Assembly (NCBI GenBank): GCA_963815195.1
Contig: CAWFGE010000013.1
Location: 160,001 to 224,000, forward strand
Length of the DNA: 64,000 nucleotides
Direction: 5' to 3'
DNA from: an uncultured Planctomycetaceae bacterium
Lineage (GTDB): Bacteria; Planctomycetota; Planctomycetia; Planctomycetales; Planctomycetaceae
Part shown: piece after piece, positions 1 through 64,000 of the stretch
How the letters are laid out: the number at the start of each line of letters is the position of its first letter
How positions within the stretch are numbered: the first letter of the stretch is position 1
Translations under genes and position numbers: made by a program
The notes under the pieces: model-generated
Told to the model about the DNA's origin: nothing
Seen by the model: the letters and a program-made list of their open reading frames with translations, nothing else
Databases searched by the model: none

Positions 1-42
1 AACTTGGGGCTAATACTAGAGAATGACGTTTTCTGATAGGCT

Positions 43-1835
43 CTAAACCCGGCCGATTTCCGCCTGGCAGAGGACGGCTTGACGTTCGGGGAACAGGGCG
101 AACCAGCGCGGCGAATCCTGCCCGCGGACTTGGACGCCCAACCGGCACGGTTCGCCCGCCTGCAAGCGGTCCTTCAGAATCGCCGCGTAGAAAAAGCCCG
201 AGTCTGTCGTCCCGCGACAACCAATGCGGGGTATACAGCAGCGTGACGCTGTGGTCGGGGCTGTGCCAGGACCGCTCGTCGCGGGCGAGGTTGAATGGGA
301 CGGTCGGTTCGCCGTTGACCAGCAGCAAGAATCCCAGTCCCGGCGTGCGGTTTTGCGCCCCCATCGCTCCCGCGAAGCAGAAATGGCAGAACGTTTCGCC
401 CGGCTCGATCACGACCGGGGCGGTGTCCCATTCCATCTTTTGCCCGCGGACAAGCTGCCGAATGTGGTAGCTCCGCCGGCGGTTCCCGCGGTAGTCGAAC
501 CACAGATTCTTGGCCCCGTCGTTGTGCCGGAGCTTTCGAAAGCCTTCCTGCAGGCGTTCCGCGCGGCCGATGAGTTGCGCAGCTCCAGAAGCGCTTGATC
601 GGCCAGCGAAGCCTGATCGCTGCGGCCGACGTGGGCCGTCAACTCGCCGAGCAGGTTTTCCAACTGCTCGTGATATTGGCCGTTCTCGGAAGACGCCGGG
701 GGGAACGTCGCCACCAACCGCTCGCGGTAAGGTTGCCTCAATTCGCCGCGGCCTCGGCGGGACAGCTCGCCGTCCAAGTCCGCGGAAAACCAGGACCGCA
801 CGGCGAGGCCCCGTTCGGCGGACGACTCTTCTTCCAGGACACGGGCCGCTTTGAGAATGCCGTCCGCCACGGGTTGGTTGAGCCAGTTTTGCGAGATGCA
901 AAACAGCAGCTTCTGCCCGTGCCGATTCCGCTCGAACTCCTGCGGATCGGAGTCGGCGGAGACGGCGCTTTGCCAGCAGCGGACGCCCCGCTGCTCGAGT
1001 GCCCGGGCGAGCGTTTCGGCGCGTTCGCGATCCTCGACGGCATGCACGATCAGCACGGGATGGAATTGGACCGATTTGCCGGCGAGCGCGGGCACGTTGG
1101 CGATGAAGCTTTCGCTCACGCCGCAGCCCCGCAAAAACGCGGCGGGCACAAGGCCGCGGGATTGATAGATCGCATCGATCCCCACGCTGCTCGGGCCTTG
1201 ATGGGCGAGCGCGTCCAGGTTTCTCGCTTCCGACAAATCGACGGCATTCCACAACGTGCCGCCCGCGACCGCCCCCTCAAAATCCGCTCCCGCCAGGTCG
1301 GGCGCGTGAAGTTCGCATTCAGGATTCGGGATGCCCCCAAATCGGCATCCTTCAGAAACGCTTCCTGAAAATTGGCGTCGGAAAGATCCGCCCGGCGGAA
1401 ATCGGTTCGGTTGCAATCCGCCCGGCGGAGGTCGGCCTGAAACAGATTCGCCGCCCGGAAGTCCGCTTCGCACAGCGCCCCGGCCCTGAGATCGGCCGCC
1501 TGGAGCTTCGCCGCCCTGAGGTCCGCCCCCGTCAAATCGGCCCCGCGAAAATCCGCCCGGCTCGCGTCGAGCGCATGGGCCGTCACGCCGGCCAGGTTCA
1601 CGCCCCTAAGGTCGGCCCCCGCCAGGTTTGCCCCCCGGAGATCCGCCTCGGCCAGATTGCTCCCGGCAAAATTTGCCCCGGCAAGTTGAGCTTCGCCCAA
1701 GGGGGCGGACGGCAAAAGGAGCCCGGGGAGTTGGGCTTCGGACAAATCCAAGATTTCGCCGGGATGCTCCTCACGCCAGGCGTAAAGTGCCTCCGGCCCC
1801 TGCCGAGCGAGTTCGACATGTTGCGGATTCGCCAC
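43..1835 (-). CDS. Pentapeptide-repeat protein with a degenerate TIR-like domain and an uncharacterised C-terminal domain (3 frameshifts, ~1300, ~575, ~200)
   Basis: ORF 1116-1835 has A(D/N)LxxA pentapeptide repeats. ORF 409-1473 continues with HQGPSSVGIDAI...FLRGCG and a TIR-like segment (LIVHAVEDRERAETLARALEQRGVRCW). Manual translation of further frames gives WDTAPVV...GFLLLVNG...GFFYAAI...SPRWFAL up to the TAG at 43-45. Confidence 0.75.
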
Positions 1836-1957
1836 GGTGGTATTCTCCCGAGATGATGCGTTCTTCGTCTATCATCCCCGGAAGAAATCCCCGCCGCAAC
1901 ACCCGAATGGACGAACCCGCCCGGAAAAGTCCGATTTGCCGCGGTTGGAGAACGCGA

Positions 1958-2398
1958 TCATTCCAGATCGATCGTCACGTCGTTTTTGCCCTCTTTGACT
2001 TCGACTTCCTTTTGCTTCGGGGACAGGCCGTCGTAGGGCGATTTCGCTTCTTGTTCATGTCCGCCTTCGCTGGGCGCGGCGGCGGCCTCATTGGTCGGCG
2101 GGGTATAGGTCACGGTGTGCTTGCCGAGGACGGCCCCATCGTCATTTCCGTAGGTGGACAGAGTAAACGTGCCGTCGTCGTTGACGTTGCCCGAGGCCGG
2201 TTTGCCGGCGGATTTCGTGGCGTCCGCGGAGACGGGGGAAAACTGAACGCTGCCGCCTTTAACGGGTTTTCCGGCGTGCATCACCTTTCCTGAAACGGGT
2301 GCCGTGGAAAAGGACTCGCCGCCCCCGCAGCCCCACAAACCGGCCAGCGGCAAAAGCACGGCGATCAGTCGGACGCTACGCAAAGATGCAGATTTCAC
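1958..2398 (-). CDS. DUF1559-associated small lipoprotein (carboxypeptidase regulatory-like fold)
   Basis: GTG start with AAGGAG RBS; lipobox LWGC; PVSGKV...G.F.LST....DGA..G.H.V pattern typical of partners of DUF1559 genes. Confidence 0.8.
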   Translation of the reverse strand: MKSASLRSVRLIAVLLPLAGLWGCGGGESFSTAPVSGKVMHAGKPVKGGSVQFSPVSADATKSAGKPASGNVNDDGTFTLSTYGNDDGAVLGKHTVTYTPPTNEAAAAPSEGGHEQEAKSPYDGLSPKQKEVEVKEGKNDVTIDLE

Positions 2399-2441
2399 AA
2401 GGCTCTCCTTTCTCAGTCGAACAATCAAGAATGATGAAACC

Positions 2442-2480
2442 AAAAAACCCCAGCGGGTGATTGGAGCTTCACCCGCCGGG
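2442..2480 (-). terminator. Intrinsic terminator between the DUF1559 gene and the lipoprotein gene
   Basis: Minus strand CCCGGCGGGTGA-loop-TCACCCGCTGGG followed by a T-run. Confidence 0.6.
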
Positions 2481-2514
2481 TCAGGCCGAGAATAGTCGAT
2501 CGAAAAACGACAAG

Positions 2515-3600
<1,086 letters not shown>

Positions 3601-3936
3601 GGGACTGTTCCTTGGGGAAAAAAGCGGAAAATGGGTATGAACGAACAATTCGCGTCAGCCCATCATCAAACCACAAAGTCGCCGCTGAGTTTCGGAAATT
3701 TTTCAAGATTTTTGGCCGGGCAGGCGGACAATTCCTCCAGGAGCGCGGGTTCCCCCCCCCTTCGCGACCTCGGACCGGCATCGGAACAGATTGTCGGCAC
3801 AGAATCCCCGCGGCCGAATGCGAAAAACTTTGAACCGCCGGGAACCGAAGAATTGTGATCGACACGCAATCCCGTCATAATATCGAACCTGTCGGCAAGC
3901 CCGACCTTTCCCGGAAAACCAGCAGAGGAGGAATCT

Positions 3937-5805
3937 GTGGGCAACGAGAACGGACACCAGGCCACCAAAACCCCCGCGGATTTTCAAATCGAGCGATTCG
4001 ATGTCGATCTCGCCAAACAGCAGGTCCAGCCAGAGACTCTGCCCTGCGAAGATGTCGAAGACGTGTTCGGAGGAATCGCCCGCGGGTTTAAGCTCCTCGA
4101 AAAATGCCCCACCGACGATCCCTACGCCCCCGAAGCCACGCTGGTTTTGAATCTCGGGTTACTCTCAGGCTCCGATTTTATGACCGGGCTCAGGACCTAC
4201 TTCCACGCCTATTCCCCGCTCAAAACCTCCAAATCCGGCAAACCCTCGGCCATGTGGTCCGCCGGCAGCGGGAAGTTCGGCACCAAACTCAGGTATCTGG
4301 GCGTCGATGAGGTGCTGTTTGCCGGCCGGTGTGAAAAACCGACAATCCTGCACATCACCCGCGCAGACGACGGCCCCGTGAAGTTCGAGTTTCTCGACGG
4401 CAGCGATCTGGTCGGCCGGCGGGTGAACGACAAGATCCAAACCCTCCACAAAAGGTTTCCCGAAGCGCACTTCGCCGTCATCGGACCGGCGGGCGAGAAC
4501 TACGAGAAAGTCCGCTATGCCGCGATCGCCCTGTCCACCGAAAACCAGCTCAAGAGCGGCGACCAGAAATCCCGCTGGTGCGGACGCGGCGGCATGGGCG
4601 GCGTGATGGGCTCGAAAAATCTCATCGCCATCGTCGCCGACATCAAAGACCAAATCGGCCCCAAAGCCCCCAAGGAACTTAAAACCATCAACATGGAAGT
4701 CGCCCGCGGCAAAGGCAGCACCCGCTTCCGCGACAAGAAAAAAGCGGGCGGCGGCGGCGGGACCTGGGCCAACTACGAAGCCCTCAATCCCGTCCACGCC
4801 ATGCCGGAGATGAACTTCAACCCCACCGGCACGATCGTCTCCCTGCCTTTGTACCGAGACAACGTCGAAGCCCTGGGGCCTTATGTCGTCAAGGACGAAT
4901 CCTGCTTCCGCTGCGGGATCAGTTGCCATAAAAACGTGTACGACGAAGTCCTCGAAGAAAAGAACGGCAAGATCAAAAGCCGGGCCGACAAATACCGGGC
5001 CAAGCTCGATTTCGAACCCTTAAACCTCCTGTCGTCCAACATCGGCATCTTCGATATCGACCAGGCCTGCATTCTCGTCGAGTTGGTGGATGAAATGGGC
5101 ATGGATTCCATTTCCATCGGCACCACGCTGTCTTATGCGATGGAATACAACCGCCGGCATCCCGACAAAAAAATCGCCGACGGAATGAGCTACGGCGACT
5201 TCCAGACCACGCACGATGTCATCGAGAAAATCGGCACCGGACAGATGGAACTCCTCGGCCAGGGCGTGATGCGGATGTCCCAGGAACTCGGCGACACCGG
5301 CTATGCGATGCATTCCAAAGGCATGGAATACCCCGCCTACCTGCCGCAAACGAACCCAGGCTACCCGTGGGCCTTGGCGGGCGGGCACATGTCGATGCGG
5401 ACGTATCTGCTCTTGCTCTATGAACGTGAAACCAACCTGGATTACTGGGTGGACGCGATCACCAACCGCGGCCTCGCCATCCTGCGGGACGACTTCACCG
5501 GCGTCTGCAAGTTCGCGGGCCTCCCGGACGACCAGATGGCCGAGGCGGTGCGGTTGCTCTCGGGTCTCGACATCACGGCAGACACCTTCAAGCAAATCAT
5601 CCGCCGCACTTTCTTGCGGGGCTACCGCCTCGAAAAACTGCAAGGCTTCACCGACGAAGACTACGTGATGCCCGCCGAGGCTCACGAGGAATACCCCCAA
5701 ATCGAACTGCCGTATTTCAACAGCCGCGAGTTCTTTCAGGAATTAAAACCCCGCGTGATGGCGAGGTTCAACGAAATGCTCGAAGAAGAAGGCCTGGCGG
5801 TGTAA
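3937..5805 (+). CDS. Aldehyde:ferredoxin oxidoreductase family (W/Mo-bis-pterin) protein
   Basis: SPLKT, IGPAGE, GRGGMGGVMGSKNL, CFRCGISC plus distal GVCKF (4Fe-4S ligands), DEMGMD pterin motif; GAGGAG RBS. Confidence 0.9.
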   Translation: MGNENGHQATKTPADFQIERFDVDLAKQQVQPETLPCEDVEDVFGGIARGFKLLEKCPTDDPYAPEATLVLNLGLLSGSDFMTGLRTYFHAYSPLKTSKSGKPSAMWSAGSGKFGTKLRYLGVDEVLFAGRCEKPTILHITRADDGPVKFEFLDGSDLVGRRVNDKIQTLHKRFPEAHFAVIGPAGENYEKVRYAAIALSTENQLKSGDQKSRWCGRGGMGGVMGSKNLIAIVADIKDQIGPKAPKELKTINMEVARGKGSTRFRDKKKAGGGGGTWANYEALNPVHAMPEMNFNPTGTIVSLPLYRDNVEALGPYVVKDESCFRCGISCHKNVYDEVLEEKNGKIKSRADKYRAKLDFEPLNLLSSNIGIFDIDQACILVELVDEMGMDSISIGTTLSYAMEYNRRHPDKKIADGMSYGDFQTTHDVIEKIGTGQMELLGQGVMRMSQELGDTGYAMHSKGMEYPAYLPQTNPGYPWALAGGHMSMRTYLLLLYERETNLDYWVDAITNRGLAILRDDFTGVCKFAGLPDDQMAEAVRLLSGLDITADTFKQIIRRTFLRGYRLEKLQGFTDEDYVMPAEAHEEYPQIELPYFNSREFFQELKPRVMARFNEMLEEEGLAV

Positions 5806-5861
5806 TCTGCCTGTCTGACGTTTCGGTCATTGGAATATCCGCAGATGGAAATTACGCAAAA

Positions 5862-6126
5862 AGGGCCGAAGGTCCGGCTCGATGTCAGCCCAGGACACAG
5901 TCCTGGGGAACAGGAACGAACGAAGTACAAAAGCCCCCACGGGGCGGTCCTCAACCGGTGAGCGTCGTGGGATTGAATCGGACGAACGATATGCGTGCGA
6001 GTAAGCTGCCCCTCGACGTGTGCGAGATAGGGCCGCCCCGTGGGGGCTTGCGTTTGATTCATCATCCATAACCCAGGGCGGCGCTGCGCTTGCCCTGGGC
6101 TGACATAAAGCCGGACCTTCGGCCCT
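5862..6126. repeat. Nested inverted-repeat (REP/REPIN-like) element
   Basis: AGGGCCGAAGGTCCGGCT (5862-5879) pairs with 6109-6126; 5882-5894 with 6094-6106; 5931-5951 with 6029-6049. Confidence 0.85.
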
Positions 6127-6252
6127 AAATACTTTCGTTTTGGATTTCCGATTTGGAGATTCGGATTCGATCCTTTCATTGCTTCTCGCACCCTAGGATC
6201 AACTGATGCAACCGGCTCAACTCCGTGGGGCCTTTTGAGGATTAGCGAAACC

Positions 6253-6528
6253 GTGGCGATCACCGTGGAAATTCCTCACGCCATTTCCCGATACAGCGAG
6301 GAAGAAACCCAGGTTGACTTGGAAGGCCAAACCGTCGGCGAAGTGCTCGGCTCGCTCTGGGAAAAATATCCCCCACTCAAAACCCGCGTCCTCGACCGCG
6401 AGGGGCGGTTGTATGCGTATCTGTTATTGTTCCAGAACGATCAAAAACTCCCCCGCGAGAATCTGATGAACTTCCCGCTCCAGGACGGCGACCGCCTGGA
6501 AATCGTCGCCCTCGCCGAAGGCGGATAA
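6253..6528 (+). CDS. MoaD/ThiS family sulfur carrier
   Basis: About 91 aa ubiquitin-like protein ending LQDGDRLEIVALAEGG (C-terminal GG); adjacent to AOR. Confidence 0.9.
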   Translation: MAITVEIPHAISRYSEEETQVDLEGQTVGEVLGSLWEKYPPLKTRVLDREGRLYAYLLLFQNDQKLPRENLMNFPLQDGDRLEIVALAEGG

Positions 6529-6602
6529 AGTCAAAACCCAAGCCGACGACTTGTCGTCGGTCCGTTTCCTCGTTTTCCAATCCAGTTTAGGAGTCCCGGC
6601 GC

Positions 6603-8261
6603 ATGAAGGCATCTGATTTGTTCGTGAAGTGTTTGGAGAACGAAGGGATCGAGTTTATCTTCGGCGTGCCGGGCGAAGAAAACGCCGACTTTATGATCTC
6701 GCTTGAGGATTCGAAAAAGATCCGGTTCATCCTCACCCGCCACGAGCAGGGGGCCGCATTCATGGCGGAAGTTTACGGCCGACTGACCGGGAACCCCGCC
6801 GGCTGTTTGGGCACGCTCGGGCCGGGGGCGACGAACCTGATCACCGGCGTCGCCGACGCGAACATGGACAGGGCCCCGATGATCGTGCTCACCGGGCAAG
6901 GCGACTCGGAACGGCTGCACAAGGAATCGCACCAGGTGATGGACGTGGTCGCGATGTTCCGCCCCGTCACCAAATGGGCCCAGACGGTTTATCATCCCGA
7001 TAACATCCCCGAAATCGTCCGCAAAGCCGTTCGCCTCGCGCGGACCGAAAAACCCGGCGCCTGCCACATCGAACTTCCGGAAGACATCGCGGAAAGGGAT
7101 GCAACGACCCAGCCCATCGAAGTCCGCAAATTTCGCCGGCCCGTGCCGGATGACAAAATCGTGGACCGGGCCTGGGAGATGATCCGCACCGCCAAGCGGC
7201 CGATCATTCTTGCGGGCAACGGCACGATCCGCCGACGGGCCAGCAAGCAGCTTCGCGAGTTCGTGAAACAGACGGGCATCGGCGTGGTCAGCACGTTCAT
7301 GGCCAAGGGCTGCGTGGATATGGACTCCGAGGAATGCGTTTACACCGTCGGCCTCCAGGCTCGCGATCATGCCATCTGCGCGATCGACGCCGCGGATGTG
7401 GTCATCTCGCTGGGCTACGACATGGTCGAATATCATCCAAGGCTTTGGAACCACGGCAACAAGCACAAGCTGGTGCACATCGATTTCATTCCCTCCGAAA
7501 TCGATGAGGATTACCGCATCGATGTGGAAGTCGTCGGCGATCTCGCGCATACGCTGTGGATGCTCAACGAGCGCGTGAAGGCCTACGGAACCGGTAAGCT
7601 CGACTTCGACCACACCCACGCCCGCAAAGCCCGCCAGGCGATGAAAGCCGACCTCGAAGAGTACAAAGACGACAACACGCAGGGAAAAATCAAGCCGCAA
7701 AAAGCCCTCTGGGACGCCCGGCAGGCGATGGGCCCGGAGGATATTCTGCTCTCGGACGTCGGGGCCCATAAAATGTGGATCGCCCGGCATTACCAATGCC
7801 ACGAACCCAATACCTGCCTGATCCCCAACGGTTTCTGCTCGATGGGCTTCGCCCTGCCGGGGGCGATCGCCGCGAGCCTGGTGCACCCGGACCGCAACAT
7901 CCTCGCGGTTTGCGGCGACGCCGGGTTTATGATGAACGTCCAGGAAATGGAAACCGCCAAGCGGATCAACTCCAAGATCACCGTGATGATCTGGGAAGAC
8001 CACGCCTACGGCCTGATCGCCTGGAAGCAGCAAAACCACTTCGGCAAGCACACCGATTTGTCTTTCGGCAACCCCGACTTCGTCGAACTGGCCAAAGCCT
8101 TCGGCTGGAACGGCCACCGCTGCGAAGACAGCACCAAACTCCAATCCGTCTTGAAAGAAGCCCTCGCCGAAGATGGCCCCAGCTTGGTCGTCATTCCCAT
8201 CGATTATGACGAAAACCCCAAATTGACCAAACGCCTCGGCGACATCAGTTGCCCGATTTAA
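6603..8261 (+). CDS. ThDP-dependent enzyme of the acetolactate synthase-like family, resembling cyanobacterial 2-oxoglutarate decarboxylase
   Basis: FGVPGEEN, RHEQGAAFMA, GPGATNL, SDVGAHKMW.ARHY.C..PNTCLI.NG, GDAGFMMN ThDP motif; no ilvH/ilvC nearby. Confidence 0.85.
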   Translation: MKASDLFVKCLENEGIEFIFGVPGEENADFMISLEDSKKIRFILTRHEQGAAFMAEVYGRLTGNPAGCLGTLGPGATNLITGVADANMDRAPMIVLTGQGDSERLHKESHQVMDVVAMFRPVTKWAQTVYHPDNIPEIVRKAVRLARTEKPGACHIELPEDIAERDATTQPIEVRKFRRPVPDDKIVDRAWEMIRTAKRPIILAGNGTIRRRASKQLREFVKQTGIGVVSTFMAKGCVDMDSEECVYTVGLQARDHAICAIDAADVVISLGYDMVEYHPRLWNHGNKHKLVHIDFIPSEIDEDYRIDVEVVGDLAHTLWMLNERVKAYGTGKLDFDHTHARKARQAMKADLEEYKDDNTQGKIKPQKALWDARQAMGPEDILLSDVGAHKMWIARHYQCHEPNTCLIPNGFCSMGFALPGAIAASLVHPDRNILAVCGDAGFMMNVQEMETAKRINSKITVMIWEDHAYGLIAWKQQNHFGKHTDLSFGNPDFVELAKAFGWNGHRCEDSTKLQSVLKEALAEDGPSLVVIPIDYDENPKLTKRLGDISCPI

Positions 8262-8414
8262 GCGGTTGCTCCCGGCCGCGGCGGGCGCGGCCAAATCCTC
8301 CTGGAGATGCAAAAACTCTACGGAACGCATATATTCACTCGTATGTGCTGATCCTTTCAATTCGTGAGGATCCGCGCGGATTCGTCTCATCGAGCAGAGT
8401 GAAAGGGCGGCGTG

Positions 8415-9173
8415 ATGGCACGGTTTGCAGTTATTCTCCCGGCGGCGGGGCGGAGCACGCGGTTCTCGGCCCAGCGCCGCAAGAAGCCGTTTGTGGAACT
8501 CAAAGGACGCCCGGTCTGGGTCCGCACGGCCGAGCATTTCGTCAACCGCGACGACGTGGCGCAAACGATCATCGTCGTCTCGCCGGACGATCTGGATTGG
8601 TTCAAAGAGAAGTTCCGCCCGAACCTGGCGTTTATGGAGATCGAAATCGTCACCGGCGGCGACACGCGGGCCGACAGCGTGGAGAACGCGTTGGAGCGCG
8701 TGCATGCCGAGATCGATTTTATCGCCGTCCACGATGCGGCCCGGCCGCTGTTGACGGCCAAGTGGATCAGCGATGTGTTCGACGCGGCGAAGACCTCGGA
8801 CGCCGCGATTCCGGGCATTCCCGTGACCAGCACGCTCAAACGCGTCGAGGCCGTCAAGAACAAAGGCAACCAGATCGTGGAGACCGTCTCGCGGGAGGGG
8901 CTGTGGCAAGCCCAGACGCCGCAGGTGTTCCGCCGGGATCTGCTCATCGAGGCCTATAGCAAGCGTGGGGATTTCTCGCCCACGGATGAAGCGAGCCTGG
9001 TCGAAAAGTTCGGCCACCCGGTGATGGTCGTCCCCGGTTCGCCGATGAATCTTAAAATCACGACGCCGGAAGATTTCGAAATGGCCAAAGCCCTGCTGGA
9101 CGCCCTGCCCAAAGACAACCTCTTCAACCCCCTGCACCCTTTCGCCGACGAAAACCCGCATTTGTTTTCGTGA
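8415..9173 (+). CDS. ispD: 2-C-methyl-D-erythritol 4-phosphate cytidylyltransferase
   Basis: ILPAAG.STRF, GGDTRADSV, VHDAARP, QTPQVF, TDEAS, NLKITT. Confidence 0.95.
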   Translation: MARFAVILPAAGRSTRFSAQRRKKPFVELKGRPVWVRTAEHFVNRDDVAQTIIVVSPDDLDWFKEKFRPNLAFMEIEIVTGGDTRADSVENALERVHAEIDFIAVHDAARPLLTAKWISDVFDAAKTSDAAIPGIPVTSTLKRVEAVKNKGNQIVETVSREGLWQAQTPQVFRRDLLIEAYSKRGDFSPTDEASLVEKFGHPVMVVPGSPMNLKITTPEDFEMAKALLDALPKDNLFNPLHPFADENPHLFS

Positions 9174-9245
9174 GCCGTTAAGAACCCGGGTCACCTTGCC
9201 ATGGAATGGTTCGCTCTCACATCTCTGAGAATCGACGATTCACCA

Positions 9246-9443
9246 ATGGCCGATAATTCCTCACTTCAGGAAAACGTCACACTGCTTCAAGAAATCATCG
9301 AGTTACGGCATCGCGAGATCGCGTTGCGTGAGGAATTCCTAAAGTCGAACCGCGAGACTGGTGAGAAAACTCTCGATGAAAGCAAAACCGAAACGTCGAG
9401 GAACGCGCGCTTTGGTATAAGGCTGACTTTAATATGGAGCTGA
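9246..9443 (+). CDS. Short hypothetical coiled-coil protein (doubtful)
   Basis: Open frame with a helical, Glu/Leu-rich composition in an AT-richer intergenic stretch; no recognisable motif. Confidence 0.3.
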   Translation: MADNSSLQENVTLLQEIIELRHREIALREEFLKSNRETGEKTLDESKTETSRNARFGIRLTLIWS

Positions 9444-9721
9444 ACTGAGCCCATGGTAAACGGTGAGTTTAGGATGGATGACCAGACATCAAACGACACA
9501 AATGCTTTCAGGTCAGGCAAGCCAACCCCACCACGGGCAGTTTCTCGATTCAACGGGTTCTTGATGTGACGCCTTTGCGGCGCTTGCCCCCCAAACTCAG
9601 ACGCCGTGGAGTTTGTTCGACAAAACGCCCCGGATCGCGGATTCGGTGATTGCTACCGGCCGGGAAACTTGCGACGATGGGGGCGGTTTTTTCTGTTTCC
9701 TTCCTTTGATGTTTTCCTCTT

Positions 9722-11212
9722 ATGATTTGCGTGAGCATCGGGCGGACCCGGCACAAGATGGTGGTCGCCGAGCATAAGCATTTGGCGGAAAAAGGGGCGG
9801 AGCTGGTCGAGCTTCGCGTGGACTGGCTGTCGCGGATGCCGGACGTGGGCCGGCTTCTAGAGGATCGGCCCACGCCGTGCGTTCTGACGTGCCGGCGGAA
9901 AGAAGACCGCGGCCGCTGGCGCGGCTCGGAAGATCAGCGGATGACGATCCTCCGCACCGGGATTGTCTCGGGCGTCGAGTATGTCGATCTGGAAGACGAC
10001 ATCGCCGGCAAGGTGCCCCGCTACGGCGAGACGAAGCGGATCGTCAGCCATCACAATTTCGACGAAACGCCCGACGATCTGGAACAAATCCACGAGCGGA
10101 TGACGAAGCTCGACCCGGACATCGTGAAGATCGTCACGATGGCGAACTCGACCGAGGACATGGTGCGGATGCTGAAGCTCGTCGCGAGCGCCAAGGTGCC
10201 CACCGTTGGATTCTGCATGGGGGAGTTGGGCCAGCCCAGCCGCGTGCTCTGCGGGAAATATGGCTCGCCCTTCACGTATGCGACCTTCAGCAAAGACCGC
10301 GAAATGGCCCCCGGGCAGCTTTCGTTTGCGGAGATGAAGTCCATCTACCGCGTCGATCAGATCGACGCCGAGACGAAGGTGTTTGCCGTCATCGGCGATC
10401 CGGTCGCCCACAGCCTGAGCCCGGTCGTTCATAACGCAGCCTTCGCGGCGGCGGGCATCAACGGCGTGTATTTGCCGGTCCGCATTTTCAAGAGGCGATT
10501 GGAGGAATCGCTCCGGGCGCTCGATTGGCTCGAGATTCGCGGCTACAGCGTGACGATCCCCCACAAGGAGGGCGTCATCGAAAAAGCCGACGAGGTGAAC
10601 GAGGCGGTCAAAGAGATCGGGGCGGCGAATACGCTGTTCCGCGACGGCGACGGCCGCTGGCACGCGGCCAACACCGACTACGAGGCCGCGCTCAAAAGTT
10701 TGCTCAGCGGGCTCAAAGCCCGCGGGGACGAATCGCCTTCGCTCAAAGGCAAGAAAGTCTTGATGCTTGGAGCCGGCGGAGCGGCCCGCGCGATCGGCTG
10801 GGCGATGGTCAACGCCGGGGCGCTGCTCACGATTTCCAATCGCTCCGTCCAGCGGGCCAAAGACCTGGCGGCGGAATTGGGCTGCCAGTTCTGCAACTGG
10901 GAGCACCGCGCGACGGGCTATGCGGATATTCTCATCAACTGCACGCCCGTGGGCATGCACCCCAATGTCGATGACACGCCGTTCAAGGATTCGTGGTTCC
11001 GCGAAGGGATGGTCGTGTTCGACACCGTTTACACGCCCGAAAACACGCTGCTGCTCAAGCAGGCCCGGGAACGAAACTGCCACACCGTCTCCGGCTTGGA
11101 AATGTTCATCCGGCAGGCGGCGGCCCAGTTCGAGCGGTTCACCGGCCAAAAACCGCCGAAGGACGTGATGCTCAAAGCCCTCAGGAACGCGATCTCGCCC
11201 GTGAAGATGTAG
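9722..11212 (+). CDS. aroDE: Bifunctional type I 3-dehydroquinate dehydratase / shikimate dehydrogenase
   Basis: ELRVD, SHHNF, APGQ in the N-half; GDPVAHSLSP, SVTIPHK, GAANT, NTD, GAGGAARA, INCTPVGM in the C-half. Confidence 0.95.
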   Translation: MICVSIGRTRHKMVVAEHKHLAEKGAELVELRVDWLSRMPDVGRLLEDRPTPCVLTCRRKEDRGRWRGSEDQRMTILRTGIVSGVEYVDLEDDIAGKVPRYGETKRIVSHHNFDETPDDLEQIHERMTKLDPDIVKIVTMANSTEDMVRMLKLVASAKVPTVGFCMGELGQPSRVLCGKYGSPFTYATFSKDREMAPGQLSFAEMKSIYRVDQIDAETKVFAVIGDPVAHSLSPVVHNAAFAAAGINGVYLPVRIFKRRLEESLRALDWLEIRGYSVTIPHKEGVIEKADEVNEAVKEIGAANTLFRDGDGRWHAANTDYEAALKSLLSGLKARGDESPSLKGKKVLMLGAGGAARAIGWAMVNAGALLTISNRSVQRAKDLAAELGCQFCNWEHRATGYADILINCTPVGMHPNVDDTPFKDSWFREGMVVFDTVYTPENTLLLKQARERNCHTVSGLEMFIRQAAAQFERFTGQKPPKDVMLKALRNAISPVKM

Positions 11213-11298
11213 GGATCGCTGGAGAAAGCTTTCCATTATCAGTGAACCGCGGCTAGCGCCCGGCGGCCAATGGATCCTTAGCGGTCGTGCGCGACGAA

Positions 11299-12240
11299 TC
11301 AGAAATCGGCGGCCATTGCCAATGCGCCGTGGACGACGACCTCTTCGCCGAGTTGGGCGGGAACGATTTCGTAACTTCCCGCGAGCGGCGGAAACACGAA
11401 CTGCCGCACGGATTGGCGGAGGGGTTGGAAGAACAAGTCTTCCCCGCTGAGCGAAACGCCGCCGCCGATGACGATCACCTCGGGAGCGAGAAGCGTGATG
11501 ACTTGCGCGATGCCCCAGCCCAACGTTTCGAGCGCCGATTGCCAAACCTCGATCGCCAGCGGGTTGCCCTCGGCGGCGAGTTGGGCGATTTGCCTGGCCG
11601 TGAGGGATTCGATGTCGCCGGCACACAGCGTGAAGAACTCGGACATCTCCTCGGTCCGGCGGGGCGACCTGAGGCGATTGTGGATCGCGCGTTCGATGCC
11701 CCGGCCGCTGGCGAAGGCTTCGACGGTCCCATCGATTTCGTTCGCTTCCAAGCCCACGCGGAGATGGCCGATCTCGGCGATGGCGGGTCGGCCCGTGCCG
11801 TCGGAGCGGCCGTCGATCACGAATCCCCCGCCCACGCCCGTGCCCACGGTCACGTAGAACACCCGGCCGAAATTTTCCCCCGCACCGAAGCGCGCTTCGG
11901 CGAGAGCCGCGGCGTCGCAATCGTTCCCCAGCACGGTTTGGCGGCCGAACGTATTTTGCGACCAATCGACCAAGGGGAACCCGTCCCAGCCCGCGATTTG
12001 ATGGCTCGTCGTCACCCGCCCGGCCGCCGGTTCCACCGGGCCGCCGAAGCCGATTCCGATGCGCGTGATTTCATACCGATGGAGCAGCGACGATCCGATC
12101 GCTTCCATCTGCGACAAAATCCCCTTCGCTCCCAAGAGCGGATCCACCTCGGCCCGTTCCGAGACCCTGAGGGAAGAGCCGTCCCCCGGCCCCACGCCCA
12201 ACTGCAACTTCGTGCCGCCGATTTCAATGCCTAAAAACAT
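11299..12240 (-). CDS. ROK family sugar kinase
   Basis: GIEIGGTK, GIGFGGP, NDCDAAALAE, VGTGVGGG, AEIGH, IGGGV; lacks the CxCGxxGC zinc motif. Confidence 0.9.
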   Translation of the reverse strand: MFLGIEIGGTKLQLGVGPGDGSSLRVSERAEVDPLLGAKGILSQMEAIGSSLLHRYEITRIGIGFGGPVEPAAGRVTTSHQIAGWDGFPLVDWSQNTFGRQTVLGNDCDAAALAEARFGAGENFGRVFYVTVGTGVGGGFVIDGRSDGTGRPAIAEIGHLRVGLEANEIDGTVEAFASGRGIERAIHNRLRSPRRTEEMSEFFTLCAGDIESLTARQIAQLAAEGNPLAIEVWQSALETLGWGIAQVITLLAPEVIVIGGGVSLSGEDLFFQPLRQSVRQFVFPPLAGSYEIVPAQLGEEVVVHGALAMAADF

Positions 12241-12544
12241 CGCTCAACTTTTGAATGCGAATTGCAACGCCGCTGTCGACGGCGGATGAAAAGGAAACAA
12301 CGAAATCATGGGGCACGAAATCATGTTTTGCAATCGTCCGGCGGACCGGCGAGATCTTTCCCTTTCCGGACTTCCAATTCCGCGCGGCCGGCTCTATTAT
12401 CATGTATCGGCTCCTCCGATGGGGCCGGTGAATTGGTGCGATGAACGCCCGGCCCGCTTTCAATGGCGGTTGTCGGGCGATTTTTGTTTCTGGCGAATGG
12501 TTTCCAAAGATTCGACTCCCGCTGTCCCACTCAAGATGCGCCCG

Positions 12545-13735
12545 ATGATTCCCAACGATCTCTATGAACGCTACTGCGAATTGCAGCGCTACGTCGGCTG
12601 GACCGATGAGTGTGCCCGCCGCGTCCAATCTCTGGCGGCGATGATGGAGCCGCATTTCGCGGACCTGGTGGATGATTTCTACGCGGAGATCCAGAAGCAT
12701 CCGCGCGCGCTCCAGGTGATTACCGGCGGAGACGCCCAGATCGAACGCCTGAAAGGAACGCTGGTGAAATGGCTCCGGGAACTCTTCACCGGACCTTATG
12801 ACGCCAACTATATCGCCCGGCGGTGGCGGGTCGGCTATCGGCACGTGGAGATCGGCCTCGACCAGGTGTTTACGAACGTTGCCCTGTCGCGATTGCGGCA
12901 GGGAATTCATCGCGTCCTCGAGCAAAACTGGACCGGCGAGCCGGCGGAGCTGCTTAAAGTTCGCGACGCCGTCAACATGTTGATCGATCTCGACCTGGCC
13001 AAAATCGAGGATGCTTATCAGGCCGAGTATTTGAACCGCCAGCAGCAGGCGGAACGGCTGGCGACGATCGGCCAGGTGGCCGGGGGCATTGCTCACGAGC
13101 TTCGCAATCCGCTCAACGTCATCAAGACGTCGGTGTATTACCTGCTCAACGCCCGCAGCCCCTCGCCGGAGAAACAGGCCGAGCATCTGGGCCGGATTGA
13201 AAAACAGGTCGGGATTGCGGACGGGGTGATCACGGCCCTGTCGAGTTTTGCCAAACTGCCGATCCCGAACCTGCAGACGTTTTCGGTGCCGGCCCTGCTG
13301 CGGGACATGGTTCAGGAGGCTTTGCTTCCGCCGGAGATCGAGGCCGAGATCGACTGCCCGTCTTCCATCGCCAACGCGGTCGGCGACGTGACCCAGTTGC
13401 ACATCGTGCTGCGGAACCTGATCCGCAACGCCCGCGATGCGATGCCCGACGGCGGCTTGTTGACCATCCGCGCCGAAGGAGGCGACGATCATGTATTGAT
13501 TTCGGTCGAGGACACCGGGCACGGGATCGCGCCGGAAGATTTGCACCGCGTCATGCAGCCCTTGTATTCCACGAAGGCGCGGGGCATTGGCTTGGGTTTG
13601 GCGATGGCCCGGGCGATCGTGGAGAAAAACGACGGCTCGCTCACGGTCGCGAGCGTTCCCGGCGACGGGGCGACATTCACCGTTCGCTTGCGTGCGGAAC
13701 CTCCATCCGCCAAAATGGAATTGGAAAAACCCTGA
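12545..13735 (+). CDS. Globin-coupled (protoglobin) sensor histidine kinase
   Basis: Protoglobin domain (DDFYAEI with B10 Tyr, VGYRHVEIGL with F8 His) followed by HELRNPL, NLIRNA, DTGHG and GIGLGL boxes. Confidence 0.9.
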   Translation: MIPNDLYERYCELQRYVGWTDECARRVQSLAAMMEPHFADLVDDFYAEIQKHPRALQVITGGDAQIERLKGTLVKWLRELFTGPYDANYIARRWRVGYRHVEIGLDQVFTNVALSRLRQGIHRVLEQNWTGEPAELLKVRDAVNMLIDLDLAKIEDAYQAEYLNRQQQAERLATIGQVAGGIAHELRNPLNVIKTSVYYLLNARSPSPEKQAEHLGRIEKQVGIADGVITALSSFAKLPIPNLQTFSVPALLRDMVQEALLPPEIEAEIDCPSSIANAVGDVTQLHIVLRNLIRNARDAMPDGGLLTIRAEGGDDHVLISVEDTGHGIAPEDLHRVMQPLYSTKARGIGLGLAMARAIVEKNDGSLTVASVPGDGATFTVRLRAEPPSAKMELEKP

Positions 13736-13838
13736 CATCCAAAAGTTTATGAGTCGCGCGGAAACTGGATCTCATCGAGCTTTTCGCCCGCGGGACAATC
13801 TTCGTCTGCATTTATTGCTGGGATGCGCCCGATCGCTC

Positions 13839-14579
13839 ATGAATGAATCTCCAAAAGTCCTCGTTGTCGACGACGACGCGGACACTTGCCAAAACCTGCA
13901 AGATATTCTCTCCGACATGGGCTATGCCGTGGACACTGCGCAGGATGGGCCGACTGCGTTGAAGATGGTGCAGCAGACGCCTTACGACGTGGCCCTGTTG
14001 GATCTCAAGATGCCGGGCATGGACGGCTTGATGCTATACCGCGAAATCCGCAAGCTCCGCGCGGGGACCGTGGCGATGATTGTCACGGCCTATTCCACGC
14101 CGGAGACGACCAGCGAAGCTCTGAGCGCCGGGGCTTGGAAGGTCATGTCCAAGCCGGTGGACTTTTCGCAGCTTCTGCCGTTGCTCGACCAGGCGACGCA
14201 CCAACCGCTGGTGATGGTGGTGGACGACGATCACGACCTGTGCGAAAACCTCTGGGACCTGCTCCGCGACCAGGGCTACCGCGTCTGCCTCGCCGCGAAC
14301 GAACGCGAGGCCGCGGCCCGCCTCGAAGGGCGAAACGTGCAAGTCGTGCTGATCGACATGAAACTCCCCACCGGCGACGGCCGCGATGTCTTGAAGCGAG
14401 TGCAGGAACTGTCGCCCGCGGCCCGCACGCTGCTCATCACGGGACACCGCGACGAGACGTCTCAAATGGTTGAGGACGCCGTGCGGGACGGGGCGGACGG
14501 CGTGTGCTACAAACCGTTCGACATGCCCCAGCTTCTGGAATTGCTCCAGCGTCTGTCTCAAGCCGATGGCGATGAATAA
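13839..14579 (+). CDS. Response regulator with two tandem receiver domains and no output domain
   Basis: VLVVDDD...LLDLKMP...SKP and VMVVDDD...LIDMKLP...YKP. Confidence 0.9.
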   Translation: MNESPKVLVVDDDADTCQNLQDILSDMGYAVDTAQDGPTALKMVQQTPYDVALLDLKMPGMDGLMLYREIRKLRAGTVAMIVTAYSTPETTSEALSAGAWKVMSKPVDFSQLLPLLDQATHQPLVMVVDDDHDLCENLWDLLRDQGYRVCLAANEREAAARLEGRNVQVVLIDMKLPTGDGRDVLKRVQELSPAARTLLITGHRDETSQMVEDAVRDGADGVCYKPFDMPQLLELLQRLSQADGDE

Positions 14580-15645
14580 TTCCGCGCTCCGAATTTTGGT
14601 AATCGAAGATGACGAGGATACCTGCCTCAACCTGTGCGACATCCTCGAACTCGACGACCACACCGTCGAGACGGTTTCCACCGCGGCCGAGGCTCTCGTC
14701 CCCGGCCGGCTGTCCGTGGCGGAGGTCGTGCTCTTGGACCGCCGGCTGCCCGACGGCACCGCCGAACAGTTGCTTCCGAAATTCAAGACGCTCTCTGCGG
14801 ATGTGGACGTGATCATCATCACCGGCCACGCCGACGTGGACAGCGCGATCGCCGCTTTGCGGCAGGGCGCGACCGATTATCTTTTGAAGCCGATCAATCC
14901 CGAGGTGTTAAGGGCCTGTCTCCGCCGGCTGGCCGAGCGCCGCCGGCTGGCCGAGCGGCTCGTGCAGGCCGAGCGGCTCGCCGCCATCGGCGAAGCGATG
15001 GCGGGCCTCACCCACGAAGCCCGCAACGCGCTCGCCCGCAGCCAGGCCAATTTGCGCCGGCTGTCCCGGCGGCTCAAAGACCAGCCCGAGATGCTCGAGT
15101 TGATCGGCGGCGCGCTCGCCGCCCAGGAGGATGTGCAGCACCTGTTTGAGGATGTCCGCCAATACGCGGCCCCGCTCCGCCTCCGCCGGGAACCGACCGA
15201 CGTCGGGCGACTGGTGGACGAAGCCTGGGAGAAGCTCGCCCTCGAACGCAAAACGCGGGACGCGGAACTCCATCAAAACCGCGCCGGCAAAGACCTCGTC
15301 TGCGAGATCGATCCGTTTGCCATGCGGAACGCGTTTCGAAACCTTTTTGAAAATTCGCTCGCGGCGTGCGCCGATCCGGTGCGGATCGAGACCGCGTTTC
15401 GAGACACCCGGTTCGCCGGGAAACCGGCGATCGAAATTTCCATTCGCGACAACGGCCCCGGATTTCCACCCGAAACGGCGCAAAGCGTCTTTGAAGCCTT
15501 TCATACCACCAAAACGCACGGCACCGGTTTGGGATTGGCGATTGTGAAGCGGACCGTCGAAGAGCACGGCGGCCGCGCCCTCCTCGGTTCCGCCGCCGGC
15601 CCGGGGGCCGAAATCCTTCTCACATTGCCCAGGGGAACCTCATGA
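14572..15645 (+). CDS. Hybrid receiver-histidine kinase
   Basis: N-terminal REC (IEDD, LLDRRLP, LKP), then THEARNAL, NLFENS, DNGPG, GTGLGL; overlaps both neighbours. Confidence 0.9.
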   Translation: MNNSALRILVIEDDEDTCLNLCDILELDDHTVETVSTAAEALVPGRLSVAEVVLLDRRLPDGTAEQLLPKFKTLSADVDVIIITGHADVDSAIAALRQGATDYLLKPINPEVLRACLRRLAERRRLAERLVQAERLAAIGEAMAGLTHEARNALARSQANLRRLSRRLKDQPEMLELIGGALAAQEDVQHLFEDVRQYAAPLRLRREPTDVGRLVDEAWEKLALERKTRDAELHQNRAGKDLVCEIDPFAMRNAFRNLFENSLAACADPVRIETAFRDTRFAGKPAIEISIRDNGPGFPPETAQSVFEAFHTTKTHGTGLGLAIVKRTVEEHGGRALLGSAAGPGAEILLTLPRGTS

Positions 15646-16229
15646 CGGAACCATTGCGTATCGCTATCGCCGACGACGAGCCGGAATTGCTCGCCGACCT
15701 GGAAGAGACGCTGTTGGAGTTCGGGCACGAAGTCGTTGCCAAGGCCCGAACCGGGGCCGATCTCGTGGAGCGCTGCCGGGACTTGGCTCCGGACCTCATC
15801 ATCAGCGACATCAAGATGCCCGACATGGACGGCCTGGATGCCGCGAAGCAGATCCGCGAGAACCGCCCCACGCCGATTGTCATCGTCTCCGCGTATCACG
15901 ATCAGGAATACGTCGATCGGGCCCTCAAAGAACACGTGCTCGCCTATCTGGTCAAACCGATCAACGACCAGAGCTTAAAGACGTCCATTTCCCTGGCCAG
16001 GCAGCGGTTCAAGGAATTTCAGGCCCTTCAAAATCAGGCGGCGGATCTGCATCAGGCGCTCGAAGACCGCAAACTCGTCGAGCGGGCGAAAGGCATCCTC
16101 ATGCAGCGGGCGGGACTCAGCGAACCCGACGCCTTCCGCCGATTGCAACTGCTCTCCAGCCAGAAGAACAAAAAGATGGTCGAAATCGCCCGCACCATCG
16201 TCGAAGCAGACCAGGCGTTTGGTTCGTGA
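15642..16229 (+). CDS. REC-ANTAR response regulator (RNA-binding antiterminator)
   Basis: IADDE, ISDIKMP, YLVKP, then LEDRKLVERAKGILM....LSEPDAFRRLQ..S.....KMVEIA (ANTAR). Confidence 0.95.
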   Translation: MTEPLRIAIADDEPELLADLEETLLEFGHEVVAKARTGADLVERCRDLAPDLIISDIKMPDMDGLDAAKQIRENRPTPIVIVSAYHDQEYVDRALKEHVLAYLVKPINDQSLKTSISLARQRFKEFQALQNQAADLHQALEDRKLVERAKGILMQRAGLSEPDAFRRLQLLSSQKNKKMVEIARTIVEADQAFGS

Positions 16230-16246
16230 TCCGAATGCAAAAAGAA

Positions 16247-16307
16247 AGAGCCGCGCACGAAGTCAGCGGACGTGTGTCTCGCTTCCGCTGACTTCGTGCG
16301 CGGCTCT
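16247..16307. repeat. Perfect 24-bp-stem palindrome (GAGCCGCGCACGAAG family) between convergent genes
   Basis: AGAGCCGCGCACGAAGTCAGCGGA ... TCCGCTGACTTCGTGCGCGGCTCT; second copy at 54656-54725. Confidence 0.85.
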
Positions 16308-16320
16308 CTTTGTGCCTTAG

Positions 16321-17250
16321 TCAATCCTTCTGCGCGTAGATCGCGATGATGTTTTGAAGCAGCTTCACCGCCTGGTCTTTCGGGCGCTGAAAGGCGTTGC
16401 GGCCGATGATCGAGCCGAAGCCCCCGCCGTCGCGGACCGCGCGGACATCGTCCAATAGCCCCTGGTCGTCCTTCTTCGCGCCGCCGGAAAAGATCACAAT
16501 CCGCCGGCCCGCAAACGTGCTGTGAACGACGTGCTTCACGCGCTCCGCCTGTGTGCCGAGCGCCACCTTTTGCGAGTCGTAAAGCTCCGCAACATCCACC
16601 CCGGCCACGTGCTCGCCGGGGAGTTTGACTTTGATGATATGGGCTCCCAACTGGGCGGCGATCTGGGCGGCATAGGAGACCACATCGATGGCGGTCTCGT
16701 CCTTCTTGTCGAGTTGCTCGCCGCGCGGATACGACCAGACCACGACGACCAACCCCGCCCGCTTGGCTTCCTCGGCGATCTTTTGCAATTGATCGTACAT
16801 CCGATTCGCCTCGGCGGAACCGGGATAAATCGTAAACCCCACCGCCGCGCAGCCCAACCGCAAGGCCTCTGCGACGGAACCGGTGACGGCCTGCATCGGG
16901 TTTTTGCTGGAGTGGAGCATTTCGTGATCGTTGAGTTTGAGGATCAACGGAATCTCCCCGGCGAACCGCCGGGCTCCCGCTTCCAAAAACCCCAGCGGCG
17001 CAGCATAGGCGTTTAAGCCGGCTTCGAGGGCCAACTCGAAATGATAGTGCGGGTGATTGGCCGGCGGATTGGGCACAAAGCTGCGGTCCGGGCCGTGCTC
17101 AAATCCCTGATCGACCGGCAGGATCAGCAACCGCCCGGTCTCGGCCAGCGTGCCGGTCCCCAGCAGCCGCCGCAGATTGGCCAGTGTCCCGGGACAATCC
17201 GACTCGTACCAACTCAGGATTTCCTGCACGCGCTTGGATGCAGCCATCAT
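16321..17250 (-). CDS. fbaB: Class I fructose-bisphosphate aldolase (DhnA/FbaB family)
   Basis: ILPVDQGFEHGP, AVGFTIYPGS, WSYPRG, LGAHIIKVK, GSIIGRN. Confidence 0.9.
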   Translation of the reverse strand: MMAASKRVQEILSWYESDCPGTLANLRRLLGTGTLAETGRLLILPVDQGFEHGPDRSFVPNPPANHPHYHFELALEAGLNAYAAPLGFLEAGARRFAGEIPLILKLNDHEMLHSSKNPMQAVTGSVAEALRLGCAAVGFTIYPGSAEANRMYDQLQKIAEEAKRAGLVVVVWSYPRGEQLDKKDETAIDVVSYAAQIAAQLGAHIIKVKLPGEHVAGVDVAELYDSQKVALGTQAERVKHVVHSTFAGRRIVIFSGGAKKDDQGLLDDVRAVRDGGGFGSIIGRNAFQRPKDQAVKLLQNIIAIYAQKD

Positions 17251-17345
17251 CTCGCTCCTTGAATCTCAAACCGAAAATGGTCGAACGCTCTGTTTCCCAT
17301 TATTATCTCAGATCATTTCTGAGAGGCCATGCCATTTTGCGATTC

Positions 17346-19145
17346 TCAATTTTCGTTGGCGGCGGGCAGTGGTTCGCGTCCTTCCACGACGATGTAGCTG
17401 CCGGGCTCGACGTCGGGCCATTCATCGACCTGCCCCGACGGCCACGTGATTTTCAGTTTGGGAAGAATCGTTTTCTCGCCCAAGCCCAGGTGCACGCGGC
17501 GGTCGGAATGGGACTGAAAACTCCCGCCGCCGATCACTTCCCGCAACAGCGGCAGGTCGAGCCCTGCGGTTTCCACGACGGCATGGACCGCGGAGCGATT
17601 CGACCGGGTCCCCCCCACCAGTTTGAGGAGGAGGCTTGGGGGCAATCGAGCGGAGTCGTTTCGCAGGAGCACGGAGGGGCCTTTCTGATGGGAAATCGCC
17701 GCGTCGAGGTCGCCGTCATTGTCCCAATCGCCCACGGCCAATCCGCGGCCGATCCACGACGCTTGAAAATAGTCCCCGGCCCAGGGGGACACATCGACAA
17801 ACCGCCCGCCTTCGTTGCGGTAGAGTTGCGGCCGCATCGCATAAGGCGGATGGCCGGCCTTGTGCCGCAGGTCGTCGATGTGCCCGTTGGCGATCACGAG
17901 ATCGAGCCGGCCGTTGTTGTCCGGGTCGAAGAACTCGGTGCCGAAGCCCAAGGTCAACCGGCTTGAAGGCCCCAATCCGCTGGCGACGGTCTCGTCCAGA
18001 AACGCCTGGCCTTCCAGGTTGTGATACAGCGTGTTCGTCTCCGCATAAAAGTGGGTCAGGAGCAAATCCTGCCAGCCGTCGGCGTCGTAATCGCCGCAGG
18101 CCACGCCCATGCTCGCCTCGGCTTTGCCGTCCCGGTTGACCGAAGCTCCCAAGAAGCCCGCCTGGTTTTCAAACCGGGGCTGTGCCGATTCGCCGCGATT
18201 GACGTAGAGAAAATTCGGCATGCCGTCGTTGGCCACATACACATCGGGCCGGCCGTCGCGGTTGAAGTCGAACACCGCGATGCCCAAACCCTTCCCGTCC
18301 ACCCCCGTGATGCCCAATTCCTCCGTCGCGTTCCGAAACCCGCCTTGGCCGTCGGAAAGAAACACGACATCGTCCGCTGCGGGGAACATCGTGGGCGGAC
18401 ATTGCGAATAACCGTCGGGGCTTTCCGCGTCGGGACACAGCTTGGGCGGATCGTCCGACGCCTGGATGTAATCGACGATGTACAAATCCAGGTTTCCGTC
18501 CTGGTTCAAATCGGCAAAGGCCGCGCTCGATCCCCACCGCGCCACATCGGTGCCGGTTTCTTTGATGACATTTGTAAATGTCCCATCCCCGTTGTTTCGC
18601 CAGAAAGCGTTTCCGCCCTGGCAGTTGATGTAAAGGTCGTCGAACCCGTCGCCATTGTCATCGCCGACCGCCACGCCTTGGCAGTACGCGGTCCACACCA
18701 GACCAGCCGAGGCGGTCACATCCTGAAACTGCCCATTGCCCTCGTTTCGATACAGTCGGCTCGTGAAATTTCCGCGGTCTTTTTTCAGCGGCAATCGGCA
18801 GCCGTTGGCGAAGAACACATCGAGCCGGCCGTCGGCGTCGTAATCGAAGAATGCCACTCCGCCGCCGTTGACCTCGAGAATCCGGTGCTGACCCCGCATG
18901 TCGTCGTAACGCTCGAACGAGATGCCCGCGGCCTCGGTCACATCCGAAAACGACGGAATGAACCCCGCAGGCCGCTGGCGACCTTTCGCTTCCGGTTTCG
19001 ACGATGCGTTGACAGCAGTTCCGGGAGCGGGCGGCATTGGGGAAACCGGGTTCGACTTCTTAGGCGGAACCGATTCCTCGGCGTTCTCGCAACCGACCAA
19101 ACACAGCAGACAGCCGAGGACCACAGCGAACACATTAATTCTCAT
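17346..19145 (-). CDS. CRTAC1 family lipoprotein (FG-GAP repeats plus ASPIC/UnbV)
   Basis: Lipobox LVGC; repeated D.N.DG..D motifs; C-terminal GGGSFQSHSDRRVHLGLG...ITWPSG. Confidence 0.92.
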   Translation of the reverse strand: MRINVFAVVLGCLLCLVGCENAEESVPPKKSNPVSPMPPAPGTAVNASSKPEAKGRQRPAGFIPSFSDVTEAAGISFERYDDMRGQHRILEVNGGGVAFFDYDADGRLDVFFANGCRLPLKKDRGNFTSRLYRNEGNGQFQDVTASAGLVWTAYCQGVAVGDDNGDGFDDLYINCQGGNAFWRNNGDGTFTNVIKETGTDVARWGSSAAFADLNQDGNLDLYIVDYIQASDDPPKLCPDAESPDGYSQCPPTMFPAADDVVFLSDGQGGFRNATEELGITGVDGKGLGIAVFDFNRDGRPDVYVANDGMPNFLYVNRGESAQPRFENQAGFLGASVNRDGKAEASMGVACGDYDADGWQDLLLTHFYAETNTLYHNLEGQAFLDETVASGLGPSSRLTLGFGTEFFDPDNNGRLDLVIANGHIDDLRHKAGHPPYAMRPQLYRNEGGRFVDVSPWAGDYFQASWIGRGLAVGDWDNDGDLDAAISHQKGPSVLLRNDSARLPPSLLLKLVGGTRSNRSAVHAVVETAGLDLPLLREVIGGGSFQSHSDRRVHLGLGEKTILPKLKITWPSGQVDEWPDVEPGSYIVVEGREPLPAANEN

Positions 19146-20430
19146 CGCGGGGATCCTTCGGCGATTGGGGAGTCTTGTCCGCATCGGCGTCGATCCGCTT
19201 GACGAGTTCAGCGATCAATTCGGCTTGCCGATCCAATCCGATTTCGCGGCAGAGTTGGGCGATTTCGGTCAAGGGCTGCCGGGCGGTGGTCTCGTTGACG
19301 ACCCAGCCCAGGCGGTTTTGAATCCGGCCTAAAACGTCCGCGATCCGCAGCATCTCTTTTCGTTCCTCGAGCCGCTTTTGACCGGCGCACGCTCGCGCGA
19401 GCCCAAGATAGGACGCCACGTTCGCCGGGTCCGATTTTAACACCATGCGAAAACAACGTTCGGCTTCCGCAAATTGCCCCCGGCGATTGCGGGCCTGCCC
19501 GCGCATCCGGAGCAGCAGCCACGGCTCCCCCTCATCGGGCGGCGGCAGGCTGTCGACCATGTTCTCGAGCGCCAAGAGTTCGCCCGCTTCGGAATAGAGA
19601 AACAGCCGCGCGGCCCGGACGTGCGGATCCTTTGCGGACGTCGGGTCGATGCCCTTCAGGAGTTCGCGGGCCTGGTCCAATCGGCCTTGCCCCACGCGGT
19701 AGCGGGCCATCGCCGCGGCGATTTTCGCATCGCGGGGATCGGCTTTCCAAAACCCCTCGCACCAATGCACCGCGTCGGGGCCGTTCCAGCGGAGCAGCGT
19801 CGGAAAACAATAGGCCAGAGTATCAAACGCGTCCGCGAGTCCTCGCTCGTGCATCTCGGCCAAGAGATCGCGCCGCTCGCGAAAGCGAAGCTCCACTTCG
19901 AGAATGTACCGGAGCCGCTGCATCGCGTCTTGGTGATGTTTCGCCGACGCTTGCGGCGATTTCTTTTCCAAGGCGAGAAACTCGCGGAATTGCCGCTCCG
20001 CCTGATGCGCTTGATTCAAATGTAAGAGCGCGAAGCCCTGCTGATAGCGGGCCATGTGGCCGTATTGCCGATGTGCGCTGGGAATCTCGGCAAAGCACGC
20101 CGCCGCGGTCGCATAGTCCTCGCGGCCCAGCGCCAACTCCGCCGCATAGGACAGCGCATCGATCCGCGTGGGCACGCGCTGATACCGGGAAAAAAACTCC
20201 ACGCGGGCTGACTGATACGCCTCGGCGGACAGCCCCGCGGGAAGCTCGGCTTCGGCCGGTTCGCTCTCCCGGCGACCTTGAGCAGCCGACGCGCCGGACT
20301 TTTGATAAAAAGCCCAGCCCACGCCGCCGGCGACCAACGCCAACAGCGCGAGCCCCGCGATCCAGATTTTCGCGCCGGATTTCACTGGGCCTCGTCTCGC
20401 TTGACCGTCGATAGGAATTGGATCGGCCAT
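19135..20430 (-). CDS. Membrane-anchored tetratricopeptide-repeat protein
   Basis: N-terminal TM helix and TPR-like helical repeats; overlaps the CRTAC1 start. Confidence 0.75.
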   Translation of the reverse strand: MADPIPIDGQARRGPVKSGAKIWIAGLALLALVAGGVGWAFYQKSGASAAQGRRESEPAEAELPAGLSAEAYQSARVEFFSRYQRVPTRIDALSYAAELALGREDYATAAACFAEIPSAHRQYGHMARYQQGFALLHLNQAHQAERQFREFLALEKKSPQASAKHHQDAMQRLRYILEVELRFRERRDLLAEMHERGLADAFDTLAYCFPTLLRWNGPDAVHWCEGFWKADPRDAKIAAAMARYRVGQGRLDQARELLKGIDPTSAKDPHVRAARLFLYSEAGELLALENMVDSLPPPDEGEPWLLLRMRGQARNRRGQFAEAERCFRMVLKSDPANVASYLGLARACAGQKRLEERKEMLRIADVLGRIQNRLGWVVNETTARQPLTEIAQLCREIGLDRQAELIAELVKRIDADADKTPQSPKDPRDEN

Positions 20431-21533
20431 CGAATCCACTTCGCCTGGGGATGGGTCGTATGAATCGACAGATTCGCCGCGTCTTGCCGAGTGTGCACGG
20501 CGGGTTTCGTTGCCGGCGCGACCTGGATGGTCAGCTCGAAACATCGGCGTTCGGGCGTCGAGCGTTTCGGCAGTTCCTCGATCTCACCCGCCACTCCGGG
20601 CACGTCGCAGTCGATGGATTCCACGTTCCATTGCGACCCGTCGTTTTTGATGAAGAGATAGGCTCTCACCTGTTTCCCCGATTCCGCGGGAAACAACCCC
20701 AGGTCCACCGCGGCGGTCTGTTCGTCCCACCGCCAACCCGAGGAAGCCTGAGGAACCAACCGCACCGGCCCCCACCGCACCGCAAAAAGCTCCACCTTCT
20801 TCCGCTCCGCGTGGGGAGCATTCGTCTGCACCGTCCAACGGCGGCGGATCGGTCCCACGTAATCCTTTTGAACAAACTCGGTGACGATCCGATACCCGAA
20901 TTTCCCGCCGAACGCCGCCATGTCCTCCGGCTTCAATTTCACCGCGGTCGAATGAAACTCCGGGCTCGTTTCAAAGCCTTCGATGTCCCAATCCTTCACG
21001 GTCACGGAATACAGCGACGCCAAGAACGGTTCGGGTTCTCCGTTCGAACCGGTCTTAAACTGCCAGACGGGTTCTTTTTCGTTGAACACCGGGATCGCGG
21101 TGTGAAACTCCAAGACATCTTTCACCACCGTATAAAACCCCAGGCGGATCTTCATCCCTTCGCCTTCGTTGGTTTCCACGTTGACCCCTTTGTGGAGACT
21201 CGCCGTGGGTTCGCCGGGGATGATCGTAACGGTGACCTTTGTGGAACCGCCGGGCGGGACGGTGGGATGTTCAATTTGGCAGAACGCTTCGCAGCGGCGG
21301 AAGTTGTCGGTGGGGGCCCAGTTTCCCAGCACCAAGGGCGCCTGCCCGATATTTTGCACGGTGAACTCGTGGGAGACCTTCTGCCCCACGACAACCTGAC
21401 CCGCATCGTAAGAGGCCTGTTCGATGAAGGCTTTCGGCTTGGGGAGGTTTTTTGGTGGCCCGGATTCCGATTCGCCACAACCGGCCGCCAGACAACACAG
21501 AAGCAGCGGAAGCGAGCGCCGCCAACACATCAT
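20382..21533 (-). CDS. DUF1573-like Ig-domain lipoprotein
   Basis: Lipobox AAGC; YDAGQV...HEFTVQNIGQAPLVL...VPPGGSTKVTV...VETN. Confidence 0.7.
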   Translation of the reverse strand: MMCWRRSLPLLLCCLAAGCGESESGPPKNLPKPKAFIEQASYDAGQVVVGQKVSHEFTVQNIGQAPLVLGNWAPTDNFRRCEAFCQIEHPTVPPGGSTKVTVTIIPGEPTASLHKGVNVETNEGEGMKIRLGFYTVVKDVLEFHTAIPVFNEKEPVWQFKTGSNGEPEPFLASLYSVTVKDWDIEGFETSPEFHSTAVKLKPEDMAAFGGKFGYRIVTEFVQKDYVGPIRRRWTVQTNAPHAERKKVELFAVRWGPVRLVPQASSGWRWDEQTAAVDLGLFPAESGKQVRAYLFIKNDGSQWNVESIDCDVPGVAGEIEELPKRSTPERRCFELTIQVAPATKPAVHTRQDAANLSIHTTHPQAKWIRWPIQFLSTVKRDEAQ

Positions 21534-21640
21534 GTTCCGCCAGAAGGAATCGAAGACAGGGAAACGGGAAAATGCATATTCCCTATTGTTTCGCGTGCGG
21601 CCTCCGCAATCAACCCGGAGGCCGCACGATGCGAATCAAC

Positions 21641-22027
21641 TTACTGAGGTGCGGGGGTGAAACTGAGATCGAATTTTTCACCGCTTTTCACCTCGACGGA
21701 TTCGGGATTGAATTGCTTCTCGGCGGAGGCCACGCCCGACGCGCCTCCGCTTTCCCCATGACCGCCGCCCTCGGCGGGGATTCCATACAAATAGACCTTC
21801 GATGGTCCGGCGGTCGCCCGTCCCTCAAATGTGCCGTCATCGTTCACGCTAATCTGTTTGGCTCCTTCAATGTTCCCTTCACTTTCGAATCGCAAGAAGC
21901 AGTTTTTTGTGGAAAGGGCTTTTCCCTCGACTTTGACCGTGCCGCTCACAGGGACGCCTTCACCCCCTCCTCCGCAGCCGATTAAACTCAAAAGCACTAT
22001 CAAACAACTGATGCGAGTGAGATTCAT
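21641..22027 (-). CDS. DUF1559-associated small lipoprotein
   Basis: Lipobox LIGC; VPVSGTVKVEGK...DDGTF; GAGG RBS. Confidence 0.75.
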   Translation of the reverse strand: MNLTRISCLIVLLSLIGCGGGGEGVPVSGTVKVEGKALSTKNCFLRFESEGNIEGAKQISVNDDGTFEGRATAGPSKVYLYGIPAEGGGHGESGGASGVASAEKQFNPESVEVKSGEKFDLSFTPAPQ

Positions 22028-22226
22028 GCTTGCCTCCTCTAGAAAAACGAAAAACACACAAGATCACCTGTATCGCTGAATCGATACACACAAGGCAATT
22101 TTTATGTAAAGGTTGACATTCGTCACAATTCGTGGTCATATAATCCCCATAATTGACCTTTCACATCTCATCAAGTTCTTATTCAAAAATCAACCATCTC
22201 TTTTTTTTCTCTGGAAAGGGTACTTT

Positions 22227-23222
22227 ATGAGAAACGTACGTCGTAGGGCGTTCACGCTCATTGAGTTGTTGGTCGTTATTGCCATCATTGCCATCTTAAT
22301 TGCGTTGTTGTTGCCTGCGGTGCAGCAAGCCCGCGAGGCGGCCCGTCGATCCAGTTGCAAGAACAACATGAAGCAACTGGGAATCGCCTTGCACAATTAC
22401 CACGACACGTTTGGGATGCTCCCGCCGGGTGCCCTCTATTACCATCGCCTGACGTCAAGTTCCAACGGGGAAAACTGCGGCGAATATGGTCCCTCCTGGA
22501 AAGTGATGATTTTGCCCCAAATGGATCAGGCTCCGCTCTATAAGCAATTCAATTTCGAATCTCTCGATGAATAACGCCGCCAACAGTGCCGCCCGCGGCG
22601 TGTACCTTCCCGCATTGGGGTGTCCCAGCGATCCGGGGGCCACGCCGGGAAATAAATATGCCCGATGCGGGAACAATTGGGCCAAAAGTTCTTACGCCGC
22701 ATGCGGAGGCCGCTTGGTTGGTGGAAACAACTTAGCGGTCACCGCGTGGACTTCATTTGGGCCAGAACAACAAAGGGCGTGATGGGCAACGGCGGATCGG
22801 CAAAAATGCGGGACATCCTCGATGGTCCTTCCAATACGGTGATGGTCTGGGAAATCCTCGCCGATCCCTCAGCCGAATGATCCGCGGGGTGCATGGGCGA
22901 TGGGACGCGGCGCGGTGGCCATGACCGGTGGATGCCAGTACGAAGGCGATTGCCGGGGCATCAACAGCGTCGGCAGCGCCAATCCACCGGCGACGCCACC
23001 GATGACGTCAAAAACTGCGTCGGGGGCAGTTACGGAACGGTGGGCGTTTTGTCTTGCTGGAACGGTGGCGACGGACAGCACGGTCCCAAAAGCCGGCACG
23101 TCGGCGGCGTCCATGCCTTGCTCGCCGATGGGCATACCCGTTTCGTCAGCGAAAACATCAATGCTGGCATTCTGCAAAACATTTGCGGCATCAGCGAAGG
23201 CATTCCCCTCGGTAATTTCTAA
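22227..23222 (+). CDS. DUF1559 prepilin-type protein (4 frameshifts, ~22565, ~22775, ~22875, ~22995)
   Basis: [24 protein letters not shown] and [12 protein letters not shown] motifs lie in successive frames. Confidence 0.85.
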
Positions 23223-23299
23223 AGCGATCCGCCGCTCGCAAATCGACGTCCTGAAACCCTTCAAAACAAAGGCCGCACCGCTTGGCCCGGCCCTTCATC

Positions 23300-23344
23300 C
23301 AGCGAAGGCGCGGCGATAAATCGCCGCGCCTTCGCTGTTTTTTT
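23300..23344 (+). terminator. Intrinsic terminator
   Basis: CAGCGAAGGCGCGGCGA-TAAA-TCGCCGCGCCTTCGCTG followed by T7. Confidence 0.8.
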
Positions 23345-23364
23345 CGACTGCCGCGACCCAACTT

Positions 23365-24100
23365 TCAGTCCAGGCGTTCTTGCGGGCCGACGAATTCCGA
23401 CGTGAAGGTGTCCAGAATGATGACTTCCACGCGGTTGGGGTGATTGGCGGTTTGATCGGGCGTCGGTTCGCCGGGCTCGGCGTTGCCCACCGCGGTGATC
23501 CGCATCCGATGCTCCGCGATCCCCTCGCGGAGTAAAAACGCCCGCACGGCTCTGGCGCGTTCGTAGCTGAGCCGCATCAGCTCTTCGGAATTCCTGTTCC
23601 GCCTCGCCTTTCTGCCGCCAACCGGCGGGCGCGGCGTGACCGCGGATGGAAATCTTGTTCGGCTTGCCGGCGAGTTCCGCCGCGATCAACAGCAGGTTGT
23701 TTTCCTGCGACGGCAGGAAGGTCGCGGCTCCCGGTTCAAACAGGATGGGCTCGCCCGCCTGTTGAGGCGTCCCTTCGCGGGTCCGTTTCACGCGGAGCGA
23801 TTCGCCTGGCACCCCCGGCCGTTTGACCCCGCCCCGGCCGTCTTCCTCGTTGGTGTAGGAACCCAGCGTTTCCAACTTTTCCATCAAGCTGTTGGCCGGA
23901 AAGTTTTTGCCCGGCGGCGCGGGAGACCCGGCCGCGTACGCTCCATATTCCTGAAGGGCTTCGAGGATCGCCCGGTATTTTTTTTCCGCGACGACTTCGC
24001 TCAGCGAGACGAGCATGATGAAAAACGTGAGCAACAGCGACATCATGTCGCCGTAGGTCACGACCCATTCCGGCACGCCAGGGGGAGCATCATCATCCAT
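23365..24100 (-). CDS. motB: Flagellar motor stator protein MotB (frameshift ~23595)
   Basis: WVVTYGDMMSLLLTFFIML plug/TM; OmpA-like domain (ISIRGH...LSYERA...NRVEVII) split over two frames. Confidence 0.85.
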
Positions 24101-24247
24101 GCTGGGCTTCCGCGCATAAGGTTCCCGTCACACGCATTTCGCCATCGGCCGAATGCGGCTCCGCACTTCAGACACGTTCCGACAACCCGCACAACCGGAA
24201 AAAGCGGATGAGTTTGGTCGAGGGTCGCTGGAGCCAACGTCCCACGT

Positions 24248-24293
24248 AAAAAATGGCAAGCGCACGACCGATTTTGGTCGGATGCGCTTGCCA
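24248..24293 (-). terminator. Intrinsic terminator after the DUF1559 gene
   Basis: TGGCAAGCGCA...TGCGCTTGCCA stem with a T-run on the minus strand. Confidence 0.65.
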
Positions 24294-24325
24294 ACTGGCT
24301 TAAATCCAAGGGAAAGATCGACCGA

Positions 24326-25221
24326 TTAGAAGTTGGAGACGACCTCGCCGCCAGCGCGGGTGCTCAGACGGCGATAGGTGGTCATGTTGATGTTCTGCGA
24401 CAGGAACTGCACCCGGCCGTCGCCCAGGAGCACGTTGCAGCCGCCGGTGTGGAAACTGCCCGCAGCTTCCTGGGCTCCGCCGTTGATGGGGTCGTTGGTT
24501 TCGGTCCCGATCAGAGATTCCGACAGGTCGCTGGGCGGATTGCTATCGCCGTTTTGGCGGAAGTTATACCACCGGTCTCCGCCGGGCATATTGGAGGACA
24601 TCTTCGTCTGAACCTCCATGACGAGCATCGTGTTGCTGGGGCCGTCGGTGATGTCGGCCAATCGCACATGGCTGTTGAGAAAGAAGATCCCGTTGGCTTT
24701 GGTGCAACTCGGGACCTTTCCATTGCAGTTGTTGTAGACGTTGGTTCCGATGTTTCCGTTGTAATTGCTGGGCTGGTTTCCATTCATCCCGCCGTATTGC
24801 CGGTCTCCGCCGGGTTGGGACGGGCATTGGAAAATCGCGATCTGGGTCTTCGTGTGTGCCAGAAGCATTTCGGACGTGTTCCAAACTCCGTTGTCTGTAA
24901 TCATCCGGTTCTGGACTTTCTTGTACAAAGGCGCCTGGTCCATTTCCGGGAGGATTTTGGACTGCCAGGTCCAGCCAAAACCGTACATCGTGCTTCCCGA
25001 CAAATGCGCAACGTTTCCCATGGGAAAGGAGTTGCTGATGTCGTGATAATTGTGCAGGGCTAAGCCGATCTGCTTCATGTTGTTGCGGCACGAAGACCGC
25101 CGGGCGGCTTCTGCGCCTGCTGGACGGCGGGAAGCAAAAGGGCAATCAGAATGGCGATAATCGCAATCACCACCAACAATTCAATCAACGTAAATCCACG
25201 TTTCAAACGAACTCGCTGCAC
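24326..25221 (-). CDS. DUF1559 prepilin-type protein (frameshift ~25112)
   Basis: [14 protein letters not shown] in ORF 25075-25326; [23 protein letters not shown] and [12 protein letters not shown] in ORF 24326-25078. Confidence 0.88.
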
Positions 25222-25297
25222 CACGTTCTCCCTAATTGTATAAAAACGAAAAAAAACAAATCTCTGACCGAAGACGGCTTTCACTCCAAGGTCGAGT

Positions 25298-25798
25298 TCA
25301 TTCGCCCTCGTCCTCTTCTTCGTCATTTTGGATCTTGTCCAACGTGATCATGAATGAGTTATTCCCGTCTTCGACATCGACGAGGCTATTGCTTTCGGCG
25401 ACTTCCAATTCGAATTCGATGCCTTGGGGCTGTTTTTTTGCCGGAGTGGCGGCTTCCTCTTCGCCGTCCTTCACGACGACCTCGGCTTCCTCATCGGACT
25501 CTTCTTCGGGGGGCGAATAGACCACGCGGTGCTTGCCCAGGATGGCTCCATCGTCTTTTTCGTACGTCGTGAGCACGAACGTGCCGTCGCTTTGGATGGT
25601 GCCGATGGCGGCTTTGCCTTCGCGGGGGGAGCCATCGTCTTTCACCGGAATGAAGGTGATGGTGCCTTGGGTGATCGGTTTGATGTCGTAGGCGACTTTG
25701 CCGCTGGTCGGGGCCGTCGCATAGTACTTGGCTCCGCAACCGAACAGAAACACGAGGCAAAGCGGACAGAGACAGCGCAGTTTGAACGATCGGATCAT
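25298..25798 (-). CDS. DUF1559-associated lipoprotein with acidic tail
   Basis: Lipobox LFGC; clearly paralogous to 1958-2398 (TAP.SGKV...DGTF.L.TY..DDGA.LGKH.V.Y.PP). Confidence 0.8.
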
Positions 25799-26263
25799 GG
25801 CTTGGAGAATGAAATTGGTCTTGAGAAACGAGAATGAAAAGAAAAACAACGGGCGGAAATGAGAAATGCCCCGAGCTTCCCTACCCTAGCGGATGCTGGT
25901 GCCGGTTTGCAACCTTGCGCACAAACCGAAAGGAAGCGTCTCGCTTCGCGGGTTCGGCCAGGTCGCCGGCGGATCTTCGGGGAAATGCCTGAATTTTGGG
26001 GGGAATCCGTCGCAACCCGCCGGCCGCTTCATTCGACCAAATTATTTCTTTGTTCCCATGTGAAATAGCGGAGATTTAACTCGAACTTCATCTGAGATCG
26101 AAGACTTGAGAGATTTCCGTGGTCCGTCCCAGCCGAAAGCGGCCCCGGGCGTCCCGGGAAATTTCCTGAAGGCCGGTGATGGTATTCTGTTGAATCGTGG
26201 GGTAATCTAAAAATCTTACCAATCCCTTGCCGGACGTTTCCGGTTTTGTGCGGGAGAGCTTCG

Positions 26264-28150
26264 ATGGGGCAGGACATTCCCGAACAGATTGCCCACTACA
26301 AAATCAAAGAGTTGTTGGGGGAAGGCGGTTTTGGCGTCGTCTACCGGGCCTGGGATACGCAACTGGAAACCCACGTCGCCCTCAAGATGCCGAAGCTGGG
26401 CGGGGTGGAGAAGGAATACGCCGGCCGGATTATCTCCCGCTTTCTCCGCGAAGCCCGCGCGGCGGCCCGTTTGCCTCCGCACACGAATCTCTGCCCCGTC
26501 CGCGAAGTCGGCAAATTTGAAGACCAGCACTATGTGGTCATGGCGTATATTCTCGGGGCGCCGCTATCGCGGGCCATCCGGCCGATGGAAGTCGAGCACG
26601 CGGTGCGGCTCGTGCGGAAGATCGCCCGGGCGATGCAGGTGGCCCACGATCACGGCGTGGTGCACCGCGACCTCAAGCCGTCCAACATCATGCTGGTGGA
26701 CCGCCACGAGCCGGTCGTGATGGACTTCGGGCTCGCTTTGCGGATGGACGTGGACGAGGCCGACAAAACCACGGCCGGCCGGGTGCTGGGAACGCCGGCG
26801 TATATGTCGCTCGAGCAAATCGAAGGCCGGGCGGATCGCATCGGCCCGCCCAGCGACGTCTACAGCCTGGGCGTGATCTTTTATGAACTGCTCACGGGGC
26901 GCGTGCCCTATCGCGGCGACCTGGTGCAGATGGTGGGCAAGATCATCAAGGGGGAGCCGTTTGGGAATCCCTCGCATTGGAACCAGGCGGTGACGCCGGA
27001 CCTGGAAGCGGTGTGTTTGAAAGCCATGGCGCGGGATCGTGACGAGCGGTATCGCACGATGATGGAGTTCGCGTTGGCGCTGACGGATTGCCTCGCGGCA
27101 TTGCAGAAAGTCCCGGAGACGGTGGAAGTCCCGCCGCTGCCGTCGGAGTCGCCGGATTTCACGCTGCGGGAAGAGCCGGTCACGCCGCGGATGGGTTCGG
27201 ACGATGAGACATTGGGTTCGCCCGCTCCGATATTGGCCCCATTCGATCGCGAGGCGGCGTGGCTGGCCCAGGAGGAATGGTCCGGTTACCTGGACCGGCC
27301 GATTCAGCAAACGAACGCGATCAAGATGGAATTGACGCTGATTCCGCCGGGCGAGTTCGTCATGGGGTCGCCGGAAACCGAACTGGAACGGATCTCGGAT
27401 GAGTTTCAGCACGTGGTGCGGATCACCCAGCCGTTTTATCTGGGGACCTACCCGGTGACGCAGGCGGAGTTCTCGCGGGTGATGAATTGCAATCCCAGCC
27501 AGTTCAACGATGAGGAGCTCGGCCACGACACCAGCCGGTTCCCCGTGGAAATGGTGAGTTGGTACGATGCGCTGGAGTTCTGCAACAAACTCTCGGCCCG
27601 CGACGGCCGGCCGCCCTATTATTCGCTGACGCTCGTGAAACTGGACGAACGGGGCTTTATCAAATGGGCGAGCCTGGAGGTTTTGGGCGGCGTGGGGTAT
27701 CGGCTGCCGAGCGAAGCCGAATGGGAATACGCCTGCCGCGCGGGCACGGAGACGGCGAACGCCTTCGGCGACAGCCTGTCTTCGATGCAGGCGAATTTCA
27801 ACGGCAATTCGCCTTACGGTCCCGCTGTCCGGGGGCCGTTTTTGGGACGCACGAGTGCCGTGGGCTGTTATCCCGCGAACGGGTTCGGCGTTTACGACAT
27901 GCACGGCAATGTGTGGGAGTGGTGTTGGGACGGCAGCGATGAGGACTACTACCGGAACTCCCCCACGGAGAATCCCACCGGCCCGTCGACCGCCGTCAAT
28001 CGCGTGATCCGCGGCGGTTCTTGGCGCGACCGGGGGGCGGGCATGCCCGGCGGGAGCGGTTTTTGCCGCTCGGCCGCCCGGCACGACTGCTCGCCGGTGG
28101 TGCGGCTTGCGGTGCTTGGGTTCCGCGTCGCCGTCACGCCGCTCCGATAA
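26264..28150 (+). CDS. Ser/Thr protein kinase fused to an FGE-sulfatase (SUMF1) domain
   Basis: GEGGFG, VALK, HRDLKPSN, DFG, GTPAYM; F.MGS, RLPSEAEWEYACRAG, DMHGNVWEW, RGGSW, GFRVA. Confidence 0.95.
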   Translation: MGQDIPEQIAHYKIKELLGEGGFGVVYRAWDTQLETHVALKMPKLGGVEKEYAGRIISRFLREARAAARLPPHTNLCPVREVGKFEDQHYVVMAYILGAPLSRAIRPMEVEHAVRLVRKIARAMQVAHDHGVVHRDLKPSNIMLVDRHEPVVMDFGLALRMDVDEADKTTAGRVLGTPAYMSLEQIEGRADRIGPPSDVYSLGVIFYELLTGRVPYRGDLVQMVGKIIKGEPFGNPSHWNQAVTPDLEAVCLKAMARDRDERYRTMMEFALALTDCLAALQKVPETVEVPPLPSESPDFTLREEPVTPRMGSDDETLGSPAPILAPFDREAAWLAQEEWSGYLDRPIQQTNAIKMELTLIPPGEFVMGSPETELERISDEFQHVVRITQPFYLGTYPVTQAEFSRVMNCNPSQFNDEELGHDTSRFPVEMVSWYDALEFCNKLSARDGRPPYYSLTLVKLDERGFIKWASLEVLGGVGYRLPSEAEWEYACRAGTETANAFGDSLSSMQANFNGNSPYGPAVRGPFLGRTSAVGCYPANGFGVYDMHGNVWEWCWDGSDEDYYRNSPTENPTGPSTAVNRVIRGGSWRDRGAGMPGGSGFCRSAARHDCSPVVRLAVLGFRVAVTPLR

Positions 28151-28355
28151 TTCGCGCGTCCGGCGGAACCGCTCCGACCCGCGTTTTCCCTCAAATCGGC
28201 CTCAAATTGTCAGGCCGTTTTGCCCAAAGCCGCGCGGAAATCCCTTACGTTTGTCGATGATTCGTCGTCACGGCGGGAATCGGTGAGGTAGAGTTCCAAA
28301 GCCACCGTTGCGTGAACGCTTCATTTCCCCCCCTTCCGATTTTTAGGAGGCAAGC

Positions 28356-30540
28356 GTGTCTCCCACCACCACGAGCCGATCCTATTCCGACGATTCCCTT
28401 TCCAAGGATTCGTTTTTGGATTTGTTGTCGTCCGCCCCCTCCTCGGGACCCGGCGCCCCGCTGTTGGGGACGCATCCCGCGGACTCGCCGCGAATTCTGT
28501 TGGGATTGATGGCGTTGGCCCGGCGGGCGGAAGAACATAAAGAGGATCGCCACGCCGATTCCCTCCACGGGGCGATTTCGCGGCCGATCTTGCGAAGTTT
28601 GCTCACGGCCCTGCATCACCGCGACGAAAGCATCACCATGCACTGCCGGCGCGTGGCTTTGTTGTGCGCGGGCATCGGCAAATATCTCGGCTGGAGCGAA
28701 CGGGAACTGAAGATGCTGGAAGTGGCGGCGCTTTTGCACGATGTGGGAAAGATCGGGGTGCCGGATCATGTCCTGCTCAAGCCGGGCAAACTCAGCCCCG
28801 ACGAAGCGGAACTGATGGCGCTCCATCAAAACATCGGCGTCGACGTGCTCCAGGCCTGCCGGGTGCACAAGGAGGTCTTGGACATCGTGGTGCAATCGCA
28901 TCTTTATTTCAACGGGGTCAACGACTACGGCCGGAGTCTCGGCGGCGAGATGCACCAGGGGGCGCGGATTCTCGCGGTCGCGGACGCCTACGAGTCCCTG
29001 ACCTCGCCTCAAGTTTACCGGGAACGAAAGACGCACGAAGAGACCCTCAAGATTTTGATGGCCGCGGCTGGGGCGCAGTTCGACGGCAATGTCGTGCTCT
29101 CGCTGTCGCGGTGGATCGATGCGGAAGGCGTGCCGTTCGAGATTGGATCGGAGGCTCCCGAACGCCATCCCGCATGGAATCGCGTCCTCACACCGGACGA
29201 GGTGCACGAAGCGAACACGCTTTGCCAGATTTTTTCTTACTTGTATCTCTTGGAAAACCTGTACGACGGTTTTTACGTGGTCGATGCGAACCGCCGGTAT
29301 GTGATTTGGAACTGCGGAGCCGAGCGGCTGCTGGGGCATTCGCCGCGCGCGATGACCGACAGCACCTGGTCCGGGCGGATGCTCAAGCAGGCGGACTCGA
29401 GTGGAGTGGTCTTGGCGGACCGCAATTGCGCTCAACATTGTGATGGAATCCCGCCAGGCGACGACGAACATCATGAAATGGCAGCACGCCGACGGGCATT
29501 GGGTCGATGCGGAGACGCAAACGATCCCGCTCATCGGCTACGACGGCGGCCTGGTCGGGGTGGCGGAGATTTTCAGCGGTCTGTCCCGCGCGACCCGCCG
29601 GCCTTCAGAGCACAAGACGGCGGCGAACCGCGACTCGCGCACCGCGATCGCGGACCGCGGGGAATTGGAGACCCAGTTGACGTGGCTGGTCAACGAGTTC
29701 GGCGAAAACAAAAAGTCGGCCCCCTTCTCGGTGATCATTGCCGACATCGACTATTTCCAATCGATCAACGAAGATTTCGGACACGAGGCAGGCGATCGCG
29801 TGCTGATCGAGATCGCCAAGTTGATCCGGAGCAAAACCGCTTCGGGGGATCTCGTCGGCCAATACGGAGGCGAAGAGTTCGTCGTCATCTGTCCCAGCAC
29901 GAACTTGGACCAGGCCTGCTCGCGAGCCGAGCGGCTCCGTAAGATCATGAGCCGAACGCCCTGGGGCGATCTGAACGGCGAATCGATCACGGCCTCCTTC
30001 GGGGTCGCCCAAATGGAGCCGGACGATTCGATGTCCAGTTTGCTCCGCCGCGCCGATCGGGCGCTGTACATCTCCAAGGAAACCGGCCGGAATCGCACGA
30101 TCAGCCTGACGAACGAGGAATTCATCAACGGCATCGACCCGGCGCCCCGCACCGACGATGAGGACATGCAGGAGGAGCCGTTCGTGTTCCGCACGACGTT
30201 TCACGCCTGCGTCGCCGAGGAGATCCTCGTCTACAAGCTGGGCGGATTCATGGCGGATCAAAACGCCAAGTTGGTCGATGCCAACTTCAAAGAGGCGATC
30301 TTCTCCATCGGCAGCGGCGGGCTGTTGGGCGGTTGGGGAAGCACCGCGGATCGGCAGCCGATTTCGCTGCACGTGCAGTTCTGCAAAAAACCGCGCGGGA
30401 CAAAATCGAAATCCGGCCCGAGCCAGGTTCCCGTGGACGTCACCATCCGCCCCCGCGGGCGGGTCCGCGACAGGGAAATGTTCCAGACCCGGGCCAAGCG
30501 GGTCGTCCGAGCCCTGCGGGCCTACTTTGCGGCGAATTGA
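28356..30540 (+). CDS. HD-GYP + PAS + GGDEF signalling protein (frameshift ~29425)
   Basis: LHDVGKIGVPD..L.KPGKL, ARILAVADAY; PAS (WNCGAERLLG); ADIDYFQSINEDFGHEAGD and YGGEEF. Confidence 0.88.
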
Positions 30541-30701
30541 TCTGACCAGTTTTTCAGCAGGCTTCGCCCGGCCCGTTGGCAGGCAGGACGAGTTCGCCGC
30601 GTCAAATGCCGGCGATTTCCGCCGTCTGTGGAAACCGTTCTGCAAGAGTTTCCCATTCCTCTGCGTTGGCCCGATCGCCCGGGGGTCGTTCGCAAGCCTA
30701 T

Positions 30702-30717
30702 TGGCACAAAGATTGCA
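30702..30717 (+). promoter_or_regulatory. Sigma-54 (-24/-12) promoter
   Basis: TGGCA-CAAAGA-TTGCA, about 50 nt upstream of the PII-like ATG. Confidence 0.75.
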
Positions 30718-30765
30718 GCCAGTCGGCCTGCCAATCTTTCCTCCCTCCCCCAAAGCGGCCCCCCC

Positions 30766-31086
30766 ATGAAGCGCATCGAAGCCCTCATCCCCCACGATTT
30801 GATCCAGGATGTGGAACAATCCTTATCCTCTTTAGGCGTCCGGGGATTGACGCTCACCAGCGTTTACAGCCAGTCCCTGTTGCCCGTGTCGTCCCGGTTT
30901 GCGGGCGGCTTTGGAAATCCGTGCTGCAAATTGGACGTGCTGGTTTCAGACGGGGACTTGCCCAAAGTGCACGCGGCCATCCGCCGCATCGCCGGGCTGC
31001 AACCGCGGGTCCAGATTTTCGTCATCGACTTGGAGACGACCATTCGCATCCGCACGGGCGAATGCGAAGAAGCCGCGCTGAGCTAA
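30766..31086 (+). CDS. Degenerate P-II family protein
   Basis: MKRIEALI, GVRGLT and IRIRTGE match PII; T-loop and B-loop motifs are absent. Confidence 0.8.
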   Translation: MKRIEALIPHDLIQDVEQSLSSLGVRGLTLTSVYSQSLLPVSSRFAGGFGNPCCKLDVLVSDGDLPKVHAAIRRIAGLQPRVQIFVIDLETTIRIRTGECEEAALS

Positions 31087-31445
31087 AGTCAGCCTGCGGA
31101 TATTTTCACGTTCCAAGTTCTGAGTTTTCCGAACGCGCGGAATTTTCCGGTTTGGCTGGATTTGCGGATCGGTGCCGGCCGATTTCTGCTGCGGGAGTTT
31201 GGGAACCGACCGGCTTGTCTTCCAAGGCGCATCGGCCGTTTCCAGCCCCGGAACAACTCTCACCAGCCTGGCGTTTTGCGGCCCGAGGCTTTTGTCCCGC
31301 GGAGCGGTCGTTGGGGATTTTATTTTGCCAATTCCGTAATCCACTTGACTTTATGTCGAGTTAGGTATTACAGTTAAGTCACGAATTGTGGCTCAGCGGA
31401 TGAGCAAGAATTGCCCCATGGCACCTCTCGCAGGAGACTCGAGTT

Positions 31446-31910
31446 GTGACCAAGAAAGAAATCGTCAAAGCCATTTCCGAGGAAATGGACTTAACCCAAC
31501 TGAAGACCAAAGAGATCGTCCAAAAGACCTTCGACGCGATCATCGATACGTTGGTCCGCGAAGAACGAATCGAACTCAGAAACTTTGGCGTGTTCGAGGT
31601 CAAAAAGCGGGCCGCCCGCAAAGCGCGAAACCCGCGGACCGGCGAACGCGTGGAAGTGGCGGCCAAATACGTCGTCACCTTCAAGCCCGGCAAGGAAATG
31701 GAGGAACGGGTTCGCGAACTCGAGGAGCGGGATGCCCGCGAAGCGGCCCTCAAAGCCCAGCACGCGGAACACCGGGACGGGCAAATGCCCCAACCGCCCA
31801 GTCAACCCACTCCACCGGCGCCGGCCCATGCCCCGGAAAGGGCGGAAGCCGAGCCGGCCGAAGAGTCCTCGGTTTCCAGTTCACATCCTTCCACGCAATA
31901 CTCGTCTTGA
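31446..31910 (+). CDS. HU/IHF family DNA-binding protein with Pro/Glu-rich C-terminal extension
   Basis: [36 protein letters not shown]. Confidence 0.93.
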
Positions 31911-32008
31911 TCGACCGCTCCCCTCCGTTGGCATCCGCCGGGAACCGTCGGTCAGCGACCTGTTGACAGGAAGGCCCGGCTCGGATGCGGAATGGGTTTC
32001 CGCCATCA

Positions 32009-32023
32009 TTGTGAAATTCACAA
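32009..32023. promoter_or_regulatory. Palindromic candidate operator
   Basis: TTGTGAA-A-TTCACAA in the intergenic region upstream of the small lipoprotein gene. Confidence 0.35.
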
Positions 32024-32160
32024 ATCGGATTAACCGCCCGAACCCGCAAGGTCGATAATACTTTCGGAGTCGGCCACTCGAATCCGACCGATGGGAATTC
32101 AAATGCGAAACATTTCAGGAGAGGATCTCCTGACCGATCGCAGACTCATGGAGGAGCAAA

Positions 32161-32379
32161 ATGCGGAAACTCATCTGTGCCGGACTCTTGTTCGCGGCGG
32201 CGGCCGTTCAGGTCGGTTGTGCCGTTCCCATGTACGACTCATCCCCCGATGTGCGTGCTCGCGAACTGATCTACGCCTCCGAATCGATGCGGCACATCCC
32301 CCTTATCTGGCAGCGGTTGTGGTTCTTGAGCATGCCCGATGTCGCCACGCCTTACCGGACCCACGGCGGGGTCATCTAA
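32161..32379 (+). CDS. Small lipoprotein, hypothetical
   Basis: GGAGGAG RBS; signal peptide with lipobox QVGC; ends PYRTHGGVI. Confidence 0.75.
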   Translation: MRKLICAGLLFAAAAVQVGCAVPMYDSSPDVRARELIYASESMRHIPLIWQRLWFLSMPDVATPYRTHGGVI

Positions 32380-32543
32380 TGTTTTGTGCATTTCCGCCGA
32401 CGCAATTCGTCCCGCTCCGGCAAGTTGCGTGACGGGAGGGGCGACGCTAGGATGAGGCCGTTCGTGCCGGGGCCGTCGCGGTTCTCGAAAAGCCCGCACG
32501 ATTTGCGATCCTCCCCGCGATTTCTTAAGACGTATCCTGCTCC

Positions 32544-33452
32544 GTGAGTCGCCTGAACGTTTCCCTGAACCGGCTCCAACTGGCCAACCCGATTCTGGTC
32601 GCCTCGGGCACCTTCGGCTATGCGCGGGAAATGCAGGCGTTTGTCCCCTTCGAAAAGCTCGGCGGCGTGATTCCCAAGACGATCACGCCGCAACCCCGCA
32701 TCGGAAACCCGCCTCCCCGCACCGTGGAAACCAGCAGCGGGATGCTCAATTCCATCGGCCTCGACAACGACGGCCTCGAAGCCTTCATCGACAAGCATCT
32801 GCATTATCTACTGGGGCTGGGCACCGCCGTCATCGCCAACATCGCCGGGCGGAATGTCGAGGAGTTCGTGGACATGGCCGCGCGGCTGGGCGAGTTCTCG
32901 AACCTGGCGGGGTTGGAACTGAATATCTCTTGCCCGAACGTCAGCGGCGGCGTGGATTACGGAACGGACCCCGCCTTGGCGAAAGACGTTGTGTCCGCCG
33001 TCCGCGGGGCGTGTTCGCTGCCGGTGATCGCGAAGCTCACTCCGAACGTGACGAACATCATCCCCATTGCCCAAGCCGTCGCCGACGCCGGGGCCGACGC
33101 CGTGTCCCTCATCAACACCGTCCAAGGCATGGCCGTCGATTGGCGGCGGCGCAAACCCATTCTGGGAAATACCTTCGGCGGCTTGAGCGGCCCGGCGATC
33201 AAGCCAATCGCCCTCCGCATCGTCTGCCAGGTCGCCCGGGCCGTGGATGTGCCCCTCATCGCCGTCGGCGGGATTGCCACGCTGGATGACGTGATGGAGT
33301 TTCTCGTCACCGGGGCGAGTGCGGTTCAAATCGGCACCGCAAACTTCTACAATCCAAGTCTCGCCCCGCGGTTGGTCGACGAACTGAACGAACTCGTGAT
33401 CGCCGAGGGGTGTCAACACATTCAAGAGTTCATCGGCACACTTCAAAAATGA
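32544..33452 (+). CDS. pyrD: Dihydroorotate dehydrogenase (class 1B catalytic subunit)
   Basis: [42 protein letters not shown]. Confidence 0.95.
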
Positions 33453-33570
33453 CCATGACGAGTCGGCTGGGCGAGCGTGGGGTGTCAGCCCGGGTGTCAG
33501 CCCCATGATGCTTTGAAATTGGTCATGCGGATTTGGTCAGTGAGATTTGTCTTTTGGAATTGAAGCCAAG

Positions 33571-34548
33571 ATGCGCGTACTGTCTGGAATCCAACCCACG
33601 GGGCGGTTTCATTGGGGGAATTATTTTGGGGCGATCCGCCAGTACATTTCGCTCCAAAATAACGATCAAGCGTTTTATTTCATTGCGGACCTCCACGCCC
33701 TGACCACCATCCGCGAGCCGGCGAGGCTTCGCGAGTTCACCCAGGAGGCGGCCATCGATTTGCTCGCGCTGGGCTTGAACCCGGAGCACGCCACGCTGTT
33801 TCGGCAATCGGACGTCCCGCAGGTCGCGGAACTGACCTGGCTGCTCATGACCGTGACGCAGATGCACCTCTTGGAAAAATGCCACGCCTACAAAGACAAA
33901 AAAGCCCGCGGCCTCGCGGCGGATGCCGGGCTGTTTACGTACCCGGTGCTGATGGCGGCGGATATTTTGATCTACGACAGCGACACCGTGCCCGTCGGCG
34001 TCGATCAGGTGCAGCACATTGAAGTCACCCGCGACCTCGCGGAGCGGTTCAATCATCTCTATGGCGAGACGTTTGTCCTGCCCGACGCCCACGTCATGGA
34101 AGCCGCCGCCAAAGTGCCCGGCACCGACGGCGAGAAGATGTCCAAAAGCTACGACAACGTGATCGAACTGTTTCTCCCGCCCAAAAAACTGCGGAAGAAA
34201 ATCATGTCGATCAAAACGGACTCCACGCCCGTGGAAGCTCCTAAAGATCCCGACGCGTGCGCGGTCTTCACGTTGTACAAGCTCTTCGCGGACGAAGAAG
34301 AACAAGCCGCGCTCGCGGAGCGTTACCGCGCGGGCGGGATGGGCTACGGCGAGGCGAAGCAGATGCTCTATGAAGCCGCCCTCAACTTTTTTGCCGAAGC
34401 CCGAGACCGCCGGGAGCATCTGGTCAACGATCCCGATATGGTGGAGAACATCCTGCAAACCGGGGCCGCCAATGCCCGCGAAAAAGCCCGCGAAGTTCTC
34501 GACCGCGCCCGCACCGCGTGCGGCCTCCGCAAAAGCCCGCTGCCTTAA
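33571..34548 (+). CDS. trpS: Tryptophan--tRNA ligase
   Basis: [38 protein letters not shown]. Confidence 0.97.
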
Positions 34549-34568
34549 ACGATTCGAGTCTTGATTCC

Positions 34569-35183
34569 GTGCCTGCCCATCAGCCTTCCGACCAAACTCC
34601 ACTGCCGCCCCCGCTTGGGCCCACGATCTGGCAGTGGGTGATTCTGAGCGTCCTGCTCGTGGGGACGATGGGCCTGGCGTTGGCCCATGCTCCGCCAGGT
34701 TGGCAGCGGCCGGGTCCCACGGCCCTGTTGTTCGCCGTCGCGGGAGGAGTTTTCATCGGCGGGATTGCCGTGGTCAATCGCATCAAAAGCCGCCGGCTGG
34801 TGTTCGCGGTGGCCTTTGCCGTGATCGCCGTGTCCATCGCCGGGATGACCGCCGAACGCTACCGCCTGTACGTCAAAAGCCTGGAAGAAACCTACCTTAG
34901 CCCGCCCCAGGCATCCAACCCCTCCGCGTTGTTCGAGAATTTCGAAGGCGGGCAGGCGGCCCAGGAACTGGCCCGCGAGATGCGCCGACAGGCTTACGAA
35001 GCCGAGCGCCCCTTTCGCGTGTACCTCGCGTTCCGCCTCCAGGCCCTGGGCATCAAAAACGAACCGTGGCCGTTGGTGTATTGGATCGGCGAACTCCTCC
35101 TCGGCGGACTCTTGGGCGCCTTGATCGCCGCCCGCTGGCACAAGTGGCAATGGGAATCGCAATCCCCCGCAGGGGGCACGTAA
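34569..35183 (+). CDS. Hypothetical membrane protein (about 4 TM)
   Basis: Hydrophobic segments and genome-like codon usage; directly follows trpS. Confidence 0.65.
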   Translation: MPAHQPSDQTPLPPPLGPTIWQWVILSVLLVGTMGLALAHAPPGWQRPGPTALLFAVAGGVFIGGIAVVNRIKSRRLVFAVAFAVIAVSIAGMTAERYRLYVKSLEETYLSPPQASNPSALFENFEGGQAAQELAREMRRQAYEAERPFRVYLAFRLQALGIKNEPWPLVYWIGELLLGGLLGALIAARWHKWQWESQSPAGGT

Positions 35184-35364
35184 GCCAAGAAGGCGAGCGC
35201 GGCATAATCGTTCGTGCGCGACCACAAATGAAAGACCGTGATCCAAACGCCATTCCGCAGTACAGGATGGATTATCGGGAGGGCATCGTGGTGGAACGAT
35301 TCCGAGATCGGCCGGTGTTCTCCAAAACCGGCGCACTGTTGGAACGAGGCAAACCGTCCAATGC

Positions 35365-35400
35365 AAAAAGCCTCAAAACCATTTGGTTTTGAGGCTTTTT
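35365..35400. terminator. Bidirectional terminator downstream of the tRNA
   Basis: AAAAAGCCTCAAAACCA-TT-TGGTTTTGAGGCTTTTT. Confidence 0.8.
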
Positions 35401-35404
35401 GGAA

Positions 35405-35477
<73 letters not shown>

Positions 35478-35687
35478 AACTGCTTGTATCGTAATGGGTT
35501 ACGTTGATTTCAGCAATGGTCTGGTTTGGTTTACAGTGGGGGGGGGTAATGACTAGGGCAATGAATGTTACGGTGACGCCTCGGATGTTTGATCCATCCG
35601 AGGCGTGTACCATCACCTAACCCCTGTGAAAAGATGAGGTGATGACATGACGAATCCTAGCAAACAAAAACCAAAGAACAAGCGAAG

Positions 35688-36581
35688 TCACGGAAATGGG
35701 AAGACGTCGGGTTTTTTGTAGCTCGTGAAGTGGCCGGCGCCCCGGGCCGTCCGCTGTTCCAACCCCCGCATTTGCTCGTCGGGGAACGGATGAAACTCAC
35801 AGGCGATTGCGAAGTTCTCATCGACTTCCGCAGGGGACCGGCAGCCGATGATCGCCGTGCTCACACCGGGCAACGACAGGCTGTACCCAAGCGCTTCGTC
35901 CGCGGTCAACGCGGCTTGGCCCAACCGATTGCCGGGACCGGATTGAAGCATGGTCCCTTGGGCATAGACCTTCATCGCCATCGTCCCCAAGCCTCGCTGG
36001 TGCGCTTCCGGAAGAACCGTTTCGATGAAGGACAGCCGATGTCGGTCGGCGGCGTTCAACGCCACCAAAACCGTATCGAAATCAAACCGCCGCATCGCTT
36101 CGATGAGCATCTCGGGGTCGTGATGCCCGGTGATTCCCAAGAACCGCACCCGGCCTTCGTCGCGGGCCTGGAGCAAGGCTTCCATCGCCCCGCCTGCGCC
36201 GAAAATGATCTCCAAATCCCCCGGCGTGCGGAGGTCGTGCAGTTGCCAGAGGTCAAGCCGGTCGGTCTGAAGCCGCTGAAGGATTTGATCCAACAGCCGT
36301 AACGATCCCTCCCGGCTTCGATCGTGGGTTTTGGAGGCAATGAAAACCTGGTCCCGGCGGCCGTCCAAGCCCTCGCCGAGGTAATCCAGACACCCGGCAT
36401 ACGCCGGCGCGGAGTCAAAGTAGTTGACGCCGCGGTCGAGCGCCCGGTGGATCACGCTCACGGCCTCCCGCATGCGGCCTTGGGTGCGCAGCACGCCCTC
36501 GCCGCCCAGGCCAAAAATGGTCACCTCTTGGCCGGTTCGGCCCAAAGGACGCTTGGGAATTTCGGTTCGATCGGTCATCAT
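35688..36581 (-). CDS. Aldo/keto reductase
   Basis: RPLGRTG, GVNYFDSAPAY, VFIASK, LDLWQLH, RFLGITGH. Confidence 0.9.
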   Translation of the reverse strand: MMTDRTEIPKRPLGRTGQEVTIFGLGGEGVLRTQGRMREAVSVIHRALDRGVNYFDSAPAYAGCLDYLGEGLDGRRDQVFIASKTHDRSREGSLRLLDQILQRLQTDRLDLWQLHDLRTPGDLEIIFGAGGAMEALLQARDEGRVRFLGITGHHDPEMLIEAMRRFDFDTVLVALNAADRHRLSFIETVLPEAHQRGLGTMAMKVYAQGTMLQSGPGNRLGQAALTADEALGYSLSLPGVSTAIIGCRSPAEVDENFAIACEFHPFPDEQMRGLEQRTARGAGHFTSYKKPDVFPFP

Positions 36582-36623
36582 GTCCCTCGCATGGGTTGCC
36601 GCGACTTGGTGATGGTCCCTTTG

Positions 36624-37542
36624 TCATTTGCCCAGAAACTTCAGAGTCACGCCTTTGAGTTCCAGCGTTTGATCTCCCGCCAGCGAAACCGTTTCGAGCG
36701 TCAGCCGTTGACGGCCCAGCGGCAAGGGGATTTTTCCCAAAGGGGTCCGGTAGCCGGCTTGCCGGAGAGCCTCCGCGATGGTGACTTCTTCAGGGCGCAT
36801 GGCTTCCTTGTTGTGCGTGACGCCCCACACGCCGCACCGCAGCGGATACCGCCCCGTGAGCAGCGCCGCCCGCGTCGGGGCACAAAACGAGTTGACGTAA
36901 AATCGCTTGAACTGGATCCCCGTCCGGCCGAGTTTGTCGATGTGGGAAATTTGATTTCCCCGCTCATCGAAGCCGAACACGGTCTCCCGTTTATTGTTCG
37001 GATCCACCGATCGCACGGTCGTAAGTTGAACAAGCATATGCACTGGCGCGACAGGCACAGCTATGTTTTCCGAGGCCTCAATGGTTAGAACTTAGGATGC
37101 CAGCAAAGAATCTCGTAAGATAGGATGCAATACCGTAGCTAAAAACGAACGCAAGGATTCCAAGGCTAATCAAAAGGAAGCCTTGATAATTTCGCCATAG
37201 AATCTCACGAATGCCATAGAATACGCTCAGACAACCCATGCCCAAAAAGGCTACAAGCAAAGCGAATCCAACTATTGGCAGGATCAACCAATAGAAAATC
37301 TTTAAAATAAGTTTAATAATTAGCGAAAGAGAGACCATTTCAACCTAGGTTTTGTGGGGCGTCTTGAGATAAGGATTGCCAGTGATGCTCAAATCACCGT
37401 ACCCTTGGTCGTCCGTGAGGATCAACAAAACATTCGGCCGCGGGCCGTCCCCAGCCGAAGGCTGCGCCGCATGAGCGGGAAACGGTTCCCGCAGCATCAG
37501 CAACAAACCAAGGAACCAGAACGCGGAGAGGTTACGAATCAT
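36624..37542 (-). pseudogene. Arylsulfatase remnant: split by an insertion and internally deleted
   Basis: Signal peptide and [18 protein letters not shown] (37354-37542) resume as IDKL...CAPTRAALLTGR...AGYRT (below 36947), then jump to a C-terminal-like tail. Confidence 0.85.
37078..37338 (-). CDS. AT-rich small membrane protein inside the sulfatase insertion
   Basis: 86 aa, strongly hydrophobic; base composition visibly lower in GC than the flanks. Confidence 0.55.
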   Translation of the reverse strand: MVSLSLIIKLILKIFYWLILPIVGFALLVAFLGMGCLSVFYGIREILWRNYQGFLLISLGILAFVFSYGIASYLTRFFAGILSSNH

Positions 37543-37715
37543 CGGGCCAGCTTTCTCTGGTTATGGTCATCCATTGAGCCAACAGTGTTAACCCCCAGTC
37601 TATCAGCGGCGTCGCGTTCAGGAAAATGAGTGCCAAGGCGGTTCACCGTTGAACCGGGAGCCTTCGAGAATTTGCGTTCCACAAACGCCAGCCCGGGGCT
37701 GACACGGATTTAACA

Positions 37716-37767
37716 TTGACGGACCTCCTACCGCTGTAGTACCATGCCCTCCTATTTGATTAGGAGG
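37716..37767 (+). promoter_or_regulatory. Promoter with BlaI/CopY-type operator and RBS-occluding hairpin
   Basis: TTGACG-N18-TACCAT; CTAC-cgct-GTAG palindrome (37728-37739) in the spacer; CCTCCTA-tttgat-TAGGAGG (37748-37767). Confidence 0.65.
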
Positions 37768-37775
37768 TCGCGTTC

Positions 37776-38168
37776 ATGGCTCGACATCATCACTTGGCCG
37801 AGTTGCAGTTGGCGATTATGCAGGTGCTGTGGGACCGGGGGGAGGCCACCGTCGCGGAAGTTCGCCAGGCTCTGGAACCGCAGCGAAAACTCGCCCACAC
37901 CACGGTGGGCACGATGCTGGCCAAGTTGGAAGAGGCGCATCGCGTGACCCACAAGAGCGACGGGCGCATGAATTTCTATCGGCCCTTGCTCGAGCGGGAC
38001 GAGGTCACGCGGTCGATGGTCAGCGACCTGGCGGAACGGCTGTTCGCGGGTGATGTGACCGAAATGTTCTGTCATCTCCTGGATACCGCCGAGGTGACGC
38101 CCGAGGAAATCCAGCGGCTCAAAAAGTTGATCCGCAGCAAAGAACGGGAGCTTAAGGATGGAACCTAG
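37776..38168 (+). CDS. BlaI/MecI/CopY family repressor
   Basis: LAELQLAIMQVLWDRGEATV.EV...LAHTTVGTMLAKLE. Confidence 0.93.
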   Translation: MARHHHLAELQLAIMQVLWDRGEATVAEVRQALEPQRKLAHTTVGTMLAKLEEAHRVTHKSDGRMNFYRPLLERDEVTRSMVSDLAERLFAGDVTEMFCHLLDTAEVTPEEIQRLKKLIRSKERELKDGT

Positions 38169-39763
38169 CCTGATGCCCACGGTCTTTGTGCTCTTTGTCA
38201 CCTGGTGGGTTCATTCCAGCCTGCTGTTGGGCGGGGCGGCGGTGCTTTCGATCTGGCACCGGACAATGCGGCCGCGCTCGAGGGAATGGTTGTGGAAAGC
38301 GGCCGTGGTCCTGCCTTGGCTGACCGCTCCGCTGCAATGCGGTTGGCAAAGCGGATTTGCGATCTGGCAATGGGAGTTGGCTCCGCAATCTGTTGAGGCT
38401 GTCCCGCCGAACGTTTTAAAGCCGCTATCTCCAATCGATTCCCCGAAACACTCCGACAGGCCGATTGCCAAAGCGGAGGAAAAGACCGATTGGCAGATCG
38501 AGATCATTCCCGCTGACCCGCCCGCGATTGCGGAGAAGCCGCGAGCCTCTTCGAAATCGCGGCGATCGTTGCCGAAACCGGCGTTTCCCGTTCGCGAAAC
38601 GGAAGCCGTTGCCGAGTCGCCGCCGTTGGAATTGCCCAGAACCGTTTCGGCAAGCCGTCCCGCCGAGATGTTCCCGCGAGGACAGAATCGAATCATCGAA
38701 CGATCAACCCGCGGATGCCCCGGCGATCGTTCCACCCCCAGAATCTCACCGGCAATGGCCTTGGTTTGTGCCGGCGTTTGTGGGAACGGTGCTGGCGATC
38801 GGAGTCTTGGGCGGATGCCGGTTGGTGTGGTTGTTGGTGTCGACGACGCGGATTATCAGCCGATCCCGCGAGCTTTCGACGCGACCGGCCCACCGCGAAT
38901 TGCATCGGCTGATCCAGCGGTGCGGGAAACGGATCGAGATTCGATTGGCGGAGTCGGAGGAAATCTCAATTCCCGCCGCCGGGGGTTTGTTGCGGCGGGT
39001 GATCTTGCTGCCCTTCGATGCCGAATCGAGATATCAACCGGAGGAATTGCGGGCGCTGCTCGCGCACGAGTTGGGCCATCATATGCGCGGGGATGTGTGG
39101 TGGTTGTGGCTGGGACGGGCCGTCTGCCACGTGTTGCCCTGGCAGCCTTTCAACTTTTGGGCGGTCAGGCAGTGGCAGCGAGCGGCGGAGCCCTTGTGCG
39201 ACGATTGGGCCGTCAGCCAAGACATCAGCCCAATCGCCTTGGCGAAATCCCTCACCACAGCGGCCCAATCGCAGCTGACGCGAACGGTCATCGGCCCCGC
39301 CGCCACGAGCGGCGCCTCGCAACTCGCCGACCGCGTGGAGCGATTGCTCGATCGCACCTCGAGCGCGACGCCGGGAGTCGGTCGCCGCCCCATGCTGTTG
39401 CTCACGGTCCTGTCGGCGTTTTGCATGATCGTCGTTTCCCCTGGGATTGTTCTGCACTCCGAGACAACGAAGCCGGAGCCGACGCCAAACGTGCCAGACC
39501 GCGGTCAAAAGGAAGAATTCTGGATCACGGAGACTCACGGCACCGGCTCTCTAACTCCAAACAAAAATCTTCCCTCGGAGACCACCATTCCACAAGACGT
39601 TGTGGAAGAACTCGAAACCACCGGAAGAGATTTGGAGCAGGCGATCCAATTGCTCGAAGCCGGCGATGAGGATCCCGAGCTCCGCGAAGTCGCCGATCGA
39701 TTAAGACAACGACTGGACGCGCTGCTCGTTAAGGCGCATCAAATTCAGAAGTCCAAAATGTGA
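38158..39763 (+). CDS. M56 family (BlaR1/MecR1-like) metallopeptidase (frameshift ~38675)
   Basis: N-terminal TMs; LAHELGH zinc motif; AEPLCDDWAV; no penicillin-binding domain. Confidence 0.88.
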
Positions 39764-39920
39764 GCGGTAGGCGCTAGCCTCCGGTTTCGATGGTTTCGAT
39801 AAAGCGTAATTCGCAAAGTCAACACCGGCGGCTAGCCACCCAAAGGGTACCCGGCCGCTCACGATTGCAGAATCAACACCGGCGGCTAGCCACCCAAAGG
39901 GTACCCGGCCGCTCGCGATT
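39763..39920. repeat. REP-like inverted unit plus a tandem duplication (48-bp unit, 54-bp period)
   Basis: TCAACACCGGCGGCTAGCCACCCAAAGGGTACCCGGCCGCTC(A/G)CGATT at 39819-39866 and 39873-39920; related inverted copy GAGCGGTAGGCGCTAGCCTCCGGTT at 39763. Confidence 0.85.
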
Positions 39921-40008
39921 AGAGGAATCCATTTGCAAGCACCTTAATCATTTCCCCGCCGACCACCCGGAAGGTTGGCTTGTCCCTTTGCTCGAAGGAA
40001 TCGCACGC

Positions 40009-42631
40009 ATGAAACTCACACGGACTTTTGGATTGTTGGCCTGCCTGTTTGGGATGGCCTGGATGGTCCAAGCCGAACCGCCCATGCCGAACGACAACAC
40101 GGGTGCTCCCGTCGTCTCGATCGCCCCACCAGCGTTGCCGCCCAAGGCCTCGGCGAAATCGATTCTGCTTCGCACTCAGGTCCTTTGGCTTCCCGCGGAG
40201 GGATTCAAGGACTTCGCGGACGGGCCGAGGTTATTTGGACTGCATGTCGGGAGGCACGATGCCAAAGCTTACCGATTCGCGGTGACTCAGACGTTGGGAG
40301 GAAAGATTCTCGCGGAGCCCGTGCTCATCACGAAAGATGGCCGGTCTGCCACGTTCGTCTCGGGCGGAGAAATTCCCGCTCTGGCTCCAGGAGAAAAGAA
40401 GACGCGGGCCGATTGGCTCGCGTTTGGAACCAGGTTGGAGTTTTTGCCGCGCCTCAAGTCCGACGGCAAAATCTGGATGCGGTTCCGATTTGAGCAAACC
40501 CACCGTGTCGAGGACAAACGCGAGGAAACAGACGCCAAGCCGACTCCAGGGGCGGTTCAAACGCTGGCGCTGACGGCCGGTGCGGTCAGCGAGGGCGTGG
40601 CCACGGTGAAGCCGGGCGAATCGGCATTCGCGATCATCCCCGATTCCAAGGAGGGGAACTCTCCCGCAAAGAGCGGTGGCCTGGTGATGGTCTTCACGCC
40701 GGAGGTTGTCGACAAGGATCCAAATGTCACGCCTGCTTCCGCGGAAGAACCGGCGGTCGAATCCGCCCCGCAGATCGAGATTCAAACCGCCAACACCGCG
40801 AAGCTGGATTACAACGGGCGGACCGATCTCGATTTGGAGATTTCCGAAACCGGAACCATTGAATCGCCCGAACCCATCCGCCGCGTTTCGGGATTTCGTG
40901 CCGACTTGATCAGTGTTTCCGCGTTGAGCCCTCAGCAGTTGAAAATCCAGGCGAAACAGGTGGGCTCCACCGAGTTGACCGTGACCGATGCGAACGGAAG
41001 AGTGTTTCATGCATTTGTCCAAGTCAAGCCGGCGTTGGGAGCCCGAGCGGTCAAAGAGACATTAAGCCGCTTGTTCCCCGCCGCCCAGGTGGATGTGATC
41101 CTGCTGAACGAGAGCCTGTTGCTCCGCGGGTCGGTCACCAAGGAAGAACACATCCAGCAAATCACGGAAGTTGCCGAGCAATACGCACCGAAAGTTTTGA
41201 ATCATCTGAAAATGGACCAAACAGCCGACCGGGAATCAGGAACCTCGAAAGGGGCGGTTCTACAACTTAAGTCGGTCGATTCTCAGCCGGCAAATGAAGC
41301 CGCGAACCCGGCTTCGCCCGAAACGCAGGAAAGCGATGTGCAAGAACTTCGCCAGGACATCCAGGCTTTGCATAAGGATGTGAAGCAGTTGATTGAACTC
41401 TTGAAGCATAGAGAAGCCCAGGCACCAAAAGCCGCGGTACAGCCTTTCGCTCCCAGCTATGCCGATCCGAACGAGCCTTTGCCCAGACGGAGCCTTCCCA
41501 ATCCGAACGTTCCCGTCCCCCGTGCTATCGCGCCGCCTCGGCCCTCGCCTGGCCCATCTTCCTTCGGGCCGGATCCGTTTCCGGAACCGCCCGAGCGCGC
41601 GCTGAAATCCCGGCAAGACAAGGTGCAAACCAGACCGCTGCCGAAAGATTTTCCCGCGAGCGCAATTGTTGCGGTGCGGACGGCGAGAATCTCTTCACCC
41701 AACGATCCCCAGGGCATCGTGCGGGACGAGACCTTGGGCTCCGGCGTGGTGATCGAGTCGGAACCGGGCAAAGCGATTGTCCTCACCGCGGCTCACTTGC
41801 TGAAGAACTACATTCCCGGAAAATACGTGTTGCAGGTCGGCGCGGAAGAAATTGGACAAATCGGAAATCGCAACCGCCGGCTTTTATCCCGCGACAGTGA
41901 TTCTGCAAGACGACAACGCCGACGTCGCTTTGCTGCGTGCGAAAGTGCCGTTCGCTTTGGACACGATTCCCTTGGCAACGCACAGCCTGCCTGAAAAAAA
42001 GAGCACCGTCCGCTCTGTGGGCTTTCGGGAAAAACACACCGACCCATTAGAGATGGCTCTTTCCCAACCGCCTCGCATGTTGAACAGCCAAGTGGTGGAG
42101 GTCGATCGGTATCACGGCACGGAGAATTTTGAGTTCGCCGGCCTCATCCCGCAAGGGTTCAGCGGGGCCGCGGTCTTGGATAAGGACGACGAACTCATTG
42201 GCCTGGCCGTTGCGATCGATCCGCAAAAAAACCGCACCGTGTGCAGCCCGGCGGCGGAGATCCGCAAGCTCCTGGCCGGCACCGAGACAACCACGCCGGC
42301 TTCGCCCGAACGACACCGGGCCGTGTCGGCGGCGGACCAGGATTTCCCTTCCCAACCGTGGGTGGCGAAGGCGAAATATATCCTCCGCACCGAGGAAGCG
42401 ACCTATTATTTCGATGAGTGGAGTCCGGATCATCAAGACCAAGCGGTTCTATTCAAGCCCTTTGCCATGAAGCGTTTTCCCAACGGGGATTCCTCCAAAA
42501 GCCCCCTGCGAATTGTCAGCGATTCGGCCCGGTTGCGGTTTGAAAAGGACGTTGCTCTCACCAGCCCCAATGGACCCGGCAAACTTCTCGAAGCGAAGTT
42601 CCTGGGCACCGTTTGCCGGTTCGAGCCCTAA
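40009..42631 (+). CDS. Secreted multidomain protein: secretin-like domain, pilus N-terminal domain, BON-like domain and trypsin-like protease (frameshift ~41850)
   Basis: Signal peptide; KILAEPVLITKDGRSATFVSGGEIP, FGTRLEFLP, VFTPEVV; GSTELTVTD; LLLRGSV; LTAAH / DVALLR / GFSGAAV triad. Confidence 0.75.
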
Positions 42632-42716
42632 TGCAAACTCAGCATTCGTCCCGCCGCGTGAACGCGAGGAACCCGCGTTGACGGAAACGATGTGCTGCGT
42701 CGCAACGGCAGGTCGG

Positions 42717-43628
42717 CTATTCATTAACGGTTTTCGTCCACTCGTGGTGCATAATGGAGGCAATCGCCACCGAGGCCAGGCGGGCCGCAGGTGGGTCCGA
42801 ACGCGACGGCAGGATGATGGGCACTTTCGCCCCGATCACAATCCCCGCCATCACGCCGCCGGCCAGGTACTCCAAATCTTTTGCGAGGATGTTTCCGGAG
42901 TTCAGCTCCGGTGCGAGCAGAATGTCGGCATCGCCCGCGACATCGCTGACGATTTCCTTGGTCTTTGCGGCTTCAAGCGAGATCGCGTTGTCGAACGCCA
43001 AGGGGCCATCGACCAGGGCGTGGCGAATCTGCCGCCGCTGCGCCATTTTGCTCAGACAGGCCGCATCGACCGTCGAGCCGATTTCCGGCTTGACCACTTC
43101 CACCGCCGAAAGGGCTGCGACTTTGGGCGTTTCCACGCCCAGCACGCGGGCCAGATCGACGGCATTCTGCACAATCGCCGCCTTTTGCATTAGATCGGGG
43201 GCGATATTGATGGCCGCATCCGTGATGAACAGCAGTTTGTGATACGACGCCAGATCAACCACGAAAACATGGCTCAGCCGCCGCGCCGTCCGCAGTCGGC
43301 TCAGCACCGGGTGCATCAACACGTCGGTGTGCAGCCAACCCTTCATCAGCCCAGTGACTTCGCCCGCGGACGCCAATTCCGTTCCTTGCCGCGCGGCGTC
43401 CTCTTCACTCATCGCATCGACGATGCGGCGCCCGTCCAGCGACACACCAACGGTTGCCGCCGTCGCTTCAATCCGCTGGCGGAGTCCGACAAACACCGGC
43501 GTCATCAGTCCCCGCTCCAGCGCCTGGGCGACCCCCTCCATCACATGTCGTTCGCCCGCATCCACCACTGCAATCGTCAACGGCGGAAGCTGCATGGCTC
43601 GTTCAATGAGTTTTTGAAGCCGCTGCAT
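42717..43628 (-). CDS. Phosphate acetyl/butyryl-transferase
   Basis: LMKG.LHT, ITDAAINIAP, VDGPLAFDNA, GNILAK, SRSD. Confidence 0.9.
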   Translation of the reverse strand: MQRLQKLIERAMQLPPLTIAVVDAGERHVMEGVAQALERGLMTPVFVGLRQRIEATAATVGVSLDGRRIVDAMSEEDAARQGTELASAGEVTGLMKGWLHTDVLMHPVLSRLRTARRLSHVFVVDLASYHKLLFITDAAINIAPDLMQKAAIVQNAVDLARVLGVETPKVAALSAVEVVKPEIGSTVDAACLSKMAQRRQIRHALVDGPLAFDNAISLEAAKTKEIVSDVAGDADILLAPELNSGNILAKDLEYLAGGVMAGIVIGAKVPIILPSRSDPPAARLASVAIASIMHHEWTKTVNE

Positions 43629-43682
43629 ATCGTTTCTCCTCTCGCCAAACGCGACGTCGATCTTCCCGAAGGTGATCGCAGA

Positions 43683-44117
43683 TTACGGTTCGCCCAGTCC
43701 CTCTTCGAGTTGTTTCAGAATTTCCCGCAGAGCCTTCAGCCTTTGGAATTGTTGCATGGCCAGCGGAATGACGGGGAGCAGGTCCGAATACCGCACGGGA
43801 TCCTGCAGCACGGCCAGCACATTGGCGGAGTTTGGGTGCTCTAACAATTGGCCGCCGTGCCGGCCGATGATCACGATCGTGGGAATGGCCGTTTCGCCGG
43901 AGGCTTGCTGCACGGCTTTAAGGCCCTCGTCGTCGGGAAGCATTTCCTGCACGATCATCAGATCGGGCCGGTTCTGCTGGGCTTGCTTGACGAGTTCGGC
44001 TGCGTTTGCAGCCTGAATACACACGGCGTGCCCCATGTGCACGACCGCCGCGTGCAATGTATTGCGGCTGTCCGCGCTCTTGTGGACAATCGCGACCTGA
44101 AGCTTGTCTTCTACCAT
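43683..44117 (-). CDS. Pseudo-receiver protein related to REC-ANTAR regulators but lacking the ANTAR domain
   Basis: Aligns by eye with 15642-16229 (MGHAV..A....ELV......PDL; VLA.L..P...L...I.LA.Q.F....AL); phosphoacceptor Asp replaced by Gln. Confidence 0.7.
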   Translation of the reverse strand: MVEDKLQVAIVHKSADSRNTLHAAVVHMGHAVCIQAANAAELVKQAQQNRPDLMIVQEMLPDDEGLKAVQQASGETAIPTIVIIGRHGGQLLEHPNSANVLAVLQDPVRYSDLLPVIPLAMQQFQRLKALREILKQLEEGLGEP

Positions 44118-44177
44118 TCCTTGCCTCTGCCATCCCGCCAGGAATGTCGTCCCGCGTGTTGGAACCGCCCGCATGAC

Positions 44178-44295
44178 AAAAAAACCCGGCATCCACCAAA
44201 TGTGGAAACCGGGCGATCATCGCGATGAATTTATTGCCTATCGTCGGCAGTTGACTTACCTTCATTATCATATCGCACATTTTGTTAGCAGGCAA
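44178..44295 (-). promoter_or_regulatory. Sigma-70-like promoter and leader with two small hairpins and an intrinsic terminator (candidate attenuator)
   Basis: TTGCCT-N17-TATGAT (44295-44267); TGCC-GACGATA-GGCA; GC-GATGATC-GC; CCCGGTTTCCAC-ATTTG-GTGGATGCCGGG-T7. Confidence 0.6.
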
Positions 44296-44366
44296 GTTGA
44301 CAGGCTCTCGGATCTGCGAGATCCCTTTCGACCCGGCCAGGAACTTGGCGAATTTCGCACCGAGGC

Positions 44367-44507
44367 TCAAGAGGGGGGACGAGAACGCCGCTGGATCGCG
44401 ACAACGAGCAAAACGACGAGCAGCACCAGCAGGGCCAAGCCCAAAACCATGCCGATCCAGCCGATTCCCATCATCCAATTCCAACACGCGCGCATCATGG
44501 GTTGCAT
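44367..44507 (-). CDS. Small Met-containing single-TM protein
   Basis: GGAG RBS; MQPMMRACWNWMMGIGW followed by a hydrophobic helix. Confidence 0.6.
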   Translation of the reverse strand: MQPMMRACWNWMMGIGWIGMVLGLALLVLLVVLLVVAIQRRSRPPS

Positions 44508-44820
44508 GGCAAACTCCAAGTGGCCCGGTTCCACGAACTTTTTGTTTGGATCAGGGCGAATTTTCGCTCGGCAATTCGCCGTCCCGATCAAACTCACCCG
44601 ATTCATTCAATGATTTGAATCCTCGTGGAGAAAACCATCAGGGGACTCCCGCTCTTCGACCCAGGCGGATTTCCTATCCGAAGTGCATGGAGACTCCTCT
44701 TGCAAAAAATCCCAATCGGAACATGATGGAAACAGGGGCGAGGACGACAATTCTCACATTCGCAATGCTTCAAAGACAGAAAACCCCGAAGCCCAACTCA
44801 TTCCCACAAAGGAGGCCATT

Positions 44821-45411
44821 ATGAAACGCATGCTGTTGACTTTTTCGGGATTGGCACTTCTGCAGACCACGTTCATCGCGGCCGCGAATCAGCCGCCGCA
44901 AGGTGCGCCTCATCAACAACAACAACCAATGATGAACATGCAACGGATGATGCCGATGATGATGGAAATGCACAAACGCCATACCGCGACTGCCAATGCC
45001 TGGGCGGCGGGGCGAGACGGCGTCTTCGTGGTTCGCGATGGCAAACTTCTCAAGTACGGTGACAATCTCAAGATCGTGAAGACCGTTGACCTCCCCAAAG
45101 AGGAGATGCAAGACGCGGCACAGTCCTCGAAAACAGCCGCGGGGAAGTCCTCGTCAAATCGCCCCGCGAAACCGGGCCAGATGCAGCAGAAAATGAAGCA
45201 GATGATGGCCCAAATGCACGGCGGACTGCCGGTGGAGATTCACCTGACGAGGAAGGCGGTTTTCGTGTCCCAGGGGAACCACCTGTTGAGCTACGACCAC
45301 GATCTGAATTTGCAGGCCCAAACCGAACTCCCGGCCGTGCAGCCGAAGCCCTGTCCAATGTGCCAAATGATGATGCAAAAAATGCAGGAGAACCAGAACA
45401 ACGCCCCGTGA
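44821..45411 (+). CDS. Secreted Met-rich protein with a CPMC motif
   Basis: GGAGG RBS; signal peptide; three Met-rich stretches alternating with two similar beta-hairpin units; KPCPMCQMMMQKM. Confidence 0.75.
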   Translation: MKRMLLTFSGLALLQTTFIAAANQPPQGAPHQQQQPMMNMQRMMPMMMEMHKRHTATANAWAAGRDGVFVVRDGKLLKYGDNLKIVKTVDLPKEEMQDAAQSSKTAAGKSSSNRPAKPGQMQQKMKQMMAQMHGGLPVEIHLTRKAVFVSQGNHLLSYDHDLNLQAQTELPAVQPKPCPMCQMMMQKMQENQNNAP

Positions 45412-45750
45412 GACTCCTTCACACTCTGCCTCATCCTTCTGGACGAAGTACGCCGGCGGCAAATCCTTCGCGAACACGTTTCAGCTCTCCGAACGTGAAA
45501 GACCGGCTGGACGACAGCCGTTTCGTTTATATCGCCGCCGGGATCAAGCCAGGAATCGGTCGAAAAGGTGTTCCGCGAGTTTCGGATTCGTTGTCAGCTG
45601 CGAGAATAACACATCCACGGGAGTCGGATGGGAACTCGCCCCGCGTCCCGTTTCCGCCGGCCGATGGTGCTGATCGTGCCCGTCGCTTCGCGGGATTATA
45701 ACCGTAGCGGGTGCCCCTGCAAAAAGGTACGCCAGTTCTCCATGTGAATT

Positions 45751-48700
45751 CTACGTTTGGATCGTGACCAACAGGTCGCCGGTTTCGACGTTCGTGCCGG
45801 GATGCACGTGGATCTCCGCCACTTGGCCCGCGGTCTCGGCGGCGATGATCGTTTGCATTTTCATGGCTTCGAGCATCAACAGTTTCTGGCCTTTGACGAC
45901 GGAATCGCCTTTCCGCACCGCGACGTTCACCACCATGCCGGGCATCGTCGCACCGACGTGGCCGGGATTCTTGGGATCGGCTTTGGGCCTCCGGGGCGTT
46001 TCGGGTTCCAAAGCGCGGTCGAGCACCGTGACCTCGCGCGGCTGGCCGTTGAGTTCAAAGAACACCGTCCTCCGGCCGTCTTCGTGCGGCTCGCCGATGG
46101 TCAAAAACTTGATGATCAGCGTCTTGCCCGGTTCGATGTCGGCTGCGATTTCCTCGCCGGGCTCGAGGCCGTAAAAGAACACGGGCGTCGGCAGGATGGA
46201 GGTGTCGCCAAACTTCTGCTGATGCTTCGCGAAATCGGTGAAGACCTCGGGATAAAGTAAATCGGAAAGGATTTCCCGCTGGCTCGGCTTGTGATCCAAG
46301 AGCGGGCGGATCGTCTCGGCGGTCTCGTCAAAGTCGGCCGCGGGCAGACTGGCACCGGGCCGGCCGCGGAGCGGTTTCTCGCCGCGGAGGATTCGTTCCC
46401 GCACCTTTTTCGGAAAGCCGCCCGGCGTTTGCCCCATCTTACCGCTGACCAATTCGACGACCGACTGGGGAAACGCAAGTTCCCGCGAGCCGGAGAGCAC
46501 ATCCTCGGCCGACATCTCGTTGGCAATCAGAAACAGCGCCATATCGCCGACGGCTTTCGAGGTGGGCGTGACTTTCACAATGTCGCCTAAGAGCGTGTTG
46601 ACATCGGCATAGACCCGGCAGACCTCGGCCCAGCGGTCGGCGAGGCCCAAAGCCCGCGCCTGCTGGAACAGATTGGAATACTGCCCGCCCGGCATCTCAT
46701 GCTGATACAAATCCGCTCCCGCCGGCAGCACCGGGCTTTCAAACGGACTGTAGAACTCGCGGACGGCCCGCCAATACTCGGCGAGTTGGTCGAGATGATC
46801 CGGGGTAAACCCGTGTCGCGCGCGGTGAACCGCAGAGCTTCGACGACGGTGTTCAAGTTCGGCTGCGACGTTCCGCCGGAGAGCGGGGCCATCGCGGCAT
46901 CGGCGATGTCCAGCCCGACTTCCGCCCCCTTGAGGATCGCCCCCGCCTGAATGCCCGCCGTGTCGTGCGTGTGGAAGTGGATCGGAATGCCGATCTCCTG
47001 CCGGAGCGTGCGGACTAAAATTTCGGCCGCGTAAGGCTTGCACAAGCCCGCCATATCCTTGATGGCCAGAATGTGCGCTCCCATCTGCTCGAGTTCCTTG
47101 GCCATCTCGACGTAGTATTTCAGATCGTACTTCGTGCGGTGCGGGTTGAGGATGTCCCCGGTGTAGCAGATGACGGCTTCGCAAATCGCGCCGCTCTTGA
47201 GCACCGCGTTCATCGCGACCTTCATGTTGGGAACCCAGTTCAGCGCATCGAACACGCGGAACACGTCGATCCCCGCATCAGCCGCCTCCGCGACGAAGGC
47301 TTTGACCACGTTGTCCGGGTAATTCGTGTAGCCCACCGCGTTCGAGGCCCGGAGCAGCATTTGAAACAGGATGTTCGGAATCCGCTCCCGCAATTCCGCC
47401 AACCGCTGCCAGGGGCTTTCCTTCAAAAACCGCATCGAGGTGTCGAACGTCGCCCCGCCCCACATTTCAATGGAGAACAGTTCGGGGCACAGCCGGGCAT
47501 AGGCGTCCGCGATTTGCAAGAGATCAAAAGTCCGCACCCGCGTGGCAAGGAGCGATTGATGGGCATCGCGGAAAGTCGTGTCGGTCATCAGCAGCTTTTT
47601 CTGGCCGCGAATCCACTTCGCGAACTCCTCGGGGCCGAGCCCGTGGAGCTTCTGCCGCATGCCGTCGGGGATTTTTTGGGACTCCTTCACCCGAGGCACC
47701 GGGGCGGGCGATCGGCGGATCGCGGGGGGCCGGTCTTTCACCAGCGGGTTGCCGTTGACGAGCACTTCCGCGAGATACGCGAGCAGCTTCGTGGCCCGGT
47801 CCCGGCGGGTCGGGAACTTGAACAGCTCTTTGGTCTCATCGATGAACCGCGTGGTGCAGCGGCCCTGCATGAAGGTCGGGTGCATCACGAGGCGGATCAA
47901 AAACGGGATGTTCGTCTTCACGCCGCGGATGCGAAACTCCTGCAGGCAGCGTTCCATCCGCCGGGCGGCATCGGGAAAGGCCCGCGCCCACGCCGTGACT
48001 TTGACCAACAGCGAATCGTAAAACGGCTGCACCACCGCCCCGGAAAACGCCGTCCCCGCATCCAGCCGAATGCCCATCCCGCTCGCCGAGCGGTAATGCA
48101 CAATCCGGCCGTAGTCCGGCATGAACTTGTTGGTCGGATCTTCGGTGGTGACTCGGCATTGAATGGCGAAGCCGTGCGTCGCCACCGCATCCTGCGACGG
48201 CAAACCGATGCCGGGGTCATCCAGCGGCAAGCCCTGGGCGATCTGGATTTGCGACTTGACCAGATCGACGCCGGTGACTTGCTCGGTCACCGTGTGCTCG
48301 ACCTGAATCCGCGGGTTGACTTCGATGAAATAAAACTGGTTGGTGTCGGTATCGACGAGAAACTCCACGGTCCCGGCGTTCTCGTATTGCACTTCGCTGC
48401 CGATCTTGATCGCCGCGTCGCAGAGAGCCTTTCGCACCGCGGGATCGAGATTCGGAGCGGGGGCGATCTCGACGACCTTTTGATGCCGGCGTTGGACGGA
48501 GCAATCCCGCTCGAACAGGTGCACCAGGTTTCCGTGGGAATCGCCCAGAATCTGGACTTCGATGTGCCTGGCCCGCTCGATGAATTTCTCGAGAAAGATT
48601 TCCGGGCTGCCGAAGGCGGTCAGCGATTCCCGCTGGGCCTGCTCGAAGGCGGACTCGAACTCGCCCGCTTCGCGGACGACGCGCATCCCGCGGCCGCCGC

Positions 48701-49196
48701 CGCCGTGGGCCGCTTTAAGGATGATCGGAAAACCGACTTTGGCTGCGAGTTTTTTCCCCTGCGCTGCGTCGCGGATGGCATTCTGGCTGCCGCCCAATAC
48801 GGGAACGCCGGCTTTCTCCGCGATGGTGCGGGCGGTGATTTTGTCGCCCAGTTGCTTGAGCGTCTCCACCCGCGGCCCGACAAACACAATTCCCGCATCT
48901 TCACACGCCTGGGCCAGCGCGGGGTTTTCCGAGAGAAAGCCATAGCCCGGATGGATCGCATCGATTTCGTGCTCTTTGGCTAGATCGATGATGGGCTCGA
49001 CGTTCAGATACGACTGAATCGGCTCGCCGGCTTTGCCGATTTCGTAGGCTTCATCGGCCTTGAAGCGGTGCAGCGCGTAGCGGTCTTCGTGGGAATAGAG
49101 GCCGACCGTGCGGATGCCCAGTTCGTGGGCGCTTCGAAAAATGCGAATCGCGATCTCGCTGCGGTTCGCGGCCAATAATTTGGTGATACGAGGCAT
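45751..49196 (-). CDS. pyc: Pyruvate carboxylase (frameshift ~46810)
   Basis: ANRSEIA biotin carboxylase; RDAHQSL, WGGATFD, HFHTHD carboxyltransferase; EAMKM biotin site. Confidence 0.95.
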
Positions 49197-49557
49197 ACTC
49201 ATTAAAACCTTTGCGGGAAAAACCGACATGTATTGCCAGCGCGGGGGTCCGTCAAACAATCGAAAACGGATAACGCACCGATAGCGTTTCAGAGGCCGTT
49301 CCGCAAGCGCGGCGGCGGATGCCTTCCAAAATCGCCGCGAAGTGGCATTTCGAGCCGCTCAAAGCTGAGGATCCTCCCTCTACACGCGGAGGAATTCTGC
49401 TATCATCAACCTGCGAGCCGCTTCAATCGTTCTGGGGGCGGCTCGATTTTTATCCGTCACCTGTTGTCATTCCGCGGCCCACCCCTTGAGGACGGGCGAA
49501 ACTGCGCGGAATCCTCATCCCGATGCGTTTGTCTTGCCGTGATTGATCGAGGTCGGA

Positions 49558-50898
49558 ATGTACCAAGCCTTGATGTATCCCGAACTGAAGCTCCTCCTGG
49601 AAGAGAACGACGTGGCCGGCATGGCCGAGTTCTGCGACGTTCTGCACCCGGCGGTCACGGCGGAGGTCTTGGAAAAGCTCGATCCCGCCGAGGCCTGGAA
49701 GGTGCTCAAAACCAGCAAGCTCGAACGGCAGGTGGAGATTCTCGAATACATGAGCCTGCCGGGGCAGGTGGACCTGGTGAATTTCATCGACCGCAAGCGG
49801 CTCACGCGGCTCCTGGAGGAAATGTCGCCGGACGACCGCGTGGACCTCTTGTCCCGCATGAAGCCGGAGAAGGTCGAAAACCTGCTTCCGTCGATCGCCC
49901 AGGCCGAGCGCAACGACATCCGCCGGCTCTTAAGCTACCCGGAGCACAGTGCCGGGGCGATCATGACGACGGAATACGCCTCGCTGCCGGAGGAGATCAC
50001 CGCCCGCGAAGCCTTGGATCGGCTTCGCGTGCAGGCTCCGGACAGGGAGACGATTTATTACGTGTTTATCATCGATGAAGGCCGGCGGCTGCACGGATTG
50101 ATTTCGCTCCGCGATTTGATCCTGGCGAAACCGGCGCGAAACTCGCGGACATCATGCAGAAGGATGTGATCTCCGTCCGCGTGACCGACGACCAGGAAAT
50201 CGTCGCCCAGGAGCTTGCCCGTTACGACTTTCTCGCGATCCCGGTCGTCGACACCCAGAACCAGTTGGTGGGGATCGTCACGCACGACGATGTGCTCGAC
50301 GTGATTCGGGAAGAAGCCACCGAAGACGCCCAGCGAATGGGCGGGATGCAGCCCTTGGAAGACAGCTATCTCACCACGTCGTTGGTCACCCTGACGTGGA
50401 AGCGGGATCTGGCTGATGCTGCTTCTCGGGGCCGCCTTGGGAACGGCGACCGTGCTCAATCAGTACCAATCCGTCTCGGCCAAATATCCCTGGATGATTT
50501 TGTTCTTCCCGATGGTGCTCGCCAGCGGCGGGAACGCCGGCTCGCAGTCGGCCACGCTGGTGATCCGCACGTTGGCGTTGGGGGAAACCAGCGGGCGGAT
50601 CGCGATCCGCATTGCCATGCGGGAGTTGCTGCTCGCTTCGCAGTTGGGCGGGACGCTCGCGGTGATCGCGTTCGGCTTCGCGCTCATTTTTGAGGAGGCG
50701 CACCGCGCCGTCATCGTCGCGGGAACCGTGCTGTTGGTGGTCATCATGGGGGCGATCACGGGCGCGATGCTGCCGTTGGGCTTCAAGCGATTGGGAATGG
50801 ACCCGGCCCTGATGTCGAACCCTCTGATCGCCGCCATCTCGGATATGGTGGGCGTTTTGATCTATTACAACGTGGCCCTGTTGCTGTTGGGGCCGTAA
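49558..50898 (+). CDS. mgtE: Magnesium transporter MgtE (frameshifts ~50140, ~50405)
   Basis: Acidic N domain, AGAIMTTEY CBS pair, GGNAGSQSAT, DPALMSNPLI..ISD. Confidence 0.9.
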
Positions 50899-51114
50899 TC
50901 GAAAACGCAAACGCGCAAAGGTAGATCGCCGGGATCCATCAAATCGAAGCCCGAGCCGAAGGCGGCGTTCGGCCCGTTGCCGTTTTCGTCGCTGCGGTTT
51001 GGTTGGGTGGGAAGGAATGGCTCGCTTTACTCGAATGGGCCGCATGAGTAGAGTCGGTTGGGTTTCCTTTTCCGATCGATGGACTTCTTTGAGTTTTCCC
51101 AGCGAGAGTTTTTC

Positions 51115-52941
51115 ATGCCGGCGGATCTCTTGCCTTGGCTGGCGACGCTGCCGATCGTGGTGGTGGGCGGGTTTCTGGTGATTTTGCGTCTGCCCGCGAG
51201 CCGGGTGATGCCGTTGTCGTATCTGACGGCCGCCGGCCTGGCGTGGTGGGTATGGAAAGTGCCGGAACTGCAAATCGCCGCCGCGACGGTGCGGGGATTG
51301 GTGATCGCGGCGGAGCTGCTTTACATCGTGTTCGGCGCGATTTTGCTCTTGAACACGCTCCACGAAAGCGGCGCGCTGCGGGCGATTCGCCGGGGCTTCA
51401 CCGACATCTCGCCCGACCGCCGGGTGCAGGTGATTATCATCGCGTGGCTGTTCGGTTCGTTTATCGAGGGGGCTTCGGGGTTCGGCACGCCGGCGGCGGT
51501 CGCGGTGCCGTTGTTGGTGGGCTTGGGCTTTCCGCCGATGGCCGCGGTCGTGGCGGGGATGATGATCCAAAGCACGCCGGTGTCGTTTGGCGCCTTGGGC
51601 ACGCCGATTCTCGTCGGCGTGAACCAGGGGCTAGGCGACAACGCCGACGTGATTGCGTTCATGAAGTCCGCGGGCTTCGTGGGAGCCGGCGGCGAGGTGC
51701 TAAGGCCCGCGTTTTTGGTGATGATGGCGGGCAAGGTCGCCGTTTTGCACGCCGCGGTCGGCACGTTCATTCCGCTATGCGTCGTGGCGACGATGACGCG
51801 GTTCTTCGGTCCCCACCGTTCCTTCGCCGAGGGGCTTAAGGTTTGGAAGTTCGCCCTGTTCGCGGCGGTTTCGATGACGGCTCCCTATCTGGCCGTCGCC
51901 TGGTTTTTGGGGCCGGAGTTTCCTTCCCTCATCGGCGGACTGATCGGCCTCGCGGTCGTGGTCTCCGCGGCGAAAGCGGGCTTTCTGATCCCGCGGGGAA
52001 CGCCTTGGGACTTTGCTCCGCCCGAAGAATGGCCCTCCGATTGGACGGGCCTGTTGCACGTCGAAGAACCCGCGAAGACCGAAGCGCCGATGGGCTTGTT
52101 CCAAGCCTGGTTTCCGTATGTGCTCTTGGCGTTATTGCTGGTCGCGACCCGCGTGCCGGCGTTTCACATCGTGGATTGGCTCAAAGCCGACGCGGTGACG
52201 ATTTCGCTCAAGAACATATTTGGGACGGAGATCAATTACGACTCGCGGATTCTCTATGTGCCGGGGACGATTTTTCTGGTCGTGTCGTTCTTCACGTTCT
52301 TTCTTCACGGGATGAAGCCAGCCGGCTACAAGCGGGCCTGGGTGAACTCGGGGAAGACGATTCTCACCGCGTCGGTGGCGCTCGTGTTTACGGTGCCGAT
52401 GGTGCAGGTCTTTATCAATTCCAGCGGCGGCGCGGCGGGTTATACGGATATGCCGCAGGTTCTCGCGGACGGCGTGGCTGGGGCGGCCGGGTCGGCGTGG
52501 CCGTTTTTCTCGCCGTTCATCGGCGGGTTCGGAGCCTTCGTCGCGGGGAGCAACACGGTGAGCAACATGATGTTTTCGCTGTTCCAATTCGGCGTGGGGG
52601 AAAAGATCGGCGTCGATCCCTCGTGGATTGTCGCCCTTCAAGCCGTGGGCGGAGCCGCGGGCAACACGATCTGCGTGCACAACGTTGTCGCGGCCTCGGC
52701 CGTGGTGGGCATGGCCGGCCGCGAAGGCGCCGTCATCCGCAAAACCCTGCCTTTATTCGCGGGCTATTCGCTCCTGGCGGGCAGCCTGGGGTATGCGATC
52801 GTCATGGCTCCGTTGCGGGGTTGGTTCAATCTCGGCAGCGTTGTGTTTGCGATTCTGATCGTCGGCTTGATCGCCTGGACCGCAACACAACTGAACGCCG
52901 CCTCAAATGGCGATGCGATGGATCTCAACTCGCCGCGTTAA
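51115..52941 (+). CDS. L-lactate permease family transporter
   Basis: [43 protein letters not shown]. Confidence 0.92.
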
Positions 52942-52974
52942 TCTCGTTACCTTCCATATTGGATTGAAATTCTC

Positions 52975-53727
52975 ATGTCCAAAAACTTTCGCGCGGAACT
53001 GCGGAGCAAGAAGCGGCTCTGGGGAACGATGGTCACGCTGCCCACGCCGGCGACGGCGGAGATTCTGGCGGATTTGGGGTTTGATTGGCTGTTCATCGAC
53101 GGCGAGCACGGGCCTTTGGAGACGGCGGAGATTCTGGGCATCCTGCAAACGGTGGGCGAGAAGGCCGCGTGCCTGGTGCGCGTGCCCGTCGCGGAAGAGA
53201 CGCCGATCAAAAAGGTCCTGGACCTGGGCGCGGCGGGGATTATCGCTCCGCAGGTCAACACGGCCCCACACGCGGCGAAGATCGTCGCGTGGTCGCGGTA
53301 TGCCCCGTTGGGTTCGCGGGGCGTGGGTTTGGCCCGCGCTCATGGCTACGGGCTCCGGTTTCAGGAGTATGTGGAATCCGCGAACGAGCAGGTGGCGGTC
53401 GTGGTGCAAGCCGAGCACGTCCGGGCCGTGGAGAACATCGAATCCATCGTCCAAGTCGAAGGCGTGGATGCGGTGCTGTTGGGGCCTTACGATCTTTCCG
53501 CCAGCCTCGGCAAGATGGGCCGGATCGACGATCCCGAAGTCGTCCAGGCGATCGAGCACATCACCCAAACCTGCCTGGCAGCGGGAATGCCGCTGGGCTA
53601 TTTCGGCGTCACGGCGGAGGCGGTCAAGCCTTACGTCCAAAAGGGCTACACGCTGATCGTCGCCGGCGTGGATACGCTGCTTCTGGGAACCGCCGCGGCC
53701 CGGCTGCTCGGGAAACTCAAGGAATAA
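52975..53727 (+). CDS. HpcH/HpaI family class II aldolase
   Basis: GFDWLFIDGEHG, LDLGAAGI..PQV, YAPLGSRG, QAE, GPYDLS. Confidence 0.92.
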   Translation: MSKNFRAELRSKKRLWGTMVTLPTPATAEILADLGFDWLFIDGEHGPLETAEILGILQTVGEKAACLVRVPVAEETPIKKVLDLGAAGIIAPQVNTAPHAAKIVAWSRYAPLGSRGVGLARAHGYGLRFQEYVESANEQVAVVVQAEHVRAVENIESIVQVEGVDAVLLGPYDLSASLGKMGRIDDPEVVQAIEHITQTCLAAGMPLGYFGVTAEAVKPYVQKGYTLIVAGVDTLLLGTAAARLLGKLKE

Positions 53728-53920
53728 CCCAGAGGAAATGCCCGATCCCCCGCGTCCACAAACCGGGCGGGGGCTGCTTAAACTCCGTGCAGGGATTGCA
53801 AGCACGACCCGCGGATTACATTCCGGCAGGGCATTTTTTTCAGGAGTTCGGCGGCGAAATCCCGCGGGACTCCCATCGTTTTTCGCGATCCGACCTTCTT
53901 TCACAAGAACTTGACATGAT

Positions 53921-53936
53921 TGGCATTGGGATTGCT
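53921..53936 (+). promoter_or_regulatory. Sigma-54 (-24/-12) promoter
   Basis: TGGCA-TTGGGA-TTGCT, about 65 nt upstream of the BON gene. Confidence 0.65.
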
Positions 53937-54002
53937 TCTTTAGCGGAAGACCCCAAAACCCCTCCGCCTCCGATGCTCCTCATGCGAAAGGAAGTCCCAT
54001 CG

Positions 54003-54239
54003 ATGATCGCCACCCGCACGCCCGTCAGCGAAAGCGAAGTCCTGCGTCAAGCCCGGCATGCGTTGACTCTCCGGCTGTCGAAGCTCAGCCAGCATTTGAC
54101 TTGTGAATTTCGCGAAGGGCTGTTGCTGTTGCGCGGGCGGGTTTCGTCGTATTATTACAAGCAAGTCGCACAGGAAGCGGTGCTCCGATTGGACGCGGTG
54201 GAACAAGTCGTCAACCAGATTGAAGTGAATCCCGTTTAG
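54003..54239 (+). CDS. Small stand-alone BON domain protein
   Basis: LLLRGRVSSYYYKQVAQEAV...VVNQIEV; AAGGAAG RBS. Confidence 0.85.
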   Translation: MIATRTPVSESEVLRQARHALTLRLSKLSQHLTCEFREGLLLLRGRVSSYYYKQVAQEAVLRLDAVEQVVNQIEVNPV

Positions 54240-54259
54240 TTCCGCGAAAGGCCGACGCC

Positions 54260-54628
54260 ATGCGAGCGCGACTTTTTCCCATGGACGATTCGCGGGGTCA
54301 ATCTCCCCTTGTGCTCGATTCCTTTCCCGTGATTTTAGGAATAGGGGACGATGCCCGGTTGCAAATTTCCGAAGAGCCCGCAAAAGCCCCGTACTGCCAG
54401 ATTGATCTGGAACAGGGCACGCTGGTGGCCGTCGATCTGGATTCTCCGGACGGAACCTGGGTTAACGGGGAGTCGATCCAGCAAGCACCGCTGATGCCCG
54501 GCGACAAGCTCGTGATCGGGCAAAGCGAGTTGGTTGTCTCGTACGAACGCCTCACCCGCCGCCCGCCGCCCGATGTTTTCTACCGCAGCGATTCGCCGGC
54601 TCCCGTCGCGAGCGATGTCGGGGAATAG
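54260..54628 (+). CDS. FHA domain protein (degenerate)
   Basis: VDLDSPDGTWVNG...LMPGDKLVIG; canonical GR and SxxH residues absent. Confidence 0.8.
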   Translation: MRARLFPMDDSRGQSPLVLDSFPVILGIGDDARLQISEEPAKAPYCQIDLEQGTLVAVDLDSPDGTWVNGESIQQAPLMPGDKLVIGQSELVVSYERLTRRPPPDVFYRSDSPAPVASDVGE

Positions 54629-54655
54629 TTCAATTTCAGTCGCTCCAAAAGGGAA

Positions 54656-54725
54656 GAGCCGCGCACGAAGCAAGCGGTTTTGCGATGTCTGATCTCTTGA
54701 AAACCGCTTACTTCGTGCGCGGCTC
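54656..54725. repeat. Palindrome of the GAGCCGCGCACGAAG family between convergent genes
   Basis: 26-bp stem with one mismatch; same outer arms as 16247-16307. Confidence 0.85.
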
Positions 54726-54729
54726 AAGG

Positions 54730-55665
54730 TTAGCCACTCACGACGTGATCGATGTTTTCGCCGTTGTGCAGGTGCAATTGATTGCGGCCGCGGCGTTCCG
54801 ATTTGGCGAGGGCGTTGCCGGCCCGATTTAACACGAGGTCTTCGTTCTCGTGCGGATGGCAGTCGGTGTAGCCCAGGCTCGCGGTGATGAACACTTCCTG
54901 ACCGCTTTCGCTCACCCGGAAATGATGATGCCGGATCGAATCGCGGATCGCCCGCGCGAGTTTCGGCCCCAAATCGGGTTCGAGCGAAGGCAGGAGCACG
55001 CCGAAGGTGTTCTCATCATGCCGGCAGACCAGGTCTTCCTCGCGGGCCGCACGGATGATCACCCCGGCGAATTTTCGCAAGAGGACTTCCAAGCCTTCCG
55101 CGCCGAACCGCTCGGCCAACTTTTCATAACCATCCAGCTTGACGAACAGAAACCCGCTCGAGCGGTTGTGCTCGGTGCTCTTGGCGAGCATGGCGGTTAT
55201 GTTGATTTCCAGGGCCGACGCGTCGGGGGTTTTGGTGAGTTCGTCGGCCGGTTCGCGGATCCATTCGATTTCAAAGGGGGAAGACCCCGCGGGTGCGGGA
55301 GGTTTTCCGGAAATCACCTGCGCGACTTGCTGCTGGAGTTCCACGATGTCGGCGAGCGTTTCCAGAAGCGCATCGCGGCGGCTGGTGAGATCGGCGGTGT
55401 CTTCTTCGGACAAAACGAGTTGCCGGCATTCTTTGAGGGCTCGGGTCGCCTCGAACGCGGCTTCCAGGTTCTCCCGCACCATTGGCAACAAATCGGCCTG
55501 CCGGCCGGATGCCCGTTTGACCCGCGACCGCGAGGAGAACCAGGCATAAACGGCCCCGCAGGCAAAGCCCGCGCCCCCGGCCGCGAACAAGGCCCCCATC
55601 GCCCACAGCCAAAAGGTCAAAGGCGCTGCCGCGTTTGGCAGCCAGTCGCTCAAGGCCAAACCCAC
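54730..55665 (-). CDS. Membrane-anchored degenerate GGDEF domain protein
   Basis: TM helix, coiled coil, DELTK, FVKLDGY; REEDLVCRHDENTF in place of RxxD...GGDEF; ALAKSERRGRNQ. Confidence 0.85.
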   Translation of the reverse strand: MGLALSDWLPNAAAPLTFWLWAMGALFAAGGAGFACGAVYAWFSSRSRVKRASGRQADLLPMVRENLEAAFEATRALKECRQLVLSEEDTADLTSRRDALLETLADIVELQQQVAQVISGKPPAPAGSSPFEIEWIREPADELTKTPDASALEINITAMLAKSTEHNRSSGFLFVKLDGYEKLAERFGAEGLEVLLRKFAGVIIRAAREEDLVCRHDENTFGVLLPSLEPDLGPKLARAIRDSIRHHHFRVSESGQEVFITASLGYTDCHPHENEDLVLNRAGNALAKSERRGRNQLHLHNGENIDHVVSG

Positions 55666-56048
55666 GAAATCGTCTCCAGCAGGATGAGGGGGAAATCCAC
55701 CGCGGCTCCGAAACTCACGGAACCGCCACCCTTAAGCCTAGCTTAAATCTCCACGTCAAATCGGCGATCGGCCGGTTCCGCCTGCCCGAATCCGGCTCGG
55801 AAGATGCCGGTGGTGAGGGTTATCACGGTTGCAGAAAATCAGGCTGCGTTGTGGCTGGGCAGTTTCCTGAACTGAAGGAACCGATTCTCCCGCACAAAAT
55901 CAAAGCAAAGCTGCCTGTGCAGAAGGCGGGAATCGCGAAGATGCAGATCGCCTTGGGCGTAAGCCCAAGTTTGCTCTCGTCGCACAAGCCAACTTGACGA
56001 AATGAAACACCGCAGGATACAACCCGTATTGTGAGCACAAACCAATCC

Positions 56049-56064
56049 CGGCATATTCTTTGCT
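56049..56064 (+). promoter_or_regulatory. Sigma-54 (-24/-12) promoter
   Basis: CGGCA-TATTCT-TTGCT, about 65 nt upstream of the CP-ATP-grasp ATG. Confidence 0.6.
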
Positions 56065-56130
56065 GTTCGGGGGAATCCAATGAACTCTCCCGGTGACATT
56101 TCGGTTCGGTTCTAAAACTCCAGCGAGCCC

Positions 56131-57646
56131 ATGACTGATTCCTCCGCCGCGGCGAACGGCTGTTACGACGAAATGTACGATGGCGACGGGCACCCCCGGC
56201 GAAAAATCTTCGCGGAGCAACTGGGGGGGCTGACCGCGGAGGACCTTCGGCATCGGCAGAACCGCGCGGAATCCACGCTGCTCACGCGGGGCATCACGTT
56301 TGCCGTCTATGGCGACCAGGCGGGAAATGAAAAAATCTGGCCGTTCGACATCATCCCCCGCATCCTCGACGGGGCGGAATGGCAAATCGTCGAGAACGGT
56401 TTGAAGCAGCGGATCCGCGCTGAACCTGTTCATCGAGGATGTCTATAACCAGGGGCAAATCTTGAAGGACAAGGTCGTCCCCGAAGAAATGATCCGCACC
56501 GCCAAAACCTTCCGCCCGCAATGCCAGGGTCTTAAACCCGCGAAAGGCGTGTGGGCCCACGTCACCGGGACCGACCTGGTTCGCGATGCCGACGGGCAAA
56601 TTTATGTGCTCGAAGACAACCTCCGCTGCCCGTCGGGCGTGTCGTATGTTCTCGAAAACCGCGAGATTATGAAGCGGATTCTGCCCGAGGTGTTTCGCGG
56701 GTCGCCCGTGGCTCCGGTGGAAGACTATCCCGAACGCCTCTTGCAAACGCTGCTCGAAACCGCGCCGCCCTCGGCCCACTATCCCACCGCGGTGGTCTTG
56801 ACGCCCGGAATTTATAACTCGGCGTACTTCGAGCATTCGTTCCTCGCCCAGCAGATGGGCGTGGAATTGGTGCAAGGCTCGGACCTCAGCGTGGAAAACG
56901 GCCGCGTGGTGATGCACACCACCAAGGGCAAGCAGCCGGTGGATGTGATTTATCGGCGGATCGATGATGACTTCCTCGACCCGAAATGCTTTCGCGAGGA
57001 TTCCTGCCTCGGTGTGCCGGGCTTGATGGATGTCGTCAAAGCCGGCCGGGTGACATTGGCCAACGCCCCCGGCACCGGCATCGCGGATGATAAAGCCCTC
57101 TACGCCTTTGTGCCCGAAATCATCAAGTACTACCTGGGTGAAGACGCAATCCTGCCGAACGTGCCGACGTATATCTGCGCGGACGAGAAGGAAAAGAATT
57201 ACGTGCTCTCGCATCTCGACAAGTTGGTCGTCAAGCCCACCAACGAATCCGGCGGGTACGGGATTTTGATGGGGCCGCAGGCATCGAAGGAGGAACGTGA
57301 AAAGTGCGCCCAGGCGGTGAAGGCCAATCCGCGGAATTACATCGCCCAGCCGATGCTGTCGTTGTCCACGGTGCCGACGATTGTGGACGACCACACCGAA
57401 CCCCGGCACGTGGACCTGCGGCCGTTCATTTTGTGCGGGGAAGACATTTACGTGCTGCCGGGCGGCTTGACGCGCGTCGCCTTGAAAAAAGGCTCGATGA
57501 TCGTCAATTCCTCCCAAGGCGGCGGCAGCAAAGACACCTGGGTCCTGGCGGACAACCTGGCCGCGGCGGCCGACCAAATCGTCCCCCTGCAAAACCAGCA
57601 ATCCCAATCGAACGGCCACCAATCGCAATCCCAATCCGCCGAGTGA
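56131..57646 (+). CDS. Circularly permuted type 2 ATP-grasp protein (frameshift ~56420)
   Basis: [59 protein letters not shown]. Confidence 0.92.
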
Positions 57647-57677
57647 ATCGCGGCAATCACAGGAGCAAGTCCAAGGC

Positions 57678-58637
57678 ATGCTAAGCCGGGTCGCGGAATC
57701 GATTTACTGGATGAGCCGCTACATCGAGCGGGCCGAGAACGTGGCCCGGTTTATCGATGTGAACCAGAACCTCACTTTGAGTTTCCAAGGCAGCTTCTCG
57801 CCGCAGTGGGCGCCGCTGGTTTATACGACCGGCGACGAGGCTTTGTTTGAGGAGATTTACGGAACGGGCAGCTTCGATCAGCAGCGGGTGTTTCAGTTTT
57901 TGACGTTTGACACCCGCAATCCCAATTCGATTCTCTCCTGCCTCACTCGGGCCCGGGAGAACGCCCGCTCTGTCCGCGAGAACTTGACGACGCCGATGTG
58001 GGAGGAGATCAACAAGTTCTTCCTGCAAGTTCGCGGGGCGGCGGCGCGGCCGGTGCTCGCGCAGCCTTATGATTTTCTGAACGACGTCAAACGCAGCAGC
58101 CATCTGATTTGGGGCGTGACCGACTCCACGATGTCGCACAGCGAAGGCTGGCACTTCAGCCGCATGGGCCGGTTTCTGGAGCGGGCCGACAAGACCTCGC
58201 GGATCCTCGACGTGAAGTATTTCATCCTGCTTCCCGATCTCAAAGACATCGGCACGCCGATGGACGCCGTGCAATGGGGGGCGCTTCTCGAATCCACGAG
58301 CGCCCTGCAGATGTACCGCAAGTTTCACGGGCGGATCATCCCGCTCAAGGTTGCTGACTTTTTGATTTTGGACCGCTTGTTCCCGCGGTCGATGCACTTC
58401 TGCATTATCCGCGTGGAAGAGTCGCTGCACGCCGTGACCGGCGAGGCCGAGGGCGGTTTCAGCAATCCCGCCGAGAAACTCGTGGGCCGGCTCAAGGCGG
58501 AACTCGATTACATGCACATCGACGATGTCATCGCCCAAGGCATGCACCAGTTTATCGATGGCTTCCAATCGCAAATGAACGATGTGGGCAAAGCCATTCA
58601 CCAAAGCTTCTTCAGGCGCGAACCCGCCGTGGTTTGA
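57678..58637 (+). CDS. Alpha-E domain protein (DUF403)
   Basis: MLSRVAESIYWMSRYIERAEN; GRFLERADKTSRILDVK; FPRS. Confidence 0.93.
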   Translation: MLSRVAESIYWMSRYIERAENVARFIDVNQNLTLSFQGSFSPQWAPLVYTTGDEALFEEIYGTGSFDQQRVFQFLTFDTRNPNSILSCLTRARENARSVRENLTTPMWEEINKFFLQVRGAAARPVLAQPYDFLNDVKRSSHLIWGVTDSTMSHSEGWHFSRMGRFLERADKTSRILDVKYFILLPDLKDIGTPMDAVQWGALLESTSALQMYRKFHGRIIPLKVADFLILDRLFPRSMHFCIIRVEESLHAVTGEAEGGFSNPAEKLVGRLKAELDYMHIDDVIAQGMHQFIDGFQSQMNDVGKAIHQSFFRREPAVV

Positions 58638-58772
58638 ATGGAAATCATAAACCACAAAGACACGAAGAAAACAGATCGAGCCGCGGATGATAGGCGGATT
58701 GAACGGGACACAAATCCCAAAACCAAATGACAAAATCCTAAGAAGCTGGAAATGTTTTTATGCGGCGAGGTT

Positions 58773-58988
58773 TTTACCGCGAAGCGGTTACATCACAAAG
58801 CCCAGAATCGCGAAGCGCATTCTGGGTGATGAGTGATGAGCGCCCGGTATTCCTTACGCCGAAGGCGTTATACAACAGTTTTGTATAACGCCTTCGGCGT
58901 ATTAAGGGTTATTTTGGGACCTGAAACCCAGGGTGGCGCGGCTGCGCCGCTGACCCTGGGCTTTGTTATGTAACGCCTTCGGCGTAAA
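58773..58988. repeat. Nested inverted-repeat (REP/REPIN-like) element
   Basis: Four TACGCCGAAGGCGTTA-type units in two inverted pairs, with CCCAG...CTGGG hairpins; same layout as 5862-6126. Confidence 0.85.
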
Positions 58989-59038
58989 GACAAAACCCGT
59001 TGCCTGTCTGATTTTTCTCCTTTTGATTTTCCGCTCCT

Positions 59039-62000
59039 ATGACTATTCAGATTGCGCTTTCGCATAAGACCCAGTATCGTTATGACCGTCTCGTTACATT
59101 GGGGCCGCAGGTGGTGCGGTTGCGGCCGGCTCCGCATTGCCGGACACCGATTGTCAGCTATTCGCTGAAGGTCTCGCCCGAGACACATTTTTTGAACTGG
59201 CAGCAGGACCCGCACGGGAATTACCTGGCCCGGCTGGTGTTTCTGGAAAAGACTCGCGAGTTTTCCGTCGAAGTCGATGTGATCGCCGAGATGACGGTGA
59301 TTAACCCGTTCGACTTCTTCATCGAAGCCTCGGCGGAGAAGTTTCCGTTCGTCTATGCCGAGGATTTGGCGCACGACCTCCGCCCGTTTTTGCGGACGGA
59401 ACCCGGCGGGCCGAAGTTTGACGGCTATCTGAACGCGGTCGATAAAACGCCCCGGCGGACGGTGGAGTTTTTGATCGAACTGAACCAAAAGCTCCAACAG
59501 GATGTGGATTACCTGATCCGCATGGAGCCCGGCGTGCAATCGCCCGAAGAGACGCTCGCGAACGGTTCCGGTTCGTGCCGGGATTCCAGTTGGCTCCTGG
59601 TGCAGTTATGCCGGCATCTGGGACTGGCGGCCCGGTTTGTCTCGGGGTATCTCGTGCAGCTGGCCCCGGACATCAAATCGCTGGATGGCCCGTCGGGTCC
59701 CGAAAGCGATTTCACCGATCTGCACGCCTGGGCCGAGGTCTATCTGCCGGGAGCGGGTTGGGTGGGGATGGATCCCACCTCGGGTTTGCTCGCGGGGGAA
59801 GGGCATATTCCGCTGGCGGCGACGCCTCATCCGATGTCGGCGGCTCCGATCTCCGGCGGCGTGGAACAGTGCGAAACCGAGTTCCATTTCGAGATGGCCG
59901 TCACGCGCTTTCATGAAGATCCCCGCGTGACCAAGCCCTACACCCCAGAGCAATGGCAGCAAATTCAAGCCCTCGGCCGGTCCGTGGACCAAAAACTTCA
60001 AGCGGGCGACGTGCGGCTGACGATGGGCGGCGAGCCGACGTTTGTGTCCATCGACGATATGGAAGGCGACGAATGGAACATCGCCGCCGTCGGCCCCACG
60101 AAAAAACTGTTGGCGTCGAATTTATTGTTCCGGCTTTACGACCGGTTTGCCAAGGGGGGGCTCTTGCATTATGGGCAGGGCAAGTGGTATCCCGGCGAAT
60201 CGTTGCCTCGCTGGGCGCTGAAGTTGTTTCTGGCGAACCGACGGCGAGCCGCTGTGGAACAATCCCGAATTGATCGCCAAGGAGGAAGTGGCCTATCAGC
60301 ACACGCCGGAAGACGCCCGCCGATTCACCCGGGAGCTGGCGAAGGAGTTGGACGTCGATCCCCAATGGATCGTCACGGCGTACGAGGACGTTTGGCATTT
60401 CCTGCAGCAAGAGCAAAAGCTGCCCGTGCACGTCGATCCTTCGCAATGGGACCTTAAAGACAGCGAAGAACGCCGGCGGCTGGCGCGGGTCATTGAACGC
60501 GGGATGGACACGCCCGTGGGCTGCATGCTGCCTTTGCGCCAACAGTGGTGGCAAGCTCGGCCGCAGTGGGTCAGCGGTCCCTGGCCGATTCGCTCCGAAA
60601 AGTTATTCCTGATTCCCGGCGATTCGCCGATGGGCCTGCGATTGCCTTTGGATTTGCTCTTCACTTCGTCCGGTGGGGATCGGCCCTGGTTTTATGAACG
60701 CGACCCGATGGCCCCGCGACCGGCCCTTCCCCACCGGGAAGAATTATTGCGGTCCCTGACCGGAGAATCTCGCCCCGTGACGCAACTTCGCGGCGGGAAA
60801 ACCGGTGAGCAGCCGGAAGTCAAACCGGAGGAAGACCACGAGCGGAGTGACGAGCCGGCGGATGCGATCCGCACCGCGATGTGCATCGAGCCGCGAAACG
60901 GCCGATTGCATATCTTCATGCCGCCCACGGAGCGGTTGGAAGACTATCTGGAACTCATCACCAAGGTGGAGCAAACCGCCGAGGCCTTGGAGATGCCGGT
61001 GGTGATTGAGGGCTATCTTCCGCCGCCGGACGATCGGTTGAACCACATCAAAGTCACGCCCGATCCCGGGGTGATTGAAGTCAATGTGCAGCCGGCCCAC
61101 GACTGGGAGGAGTTGGTCGCGATCACGACGGGCATTTACGAGGATGCCCATTTCTCGCGGTTGGGGACGGAGAAATTTCAACTGGACGGCCGGCACACCG
61201 GCACGGGCGGCGGGAATCATCTCGTGTTGGGCGGCCCCACGCCTGCGGACAGCCCGTTTCTCAGGCGGCCGGATTTGCTCCGCAGTTTGATTGCGTATTG
61301 GATCAATCACCCGGCGCTGTCGTATATTTTTTCGGGGATGTTCATCGGCCCGACCAGCCAGGCCCCGCGCGTGGATGAAGGCCGGCGGGATGCGATTTAC
61401 GAACTCAAAATCGCGATGGAGCAAATTCCCGAACGGGGCCACGTGCCGCCTTGGCTGGTGGACCGGGTGTTTCGGCATTTGCTGGTCGATCTCACGGGCA
61501 ACACGCACCGGGCCGAGTTTTGCATCGACAAACTCTACTCGCCGGATTCCAGCACCGGTCGGCTTGGGTTGGTGGAGTTTCGCGCTTTCGAAATGCCGCC
61601 GCACGCGCGGATGTCCCTCACCCAGCAGCTTTTGGTGCGGGCGATCGTGGCGAGGTTTTGGGAAGCGCCTTACCGCGAAGAGTTGATCTCGTGGGGCACG
61701 GCTCTCCACGACAAATTCATGCTGCCGCATTTCTTGATGGAGGATTTTCGCGATGTGATCACGGGCATGCAGTCGGCGGGATTTGATTTGGAACCCGATT
61801 GGTTCCTGCCGCACTTTGAGTTTCGCTGTCCGGTGATCGGAAAACTTTCGGAAAAGGGGATGCAGCTTACGCTCCGGCAGGCCATCGAACCCTGGTATGT
61901 CTTGGGGGAAGAGCCGGCGGGCGGGGCGACGTCGCGGTTTGTGGATTCTTCGGTGGAGCGGTTGGAAGTCAAAGCCGGGGGGCTGAATCCCGAACGCTAT

Positions 62001-62381
62001 TCCATCGTCTGCAACGGCCGGGCCGTGCCTTTGCATCCGACGGGGGTGGAAGGGGAATACGTGGCGGGGGTCAGGTATCGGGCCTGGCAGCCGCCGAGTT
62101 GTCTGCATCCGACGATTCCCGTCGATACGCCTTTGGTGTTCGACATTGTGGACCGCTGGAACGACCGCTCGGTCGGAGGCTGCAAATACCATATAGACCA
62201 CCCAGGCGGACTCAACCCGGGCACATTTCCCATCAATGCCCTGGAAGCGGAGAGCCGCCGGGCTTCCAGATTTTTTAAAATGGGTCATACTGGAGGAGCG
62301 GTGCGGGTGCGTCCCGAACCGCCGAACCCGGAATTTCCGTTGACCCTGGACCTCCGCCGCCATCGCCCATCCCATCTATGA
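59039..62381 (+). CDS. Transglutaminase-like protein fused to DUF2126 putative amidoligase (frameshift ~60225)
   Basis: GSCRD, DLHAWAEVYLPGAGW.GMDPT; TMGGEPTF, TPDPGVIEVN, GTGGGNH, GNTHRAEFCIDKLYSPD. Confidence 0.92.
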
Positions 62382-64000
62382 TCATCCAAACCGCCGAGGA
62401 CGCCAGCGCCTTTGACAATCTCCTCAAACAATATGTTCCGCCCGCGGGCATATATGACGAGATGCTCGCGGCGCCGGGGCAGTTGCGGGCGCATTGGCAG
62501 GGGATGGTCCGTTTATTGACCCGCGTGCGGGCGAACGAATTGTCCCGCCGCTGGGAACTCGCGGATCGGCTGATTCACGAAAACGGAGTGACGTATAACG
62601 TCTATGGCCAGCCGAACGACAAGCCCCGGCCGTGGGAGTTGGACATTCTGCCGGTCGTGTACTCGGCAAGGGAATGGCAGTCGGTTTCCGACGGTTTGAC
62701 GCAGCGGGTCCGTTTGCTCAACCTGATTCTCGCCGATTTGTACGGGCCGCGGGAATTGCTCAAACGGCGGCTCTTGCCGCCGGAAGCGGTGTTGGCTCAT
62801 CCGCGGTTCATGCTGCCGTTTCACAATATGCAACCGGCGGGCGGCCAGCACATCCATCTGTACGCGGCGGAGATGGCCCGCTCTCCGGACGGGCGGTGGT
62901 GGATCATGGCGGACCGCGCGGCGGCCCCGTCTGGGGCGGGTTACGCGGTGGAAAACCGCATCGTCGCATCGCGGACCTGGCCGCATTTGATCCAGGACTG
63001 CCGGGTGCAAAGGCTGGCATCGTTCTTCATAACGATGCAGGAAAGCCTGCAATACCTGGCGCCGCATCACAAGGAAAACCCGCGGATCGTCTTGCTCACG
63101 CCGGGACCGATCCATCCCTATTATTTCGAGGATGCGTTTCTGGCGCGGTACTTGGGTTACACGCTCGTGGAAGGCGGCGACCTCGCCGTGCGGAACGATC
63201 AGGTCGCGCTCAAAACCTTGGGCGGGCTCTTGCCGGTGGATGTGATCTTCCGCCGGATTCCCGATGCCGACTGCGACCCGTTGGAACTGGGCGGCACGTC
63301 GCCTCATGGCATTCCTGGATTGCTCGAGGCGTCGCGGGCGGGGAGCGTGGCGGTGGTGAATGCGTTCGGCTGCGGGCTGTTGGAGACGCCGTTGTTCATG
63401 GCGTATTTGCCCGCCTTGTGCCAGACGCTGTTGAGCGAAACTTTGAAAATCCCGTCGATCGCGACGTGGTGGTGCAACGATCCCGACTCGTTGAAATACG
63501 TGTTGGAGCATTTGGGCGACCTGGTCATCAAGCCGGCGTATCTGCAGAGCGGTTCGCATGAGGTCCTGGTCGATCAATTGTCGAAAACCGAGCGGGAAAG
63601 CCTGATCGCCTCGATCAAAGCCGACCCGCGAAAGTTCGTTGCCCAGGAAAAGATCAGCCGGTCGTCCACGCCTTCGTTCCGGCAGGGCCGATTGGAGCCG
63701 GGGCACGTGGCGGTGCGGACTTACGTGGTGGCGACGCAGGATTCCTACCAGACGATGCCCGGCGGATTGATTCGTGTCGCGTCGAGCACCGAGCCGTTGG
63801 AACTGTCGATCGCGGCGGGCGAGTTCAGCAAGGACGCCTGGGTGCTGTCGGAAGGGCCGGTCCAACCGGTGAGCCTGTTGGCTCCGTCGGACCAGGGGAT
63901 TCATCTCAGCCGGTCCGGGGCGGAGTTGCCCAGCCGCGTGGCCGACCATCTCTTCTGGCTGGGGCGGAATCTCGAACGGGCCGACAGCGCAGCCCGCTTG
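62378..64000 (+). CDS. Circularly permuted type 2 ATP-grasp / alpha-E fusion protein (runs off the window)
   Basis: ATG overlaps the previous TGA; manual translation MIIQTAED...YDEML...PSGAGYAVENR...YFEDAFLARYLG...SKDAWVL...LPSRVADHLFWLGRNLERAD. Confidence 0.9.
   Translation, partial: MIIQTAEDASAFDNLLKQYVPPAGIYDEMLAAPGQLRAHWQGMVRLLTRVRANELSRRWELADRLIHENGVTYNVYGQPNDKPRPWELDILPVVYSAREWQSVSDGLTQRVRLLNLILADLYGPRELLKRRLLPPEAVLAHPRFMLPFHNMQPAGGQHIHLYAAEMARSPDGRWWIMADRAAAPSGAGYAVENRIVASRTWPHLIQDCRVQRLASFFITMQESLQYLAPHHKENPRIVLLTPGPIHPYYFEDAFLARYLGYTLVEGGDLAVRNDQVALKTLGGLLPVDVIFRRIPDADCDPLELGGTSPHGIPGLLEASRAGSVAVVNAFGCGLLETPLFMAYLPALCQTLLSETLKIPSIATWWCNDPDSLKYVLEHLGDLVIKPAYLQSGSHEVLVDQLSKTERESLIASIKADPRKFVAQEKISRSSTPSFRQGRLEPGHVAVRTYVVATQDSYQTMPGGLIRVASSTEPLELSIAAGEFSKDAWVLSEGPVQPVSLLAPSDQGIHLSRSGAELPSRVADHLFWLGRNLERADSAARL

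Follow-up and report, generated by a model that had tools for sequence, protein, structure and literature searches.

How a haem-based sensor might be connected to gene expression in Planctomycetes, and whether its output acts on DNA or on RNA, is the question raised by a four-gene operon in the 64,000-nucleotide stretch of DNA analysed here (the window). All on the forward strand, the operon encodes a globin-coupled histidine kinase of the NmpU/AfGcHK type (P0001, 12545..13735, 396 aa; Pfam Protoglobin-HisKA-HATPase_c), an NmpT-type double receiver that is likely to be a phosphate sink (P0002, 13839..14579, 246 aa; two Pfam receivers), an NmpS-type hybrid receiver-kinase (P0003, 14572..15645, 357 aa; Pfam receiver-HATPase_c) and a REC-ANTAR regulator (P0004, 15642..16229, 195 aa; Pfam receiver-ANTAR). 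An earlier note on this DNA had described a four-gene run whose last three genes overlap and whose phospho-His/Asp motifs are intact, and both points hold: there are no internal stops in any of the genes, genes 2 and 3 overlap by 8 bases and genes 3 and 4 by 4 bases (ATGA), the gap between genes 1 and 2 is 103 bases long, and the phosphorylation sites are kept at H184 in P0001, D55 and D173 in P0002, D56 and H148 in P0003, and D56 in P0004. Pfam gives no HisKA match in P0003, nevertheless its H-box is recognisable at H148. The gene order, which the note had proposed to check by synteny, is conserved in 31 of 61 related loci, with 9 further loci broken by contig ends, and is also present in G001, G002 and G027 (G000 is the source genome, other G numbers are related genomes, and L numbers are related loci). 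A consensus scan found no sigma-70-like promoter. Between the operon and a convergent aldolase gene there is a long inverted repeat (16238..16312, unstranded, z -10.6), likely a two-way terminator or a REP-like repeat.

P0001 is a Protoglobin-type sensor on a HisKA-HATPase_c kinase. Its best PDB match is 5ohe (E 5.7e-31), and its globin aligns over residues 10-159 to AfGcHK of Anaeromyxobacter sp. Fw109-5, with which it shares the distal Tyr, the proximal His and the phospho-His; Tyr45 and His99 of AfGcHK correspond to Y46 and H100, which are invariant in 79/79 aligned globins. Haem gas sensing by a globin kinase, as the earlier note had it, is the predicted function. The P0001 kinase core clusters with myxobacterial NmpU-type cores (SH-aLRT 88-89). 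The P0001 operon has an ANTAR partner, whereas none was found in the 13 myxobacterial loci examined.

Judged by sequence, the first three genes match the NmpU-NmpT-NmpS oxygen relay of Myxococcus, a soil myxobacterium, in order and domain architecture, and the new part is the output. In Myxococcus xanthus, NmpU signals to NmpT and NmpS, and NmpS to NmpR, and the occurrence of nmpSTU homologues in Planctomycetes has already been mentioned (PMC6211767; see also PMC11841059 for NmpRSTU). Direct inhibition of NmpS via receiver phosphorylation was not shown in vitro. NmpR is a sigma-54 activator acting on DNA, whereas the planctomycete output is predicted to act on RNA. The three-gene run occurs in 13/13 Myxococcaceae loci examined, most of which have an NtrC-type gene nearby and none of which gave an ANTAR match. 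The view that the wiring had not been characterised thus applies to the ANTAR output, which is new, and not to the relay, whose wiring and output are known in Myxococcus.

The second planctomycete kinase differs from NmpS in its own H-box subfamily and usually in a PAS domain, which most P0003 relatives carry in addition. The P0003 kinase core belongs to a planctomycete subfamily (support 99-100), and myxobacterial NmpS and planctomycete P0003 cores form separate well-supported groups; a single clade, tested with the duplicate and the paralogues placed inside the group, is not rejected (p-AU 0.19), and a kinase-core swap, with a P0003 core unrelated to that of NmpS, is therefore not claimed. 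At eight helix-1 specificity positions chosen in the present analysis, P0002 receiver 1 and the P0003 receiver of the window are identical at 5/8, against 0/8 with the ANTAR receiver; across loci, the corresponding values are 4.25/8 for the first sink receiver against the hybrid receiver, and 1.7-2.1 for either against the ANTAR receiver. As in NmpRSTU, the first sink receiver and the hybrid receiver share specificity residues, which are distinct in the output receiver. Furthermore, Gly at H+3 of the kinase pairs with Arg ending receiver helix 1 in 11/11 loci, Arg at H+3 pairs with a non-Arg residue at the helix-1 end in 20/21, and a second paired change, a +3/-5 charge swap, is found within the source genus. 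By these pairings, the P0004-type receiver co-varies with the second kinase, of the P0003 type.

The earlier note had read the operon as a straight cascade. By the Nmp model the double receiver is instead a side sink and phosphorylation turns the hybrid kinase off, and the output would therefore be on at low O2. A straight cascade of the opposite sign, in which ligand-bound P0001 would activate P0003 or pass phosphate to P0004, with the output on with O2 or responding to NO, CO or haem oxidation, could draw on the activity of AfGcHK as Fe(III), Fe(II)-O2 and Fe(II)-CO, and on L064 and L072, where a globin is fused directly to a P0003-type core followed by a REC-ANTAR, and the sign need not invert. 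It is nonetheless distinctly unlikely: NmpU passes no phosphate to the output regulator, the active form of NmpS is the unphosphorylated one, and the predicted targets include pyruvate:ferredoxin oxidoreductase and NiFe hydrogenase, which are typically O2-sensitive.

At this locus the NtrC-type NmpR is absent, a REC-ANTAR is found in its role, and G000 has no clear NmpR orthologue. P0004 has the REC-coiled coil-ANTAR build of EutV/EutW (Enterococcus faecalis), AmiR, NasR and PdtaR/Rv1626; it keeps the equivalents of EutV R142, K143, E160 and the aromatic residue 164, its G-binding pocket is retained, and the RNA-facing ANTAR residues are invariant in 120/120 close homologues. This invariance, together with a leader RNA that tracks the ANTAR domain (see below), speaks against the very improbable reading that the relay really acts, as in Myxococcus, through a sigma-54 activator of the NtrC type, with the REC-ANTAR serving as a sink or as a minor side branch. 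NtrC-type genes do adjoin the relay in several planctomycete loci, and such a gene is the sole output seen in G004, G010 and G019, where a P0003-type kinase is present and a REC-ANTAR was not found; moreover, the receiver stands without an ANTAR domain at L023, L039 and L081-L083. The window's operon, however, lacks an NtrC-type gene, and the best G000 matches to the NtrC-type neighbours are just 38-47% identical and spread over several paralogues.

A candidate target of the REC-ANTAR, unseen by the earlier note, lies ahead of the operon, and it backs that note's proposal of an RNA-level output. The whole leader (12405..12489, forward strand) consists of tandem hairpins and a terminator: hairpin 1, the predicted first ANTAR site (12405..12430), folds into a 10-bp stem with a loop G at 12418, hairpin 2 (12438..12448) has a 3-bp stem and a five-base loop with its G at 12443, and a predicted intrinsic terminator with a U-tract (12446..12489, z -2.6), absent from a simple consensus-scan list, lies 56 bases before the start codon. 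The 3' arm of hairpin 2 is the beginning of the terminator stem, and the two are predicted to be mutually exclusive (-43.3 kcal/mol for the terminator fold versus -34.0 with hairpin 2 forced). Two loop-G hairpins, the second overlapping an intrinsic terminator, are the anatomy of EutV/EutW-type ANTAR targets, and the planctomycete leaders share it. The G-to-G spacing is 25 here and 22-26 in most other leaders, covariation supports both folds (14/17 pairs with double changes), and the position of hairpin 1 matches covarying leaders in 29 related loci; in G001 hairpin 2 is identical and hairpin 1 less conserved. The leader of this operon is itself divergent: when the profile is built from other genomes alone, it ranks 15th of 5265 upstream regions, and its score of 21.2 is below the control maxima of 24.9 and 26.9; model R1 missed it, and model R3 was trained on it. 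The motif has no match in Rfam, and the leader before the kinase is missing in at least ten ANTAR-bearing loci. The leader 12405-12489 is the likely RNA target of P0004.

The loops of these leaders are not the canonical hexaloops that the earlier note had assumed. Canonical ANTAR loops read A-N-N-G-N-N, whereas the planctomycete loops mostly have five bases with G third (A-Y-G-N-N), one base below the hexaloop, and if the inner pair is open they read as seven bases with G fourth, which is still not A-N-N-G-N-N. Hexaloops with A1 and G4 are at background near the operon (440 versus 403-470 in shuffles), and a scan for them across the genome gave no useful signal; structure-only leader scans were too loose, with 22 real versus 14 and 14 control matches at score 11. 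According to a published proposal, Met172 of EutV sets the loop size accepted by the ANTAR domain. EutV keeps this Met, whereas P0004 has Ser173 in its place, as do 117/120 close homologues and 39/42 locus proteins; none of 19 other planctomycete ANTARs has Met at this plug position, and a Met-bearing planctomycete ANTAR, sought as an internal control, was not found in 20 regions. Since the EutV Met172Ala change abolishes RNA binding, the Ser could mean weak or no RNA binding by P0004.

Up to 18 leader copies occur per genome, and in G000 the leader stands ahead of the relay operon itself and of about a dozen operons. The genes behind leaders encode USP, CBS, Hsp20, BON-CsrA, HPF, hemerythrin, pyruvate:ferredoxin oxidoreductase, PEP synthase-type and NiFe-hydrogenase proteins; these types belong to stress, dormancy and anaerobic metabolism, and CBS, USP, P-type ATPase and hemerythrin are shared with the NmpR regulon; unlike that regulon, the predicted planctomycete targets include fermentation enzymes. 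A second copy in the window (44176..44250, reverse strand), also found before the orthologous gene in G001, precedes a receiver-like P0004 paralogue (43683..44117, reverse strand; 29% identity to the P0004 receiver) that lacks both an ANTAR domain and the usual phospho-Asp motif; a phosphate acetyl/butyryltransferase gene (42717-43628) comes next. Among 120 sampled genomes of the class, which are related to each other and in part may be the source of training leaders, the RNA was detected at E<=1e-3 in 19/23 with a close ANTAR and 2/5 with a borderline one (21/28 together), in 1/15 with a distant ANTAR only, and in 0/77 without any ANTAR; it was found in 0/17 sampled genomes having a globin but no ANTAR, and 8/22 RNA-positive genomes lack a globin match.

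The leaders might also be real attenuators with another reader, such as a second REC-ANTAR of G000 (C8; ANTAR domain 63% identical to that of P0004 and likewise without Met), another RNA-binding protein, for example the CsrA-like one of the regulon, whose genes are common next to the operon, or a small ligand. The 0/77 result and the ANTAR-target anatomy, with a spacing of about 24 bases between the two G loops and the second hairpin on the terminator, make this unlikely, and the RNA was not matched in G078 or G090, where the close ANTAR follows a C8-type kinase. G000 also encodes five further P0003-subfamily kinases.

In our preferred reading, which we regard as probable, the Nmp-type haem relay and its REC-ANTAR turn on a low-oxygen gene set through the tandem-hairpin leader by blocking the overlapping terminator. 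O2-bound P0001 would autophosphorylate at H184, by analogy with AfGcHK and NmpU, and would phosphorylate P0002 receiver 1, the sink, and the P0003 receiver, keeping P0003 off, as the Nmp data and the matching helix-1 residues suggest. When O2 drops, P0003 would phosphorylate P0004 at D56, a step to which gene order and co-variation point. A P0004 dimer may then bind the two short G-containing loops, consistent with ANTAR biology, leader anatomy and co-occurrence, and hairpin 2 would replace the terminator, so that RNA polymerase reads on. The leader on its own operon would provide positive feedback, comparable to the autoregulation of NmpRSTU, and the copies in about a dozen G000 operons, present in the sequence, would extend the response. 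DosR-type dormancy regulons have a haem kinase input and include USP, CBS, Hsp20 and ribosome-hibernation genes, which resemble the planctomycete set; they use a DNA-binding regulator, whereas control here would be by antitermination. Unlike in EutV/EutW, AmiR, NasR and PdtaR/Rv1626, the input of P0004 would be a haem relay, and neither nitrogen nor ethanolamine genes are among the predicted targets.

Planctomycetes are abundant in soils, peat and sediments. With somewhat less confidence, we favour the broader view that they run an anaerobic/dormancy regulon by RNA antitermination, in which an O2-sensing Nmp relay would feed into an ANTAR subfamily that has lost the Met plug and reads a new five-base-loop code. 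The scheme would further comprise as many as about 18 attenuators in one genome, positive feedback on the relay operon and perhaps a truncated receiver that serves as a brake. For the predicted low-oxygen response of Planctomycetes, the analysis puts forward a regulator, a cis-acting element and a list of targets, and it would extend ANTAR biology beyond nitrogen and lipid genes to a large regulon linked to oxygen. It also suggests that a single sensing relay has been joined to output on DNA in some lineages and on RNA in others. It adds an RNA motif without a counterpart in Rfam and makes the Met172 loop-sizing proposal testable. If true, the findings would describe a DosR/FNR-like programme made of attenuators, and would provide a natural experiment on the determinants of ANTAR loop size.

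The operon at 12545-16229 (+ strand) encodes a globin-coupled histidine kinase (P0001), a double receiver (P0002), a hybrid receiver-kinase (P0003) and a REC-ANTAR protein (P0004), and its four ORFs, their domains, the gene overlaps and the phospho-sites all match the earlier note's description. By domain search, the surrounding genes are housekeeping genes (ROK kinase, aldolase, shikimate, IspD); by homology, the genome falls within Planctomycetota. A genome scan, in line with the synteny check proposed in that note, recovered the full four-gene order in 31 of 61 loci, while 9 stop before the fourth gene and the remainder are variants. The latter include loci without the P0002-type sink (L052) or the hybrid kinase (L047), loci with the globin fused to the second, P0003-type kinase (L064, L068, L072), loci with a receiver but no ANTAR (L023, L039), and six loci, mostly from Gemmataceae, that lack ANTAR and carry a third kinase type together with either an NtrC-type gene or the receiver of one; REC-ANTAR was not found in any of the five third-kinase-type genomes searched. 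A full-length P0001 orthologue is present in 7 of 40 relatives, among which G001, G002 and G027 keep the operon order, G029 has the ANTAR gene placed first, and the REC-ANTAR search gave no match in G004, G010 and G019. Planctomycete-type copies with 56-68% identity to P0001 also occur under Alcaligenaceae, Paceibacterota or Myxococcaceae titles (L013, L022, L038, L049, L063), owing to either mis-binning or transfer.

The earlier note knew of no characterised wiring of this kind, which holds for the union of the relay with an ANTAR output, apparently undescribed, but not for the relay itself, known from Myxococcus as NmpRSTU. According to the accessible text of PMC6211767, the globin kinase NmpU phosphorylates receiver 1 of the sink NmpT and the receiver of the hybrid kinase NmpS, whose D59A variant is more active and whose sole phosphorylation target is the sigma-54 activator NmpR; Planctomyces is mentioned as having nmpSTU homologues, and the word ANTAR does not occur in the main text. 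The three-gene run is present in all 13 Myxococcaceae loci examined (of 17 with a globin match), none of which has an ANTAR match. In trees, the P0001 core clusters with NmpU-type cores of myxobacteria, and the P0003 core sits in a planctomycete subfamily whose kinship with NmpS cores is compatible with a topology test. In helix 1, receiver 1 of P0002 shares 5 of 8 residues with the receiver of P0003 (mean 4.25 over 36 loci), whereas agreement with the ANTAR receiver is 0 of 8 in the window, with means of 1.7 and 2.1 across loci, the same pattern as reported for Nmp, where the output receiver is likewise distinct. In P0003-type H-boxes, Gly at H+3 pairs with an Arg ending helix 1 of the ANTAR receiver in 11/11 loci, and Arg at H+3 with a non-Arg residue in 20/21; in the window's genus the kinase patch is net +3 and the receiver patch net -5. 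Judged from sequence, these H-boxes and receivers appear to change together, albeit in few independent events. Haem/O2 sensing by P0001, and the direction and sign of phosphate flow, would be as in a putative Nmp-like relay.

Three further NmpS-like hybrids in the window's genome (G000; C5:40506-41621, C17:198517-199437, C19:64720-65820) share receiver helix 1 and differ in their H-boxes; one lies behind a weak leader match and one is apparently split. The single globin kinase of this genome may fan out to several outputs. Elsewhere, L070:7953-9476 fuses a sigma-54 activator AAA domain to a protoglobin, an apparent one-component haem-sensing activator, and in L081-L083 a globin-GAF-PAS kinase, a single receiver and an NtrC-type gene are followed directly by cbb3 oxidase genes, which resembles the cbb3 link of the NmpR regulon.

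Canonical ANTAR targets are hexaloop pairs (accessible text of PMC3369931), a consensus retained in the accessible part of bioRxiv 660928; such pairs showed no enrichment near the operon. Direct inspection of upstream regions revealed that the globin kinase gene is preceded by a conserved leader. It starts with hairpin 1, which a linker joins to hairpin 2, and the 3' arm of hairpin 2 doubles as the 5' arm of a terminator. The two folds covary in 26 sequences, with 94% and 92% of cells paired, a level reached in 0 of 500 shuffles (slid controls, 30-61%), and double changes affect 14 of 17 pairs in 54 sequences, with structures hand-drawn from the same sequences. Across 56 of 60 regions around later matches, hairpin 2 loops are mostly Y-A-U-G-R-N-R, the loop G being fixed by the method used to read loops; the outer two loop bases are pairable in 37 cases for hairpin 2 and 47 for hairpin 1, and G-to-G spacing is 22-26 in 48 cases. 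The RNA model R1 detects the leader upstream of the kinase in 29 loci, 26 of them from its training set and 3 new. The ANTAR gene is present in 26 of the 29, another two stop early, and L054 is without explanation; R1 had no match under E 0.4 in the 13 myxobacterial loci, and Rfam none in two loci or in the window leader. Additional copies precede BON, CsrA, USP and Hsp20 genes.

The window operon's own leader (12405-12489) is divergent, ranking 15th and under the control maxima with a profile trained without circularity. Support for it comes from its position, from a G001 counterpart with an identical hairpin 2 and a near-identical terminator, and from a fold that makes hairpin 2 and terminator mutually exclusive. 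The operon is followed in the window by a long inverted repeat (16238-16312), and one with similar arms precedes it in G001 (L074, about 7925-7978); the two may belong to a REP-like repeat family.

RNA binding by P0004 and the resulting read-through are predicted. Aligned to EutV, whose RNA contacts are taken from the accessible text of PMC8934654, 120/120 close P0004 homologues keep the equivalents of R142, K143, E160 and aromatic 164, and 117/120 have Ser at the position of Met172, a residue described there as essential and proposed to keep out smaller loops. A second planctomycete ANTAR class (L130-L132, L135, L149) has Gln-Ser-Gln in helix 3 and likewise lacks the Met. G000 encodes a second REC-ANTAR at C8:81229-84134 (L085, L089), where its gene follows that of a membrane PAS kinase (771 aa) from the P0003 subfamily. 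At 43683-44117 (- strand) lies a receiver-like REC-ANTAR paralogue with no ANTAR domain, no normal phospho-site and its own leader (44176-44250), both conserved in G001; by pairing with P0004 it might act as a damper on the response, and a fragment of a similar gene occurs at C5:58978-59265.

With a profile trained on other genomes only, 6 of 5265 G000 upstream regions beat the best control score. These top leaders stand before a USP-CBS pair, before a cytochrome c'-like pair with a dehydrogenase fragment and an ATP synthase operon behind it, before genes for a hemerythrin and an accompanying P-type ATPase, and before those for an HPF-cold-shock protein and for two small proteins. After self-training, which is circular, 9 regions pass, including both window leaders. 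G001, outside the training set, has 17 matches at E<=0.008, and 10 of 16 leaders examined there precede apparent orthologues of G000 leader-bearing genes, as judged from N-terminal sequence. Behind 60 leader matches, where 38 of 109 called proteins were selected by hand and domain-scanned, the first gene encodes pyruvate:ferredoxin oxidoreductase in five genomes, PEP synthase-type genes appear in three, and others encode USP, CBS, Hsp20, BON, CsrA, HPF, a hydrogenase Fe-S subunit, malic enzyme, alcohol dehydrogenase and PRPP synthetase; certain matches have no called gene nearby. The NmpR regulon comprises CBS, USP, a P-type ATPase with cbb3 oxidase, HemN and hemerythrin (accessible text of PMC11841059). 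At C15:783374-786541 (L125) of G000, a leader is followed by BON, unknown, CsrA, Hsp20, dodecin, pyruvoyl arginine decarboxylase and DksA-type genes. That CsrA is itself part of the regulon suggests a second layer of control at the level of RNA.

The relay and ANTAR antitermination are each already known. A literature search, with subscription papers outside its reach, returned no description linking ANTAR with globin-coupled kinases, protoglobin, pentaloops, Planctomycetes or hypoxia; the accessible supplementary text of PMC3369931 names none of the planctomycete genera looked for, and the accessible text of a 2025 review (PMC12591593) contains neither 'pentaloop' nor 'Planctomyc'. The joining of relay and ANTAR antitermination thus far appears undescribed, as do the regulon and the RNA with its shorter loops.

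Co-occurrence was scored in 120 genomes of the class (RNA model R3 at E<=1e-3, 39 candidates per genome), with rough E-values and a sample that includes kin and is not independent. R3 was positive in 22/120, distributed as 19/23 genomes with a close ANTAR, 2/5 borderline, 1/15 with distant ANTAR only and 0/77 without ANTAR. The RNA was found in 0/17 genomes with globin but without ANTAR, and 8 of the 22 RNA-positive genomes have no globin match, with ANTAR in several of them behind other P0003-type kinases; therefore the RNA follows ANTAR. On these genomic grounds, the globin relay would be one ANTAR input among others (14/22).
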